This document shows, piece by piece, positions 1-64,000 of a stretch of DNA of 64,000 nt (within the stretch, counting starts at the first letter, position 1; every line of letters starts with the position of its first letter). Under the pieces are notes generated by a model, which was given only the letters and a program-made list of their open reading frames with translations, did not search any database and was not told the DNA's origin. Position numbers and translations under genes: made by a program. The DNA lies in the IMG/VR virus record IMGVR_UViG_2767802041_000001, positions 1 through 64,000 of that record; one strand, written 5' to 3'. Origin of the DNA: a virus. Its lineage: Duplodnaviria; Caudoviricetes.

Positions 1-1864
1 CCTCTGGGTCAGGTTCTTCCTGGTCGGAGGCGGGTGCGACCGGGGGGGAGGTGGGGGTGGGCGGTGTGGGGTCGGGGGTGATGTCGATGCCGAGGAAGTC
101 GGCGACGGCTTCGGTGGATCCGGTGGCGTCGGCGAGGAGGCGGGCCTGTTCGAACTGGCGGGACTGGATGCGTTCGATCTCGTCGCTGATGTCGTCGATG
201 GGGTAGCCGGCGTCGGCGATGAGGCGTACGGCGGTCTCGAGCGATATGACGCCGTCGCGGAGCCCGGTACCGACCTGGGTGAGGACGGCGGTCTTGTCGG
301 TGGGCTTGTACGTGCCCCACACCAGCTCGGCGTCGACGACGGGCCCGGTCCAGTCGGGGTGCTGGAGGGCCAGGTAGAGGCGCTGGACCATCTTGAACAA
401 GAGGGCGTACTTGTCGTCGCGGGCGAGGTGCATGGAGTCCATGAGGGGGTCCATGGGCCCGTACGACAGGTCGATCGCGAAGCCTGACGGGGCTTTCGTC
501 GGGTCGATTGTTCCGAGGGCGACGGCAGGGATGCGGGCGTTGAGGGACAGCCGGTCCTGGAGTTCGGCGGTCTTGTTGCGGAGCTCGGCGAGCTGCGGTG
601 AGGTGTCGACGGCGAAGATGTTGCCGCCCTGCCCCGTCTCGACGACCATCCCAGGCTGCACCCGGATGCGTTTCTCCTTGCTGTCGCTGCGGCGGCCGCT
701 GCCCTTCGATTCTGGGTTCACGATGCAGAGGATCGGGGCGCCGGTTGTCGCGGACGCCTGCGAGGAGTCGGTGTCGGTGCCCTGGAGCTCGTCGAACAGC
801 TGCAGCAGGGGGGCGAGGGATGACTCTCCCCAGTGCCCGTCCTCCGGGATGCTGTTGGGGACGTGGATGGCGGGGATGAAGTCGATCTGCAGGTCGAGGT
901 GGTCCAGGACTTCGCCGTCGTCACGGGTGAGGAACGTGGCGTACCGGTAGTCAAGGGTGTGGACGTCCTGGTCGGCCTTGATGTCGTCGAGGTCCCACTC
1001 GGCGTCGGTGAGGTAGCAGGTGATCGTGGACGGGGTGTCGTTCCACGGGTACTGGCGGCTGATCGTCTCGCTGTCTGGGTTGTAGACGTCGCCGCCAGTC
1101 ATGAGCGGGGTGGTGCCGTCGAGGTCGTAGGCGGGGACCCGTACGGGGCGGGGGCCGCCGGTGTCAGGCAGGGTGCGGGTGCCGATCGGGCCGAGTTCAA
1201 ACGTGAGGCGCCGCAGCTTGGCCTTGGTGCCCTTGAGGGTGTCGGCGTCGGTCTCCCACGCGAAGTGGATGCGGTCGGGGTAGTCCGCGCTGTCGCCGGC
1301 GTTGTCGGGCAGGTCGGGGAAGTAGAACCCGGCGTCGATGACGGACAGGCGGGGCCGGCCCTTGGCGGCGTCGAGGCCGAGGAGGTAGACGGTGTCGCCT
1401 TCGCGGACGGCTTTCCGTTCGGCTTGCTGGAGGCGCAGGGAGAACTGTTCGGCCTTGGCCCAGGCGCGGAGCTTTTCCTGGACGTCGGCGGCGTGGAGGG
1501 CTTCCGCGGTGGGGGTGCTCCCGTTGGCCTGTTCGGCTTCTTCGGCGCCGGGCACGGTGATGGTCTGCTGCCGGCCGAGCATGTGGGAGGTGATGGACGC
1601 GACGAGCATCGCCGGGTCGCCGAACTCGCGCCGGGCGGTGGCGTCGGTGTCGTCCTGGATCGCGGCGATCTCCCACGCCTGGTTGTGCCCGTAGGCGGCG
1701 AGGAGCGTGTACGAGGCGAGGCGCCGCCAGTCTTCCTTCGGCACCCAGGAGCGTGTCGCGTGGGGGAAGACCGCACGGTTGGGCTGCTTGTACGCCTCGT
1801 CGGCGAAGGCGCGCTTGTAGTTCAGCGCGCTCCACCGGTCGACGATGAATCGGGCAAGGCCCAC
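1..1864 (-). CDS. Putative portal protein (3' end runs off the window)
   Basis: Frame read by hand at both ends from GTG 1864 (MGLARFIVDRWSALNYKRAF...), AAGGGG RBS, still open at base 1 (hence absent from the ORF track). Lies immediately downstream of terL, >620 aa. Confidence 0.7.
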   Translation of the reverse strand, partial: MGLARFIVDRWSALNYKRAFADEAYKQPNRAVFPHATRSWVPKEDWRRLASYTLLAAYGHNQAWEIAAIQDDTDATARREFGDPAMLVASITSHMLGRQQTITVPGAEEAEQANGSTPTAEALHAADVQEKLRAWAKAEQFSLRLQQAERKAVREGDTVYLLGLDAAKGRPRLSVIDAGFYFPDLPDNAGDSADYPDRIHFAWETDADTLKGTKAKLRRLTFELGPIGTRTLPDTGGPRPVRVPAYDLDGTTPLMTGGDVYNPDSETISRQYPWNDTPSTITCYLTDAEWDLDDIKADQDVHTLDYRYATFLTRDDGEVLDHLDLQIDFIPAIHVPNSIPEDGHWGESSLAPLLQLFDELQGTDTDSSQASATTGAPILCIVNPESKGSGRRSDSKEKRIRVQPGMVVETGQGGNIFAVDTSPQLAELRNKTAELQDRLSLNARIPAVALGTIDPTKAPSGFAIDLSYGPMDPLMDSMHLARDDKYALLFKMVQRLYLALQHPDWTGPVVDAELVWGTYKPTDKTAVLTQVGTGLRDGVISLETAVRLIADAGYPIDDISDEIERIQSRQFEQARLLADATGSTEAVADFLGIDITPDPTPPTPTSPPVAPASDQEEPDPE

Positions 1865-1943
1865 CAGTCGCCCCTTCTGGACGTTGTCAGGCCCCGCGCC
1901 TTGTGATCAGGGTAGGGCGCGGGGCGGTGGTTGTTGCCCCCGG

Positions 1944-3548
1944 TCAGCGCCGGCCGGGCGGGTCTCCGCGCTCGTAGGTGTCCATCGTGGTCTCGAGCCC
2001 GTCGACTTCAGCAAGTTCAGTGAGGGCGTGAACGGCGGAGTCCATGCGGTCCGGGGAGTCCATCCCGGGCATCCAGGTGACCATCTGCCCTTCGAGCTTG
2101 GTGAACTGTCCGACGTGATGGACTCGGCCTTGCCCGTACAGCTGGGCGATGGGTTCGGCGCGCAGCCGTTTGCCCTGCTTGGCGTTCACGGGGATGAGCC
2201 GCGGCATGAGCATGCGCCCGGTCAGGCCCTTGCGGGCGAGTTCCTGCCAGGCCTGGGTGATGACTTGGGCGGTCATGTCGCCGCCGTAGTTCGACTCGAC
2301 GACGATCGCGTCGGCCTGCCAGTCGATGGCGAGTTGGCAGGCGACGATCCCCCATTCGTCGGCGCCGAGGGAGGCGGACTTGTCGTCGAGGACGTAGAAC
2401 TCGTCGCGCATCTCGGGGTGGGAGTGGTGCGGGCCGAGGGATTCGACGTAGGCGGACCCGGCGGCAGTGATGCCGACCTCGTCGTTCGAGGTGGACTTGC
2501 CGCCGGCAGGGTCGACAGCGATGACGATCCGGTCGAGGTCGATGCTGCGCAGGACTGCGGTGCTGATGCGGTGGTCGTCGATCCAGGACTGTTTCCACAC
2601 GCCGCCCGAGAGGGGGCGGGGCTGCTGTTGGTAGAGGGCCCACCAGACGCGCTCGCCGACCGCTCTGCGGGTCCGTTCCAGCTCCTCGGCGTCGTACTGC
2701 TCGGGCCACAAGGCGTCGCCGATGTTCCGGCCGAGCGGATCGTCGTTGGACAGTGCAGTGGCGGGCAGGTCGATGAGAGTCCAGTTCTCGGGCTCGGTGG
2801 CGAGGATGCGCCCGGACAGGTCGTCTTCATGCCAGCGCGTGTTGATCAAGACGATTGAGGCGCCGGGGGCGCGGCGGGTGTAGAAGACGGACTGGTACCA
2901 CTCCCACTTGCGGTCGCGCTGGGTGGGGCTGTTGGCGTCCTCGCTGCCTTTGAATGGGTCATCGATGACGCCGAGGTTGAAGCCCTTGCCGTTCAAAGAG
3001 CCTCCGACGCCGGCGGTGACCATGCCTCCTCGTACGGAGGACCCGCGGGGTTGTTCAAGGTCGAAGCGGTTGGCGGCACGGGAGCCGTCATCGAGGCGGA
3101 CTCCGAGCGTGGGGGCGTACTCCCGGAGTTGGTCACGTACCCACCGGCCGTGGTCGTCGGCGAGTTCGGCACCGTATGAGGCGAGCATGACGCGGTGGGT
3201 GGGGTGACGGCGCAGGTACCAGAGTGGCCCCCAGCGTGAGGCGCGCTGCGATTTTCCATGTCTCGGCGGGCAGGTGATCATCACTTGCATGCGCTCACCT
3301 GCGGCGATGCGCATGAATACGGCGTCGATCATGTCGAGGTGGCGGGCCTGCTTTTCCCGGCCCTCGGTGAGTACGGAGGCGAGGGCGCCCGGGGAGCGGT
3401 CCATGGCCATCTGCCGTTCCACCCATGCGAGGCGCAGCCGAACGTCGGGGCTGGCCGCTTGGGCGATGCGGCGACGCTCGGGTACGGGGAGTTCCCGGTA
3501 TTCGGCGAGCAGGGCGCCCTCGAGGAGCTCAGCCGTCGGCGTCGCCAC
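1944..3548 (-). CDS. terL: Terminase large subunit
   Basis: Walker A PPRHGKS, Walker B VIDDP, TRWHEDDL motif, nuclease acidic motifs IAVDPA and PDRMDS. Confidence 0.95.
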   Translation of the reverse strand: MATPTAELLEGALLAEYRELPVPERRRIAQAASPDVRLRLAWVERQMAMDRSPGALASVLTEGREKQARHLDMIDAVFMRIAAGERMQVMITCPPRHGKSQRASRWGPLWYLRRHPTHRVMLASYGAELADDHGRWVRDQLREYAPTLGVRLDDGSRAANRFDLEQPRGSSVRGGMVTAGVGGSLNGKGFNLGVIDDPFKGSEDANSPTQRDRKWEWYQSVFYTRRAPGASIVLINTRWHEDDLSGRILATEPENWTLIDLPATALSNDDPLGRNIGDALWPEQYDAEELERTRRAVGERVWWALYQQQPRPLSGGVWKQSWIDDHRISTAVLRSIDLDRIVIAVDPAGGKSTSNDEVGITAAGSAYVESLGPHHSHPEMRDEFYVLDDKSASLGADEWGIVACQLAIDWQADAIVVESNYGGDMTAQVITQAWQELARKGLTGRMLMPRLIPVNAKQGKRLRAEPIAQLYGQGRVHHVGQFTKLEGQMVTWMPGMDSPDRMDSAVHALTELAEVDGLETTMDTYERGDPPGRR

Positions 3549-4059
3549 CGGTGCCCTCCGGGGTGCTAGTCGTGGGGGTGTTCTGGCCGGCGAAGCCGAT
3601 GAGGGTGTTCAGCTCGTCGAGGGAGCCGGTGCCGAAGGGGACTGCGCCTCCGTCGGGTCCGGAGAGTTCGGTGCGCTGCGGCATGTCGAGCCCGTTCAGC
3701 TTGGCCCGCCGGTCCATGAGTTTGAGGACGGTGTCGACGGCCTTGAGGTCGATCTCCTCGGCAACGATCTCGCGGTCCTTGTTGAAGACGGGACTGGGGG
3801 TGGTGGCCTTGTCCCAGACCGCTTCCAGGAGGGCGTCGAGGCGCTCGTTCTCCTGCTGCCGGTACACCTTGGCCTCGGCGGCTTCCTCGTCGTGGTGGTG
3901 CTGGAGCGCGCGGGTGAGGTCCTTACGGGCGGCACCGGCACTGGCGTACCCGAGGTCCATGATGCGGGGGTCGTCGTACCGGACGCCTTGCCGGCGCAGC
4001 GCAAGGAGTTGGGCGCGGCGGGCCGCGGTGTCGGCTTCGATGATCCGGCCTTTTGCCAT
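3529..4059 (-). CDS. terS: Terminase small subunit
   Basis: Directly upstream of and overlapping terL; N-terminal HTH-like segment; C-terminal RRAKLNGLD...ELSGPDGGAV typical of small terminases. Confidence 0.75.
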   Translation of the reverse strand: MAKGRIIEADTAARRAQLLALRRQGVRYDDPRIMDLGYASAGAARKDLTRALQHHHDEEAAEAKVYRQQENERLDALLEAVWDKATTPSPVFNKDREIVAEEIDLKAVDTVLKLMDRRAKLNGLDMPQRTELSGPDGGAVPFGTGSLDELNTLIGFAGQNTPTTSTPEGTGGDADG

Positions 4060-4178
4060 GGCGGTGGGGCTCCCGCTGTGTGTGGTTGGTCTTCGTAGGC
4101 CCCGCGCCTGTTTCTGATGATCCCTGATGTGTGGGGTTTCCTTCCCCCTGCCCGGTGGGGGGTGTCATCCTGCGGCGC

Positions 4179-4883
4179 ATGAGATCGATGCGTGGGGTGG
4201 GGGTCGCGGCGGTTGGTGTGGCCGTGGCTGTGGTGTTGTCGGGGTGCGGCGGAAGCGGGGACGGGGGCGAGGAGGCGGCCGGCTCGAGTCCGTCGTCGAC
4301 TCCCAGTTCAGTGGTGCCGACGGAGGAGCCCACGGAGGTGCCGGAGCCGGTCTACCCGCCCGGGCCGGAGGGGGAGATCGACGAGCTCGCGGACGAGAAG
4401 GGGTGGGCGGTCGGCTCGGGGTCGGCGTCCGGGTTCGTGCGGGACATTTGCGAGTCGCTGCCGGTGAGCGCGGTGGATGGGGCGTCGCGGCCGCAGTGGC
4501 TGGTCGAGTCGGGGCAGATGGACGGCGACAACGGCGAGGCTCTGTTGGTGGGGGTGCCGAAGCTGTGTCCGGAGTGGGCGAAGGCCGTCAAGGAGGCTGT
4601 GTCGGGGTCGTACGAGCGGTGGTTCGGGGACGGCGCGTATGTGGTGTCGTCGAAGATGCCGTCGGCCGAGCAGTTGTCGGAGGGCGAGGGGTTGCCGATC
4701 CCGCCGGGGACGTATCGGGCGTCGGGGCGGATGGAGGACTGCTACTGGGAGCGGACGTCGAAGGGCGGGGGCATCCTCGACAACGGGTTCGCGACGTCGG
4801 CCCAGAGCATCACGGTGACGATCAGGGCGTCGGATGGTCAGTTCACGGCGCGGGGCTGCGGGGTGTGGAAGCCGGTGAGGTAG
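4179..4883 (+). CDS. Putative lipoprotein
   Basis: Signal peptide with lipobox VLSGC, S/P-rich linker, C-terminal PGTYR...CYWER...GC domain seen in actinobacterial lipoproteins. Confidence 0.75.
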   Translation: MRSMRGVGVAAVGVAVAVVLSGCGGSGDGGEEAAGSSPSSTPSSVVPTEEPTEVPEPVYPPGPEGEIDELADEKGWAVGSGSASGFVRDICESLPVSAVDGASRPQWLVESGQMDGDNGEALLVGVPKLCPEWAKAVKEAVSGSYERWFGDGAYVVSSKMPSAEQLSEGEGLPIPPGTYRASGRMEDCYWERTSKGGGILDNGFATSAQSITVTIRASDGQFTARGCGVWKPVR

Positions 4884-4900
4884 CTGGCCCTGGACATGCG

Positions 4901-4942
4901 GCGGCCCCCTCCAGGCCGTCCTCAACCTCTGGAAGGGGCCGC
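4901..4942. terminator. Hairpin between convergent lipoprotein and traB genes
   Basis: GCGGCCCC(C)TCCAG...CTGGA(A)GGGGCCGC inverted repeat. Confidence 0.6.
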
Positions 4943-5138
4943 GCGCTCCCTGGCCTCACCAGCCCTCTGCTCAGTTCTGGTGGGGTCAGGCTGCCGCTGC
5001 CGGTACGCCCCCGGCAACGGGTCTGTGTGGCCGGCCGGTCTGGGAGTGGGCGCGGGGACACCGGGGCTCCCTGACCGGCCGTGCAGTACCAGCGTGACGC
5101 ACAATCGGGGGTTTGTCCGGGCTGCCCTTCCCTCGGTT

Positions 5139-7415
5139 CTACTCCCCCGTGCTGATCTCGTCCGGGTCCGCGTCGAGCCCGTACTCGCCGCGGACAACCT
5201 TGCCGCCCTCGGTGCGCCGGTGGATCTGCCCGGTCTTGGTGAGGCGGGTGAGGGCGTTGTCGAGGGTGGATCCGCTGGAGCCGGTCATGGTGGCGAGCTG
5301 GTCCTTGTGGAGGTAGACCGTCTCGAGGCCGATGGGGTCGGCGGCGTCCTTGAGGGCCTGGACGATCTTCTCTTCGGTGCTGGTGGGCTTCTTGGTCGGG
5401 GGCGGGGTGAAGAGAGTGCCGGGGGTGGAGGGCATGTCGGGGCCGCTGCTGTTGTCGTCGCCGGGGAGGACGGGCTGGGTGGCGAGGGTGTCCCGGTCGG
5501 CCCAGGCCGGCCAGTCGGCGGGGTGCGCGATGTGCTGGGTGTCGATGTGGGGGGTGGCGTCTTCGAGGATGTAGTTGCGCATCATTTCGGCGTGGGCGCC
5601 GGGTGAGGCGGCGAAGGCGAGGCCGAAGGTGCGCTTGGGGTCGTCGGGCGGGGTGTTGGGGTCGTAGACCATCTGCCGGTCGGCGGACCAGGCCGGGGGG
5701 ATGTCGGCGGGGTTGCAGCCGGCGAAGTTCTCGGGGAGGTCGACGAGGTGCTTCTGCTGGGAGTCGGAGCGCAGGAGGATGAGGCTGCCGCCGTAGAAGA
5801 CGTTGTCGCGGATGGCTGCGTCGCCGCCGAGCTGGGCGAGTTGCATGAGCTGGTTGGCGAGGATGACGGGCATGCCGAGGGATCGGCCGAGGGTGGCCCC
5901 GGCGTTGATGATGTAGGTGGCTTCCTTCTTGTGTTCGGCGTTCTCGCCGAGGAGCTTGGACGCTTCGTCGAGGATGAGCGGCACCCAGGGGCGTTCCGGG
6001 CTGGGCTGGAAGTTCTTCATGCCGAGGCGGGCGGATTCGGTGACCCGGTGCTGGAGGATGTGGAACCAGATGCGGAGGGCGCCCATGGCGCCGTCGGGGC
6101 CGAGTCCGGAGTAGGCGGCCATGGCGTCGATAGCGGGGTTGGAGGAGCCCTTGGGGTCGGCGTAGATGATCGCGGACCCGTTGACGTGGTGGGCGAGGGC
6201 GATGAGCTGGAGGGTTCCGCCCTTTCCGGAGCCGGTGACGCCGGCGACGATGCAGTGCTGGGCGCCGAGCGCGGGGTCGTGGAGTTGGATGCGGGCGGGG
6301 AACCCGGAGACGCCGACGCCGATCTGCACGTACCCGTTGGTGTTGGCCTTGAGGACGTGGGTGCCGGGGAAAGGGACGCCGGCTTCGAGGGGGTTGCGGT
6401 CCATGAGGCGGATGACGGCCTCTCTGGGGTTCTGGCGGGGTTCGTAGGAGACGAGGAGGGGGTTCTTGATGCGGAGGGCCCCGGCGAGGTCCATGCGGTC
6501 GGGGTGCTGGAGCCGGTCGAGGTTGTCTCCGGCGACGACGACGGCGACTTGGCCGCCGGTGTTGGGGTCGTCCTGGATGTTCTGGAGGTGGGTGCCGGCC
6601 ATGAGTCCGTTGGTCTTGGACAGCCACTTGCGCCAGGCCCCGGCAAGGGTCGAAGGGTCGAGGTCGGCGGGCGGGGTGAGGTTGACGGTGATCTGCCGTT
6701 CGCCTGCGTGGGTGCCGGGCTGGTGGGTGATCCAGGTGGCGGGGATTTGGTAGACGGAGGAGATCGCGTCGGGGGTGACGGTGACGGTGCCGCCGAGGGG
6801 GGCGGTGATGATGCCGGCCCACCGGGTGGGGGTGAGGGTGGTGAGGGTGAGTTCCTGGCCGCGGTGGGTTCCGGTGCGGGGGTGGGAGATGTGCTGGGCC
6901 CAGAGGCGGACAATGTCGTCGCCGGGGGTTCCGGTGGTGGGGATGCCTGGCAGGGCGGTGGTGGCGGGGCTGGTTGCGGGTGGGGTGCGGCGGAGGACGT
7001 TGCGGAGCTTGAGGGGGACGATGGCGACGGCGGCCCACCAGCCGAGGGAGACGATGCCGGGGATGGAGGGGAGGGTGGCGATGCCGGCCATGAGGGCGTC
7101 GGCGCCTTCGGGGCCCATGAGGGTGCCCATGGCGAGGGCGGTGCCGGTGGTGAGTGTGGAGATGAAGAGGGGGCTGCGGTGGGCTTCGGCGATGTCGGCG
7201 GCGGGAAGGTTCGCGCGGAGGGCGGGTGGGAGGCGGCCCATGTAGTTCGCGGCGAGGAACCCGGCTGCTCCCCCGTAGGCGAGGGTGGTGGTGAAGGCTG
7301 CGCTGCCGTCGAGGAGGGGGGCGAGGATGCCGGTCGCGATGGGGGCTGCGGTGGTGGCGATAGCGATGGCGCGTTCGGTGGTGGCGGGCCGGGCGTGAGC
7401 GGTGGGGATGGTCAT
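5139..7415 (-). CDS. traB: TraB-like FtsK/SpoIIIE-family conjugative DNA translocase
   Basis: N-terminal TM helices, Walker A GVTGSGKG, DPKG motif, Walker B LILDEA, C-terminal winged-helix-like segment; Streptomyces transfer-region context. Confidence 0.85.
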   Translation of the reverse strand: MTIPTAHARPATTERAIAIATTAAPIATGILAPLLDGSAAFTTTLAYGGAAGFLAANYMGRLPPALRANLPAADIAEAHRSPLFISTLTTGTALAMGTLMGPEGADALMAGIATLPSIPGIVSLGWWAAVAIVPLKLRNVLRRTPPATSPATTALPGIPTTGTPGDDIVRLWAQHISHPRTGTHRGQELTLTTLTPTRWAGIITAPLGGTVTVTPDAISSVYQIPATWITHQPGTHAGERQITVNLTPPADLDPSTLAGAWRKWLSKTNGLMAGTHLQNIQDDPNTGGQVAVVVAGDNLDRLQHPDRMDLAGALRIKNPLLVSYEPRQNPREAVIRLMDRNPLEAGVPFPGTHVLKANTNGYVQIGVGVSGFPARIQLHDPALGAQHCIVAGVTGSGKGGTLQLIALAHHVNGSAIIYADPKGSSNPAIDAMAAYSGLGPDGAMGALRIWFHILQHRVTESARLGMKNFQPSPERPWVPLILDEASKLLGENAEHKKEATYIINAGATLGRSLGMPVILANQLMQLAQLGGDAAIRDNVFYGGSLILLRSDSQQKHLVDLPENFAGCNPADIPPAWSADRQMVYDPNTPPDDPKRTFGLAFAASPGAHAEMMRNYILEDATPHIDTQHIAHPADWPAWADRDTLATQPVLPGDDNSSGPDMPSTPGTLFTPPPTKKPTSTEEKIVQALKDAADPIGLETVYLHKDQLATMTGSSGSTLDNALTRLTKTGQIHRRTEGGKVVRGEYGLDADPDEISTGE

Positions 7416-7473
7416 GGCGGTCTCCTGACGGTGTGGGCCGGGGTGCGGGGGCGAGCGGGGTTCGGTGGTGTGG

Positions 7474-7854
7474 TTACTGCTGGCGGAGCCATTCGCGGTT
7501 GAGCTCTTTCACGCCGACCGCGGACCGGGAGACCGCTTCGGCGATGCCGCCGTGGGATGCCTGGTTCTGGGCGTGCGCGGCTTGGGCGGACTTTGCGGTG
7601 GTGTCTGCGGCGGACGCGTAGGCGTGCGCGGAGTCGGCGAGGCCGTCCATGAGGCGGGCGAGGTGCTGGGTTTCGGCGACGGTGTCGGGGTCGACGCCCA
7701 TCGCGGCGATGCCTTCGGCGGTGCGGGCGGTGTCCTGGGCTTGGTCGGTGATGAACTTGCCGTGCTGCTGGATCACCTCGGATGCGCGGACGACTTGCTT
7801 GCCGAGGTCGGTGACGGCCTTCTGGAGTTCGCGGAACCGGATGTCGGTGGCCAT
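7474..7854 (-). CDS. Small helical transfer-region protein
   Basis: 126-aa Ala/Gln-rich amphipathic helical ORF with RBS, directly upstream of traB. Confidence 0.7.
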   Translation of the reverse strand: MATDIRFRELQKAVTDLGKQVVRASEVIQQHGKFITDQAQDTARTAEGIAAMGVDPDTVAETQHLARLMDGLADSAHAYASAADTTAKSAQAAHAQNQASHGGIAEAVSRSAVGVKELNREWLRQQ

Positions 7855-7856
7855 GG

Positions 7857-9773
7857 TCAGGCTCCCTGGTAGTAGGCGAGTTCGGCGGGGACGGTTTCGG
7901 GTGAGTCGACGACGGCCTGGTACATGCCGCCGTAGCGGGTGGAGACGTTCGCGAGGACGGCGGCGCAGGCGTCGGCGGACCGGACGGCCCGCTTGTGGAT
8001 CTCTCCGGCTTCGACGGCTTGCTTCTTGGCGTCCTCGGTGAGCCGTGACAGGGCGGAGGCCAGCTTGTCGCCGCCCTTGACGCCCCTGGCCTGCTCGAGA
8101 AGGTTCTGTGCCTGCTGGGCTTGGCCTTCGGCGTGGGCCTGGAGCTGCTTGGTGGTGTCGGCGGTCTTCTGGAGGGTGGTGAGGCGGTCTTCGAGGCGGC
8201 GTTCGAACTGCTTGAGGGAACGGACTTCGCCGCGGCTGATGGTGGTGCGGGAGGCCCCGTCGCCGAGGTGGAGGTTCTTCGCGTCGATTCCGGTGACCTG
8301 GATGGGGTTCGGTGCGCCGGGTTCTGTGTGGTGGTCGGCGCTGCTGGTGGTGGGGGTGGTCACGGTGGGCTCGCTCTCTCGGGTGTTGCGGCGTTCGGCG
8401 TGGGCCTGGTCGAGGAGGGTCTTCTCGTGGTGGGCGGCGGCGAGGGTGTCGTTCCAGCCGTCTTTGAGACCGTCGCGGTAGGCGCGGGCGTGGGCGGTGG
8501 CTTTCGCGGCGCGGGTGCCGTCGCGGTAGCCGGTCTCTCGGGAGGGCTGGGTGGCGAGGGGCCGCTTGGTGGGGCCAGCGGTGGGGGTGGTGCGGGTTTC
8601 GGGCTTGTCCTGGTTGCCGGTCGTCTCGGTGGCCGGGGTGGGCTTGGCCGGGTTGCCGTTGCCCTTGGTGGGGGCTTTCGGCTCCTGGCCCTTCTTCTTG
8701 GTGAGGTCCGGCTTCGTCTTCGAGTCGGGCTTCGGCGTCTTGTTGGTGTCGCCGGGCGTCTTGTCGTTGGTGGTCTGCTTCGGGATTCGGGGGCCGGCCG
8801 GGGTGTTCTTGCCGTTGGTGGTGTCTGTGGGGGTCTTGGGGGTGGGCGGGGTCTTGCCGTCCTTGCCGGGCTTACCGGTACCGCCAGTGCTGCCCTTCGC
8901 CCCGGTGGTGGTGCCGGGGTTGGTCTTGGTGTTGTTCTTCGGCGCGGCCGCGCTCGCGTCCTTGGTCTTGACCGGCTTCGGGGTGGCGGTTTCGGTGTTG
9001 GTGCGGCCGCGGTTGGTGTCCTTGCCGCCGCCTCCGTGGCTGCTGCCGGTGTTGCTGCGCCCGTCCGGGCCGGACAGTCCGCGGGGGTTGCGGTTCTTCG
9101 TGGTGCCGGCCGGGCCGTTGGTCGGCTTGGTGTGGGTGGTGTTGTTCTTCGGGCCGGCGGCTCCGCTGTTCTTGGTGTGGCCGCCGGAGGACTTCCGGTC
9201 GAGGGACTTGCCGCCCTGACCGCCCCCGGGGCCGGTGCTGCCGGACGGCTTCGGGCCGCGGCCGCCACCTCCCCCACCGGGCCCCTTGGCGCCGGCCCCG
9301 CCGCCGCTGCCGCCTGCGGGGGTGCGGTTCACGGTGACCTGGCGGGTCTCCTTGACCTGGTCGGCCTGGGCGCGGGCCTTGTGCATGTCGAGGCGCTTGT
9401 TCGCGGTGCCGCCGCCCTTCGCCCACCGGGTTGCGGCAGCGAGGACGAGGGCCCGGATCATGCCCTGCTTCGGCTTCCCGGCACCGTTCCCGGAGGGGTT
9501 GGTGGTCTTGGTGCTGTCGGGGGTGGTGGTGTCGTGGAAGGCGGCGCTGGAGACCCCGCCGGCGGGCGTGCCACTGCCGCCCTCGGGGGTGCCGGGGGCG
9601 GCAGTGTCGGGGGTGAGGGTGAAGGTGGTTCGGGCGGGTTCGACGGGGGCGACCATGGATGCGAGGAGGCCCGGCCGCGGGCCCGCCCCGGTGGCCGTGG
9701 GGGCGGTGTTCGGGGCGGGCGGGGTCGCAGTGCTGGGGGTGGTGGCGGCTGCCGGTGCGGCTTCTGCCGACAT
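7857..9773 (-). CDS. Transfer-region protein with long low-complexity G/T/K/P region and helical C-terminal domain
   Basis: Long ORF in the operon with traB; C-terminal ~130 aa helical; start uncertain (9773 or 9785). Confidence 0.7.
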   Translation of the reverse strand: MSAEAAPAAATTPSTATPPAPNTAPTATGAGPRPGLLASMVAPVEPARTTFTLTPDTAAPGTPEGGSGTPAGGVSSAAFHDTTTPDSTKTTNPSGNGAGKPKQGMIRALVLAAATRWAKGGGTANKRLDMHKARAQADQVKETRQVTVNRTPAGGSGGGAGAKGPGGGGGGRGPKPSGSTGPGGGQGGKSLDRKSSGGHTKNSGAAGPKNNTTHTKPTNGPAGTTKNRNPRGLSGPDGRSNTGSSHGGGGKDTNRGRTNTETATPKPVKTKDASAAAPKNNTKTNPGTTTGAKGSTGGTGKPGKDGKTPPTPKTPTDTTNGKNTPAGPRIPKQTTNDKTPGDTNKTPKPDSKTKPDLTKKKGQEPKAPTKGNGNPAKPTPATETTGNQDKPETRTTPTAGPTKRPLATQPSRETGYRDGTRAAKATAHARAYRDGLKDGWNDTLAAAHHEKTLLDQAHAERRNTRESEPTVTTPTTSSADHHTEPGAPNPIQVTGIDAKNLHLGDGASRTTISRGEVRSLKQFERRLEDRLTTLQKTADTTKQLQAHAEGQAQQAQNLLEQARGVKGGDKLASALSRLTEDAKKQAVEAGEIHKRAVRSADACAAVLANVSTRYGGMYQAVVDSPETVPAELAYYQGA

Positions 9774-9905
9774 CACATTCCTCACTCTCAGTAGTTCTTA
9801 CTCTGGGTTTCCTACCGCCGGAAGATCCTCGATCTTCCTGGTCCTGTGCGGGTTCTGACCGTGGGTTTTCCGGGGTGGGAAGAGGTAGGTAAGAGGTCGG
9901 GTTGG

Positions 9906-10538
9906 TTACGCAGGGTTGGTGCGGGTGTTCCTGCGGACGGCGAATCCGCCGAGGATGACGAGGGCTCCGATGCCGAGGACGGCGGCGTCGTTGACGCCTC
10001 CTCCGGTGCTGCCGGAGGAGGTGTTGGAGGAGCCTGCGGCTTGCATGTCCGGGGCCTGCGGGGCGGCCGGGTACTGGGTCTGGCAGTCCTCGACGATCTG
10101 CCCGTACGTCGGGGATCCGTAGCCCTTCCCGACCTGGTTCTTGAGGCCCTTCACGCAGGTGTCGACGGCGGTCTGGCGGGCCGTGGCCTGCTCGGTGGCC
10201 TTGCCCTCGGCGGCCGTCTTGGCCTGGTTGAGGACCTTGAGCCTCTCGACCTCCAGGGCGTCGGCCTTGAGGGCGAGTTCCTGGGCCTTGAGGTCGGCCT
10301 CGGCGGTGCTGGCGGAGTACGACTGGTAGCCGAGGAGGGTTCCGCCGGCGAGGACCGCGGCCCCGATACCGAGGGCGGCCTTCCCGCGGGTGGTGAGCCC
10401 GGTCTTCGCGGTGCTGGCGGGCCCGTTGGGGGTGCCGTACGGGGTGGGGTCGGCCCAGGTGGGGGGTGTTGTGGGGGGCTGCATCCCGCCGTTGATGATG
10501 CGCTCGAATTCGTTGTTGTCGGGGGCGTGCACGGTCAT
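9906..10538 (-). CDS. Membrane-anchored protein (spread/transfer region)
   Basis: TM segment, coiled coil, two Cys, C-terminal TM followed by basic tail. Confidence 0.7.
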   Translation of the reverse strand: MTVHAPDNNEFERIINGGMQPPTTPPTWADPTPYGTPNGPASTAKTGLTTRGKAALGIGAAVLAGGTLLGYQSYSASTAEADLKAQELALKADALEVERLKVLNQAKTAAEGKATEQATARQTAVDTCVKGLKNQVGKGYGSPTYGQIVEDCQTQYPAAPQAPDMQAAGSSNTSSGSTGGGVNDAAVLGIGALVILGGFAVRRNTRTNPA

Positions 10539-11047
10539 TCTCCGTTCGCTCGTGCGGTGTACGCGGCTCGGGTGAGGAGGGTGCGGATGTTGGAAAACTG
10601 CTGGTGGGGGAGGTCGTTCCAGGCGTGGAACGGCATGGTGACGCCGTGCCGGTCAAGGACGGTCTGCATGTGGTCGACGGCCCGGGCGCGGGCTGCGGGG
10701 GTGACGTGCCCGGTCTTCTCGAGGAGGTTCTGGGCGCCGCGGATGCACATGCGGCCGGTCGGCGAGTAGTCGAGGGACCTGCACCAGCCGTACCGGTCGA
10801 GGACGGCGATGGTTTGGGTGAGGTGCCCGGACGGGGGCAACGGCTGTGGGTTGTGCCACATGCCGAGGTCGACAAGGAGGTGACGGATGGGGGTGGGGAG
10901 GATCCGTTGTCCCCAGGTCGGCCAGTCCGGGGCGGCCGGCGGGGCCGGGACTGCGGTGAGCGGCCCGGCCGGGTTCAAGGGGTGGCGACGCGGAGGGGCG
11001 GCCGGGCTCACACCCGTGCGCGCCTGCGTCTCAGCGTGGCGGCTCAC
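10535..11047 (-). CDS. DUF6197-like protein
   Basis: GWC...G.MCI.GA and ..WND motifs; 4-bp overlaps with both neighbours. Confidence 0.6.
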   Translation of the reverse strand: MSRHAETQARTGVSPAAPPRRHPLNPAGPLTAVPAPPAAPDWPTWGQRILPTPIRHLLVDLGMWHNPQPLPPSGHLTQTIAVLDRYGWCRSLDYSPTGRMCIRGAQNLLEKTGHVTPAARARAVDHMQTVLDRHGVTMPFHAWNDLPHQQFSNIRTLLTRAAYTARANGE

Positions 11048-11625
11048 AGGTACATCCCCGTCCCTTCGCTGATCCGGTCGCGGGCGTCCTTGAGCCGCCG
11101 TCCGGCGGTGGCGGGGCTTACACCGAGGAGTTGAGCCGCGGTGGACTTGGTGAGCCGGTCGCCCTGGGTGAGCCGGTGAGCCAGGGCGGCGATCTGCTTC
11201 TCCTTCTCGTCTGAGCCGCCATCCGTCTCACCGGGCTCACCGGTATCGGTCTGAGCCGTCTCAGCGGTGATGGGGGTGGGCTTGGTGATGATGGGCTCAG
11301 CCGGGATCAAGACGGGCTCACGTGAGAAGTGCTGGTCAGCGGGCTGGGTGATGGTGGCCGGGTCGGTGAGGGTGCGGGGGGTCGGCTCGGGGTGGGGGTC
11401 GGTGGCCGGGCTCAGGCTCACGGTGCTGCCGACGAGCTCGCGGGGCGGCTCAGTGGTCGGCTCGCCGGGCTCAAGGGGGCGGCTCACGGGGCGGTTGGGG
11501 GTGAGCCGGGTGGTGCCGGTGAGCATGGAGATGAGAGCCGCGTCGGCTCCTTCGGTGAGCCGTTCGCGCTGGACGCCGATGAGCCCTGAGCCGAGTTGGG
11601 CGTCGCCGTCTCCGATGCGGCTCAT
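11005..11625. repeat. Cluster of about 22 TGAGCC/GGCTCA hexamers
   Basis: Hand count of exact copies in both orientations within ~620 bp, plus GTCTCA variants. Confidence 0.8.
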
Positions 11626-12225
11626 GAGCTTCCATGCGGCGAGAGCCGACTTGTCGCGGACCTTCTCGTCGGGGTGGCGTTCGGCTCGGGCGGTGAGGAC
11701 GGCGACCTTGCGCATGATGTCGGCGTTGCGGCGTTGGGCTTCGACGTCGATGCCGCTGGTGTGTACGACGATGCGGCGGGCGAGGAAGCTGATGCCTTCT
11801 GCGGAGGCGGTCATGGCGAGGGGGGTGAGGCCGTAGACGACGGCTTCTTTGAGGTCGGAGGCGATGACGATGCCCATGGTGGAGGCGGCGGCGGGGAGGG
11901 CCCAGAGGGCGGCTCGGATGATGGCGGGGGCGGCTTGGCCGAGCATGGTGACGCCGATCATGACGATGGCGGCGACGAGGGTGGCGCCTTCGCCGGCGGC
12001 GACGACGCCGAGGGCGGTTTCGGAGCGGTGGAGTTCGGCGGTGGCGTTGGCGTAGGTGCCGATGGCGCCGCCGATACCGACGGCGATCATCGGGATGGTG
12101 GCGAGGGCGAGGACCCACCCCTGGCCGCGGGTGAGTTTGTGGGTGCGGGTGGGCTGGTCCCCGGCGTTGGGCAGGGTCCGGCCGTGGGGGCTGGTGGGCG
12201 GCTGCGGGGCCGGGGTGGTGGTCAC
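11044..12225 (-). CDS. SpdB-like membrane protein with C-terminal HTH
   Basis: GTG start after GAGAGGA; about four TM helices, P/T-rich linker, C-terminal HTH (KSTAAQLLGVSPATAGRRL). Confidence 0.7.
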   Translation of the reverse strand: MTTTPAPQPPTSPHGRTLPNAGDQPTRTHKLTRGQGWVLALATIPMIAVGIGGAIGTYANATAELHRSETALGVVAAGEGATLVAAIVMIGVTMLGQAAPAIIRAALWALPAAASTMGIVIASDLKEAVVYGLTPLAMTASAEGISFLARRIVVHTSGIDVEAQRRNADIMRKVAVLTARAERHPDEKVRDKSALAAWKLMSRIGDGDAQLGSGLIGVQRERLTEGADAALISMLTGTTRLTPNRPVSRPLEPGEPTTEPPRELVGSTVSLSPATDPHPEPTPRTLTDPATITQPADQHFSREPVLIPAEPIITKPTPITAETAQTDTGEPGETDGGSDEKEKQIAALAHRLTQGDRLTKSTAAQLLGVSPATAGRRLKDARDRISEGTGMYL

Positions 12226-12275
12226 GGTGGTTCGGTGTCCTCTCGGGCTTGGTGTGGGGGGGGTGGGCGGACGGG

Positions 12276-12557
12276 TTAGGCGGGCTTGGGGATGGCGCGG
12301 CAGGTCTCGGCGTGCTTCTGCGCCCAGGTGCAGGCGGCGTTGTCGGCCCCGACGCTGCCGTTGTCCCAGCGGCCGGCGTACGCGGACCATCCGCTGTCGG
12401 TGTAGGCGGGGCAGCCGCCGCAGTAGGCGGCGGTCACGTTCGGTGCGGTGTCGCTGGAGTAGCGGGGCTCGTGGGTGACGTTGACGGTGGCTCCGCCGAC
12501 GGTGAGGTAGCGGGCGACGGTGTTCTCGGGCCAGGCGGTCTGGGGCTGCGTGGTCAT
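12276..12557 (-). CDS. Hypothetical protein (Cys/His motifs)
   Basis: ORF with RBS in the leftward operon; CGGC and HAETC. Confidence 0.65.
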   Translation of the reverse strand: MTTQPQTAWPENTVARYLTVGGATVNVTHEPRYSSDTAPNVTAAYCGGCPAYTDSGWSAYAGRWDNGSVGADNAACTWAQKHAETCRAIPKPA

Positions 12558-12587
12558 GGGGCGTCCCTTCGGGTTGGTGGGTGCGGG

Positions 12588-12800
12588 TCAGGCGGCGGGG
12601 GCAAGGAGCTGGCGGAGCCGGTTCGCGGAGGCCTTGGTGTCGGGGGTGAGGTGCTGGAGGTTGGTGCCCTTGCCGGTGTTGGTGGTGCCGCCGATGTGGT
12701 GGTGGGCGTCGCAGGCGGCGAGGTTCTGCTGGGCTTCGATCTCGGCGGTGGTCCAGGTGGTGGGGTCGCCGTGGGTCTGGCGGAACTCGGTGCCGGTCAT
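12588..12800 (-). CDS. Hypothetical protein
   Basis: ATG after GAAAGG RBS (MTGTEFRQTHGDP...). Confidence 0.55.
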   Translation of the reverse strand: MTGTEFRQTHGDPTTWTTAEIEAQQNLAACDAHHHIGGTTNTGKGTNLQHLTPDTKASANRLRQLLAPAA

Positions 12801-12906
12801 GAGGGGTGCCTTTCTCGTCGTTGAGTGGCGGGTGCAGGGCCGGGGTGGTCCGGGCTGCTCTGCCGTCACCAACCGGTGGGGGTTGGTGGCGACAGGGCGG
12901 GCCGGG

Positions 12907-13098
12907 TCAGGCCGCGGCGGTGATGGCGGCGGCGAGTTCGGTGATCGCGGCGGCCTTGGCGAGGTTGGTGAAGATTTCGGCCCGCCGGAAGTCGGTGTCG
13001 GTCGGCGACGGGCCGCTAATCGCGTTCCGGGCGAGGATCTGCTCGGCTCGGGCACGCAGCTCGGCGGACGTGGACGGGGCGGTGATCTGGGTGGTCAT
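12907..13098 (-). CDS. Hypothetical protein
   Basis: ATG after GAAAGGA RBS (MTTQITAPS...). Confidence 0.6.
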   Translation of the reverse strand: MTTQITAPSTSAELRARAEQILARNAISGPSPTDTDFRRAEIFTNLAKAAAITELAAAITAAA

Positions 13099-13108
13099 GG
13101 TGGTCCTT

Positions 13109-13513
13109 TCAGGTGCCGGTGATGGCGGCAGAGGCTTCGCTGGCGGGCTGGTGGAGGTCGGGGTCGGCCAGGTGGTAGGCGGCCTGCTCGCCGTGGCGGC
13201 GGGCCGTCTTCTGCACGGTGAACGGGAGGGCGCGGAGGGCGGGGTTGTGGTCGGCGTCCGCCAACCTGGCGACGAGGTGGCCGATGGCGGTGATGACGTC
13301 GGCGCCGGCGGATCCGGCGAGGGCCGCGAGGAGGGTCTGGGTGGTGTCCGCCGTGTGCCGGTCGAGGGCGAGGTGGCGGATGCCGTCGCGGATGAGGTCG
13401 ATGCCGGGGTGGATGCCGTCCAGGTCGTCGAGGGCCCCGGCAAGGTCGGGGTCGAGGGGCGGGACGGCGTTCCCGGCGGTGTGGACGGGGCCGTACGGGT
13501 CGCGCGCGCCCAT
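13109..13513 (-). CDS. Hypothetical protein
   Basis: ATG overlaps the upstream stop; typical codon usage. Confidence 0.65.
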   Translation of the reverse strand: MGARDPYGPVHTAGNAVPPLDPDLAGALDDLDGIHPGIDLIRDGIRHLALDRHTADTTQTLLAALAGSAGADVITAIGHLVARLADADHNPALRALPFTVQKTARRHGEQAAYHLADPDLHQPASEASAAITGT

Positions 13514-13920
13514 CAGAGTTCGCCGTCCCACTCGCCGGTGACCATCTGCTCGTAGGCGGCGGCCGCGACCTCGGGGTCGTCGCAGGCGAACACGTCGGGG
13601 AGGTACGACTGCGGGTCGACGGCGGCGAAGTAGTCCTCCAGGTCGGCGATGAGAAGCGGGTCGACCTCGGGGGCGGGGGTACGCCCGGCCTGGTAGTCGG
13701 CGGGCATGGTCAGCGCGTACTCGGCGACGGCGCTGATCGCGAGGGTGGTCTCCTCGGTGGACCGGGCGGAGAGGAGCGCTTCGCCGATGAGCTGGCCGTC
13801 GGCGGTGCGGACCTGGATGCGGGTCGCGGGGGTCTGGCCCGGGTTGCCGAGGGTGTCGGCACCGTTGAGCCGGTACAGCTCGTCGAGGAAGTCCTGGGCG
13901 CGGGCGTGGTCGTCACTCAT
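13513..13920 (-). CDS. Hypothetical acidic protein
   Basis: Coupled start/stop overlaps with both neighbours. Confidence 0.65.
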   Translation of the reverse strand: MSDDHARAQDFLDELYRLNGADTLGNPGQTPATRIQVRTADGQLIGEALLSARSTEETTLAISAVAEYALTMPADYQAGRTPAPEVDPLLIADLEDYFAAVDPQSYLPDVFACDDPEVAAAAYEQMVTGEWDGEL

Positions 13921-14174
13921 GCGGCCACCGCCAGGGTGCGCGGCGTGCTGGTGGGGGCGGGGCGGCCCTGGACGCGGCGGAGGGCCTCGTCCATGTCGTT
14001 GCTGGTGGTGGCTGCGGTCTGTCCGGTGATGCGGCTACGCTGATCCACGCGGATCTCCTCCTGTATGCGCAGGTGGGACGGTTCGCCGAGTCCTTCGGGG
14101 CTCCTGGGAGGCCTGGGCGTATGCGCGCCTGGGCCTTCCGGCGTTTTGGAGCTTCCGCCGGTCTCGACATCCAT
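13917..14174 (-). CDS. Hypothetical protein, first gene of the transfer/spread operon
   Basis: Divergent from the GntR gene; 4-bp overlap with the next ORF. Confidence 0.5.
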   Translation of the reverse strand: MDVETGGSSKTPEGPGAHTPRPPRSPEGLGEPSHLRIQEEIRVDQRSRITGQTAATTSNDMDEALRRVQGRPAPTSTPRTLAVAA

Positions 14175-14189
14175 AACGTAGCCGAAGTG

Positions 14190-14275
14190 ACACCTCTAGC
14201 GCTAGTGGTAGCGCAAGATGTGTCGGTGGATTAGTCTTTGGAGTGACACCGCTGCTCACAACGGAGTGAGCAGTA
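14190..14275. promoter_or_regulatory. Divergent promoter/operator region
   Basis: Palindrome CTAGCGCTAG with a TAGCGC repeat, and hairpin CTGCTCAC-6-GTGAGCAG, between divergent genes. Confidence 0.5.
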
Positions 14276-14300
14276 ACGCGACACAGAAGGGAGGCAGGCC

Positions 14301-15047
14301 ATGGCGAAGACGCCTGGATCCGCGGAGATCGCCGCGCACTACCGGCGGCAGATTCAAGACGGGACACTCAGGCCCGGCGACGAGATGCCGAGCTACCGGG
14401 AAGCCACCGAGCAGTTCGGCGTAGCCCATACGACCGTCAACCGCGCTTTCCGGGCCCTCAAGATGGAGGGCCTGGTGCTCACCAGGCCGGGCAGTAAGAC
14501 CATCGTCGCTACGCCGGCCAGCACCAGCATCGGTAGCCGCGTGTCCATGCATGCCGCTACAGGTAGCGCCCTAGAGGTAGGCGAGTCCTCGCGCATCCTT
14601 GAGGTCGGAACTGTCGGTGCGAACGCCCTCGTGGCCCCTCGACTGGAGGTGGACCCGGGTACGCCTGTGCAGGTGCGCCGCCGGGTCGTGAGCAGGGGCG
14701 GCACTCCTGTTCACCTGAGCACCAGTTACTACCCCGCGTATGTGATCGCGGTGACTCCCGAGCTGAAGGAACCGGTCTCGACCGGCGCCTCGCGGGAGCT
14801 GGCCGCTTCACGGCTCGGCGTTGCTCAGGACCAGGTTCTGGAAGAGGTCACCAGCCGGCTTGCAACGGAGCCGGAGAAGCAGGCGCTGGGGTTGACTGCC
14901 GACGCGGTGGTCGTCACCCAGGTCGTACGCACGGTGACGCTGGAGGACGGCCGTGTCGTCGAGGTGGCTGTGAAGGTTGCAGAGGGGTCGACGATCCTTC
15001 GCTGGACCACGCAGCTACGCCCGCAGGAAGGGGCTGATAACGCCTGA
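14301..15047 (+). CDS. GntR/HutC-family regulator (KorA/TraR-like)
   Basis: GntR wHTH (LRPGDEMPSYREATEQFGVAHTTVNRAFRALKMEGLV) plus UTRA-like domain; divergent from the tra/spd operon. Confidence 0.9.
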   Translation: MAKTPGSAEIAAHYRRQIQDGTLRPGDEMPSYREATEQFGVAHTTVNRAFRALKMEGLVLTRPGSKTIVATPASTSIGSRVSMHAATGSALEVGESSRILEVGTVGANALVAPRLEVDPGTPVQVRRRVVSRGGTPVHLSTSYYPAYVIAVTPELKEPVSTGASRELAASRLGVAQDQVLEEVTSRLATEPEKQALGLTADAVVVTQVVRTVTLEDGRVVEVAVKVAEGSTILRWTTQLRPQEGADNA

Positions 15048-15236
15048 TCTTGTTCGCCCCGGCATCCAGCCGGACGCGCGGACGGCCGACCGGACATCAC
15101 CCCGGCCGACCGCCCCTTACAGCCACCGACCTGCGAAGAAGGGTGGCTGCGTGAACCCCCAGCTAGGGAGATTCGTCATGAGCGTATCGCCTTCACTTGG
15201 CAATCCGCCAAGTGGTCCCGCCATGCGGAGACGCCG

Positions 15237-15533
15237 ATGAGCGCCCGCAAGAAGCAAGATCAGGAAGAAACTCGGCTGCCACCCGCCGTCACCTTCACCT
15301 CCGGGGCCCAGCTCCTCGTGAAGCTCAAGATCGTCGACAGCATCACCCGCGAAGGCGTCCGCCACATCGCCACGTCGAAGCTCTACGCCGACGTGTGGCC
15401 CTTCGGCATCGACAGGCCCTACCCCTACGGGGAGGCAGGCAATGCACAGCTCATGGAGACCGGGCCGTTCCTGGACTTCTTCCGGCACACATACAAGCGG
15501 CCAGGCGCGGGCGAGGAACCGACCCAGCCCTGA
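15237..15533 (+). CDS. Small putative DNA-binding protein
   Basis: ORF with GGAG RBS; sequence is repeated as the C-terminal domain of the next gene. Confidence 0.7.
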   Translation: MSARKKQDQEETRLPPAVTFTSGAQLLVKLKIVDSITREGVRHIATSKLYADVWPFGIDRPYPYGEAGNAQLMETGPFLDFFRHTYKRPGAGEEPTQP

Positions 15534-15541
15534 ACGCGCAA

Positions 15542-15573
15542 ACGGCCGGCGGGGGCAGCACCCCACCGGCCGT
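15542..15573 (+). terminator. Hairpin after the 15237..15533 gene
   Basis: ACGGCCGGCGGGG...CCCCACCGGCCGT imperfect inverted repeat. Confidence 0.55.
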
Positions 15574-15638
15574 CAAGCACAACAGCGGGTTTGCACCCCG
15601 CTGCTCACAGACCTACCTCGTGAAAGCAAGGTCCACCC

Positions 15639-16718
15639 ATGACTGTACCCGGGCCGCTGGTGAGACTCACCAGCGACAGCAGTGATCCGGCTTCGATGGT
15701 TGCGGCTCGAATGGCAATCTCTGGAGATCGGCGGGGCCAAACCGCCTTGTACCGCTTCTACGACGCAGACGACCAGCTGCTCTACGCAGGAATCTCCGGA
15801 AGGCTGCATGTTCGGTGGCGAGAGCACGCGCGTGACTATGCCACGAAGTGGTGGCCAGAGGTGCGGTCCAACTCCGTCGAATGGTTCCTTACGCGCCCGG
15901 AAGCGCTGCGAGCAGAACGAGAGGCGATTCGCGCAGAGGAACCGCTCCACAACATCATGCACACCCCTCGAAGTCGGGTCCCCCGAGGCCAGCGGGAGTG
16001 TAGGGAGGTCCTCTCCTCCCAGCGAGGCGATTCGTTGATGGCGGTCCTCCGGGAGAAGTTCGCCGCCGGCCCATTTACGGTCGCAGACGTGGTCGCAGTC
16101 TCAGACGCCTCGCCGTCCGGGGTGTACAAGAACGTCTCCGCTCTTGCTGCGCGTGGAGAGCTGGTAGTCGTCGGAGCCCGGCGGGTAGCAACCAAGACTG
16201 CGCATTACCGCATGCAGAGCACTCTGTACATGCTTCCCATCTACCAGTGGATCGATGGCAGCACCGGACATCTCGCGCCTGCCCCTCCGGCAACCAAGCC
16301 CAGAGTTCGCAGGAGGATCCTTCCTAGGAATTTGATCGCACGCCAAGCAGCTAGACGCTCTACACCCGAACCGGTCTGCCTTGACCCACTGCTGCCGGTT
16401 GACCTCCCAGCGATCGTTACCTTCGCTAGCGGGGCAGAGCTCCTTGCAGAACTCGGCATCGTTACGAGCATCACTCGCGAGGGCGTGCGCAGGATCTCTA
16501 AGAGTGCGAAGGATTGGCCCTTCGGGCCCGGCAAGGCGCATCCGTACGGCGTGGCAGGCAGGGCCCAAACGATGGACACCAAGGCATTTTTGGCGTGGTT
16601 CAGGAAGAACCCTCCGAGAGGGCGCGGCCCCGCGAAGAAGAAGACCGAGCTGGCAGCGGAAGTCACGCCAACAAGTCCACGCTCTGTGATCCTCCGTACG
16701 GCGGGGGTGACGTTGTGA
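15639..16718 (+). CDS. GIY-YIG-like domain / HTH / duplicated DNA-binding domain protein
   Basis: TALYRFYD...LLYAGIS...RW.EH...AE.EAI..E.P.HN is a GIY-YIG-like pattern; start uncertain. Confidence 0.7.
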   Translation: MTVPGPLVRLTSDSSDPASMVAARMAISGDRRGQTALYRFYDADDQLLYAGISGRLHVRWREHARDYATKWWPEVRSNSVEWFLTRPEALRAEREAIRAEEPLHNIMHTPRSRVPRGQRECREVLSSQRGDSLMAVLREKFAAGPFTVADVVAVSDASPSGVYKNVSALAARGELVVVGARRVATKTAHYRMQSTLYMLPIYQWIDGSTGHLAPAPPATKPRVRRRILPRNLIARQAARRSTPEPVCLDPLLPVDLPAIVTFASGAELLAELGIVTSITREGVRRISKSAKDWPFGPGKAHPYGVAGRAQTMDTKAFLAWFRKNPPRGRGPAKKKTELAAEVTPTSPRSVILRTAGVTL

Positions 16719-17770
16719 GCGTCGAGCACATGGCGATGGTGTTCGCTGCTGAGGGCCTGGAGGGAAGCGAGAAGCTGCTCCTTCTGGCCTACACGAATTA
16801 CACCGACCCTCATGGGTACTGCTGGCCCGGCGAGGAACGTCTCGCAGAGGACACCGGAACGTCCCTCAGCACGGTGCGCCGAACGAAGAAGAAGCTGATT
16901 GGAAAGAACCTGGTGCGGTCGGTTCGCCGGCCGGAGACGAGCAATCTCGCTCGCGTGAACCTCCCGCTCCTGGCCTCGATGGCCCGGACCCGGCGGGCGT
17001 ACGACGACAACGAGGTCGAGCGCCTCTCGTTCGGCAGTGCCCCTGTGCCGGAGAAGCCGGATACCGCCCCTGACCAGCCGACAGTTCAATCTGACCTGTC
17101 GGCCGAGCAAGGCTCTGACCTGCGAACAGTTCAATCTGACCTGGACCACAGGTCAGATTGCTCTGACGGTGAGGTCAATCTGACCTGTGGCAGGGGTCAA
17201 TCTGACCTGCAATCCGTCAGTGACCCATCAGGTGAAGCCATTAGCCGTCCTTCCTTGTCCGCGGGCGCGTTCGACAACGGTTCGGGAGGGACGGACGGCA
17301 TCGAGGAGGTGGATCGGACTCCGGGTGTTGAGCTGCTGCTCGCAGTCGGGGCGGAGAAGCCGCCGTTCCTGCTGACCGGGAAGACGCTGCGGGACCAGGG
17401 GCTGACGGTGACGGGGATGTTGCTGGAAGGCTGGACGGAGCAGCAGCTGCGCCAGGTGGTTGCTGGCCGACCGTTGCCGGATGAGGTGAAGACGACGGTG
17501 GGGGCGATCGTGGCCAGGAGGCTGCGTGACGCGATCGCCGGGAGTCCGCCCTCCTCAGCCCCCAAGTTGCCGTCGCAGGCCGCTGAGAGCCGCGCGGAGG
17601 GGTCCGCTACGCCGTCTCCGCCGCAGTGGGTGGACCAGAGCGTCGTGGACGCTCAGAGGGTCAGCCAGGAGTGCGTTGGTGACGACGGCTTCTGCGGTCG
17701 GCCAGTCCGTCCGGGGTCGCCGTACTGCTGGCCGTGCTCGGCCATCTACGGCGTCCACGCAAGTTTCTGA
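16715..17770 (+). CDS. Phage-type replication initiator (N-terminal wHTH, lambda O-like organisation)
   Basis: KLLLLAY.NY.D..G.CWPGEERLAEDTGTSLSTVRR HTH; internal iterons; GTGA overlap with the upstream stop. Confidence 0.75.
   Translation: MSVEHMAMVFAAEGLEGSEKLLLLAYTNYTDPHGYCWPGEERLAEDTGTSLSTVRRTKKKLIGKNLVRSVRRPETSNLARVNLPLLASMARTRRAYDDNEVERLSFGSAPVPEKPDTAPDQPTVQSDLSAEQGSDLRTVQSDLDHRSDCSDGEVNLTCGRGQSDLQSVSDPSGEAISRPSLSAGAFDNGSGGTDGIEEVDRTPGVELLLAVGAEKPPFLLTGKTLRDQGLTVTGMLLEGWTEQQLRQVVAGRPLPDEVKTTVGAIVARRLRDAIAGSPPSSAPKLPSQAAESRAEGSATPSPPQWVDQSVVDAQRVSQECVGDDGFCGRPVRPGSPYCWPCSAIYGVHASF
17081..17209. repeat. Iteron cluster / putative replication origin
   Basis: TCAATCTGACCTG at 17086, 17131, 17175 and 17197; partial copy at ~17114; inverted copy CAGGTCAGATTG at 17149. 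Confidence 0.8.
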
Positions 17771-17857
17771 CCTTGATCAACCTGTGGGCGCGCGAGCCGG
17801 GCATGCCGCGCGCCCATCACAATCAAGCAAAGCCGGGCAATCAACCTTGGGGGAGCC

Positions 17858-18868
17858 ATGCCTGTAACCAAGCGTCTGCGGTACGAGGTAATGCGTCGCG
17901 ACAACTACACCTGCCGGTACTGCGGCGCCACAGCGCCTGGCGTCAAGCTGACGATCGATCACGTCATCCCGCAGGCGCTGAGCGGCCCGGACGAGCCTTC
18001 CAACCTCGTCGCGGCCTGCGAGGACTGCAACAGCGGCAAGACCTCTACACCTGCCGACTCACCGATCGTCACGGACGTCACGGCAGATGCAATGCGATGG
18101 TCAGTCGCTATGCAGAAGGCAGCCGAAGCGTCTCGAGCAGACTTTGAAGTAGCGGCTGGCTATCGCGAGGTGTTCCTCAACGCGTGGACCACGTGGGGCA
18201 GGACCCTCGGAAGCGTCCAGCGGCCCATTCCTCTGGATCCGGCATGGCAGAGCACCTTGGACACCCTGCGCACCGCCGGGCTTCCGGACTGGGAGCTGGA
18301 GGAAGCCGTCCGTTCTGCCATGAGCCAGAAGCGGGTTACGCCGGAGAACACCTTCCGGTACTTCTGCGGCATCTGCTGGAAGAAGGTCCGCTCCCTTCAA
18401 GATCGAGCCGCCGAGATCCTGACCGCTACGGACTCGGCCACGGAGCATGAGGAGGATGAGGAGCAGGACCGGATCGCCGCGCGATGCCAGCGAGGGGTGA
18501 TCTCCTCCCAGCAAGCTGACCCGATCAGTTACCTCTGGGAAGCAAACACCGCCTTCTTCGACGCCTACATGTCGATCTTCTACCTGGACCAGGAGTACCG
18601 CTCCATGGAGGATCTAGACCTCCTTGAGTTCGGAGACGACATGGCTCAGCTGATCCAGATGGTAGGGCTCACCCTCGGAGAGTGGACAGGCAGTGAGGAC
18701 CTTGAGAAGCGGTTCCGTCAGGGCAGGGATTGGTCCGGGGCGGCAGCTCTGGTAACGCAAGCATTCGAGCTAATGCGATCAGAGCAGTGGCCGCACCAGG
18801 AGTCGGGCGGGTTGACCTTGCATGAGATCCGAGATGCCCTTGCGGATCCAGGCGAGACGGCTTCCTGA
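17858..18868 (+). CDS. HNH endonuclease-domain protein
   Basis: RD.YTCRYCG...DHVIP...G....NLV.AC..CN.GK. Confidence 0.85.
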   Translation: MPVTKRLRYEVMRRDNYTCRYCGATAPGVKLTIDHVIPQALSGPDEPSNLVAACEDCNSGKTSTPADSPIVTDVTADAMRWSVAMQKAAEASRADFEVAAGYREVFLNAWTTWGRTLGSVQRPIPLDPAWQSTLDTLRTAGLPDWELEEAVRSAMSQKRVTPENTFRYFCGICWKKVRSLQDRAAEILTATDSATEHEEDEEQDRIAARCQRGVISSQQADPISYLWEANTAFFDAYMSIFYLDQEYRSMEDLDLLEFGDDMAQLIQMVGLTLGEWTGSEDLEKRFRQGRDWSGAAALVTQAFELMRSEQWPHQESGGLTLHEIRDALADPGETAS

Positions 18869-19050
18869 ACAGCGCCGTTGGCGGGGCTCCCCTGGTGGGA
18901 GGTTGAAGCCGCCCGGTACGAGCAGACCCTCGCCAGCCGCGAACAGCACGACACACACCCGAGCCCCGCACCGTTCTGACCGACCCACCGCCGGGCCGGC
19001 CCACACCGGCCGGCCCGGCACCCGAACACCGCACCACCCAGGAGGGGACC

Positions 19051-19974
19051 ATGACCGACACCACCACGAACGAGCACCAGGTCGACGACGAACCCGCGCC
19101 CGGACCAAGCGGCGCCGCGGCAGACATCTTCGCCAACCTCCTCGACGCCGTAGTCAAGGTCGTCGAGGAGCCGACCGAATACACCAGCCTCCGCGGCCTG
19201 CCCACCGGGTTCCGCGATCTCGACGCCGTCACCGGCGGGCTCACCCCCGGCACCTTGACCGTCATTGCCTCCCGGCCTCAGATCGGACGGACGACGCTCC
19301 TTACCGACATCTGCCGGAACACCGCCATCCAGAACAACATGCCGACCGCGGTGTTCTCCCTGGAGGAGACCGGCGAGTTCTTCCTCATGCGGGTCCTGTC
19401 CGCCGAAGCCCGCGTGTCCAGGAACCACCTCCGCTACGGCACCATGACCGACGACGACTGGACCCGAGTCGCTCGCCGAGCGCCGATCATCGCCGAGGCC
19501 CCGCTCCACGTCATGACGCCGGCCCGGCTCACGATGGCCGACCTGGCGGCCCAGGCCCGCGAACTCGTTGACGAACACGACCTCAGCCTCTTGGCCGTCG
19601 ACGGGATTCAGGACATCCGGCCAGCGAAGCGCAGCGACCTCCGCGAGCGCGAGGTCGGCGACGTCGTCCGTGACCTCAAGTCCCTTGCCCGCGAGCTGAA
19701 CATCCCCGTCGTCGCCACCAGCCACCTGAACCGCAACCCGGAGCACCGGATCGACCGCCGCCCCATGCTTGACGACCTCCGCGAGTCCGGCGCCATCACC
19801 TTTGCCGCGGACACCATCCTGCTGCTCCACCGCGAGGACGCGTACACCCTGGACACCCCACGGGCCGGCGAGGCCGACTTCTACGTCGCAAAGCACCGGC
19901 AGGGACCGTCCTGCGTCATCACCACGGCGTTCATGGGGCACTACGGCCGATTCGTCGACATGAACCGGACCTAG
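19051..19974 (+). CDS. DnaB-like helicase C-terminal domain, degenerate Walker motifs
   Basis: LPTGFRDLDAVTGGL, FSLE, LK.LARELNIPVV..S.LNR, DLRESGAI...AD, KHRQGP; no N-terminal domain. Confidence 0.85.
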   Translation: MTDTTTNEHQVDDEPAPGPSGAAADIFANLLDAVVKVVEEPTEYTSLRGLPTGFRDLDAVTGGLTPGTLTVIASRPQIGRTTLLTDICRNTAIQNNMPTAVFSLEETGEFFLMRVLSAEARVSRNHLRYGTMTDDDWTRVARRAPIIAEAPLHVMTPARLTMADLAAQARELVDEHDLSLLAVDGIQDIRPAKRSDLREREVGDVVRDLKSLARELNIPVVATSHLNRNPEHRIDRRPMLDDLRESGAITFAADTILLLHREDAYTLDTPRAGEADFYVAKHRQGPSCVITTAFMGHYGRFVDMNRT

Positions 19975-19984
19975 AACCTCGAAT

Positions 19985-20017
19985 CGTATTGCTTAGCAAT
20001 ACGAGAATGGGTATGTT
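19985..20017 (+). promoter_or_regulatory. Palindromic operator plus promoter, copy 1
   Basis: CGTATTGC-TTA-GCAATACG; TTGCTT-17-TATGTT. Confidence 0.75.
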
Positions 20018-20092
20018 GGATGCGCACCCGGGTCCTCGCCGCGCGAGTCCGACCCGGGCACGCCACTCAGCACAGGCATCCAGGAGGCTCCG

Positions 20093-20347
20093 ATGGACAA
20101 CATCACCCGCACCCAGCTCGAAGGCCTCGCCGACTTCTTCGCCACGATCACCCCGGCCACCGAAGCCGAACAGGCCAGTCAGGGCCTCCTGAACAGCAAC
20201 CGTGAAGCGTTCATCACCAAGATTGCCACCCCCGCCGTTGAGGCCGCCGCCACAGGAGGGACCGTCACCACAACCCTCCTGTACAGCCCCGAGCGACTTG
20301 CCGAAGCCCGTGCGACCCGCAGGCGCAGGGCATCCACCGCCTCCTGA
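20093..20347 (+). CDS. Hypothetical protein
   Basis: AGGAGG RBS, downstream of operator/promoter copy 1. Confidence 0.7.
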   Translation: MDNITRTQLEGLADFFATITPATEAEQASQGLLNSNREAFITKIATPAVEAAATGGTVTTTLLYSPERLAEARATRRRRASTAS

Positions 20348-20373
20348 AGCCAGATCCCGGAGAATGGGCCAGT

Positions 20374-20676
20374 ATGACCAACGCCGCCAGCTTCACGCCT
20401 CAGAACGAAGAGCAGCCCGCCTGGTCGGGTGCGACGGAACTCGCCTCGGATCGGGAGATCGCCAGGGTCGCTGCGACCGGGATCGTCGGCTACCGGCAGA
20501 ACCAGGGGCGGCTCCTGCACTGCCTCGCCCACAAGCCCGCACCCGTCAGCAGGTGGGCCGACTTCCACGAGGTCAGCGCCGACGACCTCGACGACGGCGG
20601 GATCTGCGTCCATCCCGACTGCGGCCGAGACCTCCTCGCCGCCTGGCCCGTCGCCTCCGAGGAGTCCACGCGATGA
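20374..20676 (+). CDS. Hypothetical protein (Cys/His motifs)
   Basis: GGAG RBS; HCLAH and CVHPDC. Confidence 0.65.
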   Translation: MTNAASFTPQNEEQPAWSGATELASDREIARVAATGIVGYRQNQGRLLHCLAHKPAPVSRWADFHEVSADDLDDGGICVHPDCGRDLLAAWPVASEESTR

Positions 20677-20728
20677 CCGTGTACGACGACTAGCCCACCG
20701 CGCCCGGCCCTGCCCGCACTACCACGAC

Positions 20729-20758
20729 AGCCCCCGCCCGTATACCGGTCGGGGGCTT
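20729..20758 (+). terminator. Hairpin family copy A
   Basis: AGCCCCCGCCCGTATACCGGTCGGGGGCTT. Confidence 0.6.
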
Positions 20759-20827
20759 CGCCGTACACGCCGGCCGACCTCACCGAAACCCCGGACAAGC
20801 CACCACCAGGCCGACAACACTGACCGC

Positions 20828-21277
20828 ATGACGACGAACCGGCCAGCCGCGGCTCAGCACTACCTGCTCGTTCAAGTCGACGGCACCCTGACCTCCCACA
20901 GGGACACCTTCCATGTGATGCGCAACAAGATCGACCAAGGGGAGGGCGAAACCGGCATGGAAGACATCCCGAACTTCTACCCGGTCACGGCCTACCACTA
21001 CGTACCGTTCGACAACCCCGAACAGCAGCGCATGAACAAGGTCGCCAACGGCATCTTCTGGGAACTCAGCAAGCCAGACACCGACGGCGCCACGCCCGAA
21101 CACTTCGAGCTTTACGAGCAGCCCGAGCCCCACGACCCGCAAGACCGCGTCATCAAGATGCGCGGCCCCGTCGTCTTCTGCGCCCGCTTCGACAGCCTGA
21201 GCTTCACCCACGCGGACACCATCAGAGCCGCGCACGAACAGGCCCTCAAGCGCCTCCAGACCAAGGGCTGGATCTAG
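20828..21277 (+). CDS. Hypothetical protein
   Basis: ATG 20828 (MTTNRPAAAQHYLLVQ...), coding-like composition. Confidence 0.7.
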   Translation: MTTNRPAAAQHYLLVQVDGTLTSHRDTFHVMRNKIDQGEGETGMEDIPNFYPVTAYHYVPFDNPEQQRMNKVANGIFWELSKPDTDGATPEHFELYEQPEPHDPQDRVIKMRGPVVFCARFDSLSFTHADTIRAAHEQALKRLQTKGWI

Positions 21278-21291
21278 AAGCCGAATCCGAC

Positions 21292-21322
21292 AGGCCCCCG
21301 CCCGCACACCGGTCGGGGGCTT
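21292..21322. terminator. Hairpin family copy B, between convergent genes
   Basis: AGGCCCCCGCCCGCACACCGGTCGGGGGCTT. Confidence 0.65.
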
Positions 21323-21329
21323 CGGTACG

Positions 21330-22040
21330 TCAGGGGGCCTTCTCCACCGTCGCCGTGTCGATCCACCGGGCAAGGATGCTGAACGCGGCCAACTGCTCCA
21401 GCGCCTCGTTCTCCTCCAACTCGTCACCGGCCTCGTGCGCGATCGGGTTCCGAATGCCCGCGTACACACCGCGGGCGAACGCCGCCGCACCGTCGTGCCG
21501 GCTACGCCACGTGTCGCTGTCCTCCTTCGGCGCCAGACGCAGCCGCGGCTTCCCCGGCTCAGGATCCTTCGTGCTGAACGCGTCCCCGAGGAGCTTCGAC
21601 TCCGACAGATCCTTCCTGCCGACCTTCGCCTGCGCCTGGGCGTTCACCGCGACCGCAGCCATCCCTACGGCCTGCCGGTAGTGGCCGCTCCCCCATAGGC
21701 CCTGCACGCTCCCCCACACCCACGGATGCAGAGTCGACGCGTCCAACTGCGGTGCGCCAGAGCCGAGGTTCTCGGCCAGCTCCTGCTCGGCCCGCAACTG
21801 AGCGATTGCTCTAGTCGAAGCTTCCAGCTCCCGCCAGTAGCGATACGAGTTCTTCGGCCAGGCCGCCGTTCGCCAGGTCGGCACCACTCTGTCGAGGATG
21901 TGTTCAACTACTTGCGCCTCCCCCTGGACATTCGCAATGGGGTAATTTCTTCTCCACGCAGACCCGGTCCAGGTGACGGACGCAGTGCGTATGAAGCTCT
22001 CAAGCTTCTCGATGGCCCATTCGTGGTTGATCTGAGTCAT
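21330..22040 (-). CDS. TIGR02391-like protein
   Basis: LHPWVW...GHYRQAV...L..DAFS...GIRNPIAHE...EALEQLA.FS.L pattern. Confidence 0.7.
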   Translation of the reverse strand: MTQINHEWAIEKLESFIRTASVTWTGSAWRRNYPIANVQGEAQVVEHILDRVVPTWRTAAWPKNSYRYWRELEASTRAIAQLRAEQELAENLGSGAPQLDASTLHPWVWGSVQGLWGSGHYRQAVGMAAVAVNAQAQAKVGRKDLSESKLLGDAFSTKDPEPGKPRLRLAPKEDSDTWRSRHDGAAAFARGVYAGIRNPIAHEAGDELEENEALEQLAAFSILARWIDTATVEKAP

Positions 22041-22205
22041 AGGCGCATGATGCTCGCCCGCTCCGACATCGAGCGATAATTCCTCGGCCTCGCATCGGCG
22101 TGTCGCGCGTGCCCTGCCCGGTTCGGGTGGGGGGTGACGTGTTTCCGCCCGCTTGTCAGCCCCCGGTGCCACAGTGGACACAACCCCCGCACCGAGGAGC
22201 ATGCC

Positions 22206-22475
22206 GTGGACCAGGACCCCGCACCGCAGTCGGCCGGACGCTGCACCGCCGCGCACATTGAGGACCCCACCCCCTGCCAGGGCCCGTACGACGCCGTCAC
22301 CGTCCTCGACGGGACCGGGAACGTGGCCACCGGGTGCGAGCACCACGGGGCGCGCACGCTCGCCTCCGTGGAGGGGGCCTGTGTTGAGCCGGGCAGCGTC
22401 GTAGGGGCGGCCAGCCGGGCGTACGCGGCGTCCAGGGCGATCAGACCGTTCCGGCCGGCGGACACCAACGCGTAG
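22206..22475 (+). CDS. Hypothetical protein (Cys/His-rich)
   Basis: GAGGAG RBS before GTG; CTAAH.EDPTPC, CEHHG. Confidence 0.6.
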   Translation: MDQDPAPQSAGRCTAAHIEDPTPCQGPYDAVTVLDGTGNVATGCEHHGARTLASVEGACVEPGSVVGAASRAYAASRAIRPFRPADTNA

Positions 22476-22502
22476 GCGTACCGCGGGATTGCCGCAGTGC
22501 TG

Positions 22503-22530
22503 AGCCCCTGACCGGTGTGGTCGGGGGCTT
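22503..22530 (+). terminator. Hairpin family copy C
   Basis: AGCCCCTGACCGGTGTGGTCGGGGGCTT. Confidence 0.6.
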
Positions 22531-22558
22531 CGTCATACCCGGACACCGATCCCAGATT

Positions 22559-22591
22559 CGTATGGCTATGCAATACGTTTCGCGGTATTAT
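22559..22591 (+). promoter_or_regulatory. Palindromic operator plus promoter, copy 2
   Basis: CGTATGGC-TAT-GCAATACG; TGGCTA-17-TATTAT. Confidence 0.7.
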
Positions 22592-22705
22592 GGTGCATCA
22601 CCTCGCGGGAGCGGCGGGATGGTTGGCCGGATTTGGGCTGACCCTGGAAGAGCCCCCTCCCCCGGGCCCCGAACGCCCAGCGAGCCCACGCCACCTGGAG
22701 CCCTG

Positions 22706-23143
22706 ATGCCCACCTCACCCACCCCCGCCGACCGCCCCACCGAGGAGCTGGCCGCCACGATCGAGACCGTGCTGCGTGAGTCGCTGCCCGTCTGGTGGCA
22801 GACCCCGCCGCGCCTGGACTGGGCTGCCCTGGCGGTGGCCCGGCAGCTCCTCGGCACCAGCATGTGCCCCGAGTGCCGCGACACGGGGGCATGCAACGGC
22901 GGCCCGACCCCGCCGTCGCGACCCGCCGCCGCGCGAGCGTCACCCGCCGCCACCCGGACGCGGAGACCCGCACCGTGCGGAAGACCACCACGTACACCGT
23001 CGAGCCGGCCGAGCCGCCCACGCACCTGCCGAAGGGCACGAACGCCGAGGACTGCCCCGCCTGCAAGGGCACCAACCCGCCGTACCCGTTCCTCTGCCCC
23101 GGCCCGCCCGCTGCCCCTGCAGCGCCCGAGGAGCCCACCATGA
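22706..23143 (+). pseudogene. Mosaic or frameshifted hypothetical gene
   Basis: Protein-like sequence switches frame near 22905. Confidence 0.35.
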
Positions 23144-23403
23144 CCACGCCCGTCACCGACCACCACCCCGAGCCCTGGTTCTGGGGAGCCGACACCGACC
23201 GCTGCCCCCACGGCCCCGAGCCCGAGGACGACACCACCGACGCATGGGAGCAGTGGACCGACCGGCACCCCTGGTCCCCGCAGGACGTCCGCGTCTGCCT
23301 CGACGCCCCGATGGGCGACCAGTGCGCCGAGTGCTCCGAGGAGCACGGGGAGAACGTCCCCTGGGCGGACTGCGACGAGCGCACCGCCACCCCCGCCGCC
23401 TGA
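23140..23403 (+). CDS. Hypothetical acidic Cys-rich protein
   Basis: GAGGAG RBS, ATGA overlap. Confidence 0.65.
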   Translation: MTTPVTDHHPEPWFWGADTDRCPHGPEPEDDTTDAWEQWTDRHPWSPQDVRVCLDAPMGDQCAECSEEHGENVPWADCDERTATPAA

Positions 23404-23467
23404 TCACCCCTGCTGTGTGGCCGCCCCACCACAGGCGGCCACACCACACCCCGGAAGGACCACCGTC

Positions 23468-23788
23468 ATGGCCGAGCCGATCGTCACCACCACCCGCCAC
23501 GAAGTCAGCATCTTCCCCCTCGATGACATCAACCGCCGCGCCTTCACCCTCTACGTCGAACGCCTCCGCTACCGCCGCCCCGGCGAAGGCGAGTGGCGTG
23601 TCATCGACGGCGTCTACGGCTACAACGAGCGCGCGCTCCCGGACACCGACGTGCGTGACGCCCCCGGCTTCGACGAGACCACCGCCCTCGGCATCGCGAA
23701 GGAGGCCGCCCGCCACATCGTCGTCAACGGCATGTCCGCCACCGAGGTGTACGACCGCACCCGCCCCGCCCCCGAGGGGGCCCGGTGA
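23468..23788 (+). CDS. Hypothetical protein
   Basis: GGAAGGA RBS. Confidence 0.65.
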   Translation: MAEPIVTTTRHEVSIFPLDDINRRAFTLYVERLRYRRPGEGEWRVIDGVYGYNERALPDTDVRDAPGFDETTALGIAKEAARHIVVNGMSATEVYDRTRPAPEGAR

Positions 23789-23937
23789 CCGGCCAGCCCG
23801 TCTGCCAGTGGTGCGGGCAGCCTCCCGTCGGCACACCCCGGTGGTGGGACGGGCGGCCACAGTGCGAAGACGTGTTCGCCTGCCAGCAGCGGGCCGTTGA
23901 CCAGAGCGGGCACAGCGAAGGCGCGGCCGGCGTGTAG
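23785..23937 (+). CDS. Small Cys-rich hypothetical protein
   Basis: GTGA overlap; CQWCG...C....C. Confidence 0.45.
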   Translation: MTGQPVCQWCGQPPVGTPRWWDGRPQCEDVFACQQRAVDQSGHSEGAAGV

Positions 23938-24313
23938 CTCACCGGCCGCGCCTTCGACCCTGCCCCGCCCTGCCCCTGAAAGAGGGTCAGAGAAATGGCG
24001 GGAAGCCCTCTGGGCCACTTGGCGCGCTGCGATACGCCCAAGCGTTCCAATAGCTCCCCGCCACGTTCCGGACAGGTTGCGGGAATTCCCTGCTGCAAGA
24101 CCGAAACCGAACACGCTTCACGGTTTGGTCGGGATTCCCACACATGCCCCACCCGCCCAGGACGCTGCGAAGATCCGCAGGCCAGCGAGGCACCAGCCCA
24201 GCATCGTAGGTAAACAGCGAGTTTTCTAGGGGAACTTTTCAGTATTAAAACCAGTGCCTACAACTAGGCTCACGGCGTGCCACATGTCTCATACACCGGG
24301 GGAAAAGCAGAGC

Positions 24314-25150
24314 ATGAGCAAGGTAAGTAAGGGTGCCCTTCGTGAACTCCTGATGGAGCGTCGGGCGCTGATTGACCCCAAGGGACACGGCTTCATCCGC
24401 CCGACCAAACAGGGACGGCGAGCCCCCGGGCTGACACAACACCAGATCGACACGCTGACCAACCGCTCGGACGGCACGTACCAGCGCCTGGAGTCCGGAA
24501 CCTGGGCCAACCCTCCCGGCGACTACCTCCGCGACGTCGCAACCCTCCTCGGCCTCAACGAGCAGGAATGGACCAGCCTGTGCCGGTACGCGGGCATCGG
24601 CGACCCCCCAGGCCCCCTCACCCCCGAGTCCGGCAAACAAGTCCCCGGAGTGTGGCAGGAAGCCGTCGACGGCATGCTCCACCCCGCCTACGTCACCGAC
24701 GCCTCCTGGGAGCTCATAGCCCACAACCGGGAGTTCGCCCGCCTCTTCCCCGGCGGGCAGGTGCCCCGCAACACCATGCGATGGATGGTGTTGGAGAAGG
24801 GCGGCCGGCGCATGCTCACCGACTGGCACACCGCCTGGGCCCCCCTCGTCCTCCCCCAACTCCGAGCCGCCCTCTCCACCCGCCCCGACGACCCGATCCT
24901 CCGCCAACTCGAGCAGGATGTTCTCGCCGACCCGGACTGTGCCCCCATCTGGTCCGGGGCGGTCGCCCACATCCACCCCGATGGCGACGAGCGCCCTCTC
25001 CTCCACGCCGAGGACGGCCCCGGCTGGGTGACGATGTGCGCGGCGCAGCCGATGACCGCCCCCGGGGCCCGTCTGATCGTGCTGGTGTTCCATGCCGGGG
25101 AGTCCCGGGCGCACGCCCGCACCCCCGTCCTCCGCGCCGACTCGACCTGA
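24314..25150 (+). CDS. MmyB-family regulator (XRE HTH plus PAS-like ligand-binding domain)
   Basis: L.ERRA...GRRAPGLTQ....L...S...Y.RLE.G HTH; PAYVTDASWELIAHN...N.MRW...DW signature. Confidence 0.85.
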   Translation: MSKVSKGALRELLMERRALIDPKGHGFIRPTKQGRRAPGLTQHQIDTLTNRSDGTYQRLESGTWANPPGDYLRDVATLLGLNEQEWTSLCRYAGIGDPPGPLTPESGKQVPGVWQEAVDGMLHPAYVTDASWELIAHNREFARLFPGGQVPRNTMRWMVLEKGGRRMLTDWHTAWAPLVLPQLRAALSTRPDDPILRQLEQDVLADPDCAPIWSGAVAHIHPDGDERPLLHAEDGPGWVTMCAAQPMTAPGARLIVLVFHAGESRAHARTPVLRADST

Positions 25151-25411
25151 CGCACCAGCACGCCCCCGACCGAGGCCACCTGCGCGCACCACCCCCATCG
25201 CGCAGGTGGCCTCCCCCATGCGCCGCCCCGCACCCGAGAGCACCCCCGCGCCCGCGGCCGCCACCCCACCGGGCGCACAGGCACCACCGGCCACAGCAAC
25301 CACAAACAGACCGCCCGCCCCGTTCCCCACCCCGCTGATCAGGGGCAATACCGGCTGGCACGTGCCATATGTTGTGCAGACCACCGCCGCCCAGGCCTGC
25401 CGGAGGATGTC

Positions 25412-26461
25412 GTGCCCGCCTACATAGCCCAACCCGTCACCGTGTTCCCTCAGCATCAGATCACCACGGCCGAGATCGCCGACGACATCCGCCACCACCA
25501 CCCCGACCACCCCAAGCTCGGTGCGATCCTCCGCATGCTCACGAACACCGGGGTCGCCACCCGGTACTTCACCCGCCCCCTGGCCGCCCCCACCGTCGCC
25601 GGCACCGCTGGGGTCGGCACCCGGGCGGCCGCAGCCTTCGGCGACGCCCTCGACCTCGCCACGGAAGCAGCCCGCCGCACCCTCACCCTTCACCGCCTGG
25701 CCCCGGTCGACGTCGACGCCATCATCACCACCCACTCCACCGGGTGGGCCGTCCCCAACCTCGACATCCACCTCATCAACTGGCTCGGGCTGCGCCCCGA
25801 CGTACGGCGCATCGCACTGACCACCCTCGCCTGCGCCGGCGGCACCCACGCCCTGATTCGCGCCGTCGACATGGTCACCGCCCGCCCTGGCGCCACCGTC
25901 CTCGTCGTCGCCGCAGAGGTCATCTCCGCCGTGTACAACCACGCCGACGACGCCGTGGAGCACATGATCTACAAGGCGTTGTTCGGCGACAGCGCCGCCG
26001 CCACGATCGTCACCAGCAGCCACCGCGGCCCCGGACTGCACGTCGCCACCCCCGACGACACGTACGAGCACGTCCTCCCCGCCAGCCTCACCCGTTACAA
26101 CGGAAGGGTCGACGCGACCGGGTTCCACTTCGACAGCACGAAGGACGCCCTCACCGCCGCGGACGACGTCCTCCCCGACCTGTTGAAGTGGCTCGGCCCC
26201 GAGCTCGTCGACTTCGGGGTCATTCACCCCGGATCGCAGCGCATCATCAACGACACCGCCCGCGCCCTCGGCCTCGACGCCCACGACACCCGGCACAGCA
26301 CCGACACCCTTGCCGAGGAGGGCAACCTCGGCGGGCCGTCCGTGCTGCGCATCCTGGAACGCACCCATGGCAAACCCCCGACTGCCGGGTCGCGCGGGGT
26401 GATGGTCGCCTACGGGCCCGGGTTCAACACCGCGGCAATCCGGGGAACCTGGCACGCCTGA
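25412..26461 (+). CDS. Type III polyketide synthase
   Basis: Catalytic triad motifs LACAGG (Cys), IHPGS (His), GNLGG (Asn); LFGDSAAA; YGPGF. Confidence 0.92.
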   Translation: MPAYIAQPVTVFPQHQITTAEIADDIRHHHPDHPKLGAILRMLTNTGVATRYFTRPLAAPTVAGTAGVGTRAAAAFGDALDLATEAARRTLTLHRLAPVDVDAIITTHSTGWAVPNLDIHLINWLGLRPDVRRIALTTLACAGGTHALIRAVDMVTARPGATVLVVAAEVISAVYNHADDAVEHMIYKALFGDSAAATIVTSSHRGPGLHVATPDDTYEHVLPASLTRYNGRVDATGFHFDSTKDALTAADDVLPDLLKWLGPELVDFGVIHPGSQRIINDTARALGLDAHDTRHSTDTLAEEGNLGGPSVLRILERTHGKPPTAGSRGVMVAYGPGFNTAAIRGTWHA

Positions 26462-26538
26462 CCCGCCACTGCGCCCCCGCGTCGGACCGCACCCGACCGG
26501 GGGCAACGAAACGCCTCACCGGGTCCAGCATTGGAGGT

Positions 26539-26988
26539 ATGAGCCCTTCCCCTCGCTCCAGCGAGTCCAACCTGGTCGCCCACGCCCGCCGCGAACTCCG
26601 CATCCTCGGCGAAGACCCCGACACCATCCGCGGCCTCTGCAAGGTCGTCCAAGCGTTCGCCAACATGGGCCACAGCGGCGGCAGCGCACCCCACGCCATC
26701 GCCTACCTGGAGCGCCTCCTGCGGTTCCAGCCCCTTACCGACCTCACCGACGACCCCGCCGAGTGGATCGACCGGTACGCCGAAGGCATGACCTCGACCC
26801 CTCTCTGGCAGTCCAACCGCAACAGCGAGGCGTTCTCCACCGACGGCGGGAAGACTTACTACCTCCTGTCCGAGCAGCAGGCCGCCGGGGACATCGCCAC
26901 CACCCCGCTCCACCGCTCTACCGAGCTTCCGCGAGCAGAGATGACCATCACCACCTGGCCTGATGAGGCCGCGGTGAAGGAATCATGA
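26539..26988 (+). CDS. Hypothetical phage protein
   Basis: GGAGG close to the ATG; GHSGGSA...L.FQPLTDLT motif. Confidence 0.65.
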   Translation: MSPSPRSSESNLVAHARRELRILGEDPDTIRGLCKVVQAFANMGHSGGSAPHAIAYLERLLRFQPLTDLTDDPAEWIDRYAEGMTSTPLWQSNRNSEAFSTDGGKTYYLLSEQQAAGDIATTPLHRSTELPRAEMTITTWPDEAAVKES

Positions 26989-27674
26989 GCGTCGCCCCGG
27001 AACCTGACCAGTCGGGCCTGAACGACTGGTACAAGGCAGGCTGCTCCCGTGCCTGCGCCAACCAGCACACCCTCCAGTGGGGGCGCTGCGCCCACGCCGA
27101 AGTGCCCACCGACGAATCCTTCATCGTCGCCAAAACCGCCCTCGCGACCCCAGAGTCCTGGCCCTACATCTGCGGCACCCCGCGCCACACCAAGCTTCTG
27201 GACTGGCTGCGCACACACGATATCGAACCCAGCTGCGTCTCCTCCGACGATCCGCTCAGCCTCGCCACCGGATCTGACGGCACCCGGCTGATCGAGTACA
27301 CGCAGTACCTCGTCACTGCGGAAGGTCACCGGTACCTGGACCCGAAGGACCGCACGGTCGCTGCCAAGGAAACTCGTCGCGCACCTGTGAAGACCGACCC
27401 CCCGCGGCCGAAGCGCGCCGACATCACCACCCTCGCGCTCCTCCAAGCAATCCACGACCACGCCACACGCCCCGTCCCGCTCGGGAAGTACCGGTGGGAG
27501 ATCCCGGGCGCCTGGTGGACGCTGTGCACGGTTTACCCGGAGAAGGTGGTCACCGCGGCGTACGTCCGGGAGGACGACCGCGGGCACCTGGAGTGCGGTG
27601 TCAGCCTCCGTACGAGCTGGCTCACCGACGAAGGGCGGGCCCGCCTTGTCGAACTGCGAGGCGCCCCGATCTGA
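26985..27674 (+). CDS. Hypothetical protein
   Basis: ATGA overlap, AAGGA RBS. Confidence 0.65.
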   Translation: MSVAPEPDQSGLNDWYKAGCSRACANQHTLQWGRCAHAEVPTDESFIVAKTALATPESWPYICGTPRHTKLLDWLRTHDIEPSCVSSDDPLSLATGSDGTRLIEYTQYLVTAEGHRYLDPKDRTVAAKETRRAPVKTDPPRPKRADITTLALLQAIHDHATRPVPLGKYRWEIPGAWWTLCTVYPEKVVTAAYVREDDRGHLECGVSLRTSWLTDEGRARLVELRGAPI

Positions 27675-27689
27675 CCGGCAAGCTGCGCC

Positions 27690-28460
27690 CTACGGTGCGA
27701 CACGTCCGTTGGTGTTGAACGCGGCGTGCGTGAGCGGCATCAGCCCCGCCCAGTGCGCCTCCATCAGCTCCCCCACCATCTCAATCTCCCGCTGAGGGAA
27801 CGACGGGACCTTGGCATCGGGGTGGGTGGTGCGGAGCCCCAGGAAGTGCATCAGCGACCTGGCGTTGCACGTCGCGTACATCGACGAGTACAGGCCGACC
27901 GGGAGGACCGACCGGGCGACCTCCCGGGCCACACCCGCGGCCAGCATGGCCTCGTAGGCGGCGTACGCCTCCCGGTACGCGACCTCCATGTGCAGCCGCG
28001 TGAAGTCGTGCAGTCCAGCCGGGCCGTCCACGAACTCGTACCGCCCGGACTTTCCCTGCTGCACCAGCTTTCGGTCCTCGCCGGGCCAGTAGAACACCGG
28101 CTCCAGCTCCCGGTACCTCCCCGACTCCTCGTTGTACGACCAGCCGGCCCGGTGCCGCATGAACTCGCGGAACACGAAGATCGGGGCGCTGATGAAGAAC
28201 GTCATCGACGTGTGTTCCCAAGGTGATCCATGCCTGTCCCGCATGAGGTAGTTGATCAGCCCCCGGTCCCGGGCCGTCTGCGGGTGCTCCACCGCGGTGT
28301 GCTCCAGGTCGACCATGGCGCGGGCCGGGAAGCTCCGCTCACCCAAGGTGGACACCCGGGCCGCGAACAGCACGTCCGCGTCGGACGCGGACGCCTTCAC
28401 CAGCTCCACGGTGACGTCGTCACGGAACTTCGGCTGGGCGGGCATGGGGGTGTCGGTCAC
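27690..28460 (-). CDS. thyX: FAD-dependent thymidylate synthase
   Basis: AARVS, HGSPWEH, RHR...SYNEESGRY motifs; GTG start after GGAG. Confidence 0.93.
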   Translation of the reverse strand: MTDTPMPAQPKFRDDVTVELVKASASDADVLFAARVSTLGERSFPARAMVDLEHTAVEHPQTARDRGLINYLMRDRHGSPWEHTSMTFFISAPIFVFREFMRHRAGWSYNEESGRYRELEPVFYWPGEDRKLVQQGKSGRYEFVDGPAGLHDFTRLHMEVAYREAYAAYEAMLAAGVAREVARSVLPVGLYSSMYATCNARSLMHFLGLRTTHPDAKVPSFPQREIEMVGELMEAHWAGLMPLTHAAFNTNGRVAP

Positions 28461-28677
28461 CAGGACTCCAGGAAAGGGAAGGGTACCGCTCGGTGACACC
28501 AATTTTACGGCGATTCGAGTCGGTATATCTCCCTGGTTCAGGCCCAGTTGCCCGACTCTGCACCGCGTTGTCAGTGCCCCGTGGCACGCTGACCTTCCGG
28601 TGGTGGTCCGCCTCGAAGCCGATGCCACCACCGGCCCACCCGCACCAAGGCGAGGACCCTTCCCATGGCACTGAACT

Positions 28678-28946
28678 GACACGAGGAGGTGGTCGAGGTT
28701 GGCCCGGGACCCGGGCATCCGCAGGTCGTGCCGTATCGCCCACCCCTGCGCCACCAGCGGCGCCACCATGCGGGCCGTCTCGGCTTCCCCGGCGGCACCG
28801 TGCTCCCACCGGGCCGCCACAGCGTCCGCGCGCCGCACACGGCCCGTACGCACCCCCAGGGCGGCGAGGAGACGCTGCCACACCCCACGACGGGCGTTCG
28901 CGCGCAGGACGGCGGCCTGGACGGCCGCACTGTTCCGAGTGGTCAC
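28678..28946 (-). pseudogene. Truncated NERD nuclease-domain gene, in frame with thyX
   Basis: W..GAAGE..T...GW..RHDL....ANLDHLLV then abrupt loss of family pattern. Confidence 0.6.
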
Positions 28947-29584
28947 CGGCCCGCCTCCTCGTTGAACGCCTCAACGGTGCGCACCGCAGCCCGATACCGG
29001 CGGGCCTTCGCAACGGCAGCGTCGTCCCAGCCGTGGATCCGCTGCATCTCCGCCATCGTCCCGTGCTCGCACGTCTCGTCGTGGACGTCCTCTTCGCAGT
29101 CCCAGCCGAGCAATACCGCCCACAGCCACGCGTCGACCCGGTACTCACCCCAGTCTCGGGAGCTGGTGGCCAGGAGGCGTTGCAGGCCCTCGAACATCGG
29201 GGCCAGCGTCCGCAACGTCTCCTCGGCCTGGGATGCGCGGAACGTCTGCGGGGCCCACCGCTGCATCGCAGCCCAGAACTGCTGTGCCGCCCTGTCCGGC
29301 TCGTACCCCTCCCGGTACTCCAGGGTCCCCTCCGGGCGGATCGTGACCAGTGGGCCGACACCGTCGTGGACGCTGACTGTCGGCTGCGGCCACGGCGAAG
29401 GTGCTTCGTCCGCCGAGCCCCCGAGGAGGTAGTCGATGCCCTCGACGGTGGCCCAGATGTCGTGGTGCTCGGGGTACAGCTGGTGGGCTTCGGCGCGTTC
29501 GCGGAGGACGGTTTCGGTGAGCCCGGTCGACGTGATCAACCGGGCACGCTGCTCCCGCAACTCGGCGGGCGTCTTCTCGGTCAT
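28943..29584 (-). CDS. Hypothetical mosaic protein
   Basis: GGAG RBS; shares an internal domain with 29581..30054. Confidence 0.65.
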   Translation of the reverse strand: MTEKTPAELREQRARLITSTGLTETVLRERAEAHQLYPEHHDIWATVEGIDYLLGGSADEAPSPWPQPTVSVHDGVGPLVTIRPEGTLEYREGYEPDRAAQQFWAAMQRWAPQTFRASQAEETLRTLAPMFEGLQRLLATSSRDWGEYRVDAWLWAVLLGWDCEEDVHDETCEHGTMAEMQRIHGWDDAAVAKARRYRAAVRTVEAFNEEAGR

Positions 29585-30054
29585 GAGGTGGTCTCCGTGC
29601 TGTCGAGGGCGTTGAGGGTCGGGCAGGGGTGAGGGATGAACGCCACCCACTCCTCGCTCTTGGGGCCCGTACTGCGGCGTACCGAGCACTCACCGCACCA
29701 GACCTGCCCCATGTGCTGGACGGGCGCGTGAAGGACCGCGATGCGCTGCACCGCTGCCAGAGCCGCCTCACCCCGGGCCAACTCGGAATTGATGCTCTGA
29801 GTCAGCGGGCTCCCGAACTGCTTCTCCATGGGCGATGGAGCCCACCGCCGCACCGCGTCCCAGAACAGGCGGGCCGCCTCGTCCGGCTCGTACCCGGGCC
29901 CGTGCTCCAGGCGCCCGTCCGGGTGGATAGTGACGAGCGGGCCATCAGCTCCGGGGATGGTGATGCTTTCTGTGGATCTGACGTCCACGGCCGTGATCTG
30001 CATGACCTTGGTGCTATCGACGGTGACGAGGGACGGTTCAGGCTGCTCGATCAT
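29581..30054 (-). CDS. Hypothetical mosaic protein
   Basis: AAGGAG RBS; C-terminal C.EC...PCPT motif. Confidence 0.65.
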   Translation of the reverse strand: MIEQPEPSLVTVDSTKVMQITAVDVRSTESITIPGADGPLVTIHPDGRLEHGPGYEPDEAARLFWDAVRRWAPSPMEKQFGSPLTQSINSELARGEAALAAVQRIAVLHAPVQHMGQVWCGECSVRRSTGPKSEEWVAFIPHPCPTLNALDSTETTS

Positions 30055-30275
30055 GCTGCGGTCTCCTTGGGGTTGTAGGTGTCGGGTCCGGGGATGGTGG
30101 TGACACGCCGCCCCCGGTGCCAGGTCGGCCAGTAGTGGCGTGGCGGGGTGTCGTACAGGACGGGCAGGGTGTGGTTGCCCCGGCAGGATCGTGCGGGGCC
30201 GTGGGGCCAGAGGCCGGCCGCGGTGACGGTGATGAACCGGTGGCAGTACGCGCACTGGCCACGGCGGGCGGTCAC
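30051..30275 (-). CDS. Small Cys/His hypothetical protein
   Basis: 4-bp overlaps at both ends; CAYC...H...C. Confidence 0.5.
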   Translation of the reverse strand: MTARRGQCAYCHRFITVTAAGLWPHGPARSCRGNHTLPVLYDTPPRHYWPTWHRGRRVTTIPGPDTYNPKETAA

Positions 30276-31105
30276 GGGGTGTCGTCCAGGTCGTGGCCGC
30301 CGAGGACGAGGCGCATCCGCCCCTTCTTCACCACCGGGTCCTGGCCGGGCTTCGGCCAGTCGTCCGCACACAGCCCATGCGTCGGCGGCTCCCAGAACCG
30401 CCCTGCGTAGTGCCGGTAGACCTTCTCCCAGTCCGCCTTGAAGTAGCAGGGCAGCAGCCCACCCTTGTTCGGCAACGGGTCCGGGGCGGTCTCGTTCTGG
30501 GCGCGGAGCTGTTCGGTGACCCGCTCGGCATGGTCCTGGTGCCGCCGGCAGAACCAGTGCGCCGACTCCCAGCCCGTGACCGGGTCCTTCTCCAGCACGC
30601 GGTATCGGGAGTTGGCCCCGCATACCCCGTCCTCGGTGCGCCAGTCCCGGGGCGGCGTGTACGCGGCCATCGCCTCCGCCTTCAACGCGGCAAGGTCGGG
30701 CGGCAGCTCGTAGGGGCGGATCGGGGAAGGGGCGTGAGGATCGGGCTCGTACGGGACGGCGGGCTTGGGCTGGTAGGGGCGGAGACGCGGGGCCTGGCAT
30801 GCCACGGTGTGGGCGTGCACGTCCACGTCCCGGGGTGTCTCGTACCGGGGGGCGTCGGCGGCCATCAGCCCGTCGTAGCGGGGCCTGCCTGCCGCGGTGC
30901 GCCCCAGGACTCGGCGGGCCTCCCGGAGCGGGCTGACACCGTTCTCTCGGTCGTTGAGGTACACGGCGTACGCGATGGCGAGGAGCAGTTCGCGGGCCTC
31001 GGGGGTGGCGCGCTCGTCGTTGTAGATGGCGCGGACGATCTCTTCGTAAGTGCGGGGCTTCTTCTCCTGCCGGGGGACGGCGGTGAGGCTGCGGGGTGCT
31101 CCCAT
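30272..31105 (-). CDS. Hypothetical protein
   Basis: AGGAG RBS, 277 aa. Confidence 0.7.
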   Translation of the reverse strand: MGAPRSLTAVPRQEKKPRTYEEIVRAIYNDERATPEARELLLAIAYAVYLNDRENGVSPLREARRVLGRTAAGRPRYDGLMAADAPRYETPRDVDVHAHTVACQAPRLRPYQPKPAVPYEPDPHAPSPIRPYELPPDLAALKAEAMAAYTPPRDWRTEDGVCGANSRYRVLEKDPVTGWESAHWFCRRHQDHAERVTEQLRAQNETAPDPLPNKGGLLPCYFKADWEKVYRHYAGRFWEPPTHGLCADDWPKPGQDPVVKKGRMRLVLGGHDLDDTP

Positions 31106-31252
31106 GGCGTTCTCCTACGTGATGTGACGGTGGGTTACAGGGCGGCGAGCCCCGGGCGGGGCTTACCGGCGGGTAGGGGTCTCCGCCCCGGGAAAGTCGG
31201 ATACTTCGATCAAGGAAGCGAGGCGGGAACAGCTCACACCCCCCGCCCCCAA

Positions 31253-31636
31253 CTACGCTGCGTTGCGTTTCCGGGCCTCGCGGCGGTCCGCCCGGTACAC
31301 CCGCTCCCCCGCCCAGCACGCCTCGCACGGCTCCTCACCCCGGTACACGTGGGCGGCGAACCCCGCGTGGTCCCCGTGCCGGCGCGGCCGCCCGTCCAGC
31401 ACCCCTGCCTGGCAGGCCAGCAGCACGGCGTGCGCCATGTTCCGGGCCTTCAACGCGGTGAGGATGACTTGCTGGTGGTAGTGGACGGTGCTGACGGCGA
31501 GGTGCATGGTGTGGGCGGTCTCGGGGATGGTGAGCCCGTTGGCGGCGTGGTGAAGGACTTCGGTCTGTCGGGGGCTGAGAGAGACTGCGGGCCCGCCACC
31601 CGAAGGCGACGGGCCCACCCGGGAGAGGGCGGTCAC
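31253..31636 (-). CDS. LuxR-type HTH regulator with C-terminal Cys/His motif
   Basis: LSPRQTEVL...ANGLT..E.A...HLAVSTV..H; HG...H...GEEPCEAC. Confidence 0.75.
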   Translation of the reverse strand: MTALSRVGPSPSGGGPAVSLSPRQTEVLHHAANGLTIPETAHTMHLAVSTVHYHQQVILTALKARNMAHAVLLACQAGVLDGRPRRHGDHAGFAAHVYRGEEPCEACWAGERVYRADRREARKRNAA

Positions 31637-32184
31637 AAGGTCCGCCCGGCCAGGAACTCGTGCATCACCCGGTTGTGCCGGGCGTCCGCGAGCGCGTTGT
31701 GCAGGCCTGCGGGCTGGTTCGGCATCTCCGGGCCACCCGCCTGCCAGCGCAGCTGCTCCAGCTCGTTGAACCACTGCGGGATCTGCTCAGGCATCACGGA
31801 CCAGTCGTTGTCCCACAGGGAGTGGAGGCGGCACATGTCCTGCGCCCCGTACCAGGCCCACAGGTGCGTGGTCTCGGCGTCCGCGGCCGCGAAATAGTCG
31901 GCAACGTCCTGCGCGATCTGAGGGGCCGTCTTCACGCTGCGGTCGCCCTTGTCGAGGCGCGGCCACTTCCCGTGCAGCCGGATGTCCCCGTGGGGCTTCG
32001 GCAGGGACGGCCACACGTTCGCCATCATCCACTCGCTGCGGCCGAGGGCCTTGATGTCGAAGTCGCGGTGGACGGCGTAGTAGTCGACGCCCTGGTCGTC
32101 GGTGAGGCCGATGGATACCAGGCCCTTGAGGGTCGGGTCGGCGGGCAGAAACTCACAGTCGAGATACACGTTGCGGATGGTCAT
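31633..32184 (-). CDS. DEDDh 3'-5' exonuclease (Rv2179c-like)
   Basis: YLDCEF, LVSIGL, WAWYGAQD, HNALADAR. Confidence 0.8.
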   Translation of the reverse strand: MTIRNVYLDCEFLPADPTLKGLVSIGLTDDQGVDYYAVHRDFDIKALGRSEWMMANVWPSLPKPHGDIRLHGKWPRLDKGDRSVKTAPQIAQDVADYFAAADAETTHLWAWYGAQDMCRLHSLWDNDWSVMPEQIPQWFNELEQLRWQAGGPEMPNQPAGLHNALADARHNRVMHEFLAGRTL

Positions 32185-32187
32185 GGG

Positions 32188-32559
32188 TCAGTTCTCCTTC
32201 GGTGCGTTGGCCAGCTGGAGCAGGACGGCGGCGTGGCAGTGGTCGGGCTCGCCGGGCGCGGGGAGCGGGCACCAGCACATGAGGTTCTGGCCCGCGAGGG
32301 TGGGCGCGTCGGTGATCAGGCGGTCGCGGCGGTCGTCCATCTCCTGTCGCTGCTCGGTCGTGATGGTCGGCGCGTGCACCTCGTAGCTGTTGTTCTCCAG
32401 CCATTCGCGGTACAGGGCGGTGGCGTGCTCCCGATTGGTGGCATCCGAGCCGACGATGAACGGGTTGCCGTAGCGAGAGCCGCGTCCGACGTAGATGGCT
32501 CCGGCAGGGGCACGCCACCCCTTGGTGCGGCGGCGCTGGATACGGGCAGGCGTGGCCAT
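32188..32559 (-). CDS. DUF4326-family protein
   Basis: RIQRRRTKGWR...YVGRGS.YGNPF; LAG.NL.CWCP...CHA.VL. Confidence 0.8.
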   Translation of the reverse strand: MATPARIQRRRTKGWRAPAGAIYVGRGSRYGNPFIVGSDATNREHATALYREWLENNSYEVHAPTITTEQRQEMDDRRDRLITDAPTLAGQNLMCWCPLPAPGEPDHCHAAVLLQLANAPKEN

Positions 32560-32879
32560 CACTGCTCCTTCGGGGCGGCGGGCGGGAGCCCGTTGATGGT
32601 CAGTTCGCCATACGCGTCGACCTCGTTGGTCCAGTAGTCCGTGGTGGCGTGCCAGTGGAGGGTGACCGGGACAGGCTCCATGGAGTACGCGTCGTCGGTC
32701 CACTCAGCGGCCGGGAGTCCGCAGGCGGCGTGCCGGAGCATCACCGACCCGGCGTCGACCTCCATGAGGTACTGGTCGTCGGGCTGAGGGCACTGGCAGG
32801 TGGTGTACGCGTCGGCCAGGTCCTCTTCGTCACCGGTGGGCGGGTCGACGGGCTCAAAGTTGATCAGTGGCACGGTCAC
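32559..32879 (-). CDS. Hypothetical protein
   Basis: Coupled overlaps, AAGGAG RBS. Confidence 0.6.
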   Translation of the reverse strand: MTVPLINFEPVDPPTGDEEDLADAYTTCQCPQPDDQYLMEVDAGSVMLRHAACGLPAAEWTDDAYSMEPVPVTLHWHATTDYWTNEVDAYGELTINGLPPAAPKEQ

Positions 32880-33046
32880 TGCTCCTTGCGGTTGGCGCGG
32901 CGGGCGCGCATGCGGGCCTTGATCTGGTCCTGGGTGGGCTGCGTCCACTGGTGCCACCCAGCGGGCGGCTTCCACTGCCGCATGTGCTCGCGCTGGTCGA
33001 TGCCGCAGTGCTGGCAGCCGGACGGGTTCGGGGTGCGGGTGGTCAC
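32876..33046 (-). CDS. Small hypothetical protein
   Basis: PSGCQHCGI..REH motif; coupled overlaps. Confidence 0.55.
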   Translation of the reverse strand: MTTRTPNPSGCQHCGIDQREHMRQWKPPAGWHQWTQPTQDQIKARMRARRANRKEQ

Positions 33047-33567
33047 GGGGCGGTGTCCTTGGGTGTGCGGCGGAAGCGGTTGGCGGGTCGTCGTGGGAGC
33101 GGCGCGGACGGGGTGCTGGGCTCGGCCTGGTCGGGGTGGGCGGTGATGGTCAGGGTGCAGCCGAACCCCGGCAGGTCGTTCGTGGCGGGCGCACGGAACA
33201 CCACAGGCGGCCCTGGGCGGGGCGCAGAGGCCTCCGGGGTATTCGGGTGCCACACCTCCACCCACACCCCGTCCTCACGCCACACACACCCGGTGCGGTC
33301 CGGCACGCTGTAGTCCAGGGCGGGCAGCACATCCCCCGCCCCCGACCGCAGGGCGACCGTCGCCTCCTGCCGGGCCGCGAACACCGCCCACACCTCGGCG
33401 CAAAGCGGGGCGGACAGGCGGGCGGACATCATCGGCAGCCCGTCCGGGGTGGTCGACTGCACCCAGTCGGTCAGGTCGGCGTGGCGGCCGGCCCCGCTGT
33501 CGTACCAGTCGCGGGTCAAACGGGCCTTCGCCAACGCGGTGTCAGCAGTCGGAACGATCGTGGTCAT
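33043..33567 (-). CDS. Hypothetical protein
   Basis: GAAGGA RBS, coupled overlaps. Confidence 0.6.
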   Translation of the reverse strand: MTTIVPTADTALAKARLTRDWYDSGAGRHADLTDWVQSTTPDGLPMMSARLSAPLCAEVWAVFAARQEATVALRSGAGDVLPALDYSVPDRTGCVWREDGVWVEVWHPNTPEASAPRPGPPVVFRAPATNDLPGFGCTLTITAHPDQAEPSTPSAPLPRRPANRFRRTPKDTAP

Positions 33568-34064
33568 CGGGTGTCCTTCAGGTCGGGATTGAGGTCGAGG
33601 AGATGCTGCGCCGCCTCGTCGCCGAGGGACTGCTCCACGCACCACACGGCGTAGCCCACGGTGGGGCGGGCCTCCAGCTCGGCGACCCGGGTCTCGGCGG
33701 TCTCGGCGCGCTTCCGCCACCGGGCCTTACCGTCCTTGTGATGCTCGACCTGACGGCGAAGGTCGGGCAGGGTACTCCGCTCCAGGAAGCGCTCCTCCTC
33801 CTCTAGCTCGCGGACCCGATTCTCGGCGGCGTCACGGTGGCGGCGGAGGCCGTTCATGGCCCGGGCGTTCTCCGCCAGCTCGGCCGTCGCGTCGGACAGC
33901 TCCCCACGCAGCCGGTCGACCTCGGCGGCGAGGCTCACCGCGATCTGGTGCAGGGCCTTCTCTGTGCCGTCGTTGTACGTGGCGGTCGACCAGGTCGAGG
34001 TGCGCTCCCCGTACTGGCGGAGACGGGCCAGGGCGGCGTCCGGGGTCATCGAGGTGTCGGTCAT
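33564..34064 (-). CDS. Coiled-coil hypothetical protein
   Basis: GGAG RBS, heptad-rich. Confidence 0.65.
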   Translation of the reverse strand: MTDTSMTPDAALARLRQYGERTSTWSTATYNDGTEKALHQIAVSLAAEVDRLRGELSDATAELAENARAMNGLRRHRDAAENRVRELEEEERFLERSTLPDLRRQVEHHKDGKARWRKRAETAETRVAELEARPTVGYAVWCVEQSLGDEAAQHLLDLNPDLKDTR

Positions 34065-34085
34065 GTGGGTCTCCGTGGTGTGGGA

Positions 34086-34277
34086 TCACCCGGCAGCAGG
34101 GGCGGGGGCCCACTTGCCGGTGGGGGTCGGCCGCTGGACGAGGTACGCGTGGGCAAGAGTGCCGCCCATCTCCTGGTGCGCCCGGACCCGGGCTTCGGCA
34201 AGGTGGCGGTGGGGGGTGGGCGTCTCTCGCATCACCGTTCCGTCGGGCCAAGCGGCGGCGTACTCGGGCGTGGTCAT
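34086..34277 (-). CDS. Small hypothetical protein
   Basis: TAATG overlap, GGAAGGA RBS. Confidence 0.5.
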   Translation of the reverse strand: MTTPEYAAAWPDGTVMRETPTPHRHLAEARVRAHQEMGGTLAHAYLVQRPTPTGKWAPAPAAG

Positions 34278-34435
34278 TAGGTTCCTTCCGGGGTGAGGGC
34301 GGGGTCGTCCCATCCGAGGCCGCTGATGTCGAAGCCGTCGTCGTAGTCGATGGGCGGCAGGTCCCGGGCTTCGTAGGCGCGGATGCGGTCGGCGGCGGCC
34401 TGGGCGTCGAGCTGCTGCTGAATGGCGGCGGACAT
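34277..34435 (-). CDS. Small hypothetical protein
   Basis: GAGGAGG RBS. Confidence 0.55.
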   Translation of the reverse strand: MSAAIQQQLDAQAAADRIRAYEARDLPPIDYDDGFDISGLGWDDPALTPEGT

Positions 34436-34445
34436 GGGGGCCTCC

Positions 34446-34625
34446 TCAGTGGGTGACGATGCGGTAGTTGCGGTGGTCGTATCCGGCGAACGCCCACTGG
34501 CCGGCGTGCTCGATGGCGAGCGCCTGGAGGGCGGCCCGGGCTTTGGTTTCGGTGGTGGGGGTGGTGGTGATGCGGCCTTCGGGGACGACGTAGCCGTCGG
34601 GGTCGAGGAGGCGGAGTTCCGGCAC
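34446..34625 (-). CDS. Small hypothetical protein
   Basis: AAGGGGA RBS, just downstream of operator/promoter copy 3. Confidence 0.55.
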   Translation of the reverse strand: MPELRLLDPDGYVVPEGRITTTPTTETKARAALQALAIEHAGQWAFAGYDHRNYRIVTH

Positions 34626-34663
34626 GGTTGGTCCCCTTCGGGGGTGGTTGGTGCGGTGGTACC

Positions 34664-34696
34664 ACCATACCCAGTTTCGTATTGCATAGCAATACG
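34664..34696 (-). promoter_or_regulatory. Palindromic operator plus promoter, copy 3
   Basis: CGTATTGC-ATA-GCAATACG at 34678-34696; on the minus strand TTGCTA-17-TATGGT. Confidence 0.75.
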
Positions 34697-34780
34697 TTTC
34701 AGGGTGTCCGAGTGACCCCGGGCACGACAAAGGGCCCGACCCCCGAAGAGACCGGACCCTCGCCGTACGCTCAACACCCC

Positions 34781-35326
34781 CTAGAACGGGGCCTCGTCCG
34801 AGTAACCCCCACTCTGGGAACCACCCCACCCACCACCCGCCGGCGCACCACCCGATGTCCCCGGGGTGCCCGACGCCCACGGGTCCTCCGCCGACACCCG
34901 ACCCTGCTCCTGCCGCGCCCGCTGGAACTCCTCCCGCCCCTGGCCACCCGAGCTGTTCGAGCTGGCCTTCGTCACCACCGCCGTCGCGTTCTTCAGGCTG
35001 GGGCCCACGTCGTCCACATCCAGCTCGTACACCGTGCGCTTCACACCCTCACGGTCCTCGTACGACCGCTGCTTCAACCGGCCCTGCGCGATGACCCGCA
35101 TGCCCTTCTGCAACGTCTCCGCGGCGTTCTCCGCCGCCTGCCGCCACACCGAGCACGACAGGAACAGGCCGTCCTTCGCGTCCTCCCACGCGTTCGTCTC
35201 CCGGTTGAACGTCCGCGGCACGGACGCCACCCGGAACTTCGCCACCGCCGCACCGGACGGGGTGAACCGCAGCTCAGGGTCATCCACCAGGTTCCCCACC
35301 ACAGTGATCACCGTCTCGCCTGCCAT
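34781..35326 (-). CDS. ssb: Single-stranded DNA-binding protein
   Basis: [35 protein letters not shown]; C-terminal DEAPF. Confidence 0.96.
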
Positions 35327-35387
35327 GCCGTACTCCTTCTCTGGGTAGAACGGGGCCCAGGCAGGCCCCGCCAAATGTGATTGACGC

Positions 35388-35942
35388 TCAGGACGCTTCA
35401 CGGATGTCGCCGACGGCCACCGGAGGCAGCCACCGCCCCTCCGCCCGGGCCCGCGTCTTCGCCCTGTCCCACGCCCGCTTCACCGACCCCCGGTCCATCC
35501 CGAGGCGCTCCGCAACGTCGTCGTACGTCATGCCCCGCCGGATACCGGTCTCGATCGCGAGGCGCCGCTCGTCCCGGTTCAGCTCCACGGCCGGACCCGG
35601 GCCCAGGGCGCGCAGTACCGCGGACGTGTCGATGCCGTACCCCTTCGGCTTCACCACCGGGGCCGCATCCCGCACCGTGCGGACCACCGACAGCGGCGGG
35701 GCTGCCGGCTGCCCGTGCTCGTCGAACGTGACCCATGAAAGGGCGTCCTTCAAGCCGCGGTCCGGGTCCGCCAACGCGGCCAGGAGGACCGTGACCGCTT
35801 CCAGTTCGTGCCGGGTCAGGCCACGCAGCCGGGTCTTGATGTCGTCCGCAGACCCCTCGTGCACGTCCACCACCAGACCGGCAGCTTCGGGCAGGAGCGC
35901 TTCGACCATGTCGCCACGCTGCTCTACGGTCAGGGCAGTCAT
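35388..35942 (-). CDS. HTH DNA-binding protein
   Basis: [22 protein letters not shown]. Confidence 0.7.
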
Positions 35943-36607
35943 GACGCCTCCCCCGCCCGCTCCGCAGCGCGCAGCACGTCCTTCACAGCCCGCCTACCCG
36001 ACTCCCCGGACACACCCAGGTACGCGGCAATGTCCGCATACCTGGCCCGCATCCCCCGAAGCCGCAGCATCACGTCCAGGTAGTCGCCGGCCAACCGGAC
36101 CCGCAGAGCCCGCGGGTCACCACGCCACACCACCCTCGGGGCGTCACCACCCGACCACCACACCGCGACCCGCACCGTAACCGCGTCCACGAGCAGCCCG
36201 TCACGGTGCAAGGCACGCACCATGCCGTCCAGCGACCCGCACGACGACCGCAACCGGGACAACCGGTACAGCCACCGCGGCGACACCAACATGCGGGCCA
36301 TCTCCCAGTTCGGGGAACCGCCCAGCAGCTCCTCCAACTCCAACGCCCGCCGCTGCGACGCATCCAACCCGCCGCCGATCCCCCACCGGTACACACCCTC
36401 GTCGTACGACCGGGTCGACTGAAGGCACTCGACGATCACGGGGCACTGGGCGCACGCCTCACGGGCCCGGTCCTGACCGGCCTTCGACGTGGTGTAGAAG
36501 TCCTCCGCGTCCACGTCCTCGGCACGGCACCGGGCGCGAAGTTTCCAGTCCGGCGGAGGCGCGGCGATTGTTGTGTCGCGGCGGGCTTCGAGGTTGAGGA
36601 TCGTCAT
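35939..36607 (-). CDS. WhiB-family regulator with C-terminal extension
   Basis: W...A.C...F...A...C..CPV..EC...WGIGGG. Confidence 0.8.
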   Translation of the reverse strand: MTILNLEARRDTTIAAPPPDWKLRARCRAEDVDAEDFYTTSKAGQDRAREACAQCPVIVECLQSTRSYDEGVYRWGIGGGLDASQRRALELEELLGGSPNWEMARMLVSPRWLYRLSRLRSSCGSLDGMVRALHRDGLLVDAVTVRVAVWWSGGDAPRVVWRGDPRALRVRLAGDYLDVMLRLRGMRARYADIAAYLGVSGESGRRAVKDVLRAAERAGEAS

Positions 36608-37209
36608 GACGGGTCTCCGAGGGGGTTGGGCCAGATGGCTTTGGTGAGGGCGTTGCGGTGGGTTTGGGGCATGGGGGTGATGGGGTGGCCGAGCCAGTCG
36701 GCTCCGGCGGCCATGAGGGTGACGGCGTCGGCTGCGTTGTCGTTGCCGTCGGTGCTCCAGGCGGGGAAGCGGCGGGAGACCTGGTCGATGACGGCTCCCT
36801 TGCCTGCGTTGCCTTTGCCGGTGGCGTAGAGGGCGCGTTGGTTGGGTGACAGAAGCCCAATGGGGATCTGGGTGTTGTGGAGCTGGTTGTAGAGCTGCCA
36901 CCAGAACCAGCCGCGTTCGTGGGCTCCTCCTCCGCTGCGGGAGACGGCGGGGAGTTCGATGACGACGAGGTCGGGTTGGCCGATGGCGGTGATGACTTGG
37001 TTGACGAGGTTGCGCATGGCGGTGAGGCGTTCGGTGTGGGGGAGCTGGGTGATGCCGGGGTCTTTGGTGCGGGCTTTGCGGTAGCCGATGACTTCGCACC
37101 AGCCGCGGGTGCTGGCGATGCCGGTGGCGGTGAGGGAGGGGTCGAGGCCGATGACGGTGTAGGGCGGTTGCGGGGGTCCTGTGGGGGCGTCGGGGAGGGT
37201 GAGGGTCAT
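36604..37209 (-). CDS. RuvC-like Holliday junction resolvase
   Basis: IGLDPSLTATGIA, VVIE, YATGKGNA.K, DNAADA. Confidence 0.8.
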   Translation of the reverse strand: MTLTLPDAPTGPPQPPYTVIGLDPSLTATGIASTRGWCEVIGYRKARTKDPGITQLPHTERLTAMRNLVNQVITAIGQPDLVVIELPAVSRSGGGAHERGWFWWQLYNQLHNTQIPIGLLSPNQRALYATGKGNAGKGAVIDQVSRRFPAWSTDGNDNAADAVTLMAAGADWLGHPITPMPQTHRNALTKAIWPNPLGDPS

Positions 37210-37427
37210 GTGGCGTACTCCTGGATGTGGGTGGGGCCGTGGGGTCCGGTGCGGAGGTACGTCGCGTGGCCGGGTGCGTGGCCTACGTGGACGCCGTGGC
37301 AGTACCGGCAGCGGTAGGTGTGGAAGCGGGGTCCGCCTTCGCCGCGTATCTGCCTGGCTCGGCGGCGGGCGGTGCGCCGGCTGGGGAAGCGGTGCTTGCC
37401 GAGGCAGGAGGCTTCGTACTCAGTCAT
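37206..37427 (-). CDS. Small basic Cys/His protein
   Basis: C.GK.RF...YRCRYC.G.HVGH. Confidence 0.6.
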   Translation of the reverse strand: MTEYEASCLGKHRFPSRRTARRRARQIRGEGGPRFHTYRCRYCHGVHVGHAPGHATYLRTGPHGPTHIQEYAT

Positions 37428-37767
37428 CGCGGGTTTGGGTGATGGCGATGGTGAGGGGCACGGCGCCGTCGGCGTGGGGTGGGCAGGTGGTCCAGGTGCC
37501 GGCGACAAGGTGGGCGTGCCAGTGGTGGGCGCGGTCGGCGTAGTAGCGGCCGGGGAGGATGGCGTCGGCTTCGAGGGTGAAGGCCTGGGGGTTGTGGTGG
37601 CCTACGCGGATGAGGTTGCCGTTCCAGATGCGCCATCCGGGGTGGTTGGGGTGGGGGCGGCCGAGCTGGTTGTCACCGTTCTCGGCGATGACGAGGGCGT
37701 TGACGTTCTGCTGGGCGAGGGCTGCGCCGAGGATCGCGATGTAGGTCTGGTCGGGCCTCTTAGCCAC
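37420..37767 (-). CDS. Hypothetical protein
   Basis: GGAGG RBS before GTG. Confidence 0.55.
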   Translation of the reverse strand: MAKRPDQTYIAILGAALAQQNVNALVIAENGDNQLGRPHPNHPGWRIWNGNLIRVGHHNPQAFTLEADAILPGRYYADRAHHWHAHLVAGTWTTCPPHADGAVPLTIAITQTRDD

Positions 37768-37951
37768 GGGGTGCCTCCCTGAAGGGGATGTCCACCTGGG
37801 TGATGTCGGGGTCCGCCATGGGGTCGCACCACCGGGTCGCGTGCTGGTCCTGGTGCCAGTCGTGCTGCCCGGGCCCGTTGGTGCAGCGGAAGAGGGTGTC
37901 CGTCTCCGGGTCGTACAGGCCTTCGGGGCACTGGGGGGTCTCGGCACTCAT
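37760..37951 (-). CDS. Small hypothetical protein
   Basis: GGAGG RBS; ATGA overlap. Confidence 0.5.
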   Translation of the reverse strand: MSAETPQCPEGLYDPETDTLFRCTNGPGQHDWHQDQHATRWCDPMADPDITQVDIPFREAPRG

Positions 37952-38889
37952 CGGGGGGCCTCCGTGGTGGTGGGGTACTCGCGGACGCGGAGGTTGGCCG
38001 GCCAGTAGGTGGGGTCGCCGCCCTTGGTGTCGCCGTGGGCTGCGACACTCTTGCCAGCCCAGTAGGTGTCGCGGGCCCATACGCTGCCGAGCTGCTTCAC
38101 GAAGGGGGCGGCGCCAGCGTGGCGGGCGTCGTCCAGGAGGTCGGTGACCCACTGGGGGTTGAGGGGGCGGGCGCCGGGGCCGGATTCGCCGCCGATGATG
38201 ACCCAGTCGGGGAGGACGGCATCGGGGCAGGGTCCGCTGCAGAAGCCGCCGGGGAAGTCGTGGGTGGGGCAGTGAATGTGGCTGCGGTTGAGGCGTACGG
38301 GCCCGAGGAGCGGTTCGCAGGACAGGAAGCGGACGGCTGCGGGGGTCTGGGCGAGGGCGGGGATGCGGAGGTCGGCGCGCTTCTGGTCTTCGACGCTGAC
38401 GCCGAGCCACACGTTGGGGAGCGGCCAAGTCCAGGCGGCTTCCGGGTTCCGGCCGAAGACGGTTTCGGCGCGGTGGCGGGCCATGTGGGCGAACAGGGGG
38501 TCGTTGAGGAGGCTGCGCATGCGGCCGTGGCGCTTGGTGAGGATCTGGTAGGTGTGCTGGGGGGTGGCGGCCATGACGCCGAAGATGAGGTGGAGGTCGG
38601 CGGTGGTGATTCCGGCGTGGAACAGGTCGGACATGCTGTTGACGAAGACCTTGCGGGGCTTCTTCCAGCGGAGGGGTTCGGTGAGGGTGTCGGGGTGGGT
38701 GGTGATGCCGAAACCGGGGCCGCTGGTGCGGGGGTCGCCGTCGTTCTGGTACTTGGCGGAGCCCATGCCCTTGAGGCGCTTGGCCATGGTGAGGGCGTAG
38801 CAGTTGTCGCAGCCGGGGCTGATGCGGTCGCAGCCGGTCGTCGCATTCCATGTGACGTCGGTCCACTCAATGCTGCTGTTTGTTCCCAT
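37948..38889 (-). CDS. Phage Gp37/Gp68 (DUF5131) family protein
   Basis: SSIEWTD.TWN..TGC..ISPGCDNCYA; FVNSMSDLFH; QILTKR; FLSCEPLLGP; WVIIGGESG; FVKQLG. Confidence 0.9.
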   Translation of the reverse strand: MGTNSSIEWTDVTWNATTGCDRISPGCDNCYALTMAKRLKGMGSAKYQNDGDPRTSGPGFGITTHPDTLTEPLRWKKPRKVFVNSMSDLFHAGITTADLHLIFGVMAATPQHTYQILTKRHGRMRSLLNDPLFAHMARHRAETVFGRNPEAAWTWPLPNVWLGVSVEDQKRADLRIPALAQTPAAVRFLSCEPLLGPVRLNRSHIHCPTHDFPGGFCSGPCPDAVLPDWVIIGGESGPGARPLNPQWVTDLLDDARHAGAAPFVKQLGSVWARDTYWAGKSVAAHGDTKGGDPTYWPANLRVREYPTTTEAPR

Positions 38890-39359
38890 CAGGCTGCCCT
38901 CCAGCGTTCGCCTCGGCGGATTCGAAGAATTGCGGTGTGGCTGATGCCGTAGTCACGGCCGACGACGCGTGCCGGGCGTGTGTCGACTCGTATGGCTCTG
39001 GCCTGTTCGGCGGTGATCCGGTGGTTGGCCTTCTGTTCACCGGTGGGTTCGGTGCCGTGTATGGCCTTGTCGCGCATGTTCTCGGTGCGCGTTCCCCAGG
39101 CAAGGTTGTCGGCGTGGTTGTGACGGGGGTTTCCGTCCAGGTGCCGGCATTCCTGTCCTTCGGGGCGTGGTCCGACAAAGGCCAGGAGTACGGCGTGGTG
39201 GACCCAAAGCTTCCGGCGGTCTCCTGTGATCACGTAGAGATGGCCTGTGCTCATCGCCATCGGGTGCATGACCTTGCCTCGGGGGCCGCGCATCTGCCCT
39301 GTTCGAGTTACCTCGTAGCCCCGGTGCCCCGGTACAGGGGTCCACTGAATGCCGGTCAT
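38889..39359 (-). CDS. NUMOD4/HNH homing-endonuclease-like protein
   Basis: W.PVPG..GYEV...G; VH..VL.AFVGPRP...CRHLDGN...N...NL.WGT..EN. Confidence 0.85.
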   Translation of the reverse strand: MTGIQWTPVPGHRGYEVTRTGQMRGPRGKVMHPMAMSTGHLYVITGDRRKLWVHHAVLLAFVGPRPEGQECRHLDGNPRHNHADNLAWGTRTENMRDKAIHGTEPTGEQKANHRITAEQARAIRVDTRPARVVGRDYGISHTAILRIRRGERWRAA

Positions 39360-39607
39360 GCTGCGGTCTCCCAGTAGGTGTCGATGGTGGTGAGGTGGCG
39401 GGTTTCGGCTTGGATTTCGCGGACGCGGGCGGCGTAGCCGAGGACGTAGTGGGTGTTGGGGTGGTGGTCGATGAGGTAGCTGAGGCGGACGGTGAGGACG
39501 GGGTGGGGTGTCCCGGTCTGGTGGTCGTCGTAGGCGTCGGCGCGGCCGGCGTAGTAGGCGGGGTCGTTGCCGTGGAGGAGGGCGGGGGGGGGGGTCATGG
39601 TGGTCAT
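39356..39607 (-). CDS. Hypothetical protein
   Basis: ORF coupled to the downstream gene. Confidence 0.55.
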   Translation of the reverse strand: MTTMTPPPALLHGNDPAYYAGRADAYDDHQTGTPHPVLTVRLSYLIDHHPNTHYVLGYAARVREIQAETRHLTTIDTYWETAA

Positions 39608-39672
39608 GGGGGGGCCTGTTCCGGGGTGGGGCCCGGGGTGTGGTGGCCCCGGGCGGGCGGCGGTCAGGTCGA

Positions 39673-39822
39673 CTAGTCGGCGTCGTAGGTGTGGGAGACG
39701 ACGGTGATGTCGCCCTTGTAGGCGGAGGCGGCGTCCTCGATCTCCTGGCGGAGGGTGTCGAGGTCCGTCTCGGTGAGGTCGACGGCGGTGACGGTGATCG
39801 TGACGGCGATGCGGGTGTCCAT
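39673..39822 (-). CDS. Small hypothetical protein
   Basis: TGATG overlap, AGGA RBS. Confidence 0.5.
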   Translation of the reverse strand: MDTRIAVTITVTAVDLTETDLDTLRQEIEDAASAYKGDITVVSHTYDAD

Positions 39823-40037
39823 CAGGCGGCGTCCTGTCCGAGGGGTGTGGTGACGGGGGTGAGGTCGCCGAGCTCGGCGCGGAGGAAGTCCTCGGATGCC
39901 CAGACGAGGCGGGAGACCTTGGTGGGGTCGAGGTGGGAGGGGACGAACAGTCGGTCGCCGTTGCTGTCGGTTCCGGCGAGGCGCCACTGCTTGCCCTCGG
40001 GGGTCTGGAACAGCTCGACGGTGGTGGTGTTGGGCAT
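39822..40037 (-). CDS. Small hypothetical protein
   Basis: GGAG RBS (MPNTTTVELF...). Confidence 0.55.
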   Translation of the reverse strand: MPNTTTVELFQTPEGKQWRLAGTDSNGDRLFVPSHLDPTKVSRLVWASEDFLRAELGDLTPVTTPLGQDAA

Positions 40038-40186
40038 GGGTGTCTCCGGGTTCGGTGGTTCTGGTGAAGGGGTCTGCACCCGGCCCCGGGAGCTACTGCG
40101 CACCCAGTAGGTGTGGTGCTCGACTCGGGGCCGGGGTTGGCCCGTTCCTGCCACGTCGCGGTTGGCAGGAACGGGGGCCGGTGGGG

Positions 40187-40531
40187 TTACTCGTCGCCGG
40201 TGCGGGGGTGCTCGTCGGCGCAGGTCTCGCACTGGACGAACTCGACGGTGCCGTCCATGTAGGTGCGGGCCTTGGCGGCGTCGAAGATTCGGTCGCAGTA
40301 GCAGCCCTGGCAGGTGCAGCGGGTGAGTTCGCCGGAGGCCGGGGGGTGGATGCCGATGAGGTGGATGACCTGGGCGTGGATGAGGGCGCTGGCGGTGAGT
40401 TCGCGGTGGTCGGCGTAGTCGTTGGCCTGGTCGAGGAGTTCGTCGACGCGGGTGGCGAGGGTGGTGGTGAGGTGGTGGGCGTGGATTTCGGAGGGCTGTG
40501 TGGGGGCGTGCGTCATCACGGCGTGGCCCAT
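40187..40531 (-). CDS. Hypothetical Cys-rich protein
   Basis: AGGAGG RBS, downstream of operator/promoter copy 4. Confidence 0.65.
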   Translation of the reverse strand: MGHAVMTHAPTQPSEIHAHHLTTTLATRVDELLDQANDYADHRELTASALIHAQVIHLIGIHPPASGELTRCTCQGCYCDRIFDAAKARTYMDGTVEFVQCETCADEHPRTGDE

Positions 40532-40590
40532 GGCGGCCTCCTGGTTGGGGTGGTGGTCCGGTGGGGTGTGTTCTCCCTTCCGGTGACACC

Positions 40591-40623
40591 ACAGTACCCA
40601 TTCTCGTATTGCTATGCAATACG
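40591..40623 (-). promoter_or_regulatory. Palindromic operator plus promoter, copy 4
   Basis: CGTATTGC-TAT-GCAATACG at 40605-40623; on the minus strand TTGCAT-17-TACTGT. Confidence 0.75.
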
Positions 40624-40708
40624 TTTCGGGTGATGGCATGAGAAAGCCCCCACCCCCCGGGGGAAAGGGGTGAGGGCTGGCCTCAAGGTGATGCCGGCGG
40701 GCGCGCGG

Positions 40709-40960
40709 TCAGGGTTCGTCGGAGCCCTTCGCGAGCACCCAGTCCCGGTGCGCCATCAAAATGTCGGAGTAGGAGACGTAGTCGCGGCGCCACCCGCCGG
40801 CCGACCGGCGTCGCACGGTGGGCAGCTCCTCGGCGGCGATCCAGCGGCGGATCGTGGACACGGACGCGGGGTGCCCGGTGCGGCCTAGGAGGTCGCTGAT
40901 CGCCTGGAGCGGCATCAGGTCGTTCGGTGCCGGAGCGGGGATGAGGTGCTCAATGGCCAT
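40709..40960 (-). CDS. Small HTH (excisionase/MerR-like) protein
   Basis: GGAG RBS; ASVSTIRRWI...L. Confidence 0.6.
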   Translation of the reverse strand: MAIEHLIPAPAPNDLMPLQAISDLLGRTGHPASVSTIRRWIAAEELPTVRRRSAGGWRRDYVSYSDILMAHRDWVLAKGSDEP

Positions 40961-41095
40961 GTCGTACTCCCGGTGAGCGGGCGGCCATCGTTCGCAGCTC
41001 CGGCGGCCGTCACGGGTGTTGGGGCCCTGGAGCCCCTGAGGGTGTGTGATGAAGGTGTTGCGTGGGGGGTACTGGTCTGACCGTCGAGGTGCCGG

Positions 41096-41638
41096 TCAGG
41101 TTGCGCTGGACTTCCGGGCGAATTGCCGGGCGATGTGGTGGTGGGCGAGCGTTGCGAGGGGCCAGGTGTTGGAGAGGCCCTTGTCGTCGACGCAGTACCG
41201 GTTGATGCAGGCGGCCCGGTTGGCGGCGGTGCTCCAGAGGAGACCCCAGCATCCGCAGGCCGGGCAGGGGTGCTGGTTCACGACGGTGGTGTCGCCGAGG
41301 TCGATGGCGTGCTCCAGGCCCTGCCGGTAGATCAGGGTTTCGCGGGCCTGCTGGTATTCGGCGTCGAGGTGGGCGGTGTGCTGCCTCGCCCAGTCGTAAA
41401 CGCGGGTGGCGTCGGCCGGGGTGGGGCCGGCGGGCCGGGTCCAGTCGGCGGCCCTGGTGTGCTCGACGACCTCGACGACCGCGGTGTGGATGCGGTCGAG
41501 GACGTCGAGGTTGAGGGGTGCGGGTGAGGTGGTGCGGGTGGCGGTGCGTCCGTCACCGGGTCCGCGGCGCTCGTGCTGGGTGAACTCCGCCTGGAGGAGC
41601 CGGAGCCTGCGTTCGGTGGTGCTGTCTTCTCCCAGCAT
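41096..41638 (-). CDS. Hypothetical protein with Zn-ribbon motif
   Basis: HPCPACGCWGL...C.N..C. Confidence 0.65.
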   Translation of the reverse strand: MLGEDSTTERRLRLLQAEFTQHERRGPGDGRTATRTTSPAPLNLDVLDRIHTAVVEVVEHTRAADWTRPAGPTPADATRVYDWARQHTAHLDAEYQQARETLIYRQGLEHAIDLGDTTVVNQHPCPACGCWGLLWSTAANRAACINRYCVDDKGLSNTWPLATLAHHHIARQFARKSSAT

Positions 41639-41856
41639 GGTGTCCCCGTCCCACTGAGCCGGCCGGGGGCGCGGGGCGTACGGTGTGGGGCCGGGGCGCG
41701 CGCCGGTGGCCGGAGGTTGTCACTCCGGGTAGTTCCGGACGCCCCATGATGCCACTGATTCGTCCCGTGTTGAACAGAACGTGCCAAGTGATCTACGGGC
41801 TGTGTGTGACTGTTGCCGACTCGTCACCAATCACCCCGCATTGCCAGTTGGCATAT

Positions 41857-42264
41857 TCACAGAGCGTCAGGGGCGTCCCGGAGTACCTGCATCATGCCGG
41901 TCAGGTGCTGGTACTCGTCCGGGCTGAGGCGCTCCTCGGCGTGGGAGCTGGTGAGCATCAGCTGGAGGAAGTCGAGGGTGGTCCGGTACACGTGGGCGGC
42001 GGCCTCGTCGGTGAGGGTCGCCTGGTGCGCGATGAACCACGCTTCAACGTCCAGGGCGAGGCGCTGCTGGGGGCTGTCCGGGGCGGCGGTGCGTTCCGGC
42101 TGCGGGGGCTGGGGGGTGCGGTGGCCGCGGCTGGTGCGGGTGGTGCGCCGGCCGAAGGGGATGACTCGGGACCCGTCGCCAACGGGGGGTGTGGCGGGGG
42201 CGGGGCCCGGGGGTCCGGGGGTGTGGTGGCCCGCGGGGCGTGCGGGCTCGACGGATGAGGGCAT
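41857..42264 (-). CDS. Hypothetical protein
   Basis: GGAG RBS before ATG 42264; helical C-terminal half. Confidence 0.5.
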   Translation of the reverse strand: MPSSVEPARPAGHHTPGPPGPAPATPPVGDGSRVIPFGRRTTRTSRGHRTPQPPQPERTAAPDSPQQRLALDVEAWFIAHQATLTDEAAAHVYRTTLDFLQLMLTSSHAEERLSPDEYQHLTGMMQVLRDAPDAL

Positions 42265-42801
42265 GGGGCGTCTCCGCTCCTCGGCATTGGGAAGGGCGGT
42301 CGCACGATCGCAGTCCGTGCGGCCTCCCCTGGCCGGCTGCCGGTGGCCGGTACCGGGGGACGTCCACTGTGACACTGATCAGGTCACATGGGTAAGCGTT
42401 GACCGGGTTTTGATACCTCTGTGATCACTTTGGGGGTAGGGTCCCGGCCATTTGTGTGGGTGGGGTGGGCATGAAAAAGCCCCCGGGGTGCGGGGGTTGG
42501 TGGGGTGGGCATGCCCATCCGGTGATGGGGATTGTAGACCGGGGGTCGCGTCAGGGGGTAGGGGTCGGTGGCGCCAGGTTGGGTTGGTGCTGGTGGGGTG
42601 TGGGGGCAGGGGCGGAGGCGCTGCGATACCCGGGGTGGGGAGTCGCCTCTGCCCCTGCTGCCGGACGCGTCAGGGCGTGCGGCATTCCCAGCCAAGGGCT
42701 TGGGGATGGTCGAGGGAAGGGGCTGGTCACAGGGTCACTCGTACGTGTGACCGATAAACCCCGGCAAGGTGCCGGAATGCGGCCGAAACCGGCCCCACGC
42801 A

Positions 42802-42848
42802 CACTGCGGCCCCACCCCGCTGCTGCTCGGTGGGGTGGGGCCGCAGTG
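42802..42848 (-). terminator. Strong hairpin directly after parB
   Basis: CACTGCGGCCCCACCCCGC...GTGGGGTGGGGCCGCAGTG. Confidence 0.75.
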
Positions 42849-42853
42849 GTAGG

Positions 42854-44029
42854 TCAGGCGGACTGGCTCGAGGGCTCGACGCCTACGGCTTCGAGGAGTC
42901 GCTCGGTCAGGCAGTGCAGCGCCGCTTCGGGGAGTTCGGCGATGACGATGTTCGCGAGCTGCTCCCAGTCGTGCGTCGGCAACTGCCGGACGGGGATCGG
43001 CGGCTCCGCTGCCGGGGGCTTTCCAGTCCCTTGGGGCTCAACCTGGTCCGCTCCGGAGAGAGTGGTGCTGGTGAGACCCCGCGAGTGACCCCAGGGTGTG
43101 GTTGCGGATGCCTGGCCCTGGTCGCGGGGCTCGGGCACCCCGGCAGGGTGGGTTCCGGTGAGTGCGGCCGTTGCCTCGGGCAGCGCTGGGGCCCGGGCGG
43201 GTGTCTCCCTGGGTGTGGCAGGTTCTGGTGCCGGTTTTACGGCCGTAAAAACTGGCTCGGACGGTGCAGCCTGACCGCCTGCCGGTTGGGATCGTCGGGC
43301 CGCTCTGGTGGCCTTCCTCTGCGCGGCTTTCGCTGCGCGGTCCTTCTGCTCCTGCTCCCACCACTGGAACTGGGCGTCGACGTCCCACTGGTGGTCTTTC
43401 ACGAGCTTGCCGAGCTTCCGGGCCGGCTCCAACGGCATCTGCTGGTGCCGAACAAGTTCCTGGACCTCGGGGGCCAGGCGAAGAAGTACGCGCCGCTGCG
43501 ATACCCAGCCGTCGGCGCGTTCGTAGTGCTCGGCAACGGACCGGGCAGTACCGAACGCTTCCACGAGGACCTCGACGGCGTTTGCTTCCTCGATGGCGTC
43601 GAAGTTCTGCCGGTCGATGTTCTCCGAGACGACTGCGTCGAGGAACGTCTTGCGGGATTCGGCGTAGCCGTCGTTGATGACGCACTCAAGCGCGGGGAGC
43701 TCTACGGCGGTGGCTGCTCGGTAGCGGCGTTCGCCGCTGACGATGACGAAGTCGACGTTGCCGATCTGGCCTTTGTGCTCGGGCCACAGCTCAAGGTAGG
43801 CGCGGCGCGTGACGACAGGGACAGCTTGGATCTGGCGCCGTTTGAGGCTGCGCCCGAAGTCCTCGAGCTGCTCCGTGGTCCCGAAGTCGCTCCGCGGGTT
43901 GACGAGGTTGGGGGCGATGCGGCCGAGGGGAACGCGGAGGAGCCGGCCGTCGGCCCGGGTGTCAACGACTTGGTCGGGCGCGTCGTCGTCCTCAAGAAAG
44001 TCGTCGAACTCGTTCGGGTTCATCGCCAT
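42854..44029 (-). CDS. parB: ParB-family partition protein
   Basis: NPR..F, IVSGERRYRAA, ENIDRQN..AIEEA, HTH; follows parA. Confidence 0.9.
   Translation of the reverse strand: MAMNPNEFDDFLEDDDAPDQVVDTRADGRLLRVPLGRIAPNLVNPRSDFGTTEQLEDFGRSLKRRQIQAVPVVTRRAYLELWPEHKGQIGNVDFVIVSGERRYRAATAVELPALECVINDGYAESRKTFLDAVVSENIDRQNFDAIEEANAVEVLVEAFGTARSVAEHYERADGWVSQRRVLLRLAPEVQELVRHQQMPLEPARKLGKLVKDHQWDVDAQFQWWEQEQKDRAAKAAQRKATRAARRSQPAGGQAAPSEPVFTAVKPAPEPATPRETPARAPALPEATAALTGTHPAGVPEPRDQGQASATTPWGHSRGLTSTTLSGADQVEPQGTGKPPAAEPPIPVRQLPTHDWEQLANIVIAELPEAALHCLTERLLEAVGVEPSSQSA
43235..43250. promoter_or_regulatory. Candidate parS palindrome (inside parB)
   Basis: Perfect 16-bp palindrome TTTTACGGCCGTAAAA, identical to 44860-44875. 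Confidence 0.7.
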
Positions 44030-44757
44030 CACAGGGCCGCCTGCTTCTGGCGGCGGATCTGGTGCTCCAGGGCGAGGGCCACGAAGTCCTGCTTGGCCTT
44101 GGTGGCGGTGTGGTTCGACTCGTACTGGGTGCAGAAGCGCCCGTTGGTGATGCCGCGGGTGTGGGGCTTGTAGTGGCGGAGCGTGGTGTTGTAGAGGTTC
44201 CAGCCGCGCTTCTTGACCATGCTGATGGTGCGGTCGCGGTCGATCTCTCCGTCGCGGGGGTCCCAGTTGTTGACGACGACGCCGTAGGGGATCTGCCGGG
44301 GCATGAGGACGCGTTCGATGGTGGTGCGGGTAGGTCGGAACGCGGACCCTTCGGCTTCGAGGGGGACAATGACGTCGTCGGCTACGTCGAGTACGGCGCG
44401 GAGGGCGTCTCCGACGGTGCCGTCGCCAAGGGGGTCGATCGACTCGTCGTCGTCGTCTTCCTCGTTGAGGGGCATGAAGCCGGGGGTGTCGACGATGACG
44501 AAGTCGGCCTTGGCACGGCGGAGCTTGCGGAGCTGCTCGACGTTGCGGCTGGCGTTGACGACGCGGAAGGGGACTTCGCGCCCCTGCTTCCGGACTTCCT
44601 CGGCGTGCTCGACGCTGGTGGCCTGGGGGTCTATCGACACGACGGCAACGGACTGGTCTTCGCCGACGATCTCCGCAAGGACGGCGGCCAGGTTGACGGT
44701 GATGAGCGACTTGCCCACCCCGCCCTTCCTGTTCAAGAGCACGGTGATGTAGGGCAT
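44029..44757 (-). CDS. parA: ParA-family ATPase
   Basis: Deviant Walker A NRKGGVGKS, IDPQA, IVDTPG. Confidence 0.92.
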   Translation of the reverse strand: MPYITVLLNRKGGVGKSLITVNLAAVLAEIVGEDQSVAVVSIDPQATSVEHAEEVRKQGREVPFRVVNASRNVEQLRKLRRAKADFVIVDTPGFMPLNEEDDDDESIDPLGDGTVGDALRAVLDVADDVIVPLEAEGSAFRPTRTTIERVLMPRQIPYGVVVNNWDPRDGEIDRDRTISMVKKRGWNLYNTTLRHYKPHTRGITNGRFCTQYESNHTATKAKQDFVALALEHQIRRQKQAAL

Positions 44758-44859
44758 GTTCTTCTCCGAATACTTCCCGATGTTCCGGTACTCCGGGGAC
44801 TGGGGGCAGTCTGTCAGACCGGGCGGGTGTCTTCGGAGAGGGCTCTTGGGTGGGCGGGT

Positions 44860-44875
44860 TTTTACGGCCGTAAAA
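44860..44875. promoter_or_regulatory. Candidate parS palindrome (upstream of parA)
   Basis: TTTTACGGCCGTAAAA. Confidence 0.7.
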
Positions 44876-44876
44876 C

Positions 44877-45641
44877 TCAGGCGACGTCGAAGACCTGCCG
44901 TACGGGCGCGGTCGTGCCGCCGGTGTGCTTGTAGGCGATGGCGGCTTGGCGGGCGCGTTCGGAGTCGGACAGCTGCGGGCCGACTGCTTTCTCCGCGGCG
45001 GCGACCGCGTCGGTGAACGCAGCCTCGGGTTCGCGGGCCATCGCCTGGTTCTGGCGCTCGATCGCCGCGGCGGCCAGGGGGTTGGTGGCGGGGCGTTCGG
45101 CTCGGCGGATCGCGGCGATGGCTTCCTTGTACCCGTCGCAGGCCGTGTCCCGGGTGCGAACGGGTCGTTCCACCGTGGGCCGGTCGGGAGCGCTGGTCGC
45201 CTGTGCGGGCTGCGCGGTGATGGGCCCGGGCGGCAGGACACGGACGCTGCGTACGAGGTCCCGCCCGGCCTTGTCGTTGATCTGCTTGCACAGTTGCCCG
45301 CCGAGGAGGCGGAGCTGGGTGGCGTAGGCGGGTGAGGCGGGGCGGAGGTCGAGGCGCCCGGCCTGGGGGTCGTAGTGGACGGGTTCGATGTGGCCGACGT
45401 ACTGGGGGCACAGGTTCGGCCACTGCTCGAGAATGTTGCCGCCGCCCATGCCGCCTTGCCAGCCGAGTTCGGTGGTGAGGTGGCCGAGGACGTTGCCGAG
45501 GCCAGCAGGGTCGCGTCGTTCACCGCGGATGGGCCGTGCGGTACGGAGGCGGGGTTTGGTGGTGGGGCGGGTCTTCGCGGCGGCGCGGGCGGCTTGGAGG
45601 GCGATGCGGGCCAGGTCGGCACCGGACGCTTCGGCGGTCAC
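44877..45641 (-). CDS. DciA/DUF721-like protein
   Basis: DLAR.AL.AARAAA...RDP..LG..L..L....GW...W...SPAYATQLRLL...L...IN...G, as in actinobacterial DciA. Confidence 0.75.
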   Translation of the reverse strand: MTAEASGADLARIALQAARAAAKTRPTTKPRLRTARPIRGERRDPAGLGNVLGHLTTELGWQGGMGGGNILEQWPNLCPQYVGHIEPVHYDPQAGRLDLRPASPAYATQLRLLGGQLCKQINDKAGRDLVRSVRVLPPGPITAQPAQATSAPDRPTVERPVRTRDTACDGYKEAIAAIRRAERPATNPLAAAAIERQNQAMAREPEAAFTDAVAAAEKAVGPQLSDSERARQAAIAYKHTGGTTAPVRQVFDVA

Positions 45642-46021
45642 GGCTGTACCTCCGGAGTGGCGAAGTAGCTCTCGTGGACCGCCCACACGGCGTCTGTGCG
45701 CATGGCCATCTCGCCGTCGCGGAGTTCATCAGCCAGTAGGCCGGCCAGCTCTCCCGGCTCCAGCAGCGGTTCGTCTTCGGCGGCAAACGCGGCGTTCAGA
45801 CGGTCGCGGATGCGGTCGAAGGTCAGCTTCTGCACGTGCCCGTCCGGTCGGATCACATTCAGGTAGCCAACAGCGCAGGCCTGCTCGAACGCGGCGAGAG
45901 CTTCCGGAAGGCTGGCCAGCTTCAACTCCGGCGTGCGGGTGCTGCGGGCGGCGCGGGCCTTGGCGAGGCGCTGGGCCCTGGCGGCCTTGGTGCTGGTGTT
46001 GCGCTTCTTCTTGCTGCTCAT
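45638..46021 (-). CDS. Hypothetical protein
   Basis: GGAG RBS; basic N-terminus. Confidence 0.65.
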   Translation of the reverse strand: MSSKKKRNTSTKAARAQRLAKARAARSTRTPELKLASLPEALAAFEQACAVGYLNVIRPDGHVQKLTFDRIRDRLNAAFAAEDEPLLEPGELAGLLADELRDGEMAMRTDAVWAVHESYFATPEVQP

Positions 46022-46033
46022 GGTGGTCTCCGG

Positions 46034-47440
46034 TCAGAAGGCGGGGGTGGGTTCGGTGGTGGTGAGGCGCAGCAGGACGAGGGCCTGGTCGACGAGCCGG
46101 TTGGTGAGGAGGCGGCGGGCGTCGCGGTTGCCGAGGGCCTCGAGGAGGTTCCGGACGTAGGTCGGGTCCTGGGCGGCGTACTGCCGGTGCTCAAGGACCT
46201 CAGCGCGGGTGAGGGCGTCGATGTTGGTGTCGCCCTCGGGGTGCTCGGTGGCGCCGGCCAGGTCGGCAGCGGACACGGCCTGGGTCTGGCGGGCTGCCTG
46301 GATGGTGTCCATGGCGGCAGCAGCAGTGTCGGTGTACTGCTCGGCAGCGGCAGCGCCGGGGCCGTCCCAGCCCTGATGGCGAATGCGCTCGCGGAGGCGG
46401 GAGTCCTCCCACGCGGTGAGCATCAGGTGCCGGGCCTTGGTGGAGGCGTACAGCTTGTGGGCGCCCTTGAGGCGGTAGGCGAGCAGCCCGGAGGGGCGGC
46501 GGGAGTCCCTGGCATCGATGGGCCCCTGCTCTTCGGCGGCGGCCTGGACTTCCTGCCACTGCCATCCGGCGTCGGCGCAGTGCCGTGCGATCCACGCGAT
46601 GCGGGGTGCGGAGGCGCGGGAGAGCCAGGGCACGTTGTCAATGAGCTGTCGGGCTAGCTGGTGGCGGCGGCCGACCTTGTTGAGCTTCTGCGGCCCGCGG
46701 TTGGTCTTCTTCGGGGTGGGGTGACTGCTGGTCCCGCTGGCGAGCTTTGTCTCAGAGGGGGGGATAGAACCACCCGCAGAAGAAGTCCCGGTAGAACCAC
46801 CCTCCATTAGGGTGCAACGGCCCTGCCCGGAAACAGGGGTGCGGCGGCGGGGGCGACGCACCTTCCGGGCGGCCTTGCGGGCGAGCTTCCCGAGGGCCTT
46901 GCGGGCGGCGTCGGCGGCACCGACGGGGCGGCGTTGCACTCCTTCGCCGACGACACGAATGCCGTGCGCTTCGTCGAACGCGAGGGGGATGGTGCGCTCG
47001 TACACGGAGGCTTCGTCGCGGCCTTGGGCGACGCGGCCGCCCTTGGTGCGGTAGACGAGGAGTCCGGCTTCGCGGAGCATCCCGAGGTGGTATTCGACGG
47101 TCCGCTCGGAGATGCGGAGCTTCCGCGCGAGGTAGGCGATGCCGGGCCGGCACTCCTTGAGGTTGGCGCATTCCTGGGCGATGAGGAGGGTGGTGGCGTT
47201 CATGCCCCGGGGCCCGTGGCTGCTGGTGGGGGTGTAGCGCTTCGCCTTGGGGTCGGCGGCCCAGTGGATGGCGGTCATCCAGGTGTGGCCGTCGAAGGCG
47301 ATGCGTCCGGTGGTGGTGCTGATCCACTGGCACGCAGGGGCGATCGGGGGGCACTGGGTGCCCTGTTTGGGTGCAGACTTTTGCCGCGAATCGCCCATGC
47401 GGGCGTGCGGAAGCTGACAAGCGGTGTTCGGGTACGGCAC
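46034..47440 (-). CDS. Putative plasmid replication initiator (RepA-like, wHTH)
   Basis: CRPGIAYLARKLRISERTVEYHLGMLREAGLL HTH; upstream of dciA-parA-parB. Confidence 0.65.
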   Translation of the reverse strand: MPYPNTACQLPHARMGDSRQKSAPKQGTQCPPIAPACQWISTTTGRIAFDGHTWMTAIHWAADPKAKRYTPTSSHGPRGMNATTLLIAQECANLKECRPGIAYLARKLRISERTVEYHLGMLREAGLLVYRTKGGRVAQGRDEASVYERTIPLAFDEAHGIRVVGEGVQRRPVGAADAARKALGKLARKAARKVRRPRRRTPVSGQGRCTLMEGGSTGTSSAGGSIPPSETKLASGTSSHPTPKKTNRGPQKLNKVGRRHQLARQLIDNVPWLSRASAPRIAWIARHCADAGWQWQEVQAAAEEQGPIDARDSRRPSGLLAYRLKGAHKLYASTKARHLMLTAWEDSRLRERIRHQGWDGPGAAAAEQYTDTAAAAMDTIQAARQTQAVSAADLAGATEHPEGDTNIDALTRAEVLEHRQYAAQDPTYVRNLLEALGNRDARRLLTNRLVDQALVLLRLTTTEPTPAF

Positions 47441-47469
47441 TATGGACCTCGTTCCGTTCTGCGGACACG

Positions 47470-47665
47470 AAAAAGCCCGCTTCGGTGGGTGCTGGTTCCG
47501 GAAGAACCTGAAAGTCGCTCGACCTGATCGGCCCCGGTCGCCAAACCGGAAGTCGGAAGTCGGGCCTTAGCTCGGTCGCCAAACCGAGCCGTAGGAAGTG
47601 GCCGCGCACGATGCGCCAACATCGGCGGCCAGCGGTAGAGGAAGTGCCCCCGCCAAGGGGCCCAG
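47470..47665. ncRNA. Structured leader / candidate antisense control element with four CGCCAA-loop hairpins
   Basis: Stem-loops at 47534-47549, 47570-47589, 47600-47630 and 47646-47661 share the loop but differ in stem; an extra C(TTCG)G hairpin at 47475-47490 sits next to an A-run. Confidence 0.55.
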
Positions 47666-47686
47666 GACCTCCCGCTTAGAAGATCG

Positions 47687-47851
47687 CTACGTCACCTGAT
47701 CCCCCTTGCTGGGTTCGGTCTGCCCAACGGCGGTCGCGTTGGGAAAGGTGGGGTACCTGCCGGTGATCAGGTCCAGGCCGCGTACGAGCCGCTGCTCGCG
47801 CAGCTCTTCTGCGAGACGGCGGTCTGCCAGGTGAAGGTTGCTGTCGCTCAT
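47687..47851 (-). CDS. Small hypothetical protein
   Basis: GAGGA RBS, ATGA overlap (MSDSNLHLADRR...). Confidence 0.5.
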   Translation of the reverse strand: MSDSNLHLADRRLAEELREQRLVRGLDLITGRYPTFPNATAVGQTEPSKGDQVT

Positions 47852-48057
47852 CGACGGTCCTCTCGCCACAGCCAGGCCATGAACCCGAGGGCGACTGCCG
47901 TCCCGAGGATCATGCCGAAGAAGAGATTCCCGACAACGAGCAGGTCTCGGTCGATGCCCGGCCACGCCCAGGAGACGGCGTACGGGGCGGTGGTGACGCT
48001 GGCGGCCACCGCGAGCAGGAGTCCGAGGCCGACGGCCCAGTTGCGCTTGGCGCTCAT
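47848..48057 (-). CDS. Small two-TM membrane protein
   Basis: Two hydrophobic helices; coupled overlaps. Confidence 0.6.
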   Translation of the reverse strand: MSAKRNWAVGLGLLLAVAASVTTAPYAVSWAWPGIDRDLLVVGNLFFGMILGTAVALGFMAWLWREDRR

Positions 48058-48458
48058 CGCTCGCCCTCCGTCCGGCTCGCCTTGTCCCGTGCGCGCTCGT
48101 ACCGGGCACGGGCGGCGATGAACGCTTCGTCCGTACCGCCCCGGTCCGGGTGCGCGTCCGCCATGGCCTGCTTCAGCTCAGGCAGGGACGGAGACTTCCG
48201 CTGACCGGGGATCTCCGGCGGGTTCAGGTGCAGCCGGCGGAGGGTGTAGCCGTGCAGGATCTCGCCGTCAGCCTCGATGCGCGGCCGGTCCACGAACCCG
48301 GACCGGCCGTTCATGACGAAGTAGATCCGCTTCGGGGTCTTCTTCGTGATCTCGTAGCGGAGGACCTTGTAGTTGCCGAGAGGGCCGTCGTCCCAGTTGG
48401 CGTCCCACAGCTCGTACAGGTACTCCGTGGCGACGACCTCGTCGCCCTGGGCGGTCAC
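48054..48458 (-). CDS. Protein with partial C-terminal J-domain
   Basis: LK.A...AHPDRGG..EAF...R..YE motif. Confidence 0.6.
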   Translation of the reverse strand: MTAQGDEVVATEYLYELWDANWDDGPLGNYKVLRYEITKKTPKRIYFVMNGRSGFVDRPRIEADGEILHGYTLRRLHLNPPEIPGQRKSPSLPELKQAMADAHPDRGGTDEAFIAARARYERARDKASRTEGER

Positions 48459-48819
48459 GCGGCGGTGTGGGTAGTGGTGACAGAGCCCGCATGCGTCGGC
48501 GGTGTGATCTTCACGCCGGAACTGCGGGGCCTACTGTCTACGGGGTCGGGTCCCCGGGTACGCTTCGCCATGTCGGCACCTTCAATCGCTTCGAAACGGT
48601 GTGGTGTCGGCCCGGCCCCGCGCCAGATGTTTGCCGCATCTGGGTAACCGTGGGGCCGTTCCTTTGTCTGGAGACTCCATTCGGCCTGGCTCGTTTCTGA
48701 GTGGTCGTCTGGCGTCAAGCGCAGCTTACCGGTTCGTCCCGTCACTGTCTGCCTCCTTGGCGATCGTGTTCGCTCATCGGACTTGTCGTCAGATATGCAG
48801 CTCATCGCACAGCCGTGCG

Positions 48820-48865
48820 GACCTGCGGTGTTGTCCTATAGTTTTGCGACTTAAATAACCGGATC
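48820..48865 (-). repeat. 46-bp inverted repeat, left copy
   Basis: Exact reverse complement of 61937-61982. Confidence 0.9.
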
Positions 48866-48888
48866 CCGCAGCCTCCTTCCAGCACCGC

Positions 48889-49323
48889 TCAAGACGCCCT
48901 GGCCAGCAAAAAGGAAGGAGAAGACTCGCCAACCTCGGCCCGCTCCACCCGGATCGGGTGGACGCCCCCGGTAGTACCCGGGGGCGCGTCGTCGGGGGCG
49001 GTGGTGGTGTCGGTGCGGCGCCCGGTGCGGGCCTTCGTCGCCGCACACGTACACACCACGCACCGGCAGCCGAGCACGTTGTACCGGTACTCCCCGTGCG
49101 GCACCCCCTCCCGCCGCACCTTCGCCCCCACCACCTTCGCCTCCTCCACAGCGGCCGCGAACTCCCGGTTCGTGCGCGCGTACCGGGTCGGGACTGCCCG
49201 GCTGATCCCCAACTCGTCGGCGGCGTCACCGAGGCGGGCCCCGTGGCGCAGCAGGTCGAGGTACGCGGCCTGGGCGGCCGGCCCGAACACGGTGGGGCGG
49301 CCACGGCCCCGGGTGGCGGTCAC
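48889..49323 (-). CDS. HTH protein with HG..RY...CRC..C motif
   Basis: GRPT...GARLGDAADELGISRA. Confidence 0.65.
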   Translation of the reverse strand: MTATRGRGRPTVFGPAAQAAYLDLLRHGARLGDAADELGISRAVPTRYARTNREFAAAVEEAKVVGAKVRREGVPHGEYRYNVLGCRCVVCTCAATKARTGRRTDTTTAPDDAPPGTTGGVHPIRVERAEVGESSPSFLLARAS

Positions 49324-49781
49324 CAGGCGTCCTCGTCCCGGCTGATGGTGCCGGGCTCCTCACCCCGGTACCAGGCCGACTGTTCGGCGTCGGCAGGATG
49401 CCGGGGCGGGTGCACGGTCGCGGACCGGGCGACGAGGCCGCCCATTGCCGTGTACCCGGCGTCGTCCAGGGCGGCCCGCAGCCGGTCCAGGGCGTCCCGC
49501 GTCCATGTCGGGCGGGCCGACAGTTTCCCGGCCTGGTAGCCGACGGGGAGGGCGGCGTCCCACACGGCCTGGACCATGTCGGCCGGCCAGTCGGGGAACA
49601 GGTCGGTGGGGAGCTTGCGGACGGTCCCTGCGGCTTCGAGGTGTCCGGCGGCGAGGAGTCCGGCGAGGTAGTCCCCGGAGGTCTGGCACCGGTCGGCGAG
49701 CGCCTGGTCGACGTGGGCCGGTGACGGGGCGTCGGGGGTCGGTGCGGGGGTGGAGTCCGAGGTGGTGGTGGGCTGGTTCAT
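49320..49781 (-). CDS. Hypothetical protein
   Basis: GGAG RBS, ATGA overlap. Confidence 0.6.
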   Translation of the reverse strand: MNQPTTTSDSTPAPTPDAPSPAHVDQALADRCQTSGDYLAGLLAAGHLEAAGTVRKLPTDLFPDWPADMVQAVWDAALPVGYQAGKLSARPTWTRDALDRLRAALDDAGYTAMGGLVARSATVHPPRHPADAEQSAWYRGEEPGTISRDEDAW

Positions 49782-50740
49782 GCTGCGGTCTCCAGAACGG
49801 TCGACGAGGTGGTGGCGGGGCGGTGCGGGACCCGGTTCGGGGCGGTGGTTCGCGCGGCCGCGGTGGTGGTGGGGGTGAGGAACACCAGGCGCAGCTGCAC
49901 CGGGCCGCCCGTACCCGTCCCAGCGGAGGCTCGCGGGCGGGATGCGACTACCCGCACCTCCGGGGCCGGGCGAGGGCGGCGCGGCACGTCCTCCATGGCG
50001 GGCAGCACCAGCTGCACCGGGCGTCGGGGGGCGATCCGCCGCTGCCGTACCCCGTCCGCCGTCGGCGCCGCCGCATACGGCCACGGCCCGTCCGGGCGGA
50101 TACGGGTCGAGCGGGGTATCAGCCGGTTCTCCACCGCCGCGGCGAGCAGCTGGTCGCGGGTCGCACGGTCCCGGTCCAGCCCCAACATCCCCACCAGCGC
50201 GCTGCGGTGCCAGTTCGCCGTCCGCACGTCCATGCCCGCGAGGGCCGCCACCCGCTCCGGGTCGGTCTCCCGGGCGAGGGCGAGGAGGAGTTCGCGGCGC
50301 TGCGGGGTGCGGGCCTCGACCATGTCCCCGACCGGGGTGGGCGTGGTGTCGGCGGTGACGGTGTCGTGCCGTCGGGCGATCAGCCGGCGGTGCCGGGTCA
50401 GAGCGAGTTCCCCGCCGAGGACGCCTTCGGGTTCGACGAGGTGCTCAACCTGCCGGCCGGTCCCGTCGGTCTCCGTGGTGGTGGTGTTGGCGTAGGTACG
50501 GCACAAGGCCAGCACCGGGCACCGGCCACAAATCTGCAGGGCAGTCTTCTCCCGGTCCAGGCGGGTCTTCTGCGCCTCCGCACCATCACCCGTGTACGGG
50601 CCCCACGCGTCCAACGGCACGTCCGGGTCCCCCGCGGACATGCCCGGTGCCTCGGGGTCGGGGGCGCACCCCCGGTACTTGTAGTGCCGGTCGTCCACCA
50701 GGCGCTGCCTCGCCGCAATCGCATCGACGGTCGTGGTCAT
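49778..50740 (-). CDS. WhiB-like protein with C-terminal HTH-like region
   Basis: RGC...ICGRCPVLALCR.YA...EGVLGG. Confidence 0.65.
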   Translation of the reverse strand: MTTTVDAIAARQRLVDDRHYKYRGCAPDPEAPGMSAGDPDVPLDAWGPYTGDGAEAQKTRLDREKTALQICGRCPVLALCRTYANTTTTETDGTGRQVEHLVEPEGVLGGELALTRHRRLIARRHDTVTADTTPTPVGDMVEARTPQRRELLLALARETDPERVAALAGMDVRTANWHRSALVGMLGLDRDRATRDQLLAAAVENRLIPRSTRIRPDGPWPYAAAPTADGVRQRRIAPRRPVQLVLPAMEDVPRRPRPAPEVRVVASRPRASAGTGTGGPVQLRLVFLTPTTTAAARTTAPNRVPHRPATTSSTVLETAA

Positions 50741-51063
50741 GGGGTGTCCCCTTCCTGCGGGTTGTGGTGTGTGGTGCGGGCCAGCTCGGCGGCGACGACC
50801 GCGTCCGCGGCGGCCATCACCGCCAGCTCGGACGCGGCACGCCCGGTGAACTCCTCTGCGGCCCGCTGTTCGGCGACCGCAGCAGCGACCCGGGTACGGA
50901 ACGCCTCCAGGTCCCGGTGATGCACAGCGTCCGCCAGCAGGGTGGCAGCGCGCTCCGCCCGCAGCACACGGCGCAGGCGGTGCAACTGCCACCACACCCG
51001 GCCGGCACCCGCCACAACGGCGAGCACCGCGGCCACGGCGGCGTACTGCTGGGTGGTGGTCAT
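50737..51063 (-). CDS. Small membrane-anchored protein
   Basis: GAGGAGG RBS; N-terminal hydrophobic helix. Confidence 0.55.
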   Translation of the reverse strand: MTTTQQYAAVAAVLAVVAGAGRVWWQLHRLRRVLRAERAATLLADAVHHRDLEAFRTRVAAAVAEQRAAEEFTGRAASELAVMAAADAVVAAELARTTHHNPQEGDTP

Positions 51064-51338
51064 GGGTGTCGCCTCCTCTCCGGGGCGCCGGAACAACACG
51101 GGCACGGGCTTGGGCCTCGGGCTGGCCTTCGGGGTCACCGCGGCACACCCCCGGTGGGGTTGGGCGGCAGGTCCATCCGGCCCGACCGGTACCGCCACAC
51201 CGCCACCAAGAACGGCGAAGCCACCAGCAAGGACAGGACGACGTAGACCAGGGCGATCAGCACGGGGTGCCTCCAGGGCATGGGGAACGGAACGGCCGGC
51301 CCCAGAGCGGGACCGGCCGGTAGTCGACAGAAGGCAGA

Positions 51339-53048
51339 TCAGGCGGCGACGCTCAGCTCCGACTGCGGTTGCGCGTGCCGCTCCAGCTCTTCGCCGGTGA
51401 CGGCTTCGACCAGGGCGCAGAGGATGACCTCGGCGGCGTTGGGGGTGACGGCGTTGCCGTACTGGCGGACCTTGTCACGTTTGGAGCCGAGGACGATGTA
51501 GTCGTCGGCGAAGCTCATCGCCCGGCCGATCTCGTGGGGCTCCAGCATCCGAAAGCGGACGTCGTTGATGTCGACGTCGCCTCGGACGAGGGCGTACCGG
51601 TCGCGGGTGGAGAGGGCGCCGATGGGTTCGCGGACGGTGCGGGCGGTGCCGTTGGTGTAGTAGGGGACGAGGATGTCGTTCCAGGTGACGAGCGACTGGT
51701 GGCCAGCCGTGGTGAGGGCCCGGACGGGTTCGGTGACCGGGGTGCTGAGGTATCCGGCGTCGCCGCGCACCGAGTTGTTCCGCATGACCATGGCGGGGAT
51801 GTCGGGCATGACGAGCCCGTGGTGGTTCCCGGAGGCGGTGACGGTGGCGAGGGCGTCGGTCACGGACCGGGCGACGGAGCCGCCGCCGCGAAGTTCGGCG
51901 ATGAACGGCAGCCAGGCAAGCCCGGTCTCGTTGCGGGTGGTCATGGTGCGCAGCGGGTCGTTGACGGAGCGGGCTTCCTTGCCGTCGCGGCCTTCGACGG
52001 GGACGAGGAGCGGCGGGACCATGAGTCCGTCGTTCTCCCGGGTTGTGCGGGCGCCCATGGGTTCGCCGACGCTGACGGCCGAGTCTCTCCAGGTGCCGCC
52101 GGCCGGGACCATCATCGGGACGGGCTGGGAGAACTTCTTGAGCCCGGCCTGGATGCGGGCGAGCGTCTTGTCGGCGAGGGGCTTGGCCCGGTCGCCGATG
52201 CGCTGTCCGGGGATGGACCAGTCGATCGCGGCGGCGGCGGGGAGCGCTTCGGGTTCGACGATCTGGTTGCGGCAGGTGGTGGAGGGGCAGCGGTAGACGT
52301 ACTGGGTGCGGTAGCGGCCCATGTCGCGGCCGGGGGTTTTGAACACCTGCATGGCCTGCACCCAGGTGTCGCAGCCGGAGCACCAGGCGCGGGGGCGGAG
52401 CCACTTGTCCCAGTCGGGGGTGCGGCCCAGCGACTTGTGCCAGTAGCCGACGTAGAGTCGGTCGCGGGACTGGGGTGCGGCGTGCACGGACCGGGGGTTC
52501 GCGTGCATGCTGTTGAGGGCGATGATGCGGGTGAGGTAGCCCATTTTGTGGAGCTCGCCGATCCACCGGTCCCACTGGTCCCAGGCCCGGACGTCGGTGA
52601 CATTCTCGACGACCCCGGCCTTGACGAGCCCGCCGCGCTCTTGGACGCCGCGGAGGTACAGCGGCACCTCCTCCATCAGGGCCCGGGACTCTTCCTCCGC
52701 GTCGGCGGGCTCCTCCTCGTCCTGGTCGACGAGGAGGTCGAGGAGGCTGCCCTGCATGGCGGTGTCGAAGTTGCGGCGCTTGCCCTTCGCCACGGACCAG
52801 TTGGTGCACTCCGGGGAGGCCCAGAAGATGTCGGTGACGGGCCAGTCCCAGACGGGGGCGGTGCGGATGTCGCCGCGGTAGTGGCTGGCCTCGGGGAAGT
52901 TCGCCTCGTGGGAGTCGATGGCCTTTGCCCAGTGGTTCGCGGCGCGGGTGACGCGCACGCCGGGAACGGAGTGGGCGCCCTGGCTGGAGCCTCCTGCACC
53001 ACAGAACCAGTCCATGACCGTCAGTGCGTTGTCGTCGTTGCGGTACAT
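51339..53048 (-). CDS. DNA cytosine-5 methyltransferase
   Basis: Motif I DWFCGAGG, IV SPEC, VI ENV, VIII QSRDR, X QYGNAV. Confidence 0.92.
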   Translation of the reverse strand: MYRNDDNALTVMDWFCGAGGSSQGAHSVPGVRVTRAANHWAKAIDSHEANFPEASHYRGDIRTAPVWDWPVTDIFWASPECTNWSVAKGKRRNFDTAMQGSLLDLLVDQDEEEPADAEEESRALMEEVPLYLRGVQERGGLVKAGVVENVTDVRAWDQWDRWIGELHKMGYLTRIIALNSMHANPRSVHAAPQSRDRLYVGYWHKSLGRTPDWDKWLRPRAWCSGCDTWVQAMQVFKTPGRDMGRYRTQYVYRCPSTTCRNQIVEPEALPAAAAIDWSIPGQRIGDRAKPLADKTLARIQAGLKKFSQPVPMMVPAGGTWRDSAVSVGEPMGARTTRENDGLMVPPLLVPVEGRDGKEARSVNDPLRTMTTRNETGLAWLPFIAELRGGGSVARSVTDALATVTASGNHHGLVMPDIPAMVMRNNSVRGDAGYLSTPVTEPVRALTTAGHQSLVTWNDILVPYYTNGTARTVREPIGALSTRDRYALVRGDVDINDVRFRMLEPHEIGRAMSFADDYIVLGSKRDKVRQYGNAVTPNAAEVILCALVEAVTGEELERHAQPQSELSVAA

Positions 53049-53968
53049 CAGGCTGCGTTCCTCTCGCGGGTGTCGGCGTTGCTGTTCAGCTCGTCACGGC
53101 GGGCCCGGAGATGCGTGATGCGGGCGGCGAGCATGTCCTCGACCCGCGTCGGGACCTTCGGCTCGCCGAACGGGACCATCTCGTTCAGCAGCGTCTTCGC
53201 CTTGGCCTCGGCAAGGGCCTGGAGCGTGGCCTCCAAGCTGTCCCACCCGTTACGGACCCGCTCCAGGAACGGGCCCAGGATCTGCTGCTGCGTCTCGGCC
53301 GGCGTCATGGCCCGCGGGCCGGACGTTTCCGGCCGTGCCTCCTGCGCCGGGCCGGCCGCGGTCTCGTCGAGCGATGCGCCCCCGGACTCCACGATCTCCA
53401 GGTCCGACGACGTCCACAGATCCAGCGCCATCCCGAACCGCATCCCCGCGTTACGGATCGCGTCCCCGATGATCTCCTTCACCGCGTCGCCACCAGACTT
53501 ACCGTCGGCACTGCCGTAGCCCAGCCGCGTCATCCCGCACACCGTGAGACGGATCCACATGCCACGGTTCCCGTCGTACTGCGGCAGCCCGTTTGCATCC
53601 GGCGCCATCGGCTCCCAGTCCCAGAACGGGTCGACGTTCAGGAGCCGGTTGGTGGCCTCGGCGTGCCCGACGAAGCGGAGGTCGATGTGCGCGGTCGTCA
53701 TGTTCTGCCCGCACTTCCGGCACTGGCGACGCTCATGGTCGTTGCGGCTGCAGGTGCCCTTCGCGTCGCGGCAGGCCTTGCACCAGACGCGGGGAAGGTA
53801 GCGGATCTCTTCGGGCTTGAACGGCTCGCGAAGTCTGTGGAGGGCTTCGAGCTGCTCGGCGCGGCTGTAGCCGAAGGTGTTGGCCGGGCGGGTGTCGGCC
53901 TGGTTTTGGGTGTGCGAGGTGGGGCCCTCCGCCGTGACGCTGGCGGGGGCCTCGGTGGCCGTGGCCAT
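53048..53968 (-). CDS. Rad52/Sak-like single-strand annealing protein
   Basis: L..PF...; FVGHA....RL..VDP.W.W; LTVCG.TR.GYG; K....DA.RNA.MRFG.ALDLW. Confidence 0.75.
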   Translation of the reverse strand: MATATEAPASVTAEGPTSHTQNQADTRPANTFGYSRAEQLEALHRLREPFKPEEIRYLPRVWCKACRDAKGTCSRNDHERRQCRKCGQNMTTAHIDLRFVGHAEATNRLLNVDPFWDWEPMAPDANGLPQYDGNRGMWIRLTVCGMTRLGYGSADGKSGGDAVKEIIGDAIRNAGMRFGMALDLWTSSDLEIVESGGASLDETAAGPAQEARPETSGPRAMTPAETQQQILGPFLERVRNGWDSLEATLQALAEAKAKTLLNEMVPFGEPKVPTRVEDMLAARITHLRARRDELNSNADTRERNAA

Positions 53969-54043
53969 GAGGTCTCCTATGGGGTTATCGCCGCCGGCTG
54001 GCGGGCCCGGGTGTCGTCACCGGCGCCCGCCCCGGGCGGGGAG

Positions 54044-54592
54044 TTACTCGGGTTCGGGTAGGGCAGTGAAGTTGTCGACGAGCCAGGACCGCAGAACCTG
54101 CGACGTGATCGGAGCCCAGTCCAGCTCCCCATCCGCCAGGAGCTTCTGCCCGTACTCGTCGACCCGGCGGCGCAGGTCCGCGTTCACCCGGATGTTCAGG
54201 TTCGCGACCGGCCCCTCGTGCTCACCCCGGACGGGGCGCAGCGGCGTGTACTCGTCGGTGAGGAACGAGTTCAGCGCGGCCGCAGCCTCCATGGAGAGGG
54301 AGGTGCCCTTCTTCAGGGCGGGGGTGGTGCCGTCCTTCTTCATGGCCTCGTCCTTCTTCTGGACGTTGACCTTGATCTCGTCACGCACCGCCCGGGGCAT
54401 GCGGATCGCGAGGTTCGGGCTCTCCTCCTCCAGATCCTTCCATCGCAGCCGGCTGACGAAGCGGGCCCCTTCGTCGGTGAGGACGAAGTCGACGGTGTCG
54501 GCGAGCTCGGCGGGGGCGCCGGTGTCGCGGAGGTGTGCGGAGGCCTTCTTGAGCAGGTCGACGCGGTGCTGGTCCTGGCGGCTGAGTGCCAC
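54044..54592 (-). CDS. Putative repressor with two ribbon-helix-helix-like motifs
   Basis: PNLAIRMPRAVRDEIK and ANLNIRVNADLRRRVDE; GAGAGGA RBS; divergent gene with operator copies upstream. Confidence 0.55.
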   Translation of the reverse strand: MALSRQDQHRVDLLKKASAHLRDTGAPAELADTVDFVLTDEGARFVSRLRWKDLEEESPNLAIRMPRAVRDEIKVNVQKKDEAMKKDGTTPALKKGTSLSMEAAAALNSFLTDEYTPLRPVRGEHEGPVANLNIRVNADLRRRVDEYGQKLLADGELDWAPITSQVLRSWLVDNFTALPEPE

Positions 54593-54681
54593 GGGGCGGG
54601 GTCCTCTCGGCGGGCGCCGCCCGTGCCGAGGGTGGCCGGGCGGGCGTGCATGGGCGTGTACCACGTCATCGTCCTCCATTT

Positions 54682-54792
54682 CGTATTGCTACGCCATGCC
54701 CGACGGGTATGGCGGCCGGGAAGCGGGTGTTCCTGGCTGATGCCAACCCTACGCCCTTTCGTATTGCATTGCAATGCGTTTCGTGTCATGGT
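54682..54792 (+). promoter_or_regulatory. Operator half-site (54682) and operator plus promoter copy 5 (54760-54778)
   Basis: CGTATTGC-TAC-GCCATGCC and CGTATTGC-ATT-GCAATGCG; TTGCAT-17-CATGGT. Confidence 0.7.
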
Positions 54793-54824
54793 GGTCGCAC
54801 ACCACAACACGCGGGGAGATCGCC

Positions 54825-55163
54825 ATGAAGGCCAGCAGCCGCCAGGCACGCCAGACCATCCGCACCAGGACCCGCACCCAGCGCGCTGCCGCCCGCATTG
54901 CCCGACGCGGCAACGGCACCCTCACAACCCACGCCATCGCCGCCGGCCTCACCCCCCGCGAAGCCCGCAGCGTCGCCAGCAGCCTCCGCAAGACCGCCAC
55001 CAAGCTCGGCATCCAGGGCCAGGCGGGCACCGCGCACACCAAGGGTCGCGTTCGCACCTGCACCCGATACACCCGCCAGCAGGTCGCCGCCCTCGCCGTG
55101 GCGTACCGGCCCCGCAAGGAGGCCTACCGCCTCGCCGCCACCCGCCTGACCCTCGCCGCGTAA
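54825..55163 (+). CDS. Small basic protein
   Basis: GGGGAG RBS; Arg/Ala/Thr-rich. Confidence 0.7.
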   Translation: MKASSRQARQTIRTRTRTQRAAARIARRGNGTLTTHAIAAGLTPREARSVASSLRKTATKLGIQGQAGTAHTKGRVRTCTRYTRQQVAALAVAYRPRKEAYRLAATRLTLAA

Positions 55164-55171
55164 GGAGCCTG

Positions 55172-55918
55172 ATGTTGATCTGCCAGAGTTGCGAGAAGGA
55201 ACCCAAGGGGCCTCTCGTTAGGGGCAGGTGCGACGCCTGCTATCGCAGACACCTTCGTGCGCTGAAGCAAGCAAACACGTACGTCCCCAAGACCCCTCTC
55301 GACCGCAACCGGCCCGTGAAGGAGCGCATCCTGGACAGGGCCGTTTCCGGCTGGGGCGGATGCATCATCTGGACAGGGCCGACCTGGGACGGGTACGGAG
55401 TTGTGAAAGTCGGCGGCTCGGCACGTGTAGCACACCGGGTTCTGTACGAAATCTTCATGGGCCCGGTGCCAGGCGGCTTGGAACTGGACCACACCTGCCA
55501 CACCGAACAATTGGACTGCCCCGGCGGGCAATGTGTCCATCGGAGGTGTGTCAATCCGTATCACCTGGAGCCCGTGACCTCTGCCGAGAACAAGTTCCGC
55601 GGGAGAAGCCCCATAGCGGCAAACGCATTCAAAACTCACTGCCCACAGGGTCACGAGTACACCGACGACAACACGTACCGGAAGCCCAGCAACGGGCAGC
55701 GCGTCTGTAAGCAGTGCCGCGACGCGCAGTATCGAGCGGCACATCCGCCACGTCCACGAGTCGACACGGAGCGATCTCATTGCCGAAACGGCCACCCCCA
55801 GGGCGCTTCGGCCACCTTCATTGACTCTGGTGGGGTAACCCGCTGCAAGGAGTGCCGTAGGGAGTCGAGTCGTCAAAGTAAGCGACGCCGACGGCAGGAG
55901 CGGAACGCGTCTACCTGA
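55172..55918 (+). CDS. HNH endonuclease with CxxGH repeats
   Basis: C..WTG...GYG...AHR..YE...G..P.GLELDH.C...CVNP.HLEPVT..EN; THCPQGHEY and SHCRNGHP. Confidence 0.85.
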   Translation: MLICQSCEKEPKGPLVRGRCDACYRRHLRALKQANTYVPKTPLDRNRPVKERILDRAVSGWGGCIIWTGPTWDGYGVVKVGGSARVAHRVLYEIFMGPVPGGLELDHTCHTEQLDCPGGQCVHRRCVNPYHLEPVTSAENKFRGRSPIAANAFKTHCPQGHEYTDDNTYRKPSNGQRVCKQCRDAQYRAAHPPRPRVDTERSHCRNGHPQGASATFIDSGGVTRCKECRRESSRQSKRRRRQERNAST

Positions 55919-55997
55919 GGCACGGGCACAACCGTGAGATCACGGCGATTGTAGACCGCCCCTCGCGCCAGCCGCCACCAAACCGGACACTAACCCC

Positions 55998-56204
55998 ATG
56001 GCCCGCGACAACCGGAACGCCCAGCCCACCCTCATCGACGACCCCAACACCGGCTACCGGCACCGGTACTGCCGACGCTGCGGACGACCGTTGACCGTGC
56101 TCAGCTCGCGGTTGAACGGGTACGGCCCGGCCTGCGACCCCAACCGGCACCCCGGTGCGGCAGCACCCCACGAAGTCGACCAAGACGCTATCCCCGGCAC
56201 CTGA
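55998..56204 (+). CDS. Small Zn-finger protein (DUF6011-like)
   Basis: CRRCGRPLT..S...GYGPAC. Confidence 0.6.
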   Translation: MARDNRNAQPTLIDDPNTGYRHRYCRRCGRPLTVLSSRLNGYGPACDPNRHPGAAAPHEVDQDAIPGT

Positions 56205-56475
56205 CGACCGATAAGCTCCACCACGCATCACCACCTTGAAGACCCGACGTGGACGAAGGCCAAACAGCAGGCCCAGACAACACGGGGCACTTCAAGGAAA
56301 GGGGGGCTCATGGTTGAACGACACAAACCAGAAGCCGACGACGAAAGACTCGTTCGGACGTCGCGTTGCAGGTCACCTGACAGCGCGCGCACTGTGGGAA
56401 GCCATCAAGTGGCTGTACGAGCAAGTTTCGTCGCTCTAGGTTGACGCAGGTCCCGGGACCCACAGTCCGGGACTG

Positions 56476-57618
56476 TCACCCCGCAGGCGGCCCGTCCAGC
56501 GGCACCGCCGTCACCGACCGGCGCACCTGCTCCATCCGCACCGGCAACGGCTCCCACCCCCGCGACCCCGCCATCACCCAGTTCAACGCCGCAATGCCCT
56601 TCGTGTACGACCGGCGCAACCCATCCGGCAACAACCGCACCCCCGCCGGACCCGCCTTCGACGCCTGCAACGTCACCCACAACCCCCGCCGCGAACCCAA
56701 CAACGGCAGGTCCTCGACCACCTGCTCGCGGATCTCCAACCAGCGGCGCACCGCAACCCGCGACCCCTCCCGCAGCGCATACCACTCCACCTCCGGCGGC
56801 GGCCCCAATTCCTTGACCGCCGCCAACACCCGCTGCCTCGTCGCCTCCGATCGGGCCTCCAGGCGCCCGCCGAGCACCACCTTCACCGACTCCGGATGCA
56901 CCTCGGCCAGGGCAGCGATCTCCCCCACCCGGTTCGCCGGCCCCTTCTGCTGCCGCCGCCGCACCCCCACCGCCGACAGATCCTCCGCCAGGTCGTCCAC
57001 GTTCACCGCGGCCAGCTCACCCGACCTCGGCCCCGCATCCAGCACCACCGCCACCATCGCCAACAGCCGGGCACGCTGCTCGAACGACATGCCCACACCA
57101 TCCCGCGACAACGGGCCCCGGGCGGCCAGGTCCACCATCCCCCGGTACAGCGCCTCCAACGACCGGGCCTCGACCGTCGGCTTCAACTCGGGCTGCGGCA
57201 GCACCGGCAACACCAACCCCACCCCAGGGGCTACCACCGGGCCGAGCAGGGCCACACAGTCCAGGAACACCCGCTGCGACGCCAACGGCACAGCCCGACC
57301 CCGGTCCTCCGCCCGGTAACGCAACTCCCCAGCCGCCACCAGGTCGAACACCGCCCCCAGCACCTCCGGGGCGAACAGTCGGCCCGCCGACCGCAGCACC
57401 CGCCCGCCGGCCACCTCCGGGCGGCCCACCGCACGGTCGAACATCCCCACCACCGCCCACAACTGGTGGGCCCGCTGGTCCGAGACCTGCACCGGAACAC
57501 CGCCAGCCCCCGGGACCCGCAACCGCCCCTCCCACCGGCCGGCGTCACGCGGCGCGACCCGCTCCACCACCGCGGCGAGCTGCCGCACCGCCGGGGAACC
57601 GTACTGCCTGCTGTTCAC
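56476..57618 (-). CDS. Tyrosine-recombinase-like protein lacking the C-terminal catalytic motifs
   Basis: Box I DAGPRSGEL present; no HxxR or terminal Tyr box. Confidence 0.6.
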   Translation of the reverse strand: MNSRQYGSPAVRQLAAVVERVAPRDAGRWEGRLRVPGAGGVPVQVSDQRAHQLWAVVGMFDRAVGRPEVAGGRVLRSAGRLFAPEVLGAVFDLVAAGELRYRAEDRGRAVPLASQRVFLDCVALLGPVVAPGVGLVLPVLPQPELKPTVEARSLEALYRGMVDLAARGPLSRDGVGMSFEQRARLLAMVAVVLDAGPRSGELAAVNVDDLAEDLSAVGVRRRQQKGPANRVGEIAALAEVHPESVKVVLGGRLEARSEATRQRVLAAVKELGPPPEVEWYALREGSRVAVRRWLEIREQVVEDLPLLGSRRGLWVTLQASKAGPAGVRLLPDGLRRSYTKGIAALNWVMAGSRGWEPLPVRMEQVRRSVTAVPLDGPPAG

Positions 57619-57640
57619 CGGGGTCTCCTGCTCGTAGGCA

Positions 57641-58744
57641 TCAGGTGAGTCCTGCGGAGGCATTGTCCTCCCAGCCGTCGTCGCGCTGCATGTACCCGAG
57701 CATGGAACGGCTGTGCCTGGCCCACCCGCCCTGGTCTGCGATGGCGACGGCGTCCTTGCCCTTGCGGCGCCCGGTGGACGCGAGGCCGGAGCGCAGGGAG
57801 TGGCCGGTCCAGAGGATGGGGATGCCGGCCCGCTGGGAGATGCGCTTGATGGCGCGGGTTACCCCGTCCGGCCCGAGCGGGCCGCGGATGTTGCCGTGCT
57901 GGTCGATCCAGTGGAACGCCGAGTCGGACGGCGACTCGTGGGGGCTGCCTCCGTGGGCGACGAGGGCCTGCCGGTATGCGACCCAGGCTCGGACTGGGCA
58001 GATGACGGGGTCCTTCTGGTAAGGGATCTTCGCGTCGCGCACGGAGTGCTTCGTCTTGCCGGTGAGGACGGAGACGACGAGCCCCTTGGCCCGTACGGCG
58101 ACGTCACCGTTCAGCAGGCCGGCGGGCTCGGAGGCGCGGGAGGCGAAGTGGAACCCGGTGAGAACGAGGGCGAGGTCGCGCAGGCCTTCAAGGCTGTCGT
58201 CGCAGGCTGCGGAGATGGCGTAGAGGCCGTCGGGGTCGGCGGCCACCGCCTGGCCGCGGCCGCGGCGCTCCTTTCCCTTGAGGAGCAGCACCTCCAGGCC
58301 GTCCAAGGCGATGCGCGCCTCGGCGGCGTCGTCCTTGGTGACGGTATGGCCGCCCCTGCGCAGGCCGACGATCGCGGCGTCCAGGTGCAACCGGGCGCTG
58401 GCCGGCGCGTACCCCAAGACCCCGCCCGGTCCTGGCCGTTGCCGTCCTTCGCGGAGTAGCCACCCGACGTAGGCGACCAGAGTGCCGCGCGATCCCTCGG
58501 TGAGAGGGAAGCCCTGCGCGGCGCAGAACCGCTCCCAAACGCGCCAGGACTTGGTGTAGGTGTCCTCGGTGTTCGCGGGCCGGATCTCGGCGGCGACGGC
58601 ATCGGCGAAGTCCTCGGCCTGCGCGAGCCGGGCGGCCGCCTCGACGCCGTGGCGTGCCGCCCACTTCTCGACGAGCGCTGCACGCTGGGCGACGGCCGGG
58701 CTCGGTAGCGGCCCCAGGGGAAGGCCATCCAGGGCGGTGCTCAC
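57641..58744 (-). CDS. Cre/MrpA-like tyrosine recombinase (multimer resolvase)
   Basis: NT..TY...WR.W..FC; RDLAL...GF..ASRASE; GKT; GHSLRSG; GGW; MLGYM. Confidence 0.9.
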   Translation of the reverse strand: MSTALDGLPLGPLPSPAVAQRAALVEKWAARHGVEAAARLAQAEDFADAVAAEIRPANTEDTYTKSWRVWERFCAAQGFPLTEGSRGTLVAYVGWLLREGRQRPGPGGVLGYAPASARLHLDAAIVGLRRGGHTVTKDDAAEARIALDGLEVLLLKGKERRGRGQAVAADPDGLYAISAACDDSLEGLRDLALVLTGFHFASRASEPAGLLNGDVAVRAKGLVVSVLTGKTKHSVRDAKIPYQKDPVICPVRAWVAYRQALVAHGGSPHESPSDSAFHWIDQHGNIRGPLGPDGVTRAIKRISQRAGIPILWTGHSLRSGLASTGRRKGKDAVAIADQGGWARHSRSMLGYMQRDDGWEDNASAGLT

Positions 58745-59007
58745 TGCTTTGATCCCGGCTTCTCGTCCCAGTAGCCGTTGTCCACTCCGGTCTTCAAGTA
58801 CCGCATGGCATGGTCGATGGAGGCCGAAGGGTCTAGGGCTGCATGAAGAATCTCGCTGAACTCCTGGTGGGCGGCGGCGTCTGCCGGGTTGAGCCCCCGT
58901 CGGCACTTGCGGTCCCAGTAGTCGCTCTCGACCATGATTCGGTCTTGGAGTTCAGCACGGGTCAGGCTGTCCAGGTCGGCACGGGTGAGTCGCTTGAAGG
59001 CGGGCAT
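58741..59007 (-). CDS. Small hypothetical protein coupled to the recombinase gene
   Basis: AAGGAG RBS, GTGA overlap. Confidence 0.65.
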   Translation of the reverse strand: MPAFKRLTRADLDSLTRAELQDRIMVESDYWDRKCRRGLNPADAAAHQEFSEILHAALDPSASIDHAMRYLKTGVDNGYWDEKPGSKQ

Positions 59008-59030
59008 CTGGGGCTCCTTGACACGTCACG

Positions 59031-59067
59031 TCTTACCTCGGATAAGGAGAGGTTATCCGAGGTGAGA
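59031..59067. other. Candidate lox/dif-like recombination site
   Basis: ACCTCGGATAA-GGAGAGG-TTATCCGAGGT (11-7-11, 59035-59063), extendable to 15-bp arms with one mismatch; upstream of the recombinase operon. Confidence 0.7.
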
Positions 59068-59234
59068 CGCAGCGTTCCGCCCGGCACGATCAAGCAGAGG
59101 TGGCCGCCACTTCTGCTCTGTACGCGATCCTAAGGATCAGGCCGGATACAGGCCGAGACGCTGGAGCAGCACCGTGACCCCGTAGATCACGACGGATCCC
59201 GCGACCTAGACCGCCACGGCGAGCACCCGGTATT

Positions 59235-59603
59235 TCACTGGAAGATTCGGACCACGCCTCGACGGTGCGCTTCCATCGCATCCACGGTCATCTCGTGGAC
59301 GGCGACGTTGATCCCGCCCGGCAGAGCAGCCGTTCCCGGGGAGACGGTCACATTGGGCATGTAAACGTTGACGCGCGACAGGCTCTCGACCAGTCCACCG
59401 AGCGGACCCGCCTTCAACCGGAGGAGTCGCTCGGCGCACTCGCGGCAGGACGGCATCCTGTTTTGCTTGCGGGTGCAGACGTACTGGCCGCCGCTTCGAG
59501 GGTGGGCGTGGTCACGGTGGCCGCAGCGCGGGCAATCACTGCCGTGCCGACGGGTCACCTGGCGCAGGGCGCGGTCAGCGTTCGGGTAGGGGCGGTGACT
59601 CAT
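59235..59603 (-). CDS. Hypothetical Cys-rich protein
   Basis: AGGAGG RBS; CPRCGH...H, C...C.EC. Confidence 0.6.
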   Translation of the reverse strand: MSHRPYPNADRALRQVTRRHGSDCPRCGHRDHAHPRSGGQYVCTRKQNRMPSCRECAERLLRLKAGPLGGLVESLSRVNVYMPNVTVSPGTAALPGGINVAVHEMTVDAMEAHRRGVVRIFQ

Positions 59604-59862
59604 CGCGACCTCCTGGTGGGCGTACTGCCGATCGTAGCGACGAACCGGCGCAGGCTTCCCCCCGCTCGGTCACGGGTGCAGCAGCCGGGACAGTGGCGTC
59701 GGCCGGGCCCCGGGTTCGTGCGGGCGTTCCGGCGGGTCGGGTGGTTCGCCGGGGTGCGCGGTGTCGTCGGGGCCGGCCGCCTCGACCTCGCGCCGGTTCG
59801 GGTCGGTGCTCATGGTTCAAGGGTGCGCTTGGTGAGGCAAGTTGCTGCCCCTGGGTAGACAG

Positions 59863-59905
59863 TTCAACGCGTCCGTTGACTTTTCAATGGGTGCGTTGAA
59901 TAATG
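59863..59905 (+). promoter_or_regulatory. Promoter inside a 38-bp imperfect palindrome
   Basis: TTGACT-17-AATAAT, ATG 6 nt after the -10 (leaderless-like); arms TTCAACGC...GCGTTGAA. Confidence 0.6.
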
Positions 59906-59910
59906 GGGTC

Positions 59911-60714
59911 ATGGAAGCCACCCGTGACACCATCGCCGCCACGCACCGTCGCATCGCCCGCGTCACCAACGCCCTGCTCGCGGAGCTCCCGCCGGAAGCC
60001 GTCAGCGGCACCATCGCCTTCGGCAAGCCCGCCGGTACCCGAGTGATGCTCAACGAGGACCTGACTGCCGCAGACATCCTCAACAAGTCCCGAATGCACG
60101 ACGAAGGCGGCTTCGCGGACCCCCACTGGGTACTCCAGGGCGTCCACCCCGAGCTGTGGAACGGCCGCAAGCCCACCCGTGACACTCAGGTCCGAACGAC
60201 CGAGACCGATCAGACCATCCCCGCCCCTGCCCGCCAAGCTCTGTCTGCCGCAACCTCCTTCGGGGCGGCCTTGCTCAACTGGAGAAAGGCGTCTCCCGGA
60301 AGCCACCACCCTGATGAGGTTCGCGAGCGAGCCGCAGGCCGCGTTGCGCTGCACCTTGCCGACGCCAACGCAATCCTGGACATCCTGGAGCCCGAGTTGG
60401 GTCTGACGGAGCCTGCCGAGCAGGGCCCCGACCAGCTCCCCTCCGTAGCAGCCCTGGCCGCCCTGCCGCCGATCACTCGGGCTATCGCCGCCATCCGCGC
60501 CCGTGACACGGCAGACCGCAGCAGGACGGTTTACGCGGACGTACTGGGGGAGGCCCTGGCGGAGCTCAAGCAGACCCACGGACGTGGCTGGACGACCCAC
60601 GCGGCCAACGCTTTGGGTATGAAACCGTCGTCCGCCGATGAGGCGCTGCGCCGTTACCAGCGACGCTTGAACACGGCCCATACCCCGAACCAGAACCCCA
60701 CCACCGAGCAGTGA
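59911..60714 (+). CDS. Lead gene of the array; C-terminal HTH-like region; ends TTEQ
   Basis: THAANALGMKPSSADEALRRY; stop lies inside repeat 1. Confidence 0.7.
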   Translation: MEATRDTIAATHRRIARVTNALLAELPPEAVSGTIAFGKPAGTRVMLNEDLTAADILNKSRMHDEGGFADPHWVLQGVHPELWNGRKPTRDTQVRTTETDQTIPAPARQALSAATSFGAALLNWRKASPGSHHPDEVRERAAGRVALHLADANAILDILEPELGLTEPAEQGPDQLPSVAALAALPPITRAIAAIRARDTADRSRTVYADVLGEALAELKQTHGRGWTTHAANALGMKPSSADEALRRYQRRLNTAHTPNQNPTTEQ

Positions 60715-60725
60715 GGACCACGACC

Positions 60726-60923
60726 ATGAACGACCGGCTCGAATCCCGGCCGGGAGGCCACCCGCACCTGGACACGATCCTGGCCCACGGCGAGAGCCCC
60801 CGCCACCTCCTGATGGACCACCTGTGCCGCCCGGCCCGCCTCGACCGGGCACTCACCGAGACCTACGCGCGGCAGCTCATCAACGCCGTGATCACCGAAG
60901 CGAACCCCCAGACCGGGCAGTGA
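60726..60923 (+). CDS. Array ORF 1 (65 aa, ends QTGQ)
   Basis: Start and stop both lie inside repeats. Confidence 0.7.
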   Translation: MNDRLESRPGGHPHLDTILAHGESPRHLLMDHLCRPARLDRALTETYARQLINAVITEANPQTGQ

Positions 60924-60934
60924 GGACCACGATC

Positions 60935-61195
60935 ATGGCGAAGGTAACCGCCCGCGACGCCCTGTCCTACTCGCTCAAGCGAGATCAAGCCCAGTTCGCC
61001 GAAGAGGCCGAGCGGCTGGCCAAGCAGGCCGCGCACATCGCCGCGAACCCGCCCACTGACGGCCGATCCGTTTCCGGCGACATCACCCGCCTCATGCAGG
61101 AGGCCGCCTTCCTCCTCAAGCGGGCCGTCACCATCGAAGCCGGGCTCGAAGCCGTCGGGCTGATGGGTGTCGAGACCGCCACCACCGCACAGTGA
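60935..61195 (+). CDS. Array ORF 2 (86 aa, helical, ends TTAQ)
   Basis: Start and stop both lie inside repeats. Confidence 0.7.
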   Translation: MAKVTARDALSYSLKRDQAQFAEEAERLAKQAAHIAANPPTDGRSVSGDITRLMQEAAFLLKRAVTIEAGLEAVGLMGVETATTAQ

Positions 61196-61206
61196 GGACC
61201 ACGACC

Positions 61207-61368
61207 ATGGAGTACGAGCCGAGCGCGGACGAAGAGGTCTGCGGCGACACCTACGACCACGACGTCGTCATCGACCACGAGAGCAAGGACGGCATCCAGT
61301 GGCACTGCGCCCGACCCGGGTGCGGAGTTGAAGTCTGGGACCCGGCGCCCATCACCACCGAGCAGTGA
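61207..61368 (+). CDS. Array ORF 3 (53 aa, acidic with Cys/His, ends TTEQ)
   Basis: Hand translation MEYEPSADEEVCGDTYDHD...PITTEQ; below the ORF-track cutoff. Confidence 0.7.
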   Translation: MEYEPSADEEVCGDTYDHDVVIDHESKDGIQWHCARPGCGVEVWDPAPITTEQ

Positions 61369-61379
61369 GGACCGCGACC

Positions 61380-61538
61380 ATGGCAACCTACATCCTTTGC
61401 ATTGAGACCGACGGCGATGTCAATCCGGCCCAGCTCCGAGCCGACCTAGAGAACGCGGCCGAGGTAGGAGACCTCTCGGTCGGCCTGAAGGTCACCGCCG
61501 TAGCGGCAGTCGAGCCTTCGGCCACCACCGAGCAGTGA
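61380..61538 (+). CDS. Array ORF 4 (52 aa, ends TTEQ)
   Basis: Hand translation MATYILCIETDGDV...PSATTEQ. Confidence 0.7.
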   Translation: MATYILCIETDGDVNPAQLRADLENAAEVGDLSVGLKVTAVAAVEPSATTEQ

Positions 61539-61549
61539 GGAGTACGACT

Positions 61550-61723
61550 ATGACCCGCGAGGAGTACGAGGAGCAGTACCGCCGCCTAGAAGCCGACGCG
61601 GCGGACGCCAAGAAGACCCTGAACCGCGCTCGCGCCACGTACGACGGCATCTGCGAGGAACTGCGGAACCTGCGCATCGACTGGACCGAGCAGCAGCGCC
61701 GTCAGACCACTACCGAGCAGTGA
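61550..61723 (+). CDS. Array ORF 5 (57 aa, coiled coil, ends TTEQ)
   Basis: MTREEYEEQYRRLEAD...QTTTEQ. Confidence 0.7.
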   Translation: MTREEYEEQYRRLEADAADAKKTLNRARATYDGICEELRNLRIDWTEQQRRQTTTEQ

Positions 61724-61800
61724 GGACCACGGCGGCGGAACACGACTACGTGCCGGAGGGCACGCCACAGTGCCGCAGGTGTGCAGCCACCGAGCAGTAG
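61720..61800 (+). pseudogene. Truncated terminal array unit (ends ATEQ)
   Basis: Repeat 6 lacks its ATG; a short open frame ...CRRCAATEQ ends in a half repeat. Confidence 0.5.
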
Positions 61801-61936
61801 CCCGCCAGCGCGACGCCCCGACCATTAGAGGTGGCCGCGGGCGGCGCCGTGTCAGCCTACGTGCTGCTGCTTGTCCGTCGAGACGACCCGAGGACGACAG
61901 TCCAGAGGGGGCCGGCAAGGATGGAGAGACGTGCAA

Positions 61937-61982
61937 GATCCGGTTATTTAAGTCGCAAAACTATAGGACAACACCGCAGGTC
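61937..61982 (+). repeat. 46-bp inverted repeat, right copy
   Basis: GATCCGGTTATTTAAGTCGCAAAACTATAGGACAACACCGCAGGTC. Confidence 0.9.
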
Positions 61983-62004
61983 AAAAGCCTGGACGCCAGA
62001 CTTG

Positions 62005-63291
62005 TCATGCCACCCTCGTCAACCTGAGCCACGACCCGGCACGCAACACCGTTGCCGTAGCCATCGCCGCGTTCTGCGCCCACTGCACAGTGATCGCCCC
62101 GGACGCACCCGCAGTGATCGTGCCAAGCGGAGTAACGATCAGCCCGGCAGCAGTGATGCCGACCCCAATAGCCACACCAGGGTCGTACCGAGTCAGCCGC
62201 AACGACCCCGTGCCGTCCGAAACGCCCAGCGTGATCCCGGCCGGAGCCCAATGCCCAGTAGAGCCGGGCGGCGCAGACAGAGTCAGCAGCAGGTCGCCCG
62301 CCGGGTCCCCCGAGACAACCAGGCACGCGTCTATGGCGTACCGGCCGCCAGCGGTAACGGGGAGGGTGAGGTGGTCGTCGTCCTGGAGGACGGTAGACGA
62401 GGTGACGGACTCGTCAGCGGCCTTGTCGACCGTGCGGATGACGCCGACGACGTCACCTGTCGGCGGGACGCCAGCAGGGCCCTGCGGTCCTTGCGGCCCG
62501 GTAGCTCCCGTATCGCCCTTCGGGCCGGCGGGTCCCGTTGCACCAGTGGCTCCAGTGTCGCCCTTGGGGCCGGCGGGTCCCGTTGCACCAGTGGCTCCAG
62601 TGTCGCCCTTGGGGCCGGCCGGGCCGACCGCTCCCGTGGCCCCGGCCGCACCGGTAGCGCCGGTGTCGCCCTTCGGCCCGGCGGGGCCTTGAGGGCCTGT
62701 GTCTCCCGTGTCGCCCTTGGCTCCATCCGGGCCGGTTGCACCGGTTGCTCCGGTGGGTCCGGGGTCTCCCTGCGGGCCTGGCACCCCCTGCGGGCCCTCC
62801 GGCCCGGTCGCCCCGTCGGCTCCCGGCGCCCCATCGGCTCCGGCAGCGCCCGGGTGGCCTTGTGGGCCAGGGTCGCCTGCCGGGCCTGTCGCGCCGGGCG
62901 GTCCTGCTGGGCCCTCGGGGCCCGGCACGTACACGATGGTGCTACCCCCGGTCGGGGCCTCCCCCAGATCGACCCGCAGATCCCCCACCCAGTGCGGGCC
63001 GCCGGTCTCCGGCACCAGGATGTACGTCATCACCGGCATGCCGTCGTACGAGCGGCCCTCCATCACCGCCCACACCGTGTCCCCGGCGTCCGCCTGGACC
63101 TGCGCGTTCGGGATCAGGTCCGCGGACCAGGTGCCGTCCTCCTGCGGCTTCACCAGGACGGGGCGGACGACCTCGGCCTCTTCCCCGCCGGCGTACCCGA
63201 TCGCCCGGGCGCCGGTGACGTCGACCAGCTCGATCTCGATCCGGGTCTGCGACGGCACCCCGCCGAACAGCTTGCCCGTGACGGTGGCCAT
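62005..63291 (-). CDS. Collagen-like (Gly-X-Y) phage structural / tail-fibre-like protein
   Basis: Long Gly-X-Y run including a 45-bp tandem unit ([15 protein letters not shown]); beta-rich C-terminal domain; TGATG overlap at the start. Confidence 0.8.
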
Positions 63292-63671
63292 CAGATGCTC
63301 CAGGTGATGAGGTCGGTGGGCACCGAAACGGGCTCCTGGCCACACGTGCACGCACGTAGCCGCTGATTCGCCGAGCGCACCACCATCAGTGCGGACCGGA
63401 GTTTCTCCTCCCGGTCGTCCCGCTCGGACCGGAGCTTGTCGACGTCGTGCTTGAGCTGCCCGATCTCCTCGCGTAGCCCGTTGATCTGCGCCTGCAAGGC
63501 GTCCCGTATCTCCTTGAACGCCTCACGGTCCTGCTGCCGCTCACTCGCCGCGTTCTGCGGCGCCGCCTGTTCACGGGCCGCGATCCGCGAGTTCCGCGAC
63601 GCGTACAGGGTTCCCGCGAGGCTGATGAGGGCGATTGCTGCCGTGCCAACGGCGGTCCACGCGTTACCCAT
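63291..63671 (-). CDS. Membrane-anchored coiled-coil protein (lysis-region type)
   Basis: N-terminal TM helix then coiled coil. Confidence 0.65.
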
Positions 63672-64000
63672 TACGCTGATCCATTCTCCGGGCGGCGCAC
63701 CGGTGGCTCAGGCCACCCGGATACGACGATCAACCGCAGTGCGGCAAATGCCCAGGTGGCAGCGTTCACCCAGGCGGAGGGAAAGTCGCCGTCGATGATC
63801 GCGCCGATGTAGGCGCACGACCACAGCAATGTCGGTAGGACCGCAGCAGCAAATCCGTACCGGTCACGTCCTGTGCGGGCCAGAGCGAAGGCGATCGCCG
63901 TGAGTCCGCAGACCACCCACAGCGCACCCCAAACCCACATGGGAGCTATCTGGCGCAGGAGAACCATGCCGCGAACCGTGTTGGGGCTGGGCTCCGTCAT
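63671..64000 (-). CDS. Multi-TM membrane protein (holin-like; 5' end probably outside the window)
   Basis: Three hydrophobic segments; TAATG overlap with the next gene. Confidence 0.6.
   Translation of the reverse strand: MTEPSPNTVRGMVLLRQIAPMWVWGALWVVCGLTAIAFALARTGRDRYGFAAAVLPTLLWSCAYIGAIIDGDFPSAWVNAATWAFAALRLIVVSGWPEPPVRRPENGSA

Follow-up and report, generated by a model that had tools for sequence, protein, structure and literature searches.

The closest described counterparts of the locus studied here are pZL12.99 and pZL12.100 of the phage-plasmid pZL12 (phage ZL12, GQ919031), which are annotated in GenBank as a regulator and a type III polyketide synthase, respectively. They are orthologous to the regulator gene (REG) and the polyketide synthase gene (PKS) analysed below, with identities of 92% for REG and 89% for PKS (tblastn), and they match them in gene order as well as in the region of the element that they occupy. 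The PKS of pZL12-type elements has also appeared in print: the available excerpts of PMC4487206 and PMC10023795 mention it as an isolated gene and leave the regulator undiscussed. The former excerpt also names the type III PKS of pSLE1, and according to the latter, type III PKSs were found solely in those prophages that are plasmid-borne. In contrast, our literature search for a PKS paired with an MmyB-type regulator found nothing in print; as far as the literature was searched, the conserved pairing appears to be unreported. The original prediction, according to which an arrangement of this kind had not been described for a phage, therefore has to be narrowed: it does not hold for the PKS itself, whereas it agrees with our search with respect to the pairing.

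REG resembles the MmyB/MltR family (PMC3406030) in combining an N-terminal XRE HTH with a PAS-like MLTR ligand domain. In the available excerpt of PMC3406030, MmyB is an activator of a biosynthetic cluster and MltR a fatty-acid binder, and roughly every second S. coelicolor paralogue adjoins a secondary-metabolite gene, as REG does. In the same excerpt, the presumed target is divergent in 15 of the 16 MmyB paralogues of S. coelicolor, whereas REG and PKS are co-directional with PKS downstream. REG also differs from the family in that a search of the gene for a TTA codon found none. The arbitrium system (AimP/AimR/AimX) is a further point of reference, as there, too, a temperate element has a potential signal-making gene next to a transcription factor that binds a ligand. 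However, the arbitrium signal is a peptide, whereas it would be a polyketide here; neither an AimX-like target nor a further operator was detected in the 85-kb element; and the REG-PKS cassette is common in chromosomes. Biosynthetic genes are, to our knowledge, rare in phages. With phage morons and prophage biosynthetic genes the locus shares that it is a discrete unit with promoter- and terminator-like elements, which occupies a variable cargo site and is present in only part of a phage family. What sets it apart from these is the nature of the cargo, i.e. a type III PKS accompanied by a putatively dedicated, ligand-sensing regulator.

The window, i.e. the complete stretch of 64,000 nucleotides that was analysed, is part of a virus record of 85,081 bases, whose completeness is rated 94%. 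The carrier of the pair is an 85-kb pZL12-like Streptomyces phage-plasmid: over the compared part, the window is 100% identical to an 85-kb S. californicus plasmid, the annotation of which includes terminase, major capsid, HK97 gp10, and tail genes, and its identity to Streptomyces phage ZL12 is 87%. A DnaB-like helicase and ThyX are among the neighbours of the pair in this setting. These comparisons confirm the initial view that the pair is embedded among phage genes. Its flanks consist of small hypothetical genes, a Tad3-like gene, and a gene for a 229-aa hypothetical protein; as had likewise been anticipated, no tailoring or transport gene adjoins the pair. The features of the locus are compiled in Table 1.

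Table 1. Features of the REG-PKS locus; positions are those of the window.
Feature	Position	Strand	Description
Hairpin upstream of REG promoter region	23915-23956	+	Terminator-like, without T-run; fold -51 kcal/mol, z = -5.52, 0/200 shuffles as good
REG upstream region	24168-24313	+	Promoter-like, AT-rich, GTTTTCT...TAGGCT...GGGGGA; left edge of the shared cassette
REG	24314-25150	+	278 aa; regulator with XRE-type HTH and predicted MmyB-like (MltR) ligand-binding domain; Pfam HTH_31 and MLTR_LBD
Hairpin 21 nt after REG stop	25172-25213	+	Perfect 15-bp stem, terminator-like; -37.3 kcal/mol, z = -5.45, 0/200 shuffles
PKS promoter/operator-like block	25335-25373	+	Palindromes CTGATCAG (25335-25342) and GGCACGTGCC (25357-25366); -10-like TATGTT (25368-25373)
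PKS	25412-26461	+	Type III polyketide synthase, 349 aa, GTG start; predicted catalytic residues Cys141, His272, Asn305; Pfam and PDB relatives
Tad3-like gene	26539-26988		77 nt downstream of PKS; Pfam Tad3, E = 2.4e-33

By its domain content, REG is an MmyB-like (MltR) regulator, for which binding of a ligand and activation of the neighbouring gene are predicted. The ligand domain (residues 115-268) matches Pfam MLTR_LBD (PF17765) with E = 7.7e-18 and 65.6 bits (cut-off 26.3), and the N-terminal XRE-type HTH matches HTH_31 with 28.4 bits (cut-off 27). The best PDB match of a profile derived from 19 REG homologues was 3pxp, a weak hit (E = 0.0082) in which the HTH of 3pxp is aligned. All homologues share the start codon at 24314 (ATG). 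Both ORFs were confirmed at the positions given initially and have a coding-type GC3 (0.86 for REG, 0.92 for PKS); dN/dS values of 0.09-0.30 for REG and 0.22-0.35 for PKS indicate purifying selection on either gene.

Judged by its domains and active-site residues, the PKS is an intact type III enzyme of the chalcone synthase superfamily with predicted polyketide-forming activity. It matches Chal_sti_synt_N (PF00195; E = 3.8e-20, 72.7 bits, cut-off 27) and Chal_sti_synt_C (PF02797; E = 9.9e-7, 29.3 bits, cut-off 27); as only KS-type domains were found across the 349 aa, without ACP or AT domains, it is a stand-alone ketosynthase. The closest solved structures are 1u0m (E = 4e-45) and 3v7i (E = 1.1e-40), which we take to be S. 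coelicolor THN synthase/RppA and germicidin synthase Gcs. The PKS has in common with them the fold family, the length class, and the Cys-His-Asn triad, which aligns to the triad positions of 1u0m and is invariant in 48 of the 48 aligned homologues. The intact synthase with Cys-His-Asn motifs, as proposed at the outset, is borne out by these data. However, 1u0m and 3v7i are, according to the above E-values, only distant relatives of the PKS, and the product cannot be read off these structures. In the search against the NCBIfam equivalogs none was reached; the top match was DpgA with 99.1 bits compared to a cut-off of 425, and no other PKS equivalog was among the matches. As the curated cut-off was missed, an assignment to DpgA or to another named type III PKS equivalog ('PhlD' in RefSeq names) was rejected. 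The same applies to THN, germicidin, and DPA synthase, for which there was no equivalog-level match.

In 41 of 44 related loci, REG immediately precedes PKS in the same orientation. The remaining three are truncated by contig ends, and order and orientation are invariant wherever upstream DNA is present (41/41 loci). The same arrangement occurs in 34 PLSDB plasmid records. Plasmids were counted as pZL12-type if their terminase was at least 55% identical; of the 34 that qualified, 26 possess the pair and eight lack REG as well as PKS. To ascertain absence, each of the eight was searched directly, the last three with a positive control. In addition, the pair was found in five elements of 88-102 kb without a pZL12-type terminase, two of which possess an HK97 capsid gene. 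The PKS tree and the REG tree show the same clades, and the pairwise identities of REG and PKS are correlated with r = 0.864, a value matched by none of 999 Mantel permutations; adjacent genes co-diverge through linkage alone, and congruent trees are therefore no proof of functional coupling. Both trees indicate that the pair stays together across transfers between phage-plasmids and chromosomes. A PKS and its putatively dedicated regulator have been kept in most members of a Streptomyces phage-plasmid family and have moved between phage-plasmids and chromosomes. Co-occurrence and co-phylogeny, which had been suggested as a check on the original prediction, are both observed, and the data support REG and PKS as a minimal, conserved synthase-regulator unit.

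At the nucleotide level, homology to the chromosomal copies extends from about 146 nt ahead of the REG ATG to the PKS stop and not beyond, which delimits a cassette of 2.3 kb (about 24168-26461 in the window). The cassette was found in at least five non-phage chromosomal contexts, with no phage genes around, and sampling of 401 Streptomyces genomes revealed a PKS orthologue in 30 of them; by these numbers, the system does not belong to the phage as opposed to the host genome. The REG-PKS unit looks like portable cargo and not like a phage communication system. Its position in the phage-plasmid is a variable cargo site between two convergent gene blocks; in a pair-less relative, a LuxR-type regulator resides at this spot.

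The PKS had been described as lying directly downstream of the regulator. This is correct with respect to order and strand, but the genes are not contiguous: they are separated by a spacer of 261 nt, which contains a strong hairpin and a promoter-like block. The hairpin is predicted to divide the transcription units of REG and PKS, and the one upstream of the REG promoter region may insulate the cassette against upstream transcription. The block ahead of REG is kept in all contexts; its interpretation as a promoter was made by eye. In the same manner, a TA(G/C/T)(G/C)TT element was recognised in an alignment of the upstream regions, 40-55 nt ahead of the PKS start. By eye, the phage-plasmid clade and chromosomal clade A have TGATCAGGG in common; chromosomal clade B does not keep it, and consequently it is a candidate and not a defined operator. 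A consensus scan of positions 23700-27100 gave 0 promoters and no sigma-70-type match, so that the promoter and operator reading is one made by eye; two terminator-like sites proposed by the same scan, both on the minus strand, were left out of this reading. An Rfam search of the same region gave nothing near the threshold. The conserved operator-like motif of the PKS promoter has one occurrence in the window and no further one in the rest of the 85-kb element: two matches with 3 mismatches in the window are within chance (3 found, 1.23 expected), and a search of the whole element for further copies with up to 2 mismatches found none.

We consider it probable that the cassette is a self-contained, ligand-gated biosynthetic moron, which is accessory cargo of the pZL12-type phage-plasmid. 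Its layout is moron-like, with hairpins before the cassette and between the genes and a conserved promoter-like block ahead of each gene; the terminator-like hairpins, the promoter-like blocks, and the presence in a part of the relatives (26/34) would fit a moron, whereas the consensus promoter scan was negative. Such a moron would comprise its own promoter, REG, a hairpin, a second promoter, and the stand-alone type III PKS. A REG dimer would bind to the PKS promoter, where the conserved palindrome CTGATCAG is placed just upstream of the -10-like element. A lipid-like small ligand, which might be an acyl starter or the PKS product, would switch REG by occupying its PAS-like pocket, and REG switched in this way would gate transcription of PKS. 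The enzyme would then condense malonyl-CoA units onto an acyl starter and thus yield a small product of the pyrone, resorcinol, or phloroglucinol type, which would presumably influence the carrier cell in its physiology or ecology (lysogenic conversion) and not enter into the lysis-lysogeny decision of the element. The control of PKS by REG as well as ligand, product, and benefit are what we infer here. With two genes in 2.3 kb, the cassette is a small and clean target for asking which molecule is made, what MmyB-type regulators sense, and what a temperate element gains. If the product were an ordinary metabolite of benefit to the host, the locus would neatly illustrate lysogenic conversion within a genus of antibiotic producers; if it were a signal or a compound active against phages, it would constitute a new type of phage-borne chemistry.

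The signal is one of the roles that had originally been predicted. In such a circuit, which could be arbitrium-like or gamma-butyrolactone-like, the PKS product would be a diffusible autoinducer and REG its receptor, by means of which phage-plasmids would sense the density of their kin and set their lifestyle (maintenance, lytic induction, or transfer). A minimal pair of a synthase and a ligand-domain regulator without tailoring or export genes would suit this purpose, and its cohesion during transfers, its retention in most pZL12-type plasmids, and its presence in the five further elements are in agreement with it; moreover, a more distant PKS (40% identity) adjoins an ScbR-family autoregulator receptor on other plasmids. 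We nevertheless regard signalling between phage-plasmids as quite unlikely, given that the cassette occurs alone in the chromosomal contexts described above, that eight of the 34 related elements are devoid of the pair, and that neither REG nor PKS matched a PHROG or PADLOC family. In addition, due to the single occurrence of the candidate operator in the 85 kb, no REG target was found near lifecycle genes. What the data support of the predicted synthase-receptor pair is the minimal conserved unit; they do not support a phage-specific, arbitrium-like decision system. A general autoinducer role in Streptomyces, which is not specific to phages, is possible. It is very unlikely that the cassette is a complete polyketide autoinducer circuit of a new Streptomyces signalling class, captured by pZL12-type phage-plasmids and passed back to chromosomes, which couples plasmid or lytic lifestyle or anti-defence genes to population cues.

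The genes next to the cassette suggest that the product may be involved in conflict, i.e. that it is a weapon or shield against superinfecting phages or competing bacteria, or a partner of the neighbouring anti-defence gene during infection. Tad3 is a Thoeris inhibitor, and a Tad3 match is what the gene downstream of PKS has. No significant hairpin was detected 3' of PKS, between it and the Tad3-like gene (z = -1.68), so that transcription from the PKS promoter may extend into the Tad3-like gene; this would link the PKS to phage-host conflict. Encoded nearby is a Hypoth_Ymh protein, for which PADLOC gave a weak HEPN-type match, the spot is a site of variable cargo, and the excerpt of PMC10023795 cites phage-inhibiting Streptomyces metabolites; according to the same excerpt, however, clusters for known antiphage molecules were not found in prophages. 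Furthermore, a Tad3-like gene after PKS is restricted to the nearest relatives (L041, L043, L048), none of the chromosomal cassettes has one in this place, and the PADLOC result for REG and PKS themselves was negative, which makes a role in conflict unlikely. Finally, the linkage might be devoid of regulatory meaning, REG controlling other genes of the host or the element and merely travelling beside a separately controlled PKS. The separate promoter-like blocks and the hairpin between the genes would fit such an independence, as would the outcome of a search for a motif common to the REG and PKS promoters, which found no consistent one; moreover, a plasmid of S. melanogenes carries a REG-like gene (62% identity) that is not accompanied by a PKS, the genes after it being those for DUF3995, a sigma factor, and an SRPBCC protein. 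Yet this REG-only homologue branches outside all pair-linked REGs except the divergent outgroup copy L051, and both genes were gained or lost jointly across very different contexts. Together with the invariant order and orientation, this renders a linkage without regulatory meaning highly improbable, and we prefer the ligand-gated biosynthetic moron. In host chromosomes, PKS paralogues at 30-35% identity exist alongside the cassette copy.

The virus record that contains the window comprises 85,081 bases and is rated 94% complete. Over the part compared, the window is 100% identical to an 85-kb plasmid of S. californicus whose annotation lists terminase, major capsid, HK97 gp10 and tail genes; a 10-kb query matched Streptomyces phage ZL12 over 43% of its length, at 87% identity. 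The element is therefore a pZL12-type phage-plasmid, which bears out the phage-plasmid assignment made in the original prediction. The observation that both a regulator gene (REG) and a type III polyketide synthase gene (PKS) reside on it was likewise correct, as judged by ORFs, Pfam domains, catalytic triad and element type. Their ZL12 orthologues are already annotated as 'transcriptional regulator' (pZL12.99) and 'type III polyketide synthase' (pZL12.100).

REG combines an XRE-type HTH (HTH_31, 28.4 bits versus a Pfam cut-off of 27) with an MmyB-like ligand-binding domain (PF17765, E = 7.7e-18); the ATG at 24314 is the start common to all homologues. In PKS, Pfam detects both chalcone/stilbene synthase domains, and the residues aligned with the catalytic triad, Cys141, His272 and Asn305, are the same in all 48 homologues aligned. 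Among proteins of solved structure, 1u0m matches best (E = 4e-45), followed by 3v7i (E = 1.1e-40); we take these to be the THN synthase and the germicidin synthase of S. coelicolor, respectively, although the database names read only 'putative polyketide synthase'. No NCBIfam equivalog cut-off was reached by PKS (the top match was DpgA, 99.1 bits versus 425); consequently the RefSeq label 'PhlD' on its relatives is a name and not an assignment. Crude Nei-Gojobori estimates of dN/dS were 0.22-0.35 for PKS and 0.09-0.30 for REG, and neither gene contains a TTA codon.

Features of the REG-PKS locus (window coordinates)
Feature	Position	Strand	Description
Strong hairpin before REG upstream block	23915-23956		z = -5.52
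REG ORF	24314-25150	+	278 aa; GC3 0.86, coding-type
Perfect 15-bp hairpin after REG stop	25172-25213		z = -5.45
Palindrome CTGATCAG	25335-25342		putative PKS promoter block
Palindrome GGCACGTGCC	25357-25366		putative PKS promoter block
-10-like TATGTT	25368-25373		~40 nt 5' of PKS start
PKS ORF	25412-26461	+	349 aa, GTG start; GC3 0.92, coding-type
Tad3-like gene	26539-26988	+	149 aa, 77 nt 3' of PKS; PF25185

Of the 45 PKS loci fetched, 37 came from genomes and eight from viral contigs; one outlier of 30% identity (L040) was set apart. REG lies directly upstream of PKS on the same strand in 41 of the other 44, and in the remaining three (L035, L037, L041) a contig edge immediately precedes PKS. 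The plasmid database PLSDB, evaluated for the best 60 of 143 PKS matches and the best 60 of 66 REG matches, holds at least 34 records with this arrangement within 1.2 kb. Among the matches listed, 35 records have a PKS at 47% identity or more, and in 33 of them REG is adjacent; of the other two, NZ_CP108116.1 has a REG-like gene 3.7 kb off on the opposite strand, and NZ_CP109056.1 has PKS without REG among the matches listed. Both genes are in pieces in CP042280.1, and REG is shortened in NZ_CP046906.1. Taking the terminase (1944-3548, minus strand) as marker of the pZL12 type, a threshold of at least 55% identity gave 34 plasmids, 26 with both genes and eight with neither; the latter were searched whole with both proteins, part of the searches including a successful positive control. 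The pair also occurs on five plasmids of 88-102 kb that possess no homologue of this terminase, two of them with an HK97-type capsid gene, and a Kitasatospora phage-plasmid carries a divergent pair (~41% identity) at a different site, adjoining its terminase. In several pZL12-type plasmids (rows H161, H162, H164, H173, H176) the terminase large-subunit gene is in two pieces, and the annotation places HNH or LAGLIDADG homing-endonuclease genes within the split.

Quick IQ-TREE searches (SH-aLRT support only; the window duplicates L002 and L003 and the outlier L040 left out) recovered the same clades for PKS and REG. Their pairwise identities correlate with r = 0.864 (946 pairs), a value attained by none of 999 Mantel permutations. 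Note that linkage alone makes adjacent genes co-diverge; the telling point is that the pair stays intact across changes of context. The co-occurrence and co-phylogeny by which the original prediction was to be checked thus amount to strict pairing in loci, PLSDB, terminase-marked plasmids and trees; the pair is a genuine unit that looks functional.

At the nucleotide level, the window matches a chromosomal copy from ~24168 to the PKS stop (26461) and not beyond it, which defines a cassette of 2.3 kb. Chromosomal clade A (8 loci, PKS 74-77% identical to the window) is flanked by NRPS, cold-shock, NUDIX, GNAT and esterase genes, clade B (21 loci, 56-67%) by DUF4032 kinase-like, TetR, SDR, acyltransferase_3 and glutamate-synthase-like genes. 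Three single loci have P450 and APH (L018), NB-ARC/TPR, EF-hand and halogenase (L019), or MFS, metallo-beta-lactamase and a second MmyB-like gene (L039) as neighbours. Gene maps and Pfam scans revealed no phage genes within 10 kb of the cassette in any of these loci. In both trees clade A is nested inside the phage-plasmid rows, and L018 and L019 group with the phage-plasmids L046 and L047 (support 100 and 99); these topologies indicate more than one move of the cassette between phage-plasmids and chromosomes and are compatible with either direction. Of 401 genomes sampled from the genus, 30 contain a PKS orthologue (E at most 1e-90), and one phage-plasmid host has five further type III PKS paralogues, at 30-33% identity only.

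Two other plasmid arrangements were noted. A non-phage plasmid (L050, NZ_CP108296.1, 5953-8637) has a REG homologue (62% identity) and no PKS; next to this homologue, on its 3' side, come a small ORF, DUF3995, an RNA polymerase sigma factor and an SRPBCC protein. The homologue branches outside every pair-linked REG other than the divergent outgroup copy L051. On linear S. anulatus plasmids (L049, NZ_CP109342.1, 6800-8441), a type III PKS ~40% identical to that of the window overlaps tail-to-tail with an ScbR-family autoregulator-receptor gene.

An AT-rich block upstream of REG, 3' of the strong hairpin, is kept in all contexts. A TA(G/C/T)(G/C)TT element occurs at a like distance before PKS in the aligned upstream regions of relatives, and, in an alignment read by eye, the phage-plasmid clade and clade A have retained TGATCAGGG and clade B has not. 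Since a consensus scan gave no sigma-70-type promoter, the promoters we infer for REG and PKS are to be read as putative. No significant hairpin follows PKS (z = -1.68) or separates it from the Tad3-like gene. In clade B, a conserved CCCCCCAC ... GTGGGAG pair was seen by eye 20-60 nt 5' of the PKS start (for example in L020, ~9940-9990); it could fold and thereby mask the ribosome-binding site.

The pair-less pZL12-type plasmid CP108822.1 (L063, 4368-6385) has a LuxR C-terminal-type regulator in the matching position, just ahead of the same Tad3-like gene; this marks the cassette site, between two convergent gene blocks, as a variable cargo spot and probable cargo hot spot. The best-supported reading, which we regard as fairly probable, is that the two genes form a self-contained biosynthetic cassette, gated by a ligand and carried as accessory cargo. 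The arbitrium-like system originally proposed found no positive support and appears rather improbable: the cassette also occupies chromosomal, non-phage contexts, and motif searches of the window and the 85-kb record revealed no link to the phage life cycle. In the window, the 15-base motif of the putative PKS promoter is matched exactly at one place and with three mismatches at two, which is chance level (3 found, 1.23 expected; 14 of 100 shuffles reach 3), and a search of the whole record that allowed up to two mismatches gave a single occurrence; no consistent motif is common to the REG and PKS promoters. As the motif is only a putative operator of REG, these results weigh little against such a link. 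Solely the neighbouring Tad3-like gene suggests a role in phage-host or phage-phage conflict, which we consider unlikely. Its match to 'Tad3, Type I Thoeris inhibitor' is strong (E = 2.4e-33, 114.8 bits versus a cut-off of 27), and according to a review Tad3 binds ThsB (PMC13728456); the gene is found 3' of PKS in the nearest phage-plasmid relatives alone (L041 98%, L048 91%, L043 84%).

The presence of PKS on pZL12-type elements is already known: the pSLE1 type III PKS is noted as 59% identical to pZL12-100 (PMC4487206), and type III PKS among prophages is assigned exclusively to plasmid-located ones (PMC10023795). The claim that such a system had not been described for a phage thus fails for the synthase and apparently holds for its MmyB-type pairing. 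We found no literature on MmyB together with a type III polyketide synthase, and nothing on the REG-PKS pair in literature listings on phage-plasmid or prophage PKS in Streptomyces and on type III PKS in phages, or in the papers cited here; on this coverage, strict pairing, cassette boundaries and chromosome traffic appear to be unpublished. The MmyB family and a fatty acid bound in MltR are described in PMC3406030, where the presumed target of S. coelicolor MmyB paralogues is divergent in 15 of 16 cases; in contrast, the presumed target of REG, PKS, is co-directional.

Elsewhere in the window, a Hypoth_Ymh/TIGR02391 protein (21330-22040, minus strand; Pfam E = 2.4e-27) is encoded in the early block on the opposite strand. 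It weakly matches the PADLOC models Aga_HEPN (HEPN-type, E = 9.8e-7) and PD-Lambda-3_B and is a possible defence gene. The thymidylate synthase ThyX (27690-28946, minus strand) has an N-terminal extension of ~170 aa with a weak match to NERD (E = 0.0032) and a match to phrog_38277 (E = 1.6e-19); in relatives, thyX and the NERD part are encoded separately.

Follow-up and report, generated by a model that had tools for sequence, protein, structure and literature searches.

The 64,000-nt stretch of viral DNA analysed here (the window) raises a question at positions 59911-61800: what is the short sequence that recurs between mutually unrelated small genes, and how did these genes come to stand between its copies? 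Over the stretches compared, the window shows 100% identity with NZ_CP070261.1, a pZL12-like linear plasmid-prophage of 85 kb (85,081 bp) from Streptomyces californicus with ParA/ParB, terminase, capsid, tail and lysis genes, and it also matches the phage/plasmid ZL12. We found no description of this sequence in the full-text literature, and the original pZL12 paper may mention it.

The region comprises one promoter, one gene of 267 aa and five mutually unrelated small ORFs (65, 86, 53, 52 and 57 aa), all on the + strand and separated by 11 nt at every gap; the RefSeq annotation of the identical plasmid has the same six ORFs. Each gene boundary is formed by a junction of ~29 nt, (ACC)ACCGAGCAG-TGA-GGACCACGACC-ATG, whose GAGG core stands 9 nt ahead of the ATG, and every complete repeat interval equals exactly one + strand ORF (Table 1). 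A pattern search with the 29-mer gave four matches (60700, 61181, 61354 and 61524) against 0 expected from 100 dinucleotide shuffles, while a repeat finder returned a single family with six copies at 60692, 60901, 61173, 61346, 61516 and 61701 (spacings 209, 272, 173, 170 and 185). In the whole 85-kb record the 29-mer has five forward matches, all within the array, and 0 reverse or control matches. Judged from alignment with the intact 50-aa cassette of locus L043, the distal unit is a 5'-deleted cassette remnant that lacks ~80 nt, from within the junction into the ORF; the remnant and the sequence to its right (61735-61859) align to L043 at 84%. An earlier note on this DNA had described an array joined by a 29-bp stop-RBS-start repeat, one unrelated ORF of 52-86 aa per interval, a decayed distal unit, a single upstream promoter and a tyrosine recombinase about 1 kb away. 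All of this is borne out by the six-copy repeat family with its half copy at 61786, the lack of BLASTP similarity between any two of the six window ORFs (E ≤ 0.01), the loss relative to L043, the one sigma-70-like site and a Phage_integrase-domain gene ~1.2 kb from the array start.

Table 1. Coordinates of the array, its junctions and its surroundings in the window
Feature	Position	Strand	Evidence or remark
Divergent tyrosine recombinase	57641-58744	-	Pfam Phage_integrase E=1.7e-6; PHROG integrase
Left flank, conserved: start of shared intergenic control region and divergent ORF	59670-59855	-	blastn
Divergent 47-aa ORF in left flank	59670-59813	-	ORF list
Sigma-70-like promoter, TTGACT-17-AATAAT	59876-59904	+	Consensus scan: 1 site vs 0.1 expected
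First gene of operon, 267 aa, C-terminus ...NPTTEQ	59911-60714	+	ORF list
Junction 1, consensus copy ACCACCGAGCAG-TGA-GGACCACGACC-ATG	60700-60728	+	0 mismatches
Cassette, 65 aa, family F17	60726-60923	+	94.5% nucleotide identity to cassette of IMG/VR locus L043
Junction 2	60909-60937	+	5 mismatches to 29-mer (by-hand count); 2/26 in core
Cassette, 86 aa, family K2/F1 (MAKVTARD...)	60935-61195	+	86-88% nucleotide identity to L003, L006, L044
Junction 3	61181-61209	+	2 mismatches
Cassette, 53 aa, family K4	61207-61368	+	92% nucleotide identity to L030
Junction 4	61354-61382	+	1 mismatch
Cassette, 52 aa, family K14	61380-61538	+	74% nucleotide identity to L011
Junction 5	61524-61552	+	3 mismatches to 29-mer
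Cassette, 57 aa, family K9/F6, coiled-coil-like	61550-61723	+	85% nucleotide identity to L026, L045; 81% to L030
Junction 6, truncated, decayed, without ATG	61709-61731	+	ATG and ~80 nt of next cassette deleted
3' remnant of 50-aa cassette	61735-61800	+	Intact counterpart in L043
Half junction GCCACCGAGCAG-TAG	61786-61800	+	End of cassette remnant
Right flank, conserved, beginning at half junction	61787-61990	+	73-88% identity to L005, L007-L010, L046, L050

The products themselves are poorly recognisable. The six window ORFs gave nothing above cut-off against Pfam, PHROGs and NCBIfam, and a Pfam family (DUF6354) was assigned above cut-off to only one of 26 scanned cassette or array proteins. 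For the 267-aa protein, an Atlas search gave helix-turn-helix leads only at chance level (0.79-0.82). The 53-aa protein has four Cys and appears zinc-ribbon-like by eye; as a query for related loci it returned just one 12-residue match, which was left out of the analysis. The 86-aa family (K2/F1) has 54 database homologues, and the named ones are all from Streptomyces. Early or accessory phage functions would be our guess for the cassette ORFs.

Transcription seems to enter from the left only, as the consensus scan found no promoter-like site at any junction or inside the array. The ATG of the first gene starts 6 nt past the -10 hexamer, suggesting that its transcript is leaderless. Three imperfect palindromes of ~17 bp (TTCAA..TTGA), operator-like by eye, lie within 59815-59900. 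Behind the array neither a significant fold (z = +0.74, 61798-61870) nor a terminator by consensus scan was detected. On one side of the operon lies the recombinase module, and on the other are the genes for tail fibre and lysis. Its left flank is 72-91% identical (blastn) to L002 (ZL12), L005, L007, L009, L010, L011, L030, L046 and L050, and its right flank has a short match to L002 (61789-61862) beside the longer ones in Table 1. EndoVII/HNH genes adjoin the tyrosine recombinase pair.

The junction is not confined to this element. It was found 85 times across 45 loci (42 contig names); named Streptomyces plasmids, plasmid-phages or contigs make up these loci, with two or three exceptions, and the 84 ORFs that it precedes fall into 20 multi-member families and 33 singletons (53 families). 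Among consecutive same-strand boundaries in the window and 11 annotated loci (n = 32), 22 carry this junction, three a second type and seven something else. When cassette homologues were sought by protein similarity alone, the junction or a close variant was found downstream in five of six evaluable loci. The first gene of the array varies (267 aa here, a member of the F2 family in many other elements), a single plasmid-phage contig carries junctions in three distinct places, and isolated mini-arrays on large plasmids show no phage genes within the fetched 3-4 kb flanks. In relatives, a type-B junction unrelated in sequence fills the same role, and some cassettes use its tail K-E-N. Upstream of K2 genes, for instance, the junction is of type A in five of ten loci and of type B in the other five, hence the two adaptors are interchangeable.

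Conservation of the junction has sharp edges, with an onset ~3 nt before ACCGAG and an end exactly at the ATG (66 distinct contexts), and its ~26 nt hold near 88% identity across copies, although copies partly retrieved by the junction itself make these figures biased. Junctions within a locus are no more alike than those between loci (0.879 vs 0.880; a difference at least as large arose in 576 of 1000 shuffles), and therefore give no sign of local gene conversion or concerted evolution within arrays. A sister 'dialect', GAGAAG-TGA-GGACACCGACC, clusters in certain elements (5/5 junctions in L070, 2-3/3 in L060). We also considered whether the junction evolves more slowly than the genes it joins. 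Codon identity among all ten K2 genes (45 pairs) is 0.737 at positions 1+2 and 0.616 at position 3, and downstream junction identity reaches 88.6% among the seven K2 genes chosen for having type A downstream. Without this conditioning slower evolution is unsupported, since the downstream 26-mers of all ten genes (45 pairs) are 0.719 identical in a set where some loci have a terminal or type-B boundary, whereas the 0.886 set holds only type A.

Across relatives the junction is conserved from element to element, and ORF content and order differ. The cassettes run K2-K4-K14-K9 in the window, K9-K4 in L030, K1-K3-K4 in L003, K1-K2 in L004 and ..K6-x-K3 in L050, so that K4 precedes K9 here and follows it in L030; such permuted orders contradict the opposite pattern, in which ORFs and their order would be kept while the junctions diverged. 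The flanks (59700-59855 and 61787-61990) are 72-91% identical among relatives, the interior is replaced, and the cassette HSPs stop at junctions. L007 and L008, for instance, are 95% identical to 1 nt beyond a junction ATG, then differ by one unrelated cassette, and are again 85-97% identical after it. The sole block common to L010 and L012 is 156 nt of junction and cassette, and that of L009 and L047 is 349 nt. Each window cassette has its closest relatives (74-94% nucleotide identity) in different elements and neighbourhoods. At the level of sequence, these comparisons show a shared junction, permuted or replaced cassettes, and breakpoints at junctions, and they support the interpretation as a recombination-shuffled array of expression-ready mini-genes. 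The assembled contigs of three runs (X1, X2 and X6) contain the array unchanged and without joints, contigs being blind to rare circles. A branching of the assembly graph at 61937-61982 is explained by an inverted second copy of the sequence at 48820-48870 and does not point to an inversion.

We regard it as probable that the junction is a portable translational-coupling adaptor, whose homology, about the size of a minimal efficient pairing segment (MEPS), lets homologous recombination of host or phage swap whole ORFs in frame. The region 59876-61800 would thus be a hypervariable, single-promoter operon of ORFan mini-genes with a first gene that is probably leaderless. Each adaptor begins within the upstream ORF, whose final 3-4 codons (T-T-E-Q) it contains, and continues with a TGA overlapped by the Shine-Dalgarno core GAGG(A), a spacer that is A/C-rich and unstructured and sets the gap at 11 nt, and the ATG. 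Any ORF placed behind it would thereby be supplied with stop, ribosome site and start. The cassette ORFs would be translated through coupling or re-initiation on a transcript from the single upstream promoter. Because many co-circulating elements share the adaptor and it has about the length of a MEPS (reported as 31-34 bp with RecA and 23-27 bp with Red-beta; PMC3945230), exchange between adaptors could proceed without breaking frames. Recombination at adaptors, equal or unequal and within or between elements, would then insert, delete, replace or permute whole ORFs with their reading frames intact. From these patterns we infer both the translational role of the adaptor and a recombination via homology rather than by a dedicated enzyme, and the second, unrelated junction type in relatives fits generic homology better than a dedicated site. 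Homology is nevertheless insufficient to account for ~26 nt held at ~88%, because a Shine-Dalgarno sequence needs ~5 nt; hence a sequence-specific reader or very frequent exchange has to be assumed. The contigs without joints, the missing sign of local gene conversion, and the failure to detect a Rad52, RecT or ERF recombinase on the element also count against our reading.

A 'linker' or 'boundary sequence' idea of this kind is an older one for lambdoid phages. Mosaicism of temperate phages is driven by homology and relaxed recombination (De Paepe et al. 2014, PMC3945230), and there as here genes are traded between related mobile elements via short conserved patches at gene boundaries. The junction differs in being one standardised patch with dozens of uses that doubles as a translation signal, on an element where no Rad52-like recombinase was found. 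The junction also resembles the PeSLs (promoter-early stem-loops), which are mobile regulatory cassettes in phages of the T4 type (Arbiol et al. 2010, PMC2839356; Comeau et al. 2014, PMC4122927). As described there, a short conserved expression motif is repeated between small ORFan genes of a hypervariable region, it extends from the stop of one gene to the SD and start of the next, and the indel and replacement endpoints of relatives fall within it, as in L007/L008 here. However, a PeSL is a sigma-70 early promoter with a stem-loop terminator, and each of its ORFs is thereby its own transcription unit, whereas the junction has neither promoter nor stem-loop and would link cistrons translationally in one transcript. 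Excised mini-circles are demonstrated for PeSLs in these accounts; the host (Streptomyces), the type of element (plasmid-prophage and plasmids) and the sequence are unrelated to theirs.

The Start-Associated Sequences (SAS/ESAS) of Cluster K mycobacteriophages, whose function is given as unknown (Pope et al. 2011, PMC3203893), resemble the junction in other respects. They too are asymmetric conserved sequences just upstream of an ATG in the non-structural region of an actinobacterial temperate phage, they contain the SD core with conservation well past it, they have one orientation and different gene families behind them, and the upstream stop sometimes lies inside. However, as described in the same paper, a SAS has 13 bp (GGGATAGGAGCCC), is dispersed across half of the genome and lies 3-7 bp upstream of starts, whereas the junction differs in sequence and host and has ~29 nt and a slightly longer spacing between core and start; its sections on SAS report no gene shuffling, whereas junctions show cassette permutation. 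The junction moreover holds the last codons and the stop of the upstream gene, at fixed spacing and in contiguous arrays.

Integrons combine attC sites (imperfect inverted repeats folding to hairpins), an IntI recombinase that accompanies every array except the known orphan attC clusters, and promoterless cassettes behind one promoter. The layout here is similar, with a tyrosine recombinase gene nearby on the opposite strand, a single promoter, and co-oriented promoterless cassettes of unrelated function, mostly single-ORF, that vary in content and order among relatives; an integrase also lies 1-3 kb upstream in at least six of 11 annotated relatives (L002, L004, L007, L008, L010 and L011). 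It is nevertheless very unlikely that the divergent recombinase excises and inserts cassettes site-specifically at the junction. Neither repeat search nor folding revealed an inverted repeat, dyad or hairpin at the junctions on either strand, and their 80-nt windows have local folding-energy percentiles from the 57th to the 94th (+ strand) and from the 20th to the 98th (- strand), and thus show no unusual structure; when centred on a junction, 80-nt windows fold less than the background, with P(unpaired) of 0.46-0.63 at the junction against a mean of 0.44. The boundary is thus conserved by sequence and not, as attC, by structure. The recombinase is a generic Phage_integrase (28.4 bits vs a cut-off of 27.1) and has NCBIfam hits at E ≤ 0.01 only to XerA ('tyrosine recombinase/integron integrase', 18 bits vs 220) and XerC (16 vs 335), with no integron-integrase signature among these profiles, which may include no IntI-specific model. 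At least four of the 11 loci (L003, L005, L006 and L012, plasmids of 316-456 kb) have no integrase within the fetched 3-4 kb flanks, the flank of L009 being too short to reach the position. Three separate junction places on one contig and two unrelated junction types around the same cassettes also speak against such a system, and the left-half variant GCACAG, which accompanies downstream K4 in the window and in L003 behind different upstream cassettes, argues against one fixed crossover point (two cases only). The recombinases have another candidate target in a 51-nt inverted-repeat pair that brackets the 13-kb recombinase module; a pattern search for its core with ≤3 mismatches in five relatives gave nothing, and BLAST later gave a copy in ZL12. 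Of the integron-like or recombination-driven capture proposed in the earlier note, the shuffled expression-ready mini-genes are upheld, and the integron-like mechanism and the named enzymes are not: its Rad52-like annealing gene is not confirmed, as Pfam Rad52_Rad22, RecT and ERF have no match at E ≤ 1 across the 85,081-bp record, and among seven genes near the SSB gene PHROGs recognised an endonuclease and a RuvC-like resolvase and no protein for annealing. The note rightly set the array apart from attC-like hairpins and from CRISPR, in which a leader, short uniform non-coding spacers and usually cas genes are expected, the intervals of 170-272 nt each being a complete ORF that uses the stop and start of the repeat, and the plasmid annotation having no cas genes. 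A broader version, in which a dedicated machinery for mobilising cassettes recognises the junction, as a sequence-defined, hairpin-free functional analogue of the integron, appears improbable to us. A junction-specific nuclease or recombinase of pZL12-like elements, e.g. the tyrosine recombinase pair or the EndoVII/HNH genes, would then cut at junctions or form circles there, and in this way take up ORFan genes and rearrange them actively; if true, dedicated machinery acts in actinobacterial plasmid-phages, seeding mini-arrays on large linear plasmids and chromosomes.

Other alternatives concern what keeps the junction conserved. It may mainly be a cis-regulatory site for a trans-acting factor (an RNA-binding protein, an endoribonuclease or a small RNA) that switches all cistrons together, as proposed for the Cluster K SAS, with cassette exchange as a by-product. 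We hold this to be rather unlikely, although it is compatible with the translational adaptor and differs from it only in what maintains the sequence. The ~26 nt conserved where ~5 would serve a ribosome site speak for it, as do the SAS traits of a single orientation and a constant position at the starts of unrelated families (PMC3203893), and the concentration of the dialect in L070 and L060 could reflect co-evolution with a reader. However, no candidate reader was found: an Rfam search of 59500-62100 at E ≤ 1 had zero matches, and no antisense partner of ≥13 nt exists in the window or in 44 kb of plasmid sequence beyond its array, where only 11-12-mers at chance level occur, on both strands alike. 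The differing first genes, the mini-arrays on large plasmids without phage genes in their fetched 3-4 kb flanks, and the type-B junction before the same cassettes likewise count against it. Selection might instead act on the protein, the T-T-E-Q end being a C-terminal tag for degradation, packaging or modification, with the DNA repeat secondary. Mutually unrelated array proteins do share TEQ-like tails, and the 54 K2 homologues, found by sequence, end in TEQ in 21 cases and in TEK in 10; we give this reading little credence, as conservation continues undiminished across the stop codon and 11 non-coding bases, single-base changes of the tail are non-conservative (Q/K, E/K/G/A, Q to stop, Q deleted), and some cassettes end in K-E-N instead. 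In Cluster A mycobacteriophages such as L5, stoperators are asymmetric sites dispersed over the genome, the same site being the operator at a repressor-controlled early promoter. A silencer of this kind, at which a repressor would block elongation in the plasmid-prophage state, would suit asymmetric sites that are co-oriented with transcription and overlap gene ends, and the analogy has been raised for SAS (PMC3203893); it is extremely unlikely here, because neither the promoter region nor any other part of the 85-kb record outside the array contains the motif, and the promoter carries different, palindromic repeats that look operator-like by eye. The regular, short and co-oriented units could finally suggest that one small gene was duplicated in tandem and its copies then diverged, with the junctions alone still recognisable. 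This origin is effectively refuted and has next to no probability, since the window ORFs share no similarity that would mark them as paralogues and the closest relative of each cassette lies in a different element and neighbourhood.

If the translational adaptor is the right explanation, a single sequence of ~29 nt would serve, as a natural standard part, for the expression of small genes and for their exchange alike. The PeSL principle, so far one of transcription signals in lytic T4-like phages of Gram-negative hosts, would then also cover a translation-coupling signal in temperate plasmid-prophages of actinomycetes, and a testable idea would follow for the role of SAS-like motifs in actinophages. 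The adaptor would also offer a ready-made polycistronic linker for Streptomyces engineering. Within these elements it would mark the sites of accessory genes, possibly for defence, counter-defence or host takeover, and it would account for the way in which a fluid pool of dozens of ORFan mini-genes (at least 53 families) is maintained in Streptomyces plasmid-phages and large plasmids and stays expressed in any order.

The array at 59911-61800 is built on a repeat whose reality and spacings, as given in the earlier note, are confirmed: the 29-mer has four matches with at most three mismatches in the window against 0.00 expected, and an unbiased repeat search returned a single family of six copies with the same spacings. 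On the + strand an ORF of 267 aa is followed by ORFs of 65, 86, 53, 52 and 57 aa, all gaps being exactly 11 nt, and each boundary reads (ACC)ACC GAG CAG / TGA / GGACCACGACC / ATG. At this junction the upstream protein tail T-T-E-Q is followed by a stop that overlaps the GAGG(A) Shine-Dalgarno core and then by the next start. The ORFs had been described as unrelated, and indeed no pair of the six window ORFs gives a match at E ≤ 0.01. The sixth junction copy (61709) has no ATG; aligned with the related IMG/VR locus L043, the window is missing about 80 nt, from within this copy into a 50-aa cassette. What survives of this cassette is its 3' part (61735-61800), to which the half copy ...ACCGAGCAG-TAG belongs. 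The distal unit is thus decayed, as was previously proposed. Throughout the 85,081-bp record the junction is confined to the array, with 5 forward matches, none in reverse and none for the control.

A single upstream promoter had also been proposed, and a consensus scan of 59600-62100 agrees, with one promoter-like site (TTGACT-17-AATAAT, 59876-59904; 0.1 expected). The first gene is probably leaderless, since its ATG at 59911 lies just 6 nt beyond this site. Three 17-bp imperfect palindromes (TTCAAnGnGTnCGnTTGA), recognised by eye at 59815-59900 and operator-like, fall in a 97-bp region common to the array and a divergent 47-aa ORF; their overlap with the -35 box and spacer suggests that the operon may be under repressor control. 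The first array genes in the related loci L002 (ZL12), L003, L006, L007, L008 and L009 have a -10-like hexamer 6-7 nt upstream of the ATG and no Shine-Dalgarno, and arrays therefore seem to begin with a leaderless gene and to use the adaptor just for the genes downstream. In many elements this first gene belongs to family F2, a CxCGC...GHDK protein of about 101-164 aa with no Pfam family.

Over the stretches compared, the window is 100% identical to NZ_CP070261.1, a linear plasmid of 85 kb from Streptomyces californicus that encodes ParA/ParB and has terminase, capsid, tail and lysis genes as well as genes of DNA metabolism; it also matches the plasmid-phage ZL12/pZL12. In PMC4487206, pZL12 is called a well-characterised plasmid, and the title of its paper, as listed there, mentions a plasmid/lytic phage cycle. 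A recombinase module flanks the array on one side, and the genes for a collagen-like tail fibre and for lysis flank it on the other (Table); the collagen-like protein is probably a tail fibre, and its gene contains 9- and 45-nt periodic DNA repeats (62453-62809). A pair of 51-nt AT-rich inverted repeats (48820-48870 and 61932-61982, 96% complementary, 13.1 kb apart) encloses the cassette array together with both recombinase-like genes. Its right arm falls after the array and before the stop of the collagen-like gene. In ZL12, copies lie at 14502-14550 (-) and about 28129-28167 (+), a similar distance of about 13.6 kb. The enclosed segment may be a module that can invert or be excised, and may be what the tyrosine recombinases really act on. 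It has the same orientation in both available assemblies, and contig-graph branching at the right arm is accounted for by the second inverted-repeat copy.

Table. Genes near the array, closest relatives of the window cassettes, and type B junctions in related loci (L numbers)
Feature	Sequence	Position	Strand	Remark
Tyrosine recombinase-like gene	window	57641-58744	-	Phage_integrase E=1.7e-6
Second gene of recombinase module	window	56476-57618		no known family
Collagen-like protein (G-X-Y repeat)	window	62005-63351	-	annotated 'collagen-like protein'; directly downstream of array
Cassette F17 (65 aa)	window			best relative L043, 94.5% nucleotide identity
Cassette K2 (86 aa)	window			best relative L006, 88% nucleotide identity
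Cassette K4 (53 aa)	window			best relative L030, 92% nucleotide identity
Cassette K14 (52 aa)	window			best relative L011, 74% nucleotide identity
Cassette K9 (57 aa)	window			best relatives L026 and L045, 85% nucleotide identity
Type B junction	L002	3436
Type B junction	L003	3003
Type B junction	L018	3349
Type B junction	L027	3699
Type B junction	L044	3155
Type B junction	L046	10642
Type B junction	L064	2477
Type B junction	L066	2477
Type B junctions	L030	2086/2376/2507	-
Type B junctions	L043	556/929	-
Type B junctions	L059	231/413/688	-

Compared by blastn with plasmids and phages, the array matched ZL12 and 10 further Streptomyces plasmids, in which the annotated small genes on the + strand are again 11 nt apart and the junction is present. 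A degenerate 20-mer, used as an exact pattern in two scans, matched 9 IMG/VR contigs (68-92 kb) and 25 stretches in GTDB genomes, 13 of these stretches from named Streptomyces with 0-2 mismatches in the six unspecified upstream bases. The other 12, from unrelated MAGs and genera, are apparent chance matches (10 with 2-6 mismatches in the six bases, 2 without a match within 6). A copy within three mismatches occurs in 9 of 401 sampled Streptomyces species genomes, including the one used as sample centre, and the reversed-pattern control in 0 of 401. Within five whole genomes, the junction is restricted to one or two contigs each and absent from the remaining 7-10 Mb. One 94.6-kb plasmid-phage contig (G003:C28) has junctions at 45962(-), 52880(+) and 86494/86826(+), i.e. 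more than one array per element. Junction-linked mini-arrays are also found on plasmids of 316-456 kb (L003, L005, L006, L012) and on a chromosome-sized scaffold of 6.9 Mb (L026); in the 3-4 kb flanks on these plasmids no phage gene is annotated, the genes there being metabolic, unnamed or for transposases. In S. anulatus, near-identical cassettes (97-98% aa) are common to a plasmid-phage of about 90 kb and a large plasmid.

After twelve non-Streptomyces stretches and duplicates of the window had been dropped, 85 junctions with intact stop and start remained in 45 loci under 42 contig names (L045 shares a contig with L068, and a single contig contributes L019, L032 and L039; two collections may overlap in some elements). 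The 84 ORFs that follow them form 20 multi-member families and 33 singletons. The array proteins are ORFans, with 1 of 26 (6 encoded in the window and 20 in relatives) above the Pfam cut-off (DUF6354). Information content goes up about 3 nt before ACCGAG and down right after the ATG (66 distinct 80-nt contexts); the copies were chosen by core similarity, so that conservation within the core is inflated, and the sharp edges are not affected. This junction (at most 5/26 mismatches) accounts for 22 of 32 annotated consecutive boundaries and a second type for 3; of the remaining 7, 2-3 resemble indel variants. Among cassette homologues retrieved purely by protein similarity, 5 of the 6 loci that could be evaluated have the junction or one of its variants downstream; a further locus is cut by the contig end. 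The 86-aa cassette, K2, has 54 database homologues (54-100% identity), with the tail TEQ in 21 and TEK in 10. Third-position identity is 61.6% in the 10 K2 genes with DNA; the downstream 26-mers are 88.6% identical in the seven with a junction, a figure conditioned on its presence, and 71.9% over all 45 K2 pairs, terminal and type B boundaries included. Since likeness is no higher within a locus (0.879) than between loci (0.880), the junction copies, judged by sequence, behave as a single mixed population.

The order of the cassettes differs among relatives. The window has K2-K4-K14-K9 and L030 has K9-K4, while L003 has K2-K1-K3-K4 and L004 has K1-K2; K3 precedes K4 in L003, and a K4-like cassette (F4) precedes K3 in L050. 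As read in these loci, such differences are beyond what deletion alone could produce. The best relatives of the individual window cassettes are in different elements (Table), and the flanks (59700-59855 and 61787-61990) show 72-91% identity in many pZL12-like relatives, with the interior replaced. Cassette HSPs terminate at junctions. For instance, L007 and L008 are 95% identical until 1 nt beyond the junction ATG, differ by one unrelated cassette (250 vs 448 nt), and are 85-97% identical again from the ...GAG-CAG/GAC-GAG-TAG end. The sole common block of L010 (88-kb plasmid-phage) and L012 (437-kb plasmid) is 156 nt, a junction plus one cassette, and that of L009 and L047 is 349 nt. Compared with L043, which has F17, a junction and the 50-aa cassette, the window carries an insertion of four cassettes at this junction. 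The shuffling pattern is well supported, and the two outcomes that the earlier note had set against it, the same order with diverged junctions or paralogous ORFs, are both contradicted, because orders permute, cassettes are replaced at junctions and the ORFs are not paralogous. In L005 (3024-3301), a decayed K2-type cassette sits between two intact junctions; it has a 12-codon open frame after the junction ATG, yet tblastn aligns at least 70 K2 residues. This arrangement shows that cassettes can erode in place while the junctions persist.

A second junction, type B ((A)AGGAGARC-TGA-CC-ATG), was matched 16 times, in 11 loci, where the reversed control had 0 matches; the window has none. It has the upstream tail K/E-E-N/S and a 2-nt spacer, and joins the same cassette families in relatives. 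Upstream of K2, type A (the junction of the window) is found in five loci and type B in five; in L030 and L059, type B also stands immediately before starts of the MSGIY type (K1). Type A itself has a dialect, GAGAAG-TGA-GGACACCGACC, which is dominant in L070 and L060. It was seen as ACCGAGAAG-TGA-GGACACCGACC-ATG at 5 of 5 boundaries of a 25-kb IMG/VR contig (L070 2669-4451), recurs in other genomes (G091, G166), and now and then shares an array with the canonical form, as in L049 and L051. That two unrelated sequences each combine Shine-Dalgarno, stop and start points to translation-coupling adaptors, rather than one enzyme's recognition site, as the probable conserved entity.

A prior description of this adaptor was not found in the literature searched, a scope that left out the original pZL12 paper. 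The array works like the PeSL, the regulatory cassettes of T4-type phages, as these are described in PMC2839356 and PMC4122927; however, it is not one of them, because its junction has neither promoter nor terminator. The junction also resembles the Start-Associated Sequences (SAS) of Cluster K mycobacteriophages (PMC3203893), of which it could pass for a longer relative that forms arrays; it differs from them in sequence and in that shuffling is documented for it here.

The integron-like mechanism suggested by the earlier note now appears very improbable. The absence of attC-like hairpins already stated there holds, with no unusual folding in junction-centred windows on either strand; moreover, no IntI signature was found, some arrays (L003, L005, L006, L012) have no annotated integrase within their 3-4 kb flanks, and two junction types exist. 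The Rad52-like annealing gene was not recovered either, as no Rad52, RecT or ERF domain was found in the 85,081-bp record. The array region has no Rfam match, the junction has no antisense complement beyond chance, and no significant terminator fold lies downstream of the array. The junction is more accessible than average (P(unpaired) 0.46-0.63 vs 0.44). In general, a gene behind a stop can be translated by termination-reinitiation, and A/C-rich unstructured leaders are beneficial. A sequence-specific reader acting on the junction, as proposed for SAS, is in our view a less probable but serious alternative, compatible with recombination by homology, and it would account for about 26 nt staying uniform where about 5 would do, which homology leaves unexplained.

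We infer, with moderate confidence, that the shuffling reflects homologous adaptor-to-adaptor recombination between co-resident elements. Homologous recombination is favoured because a crossover anywhere within the adaptor would keep both neighbouring ORFs intact, and because the adaptor length (26-32 nt) is within the range of minimal efficient pairing given in PMC3945230 (31-34 bp for RecA, 23-27 bp for Red-beta). The array is invariant in all assembled contigs that carry it. In this reading, the adaptor would supply each downstream ORF with a stop-linked ribosome site and a start, co-resident elements would trade cassettes through it, and selection for translation may help to maintain its sequence.
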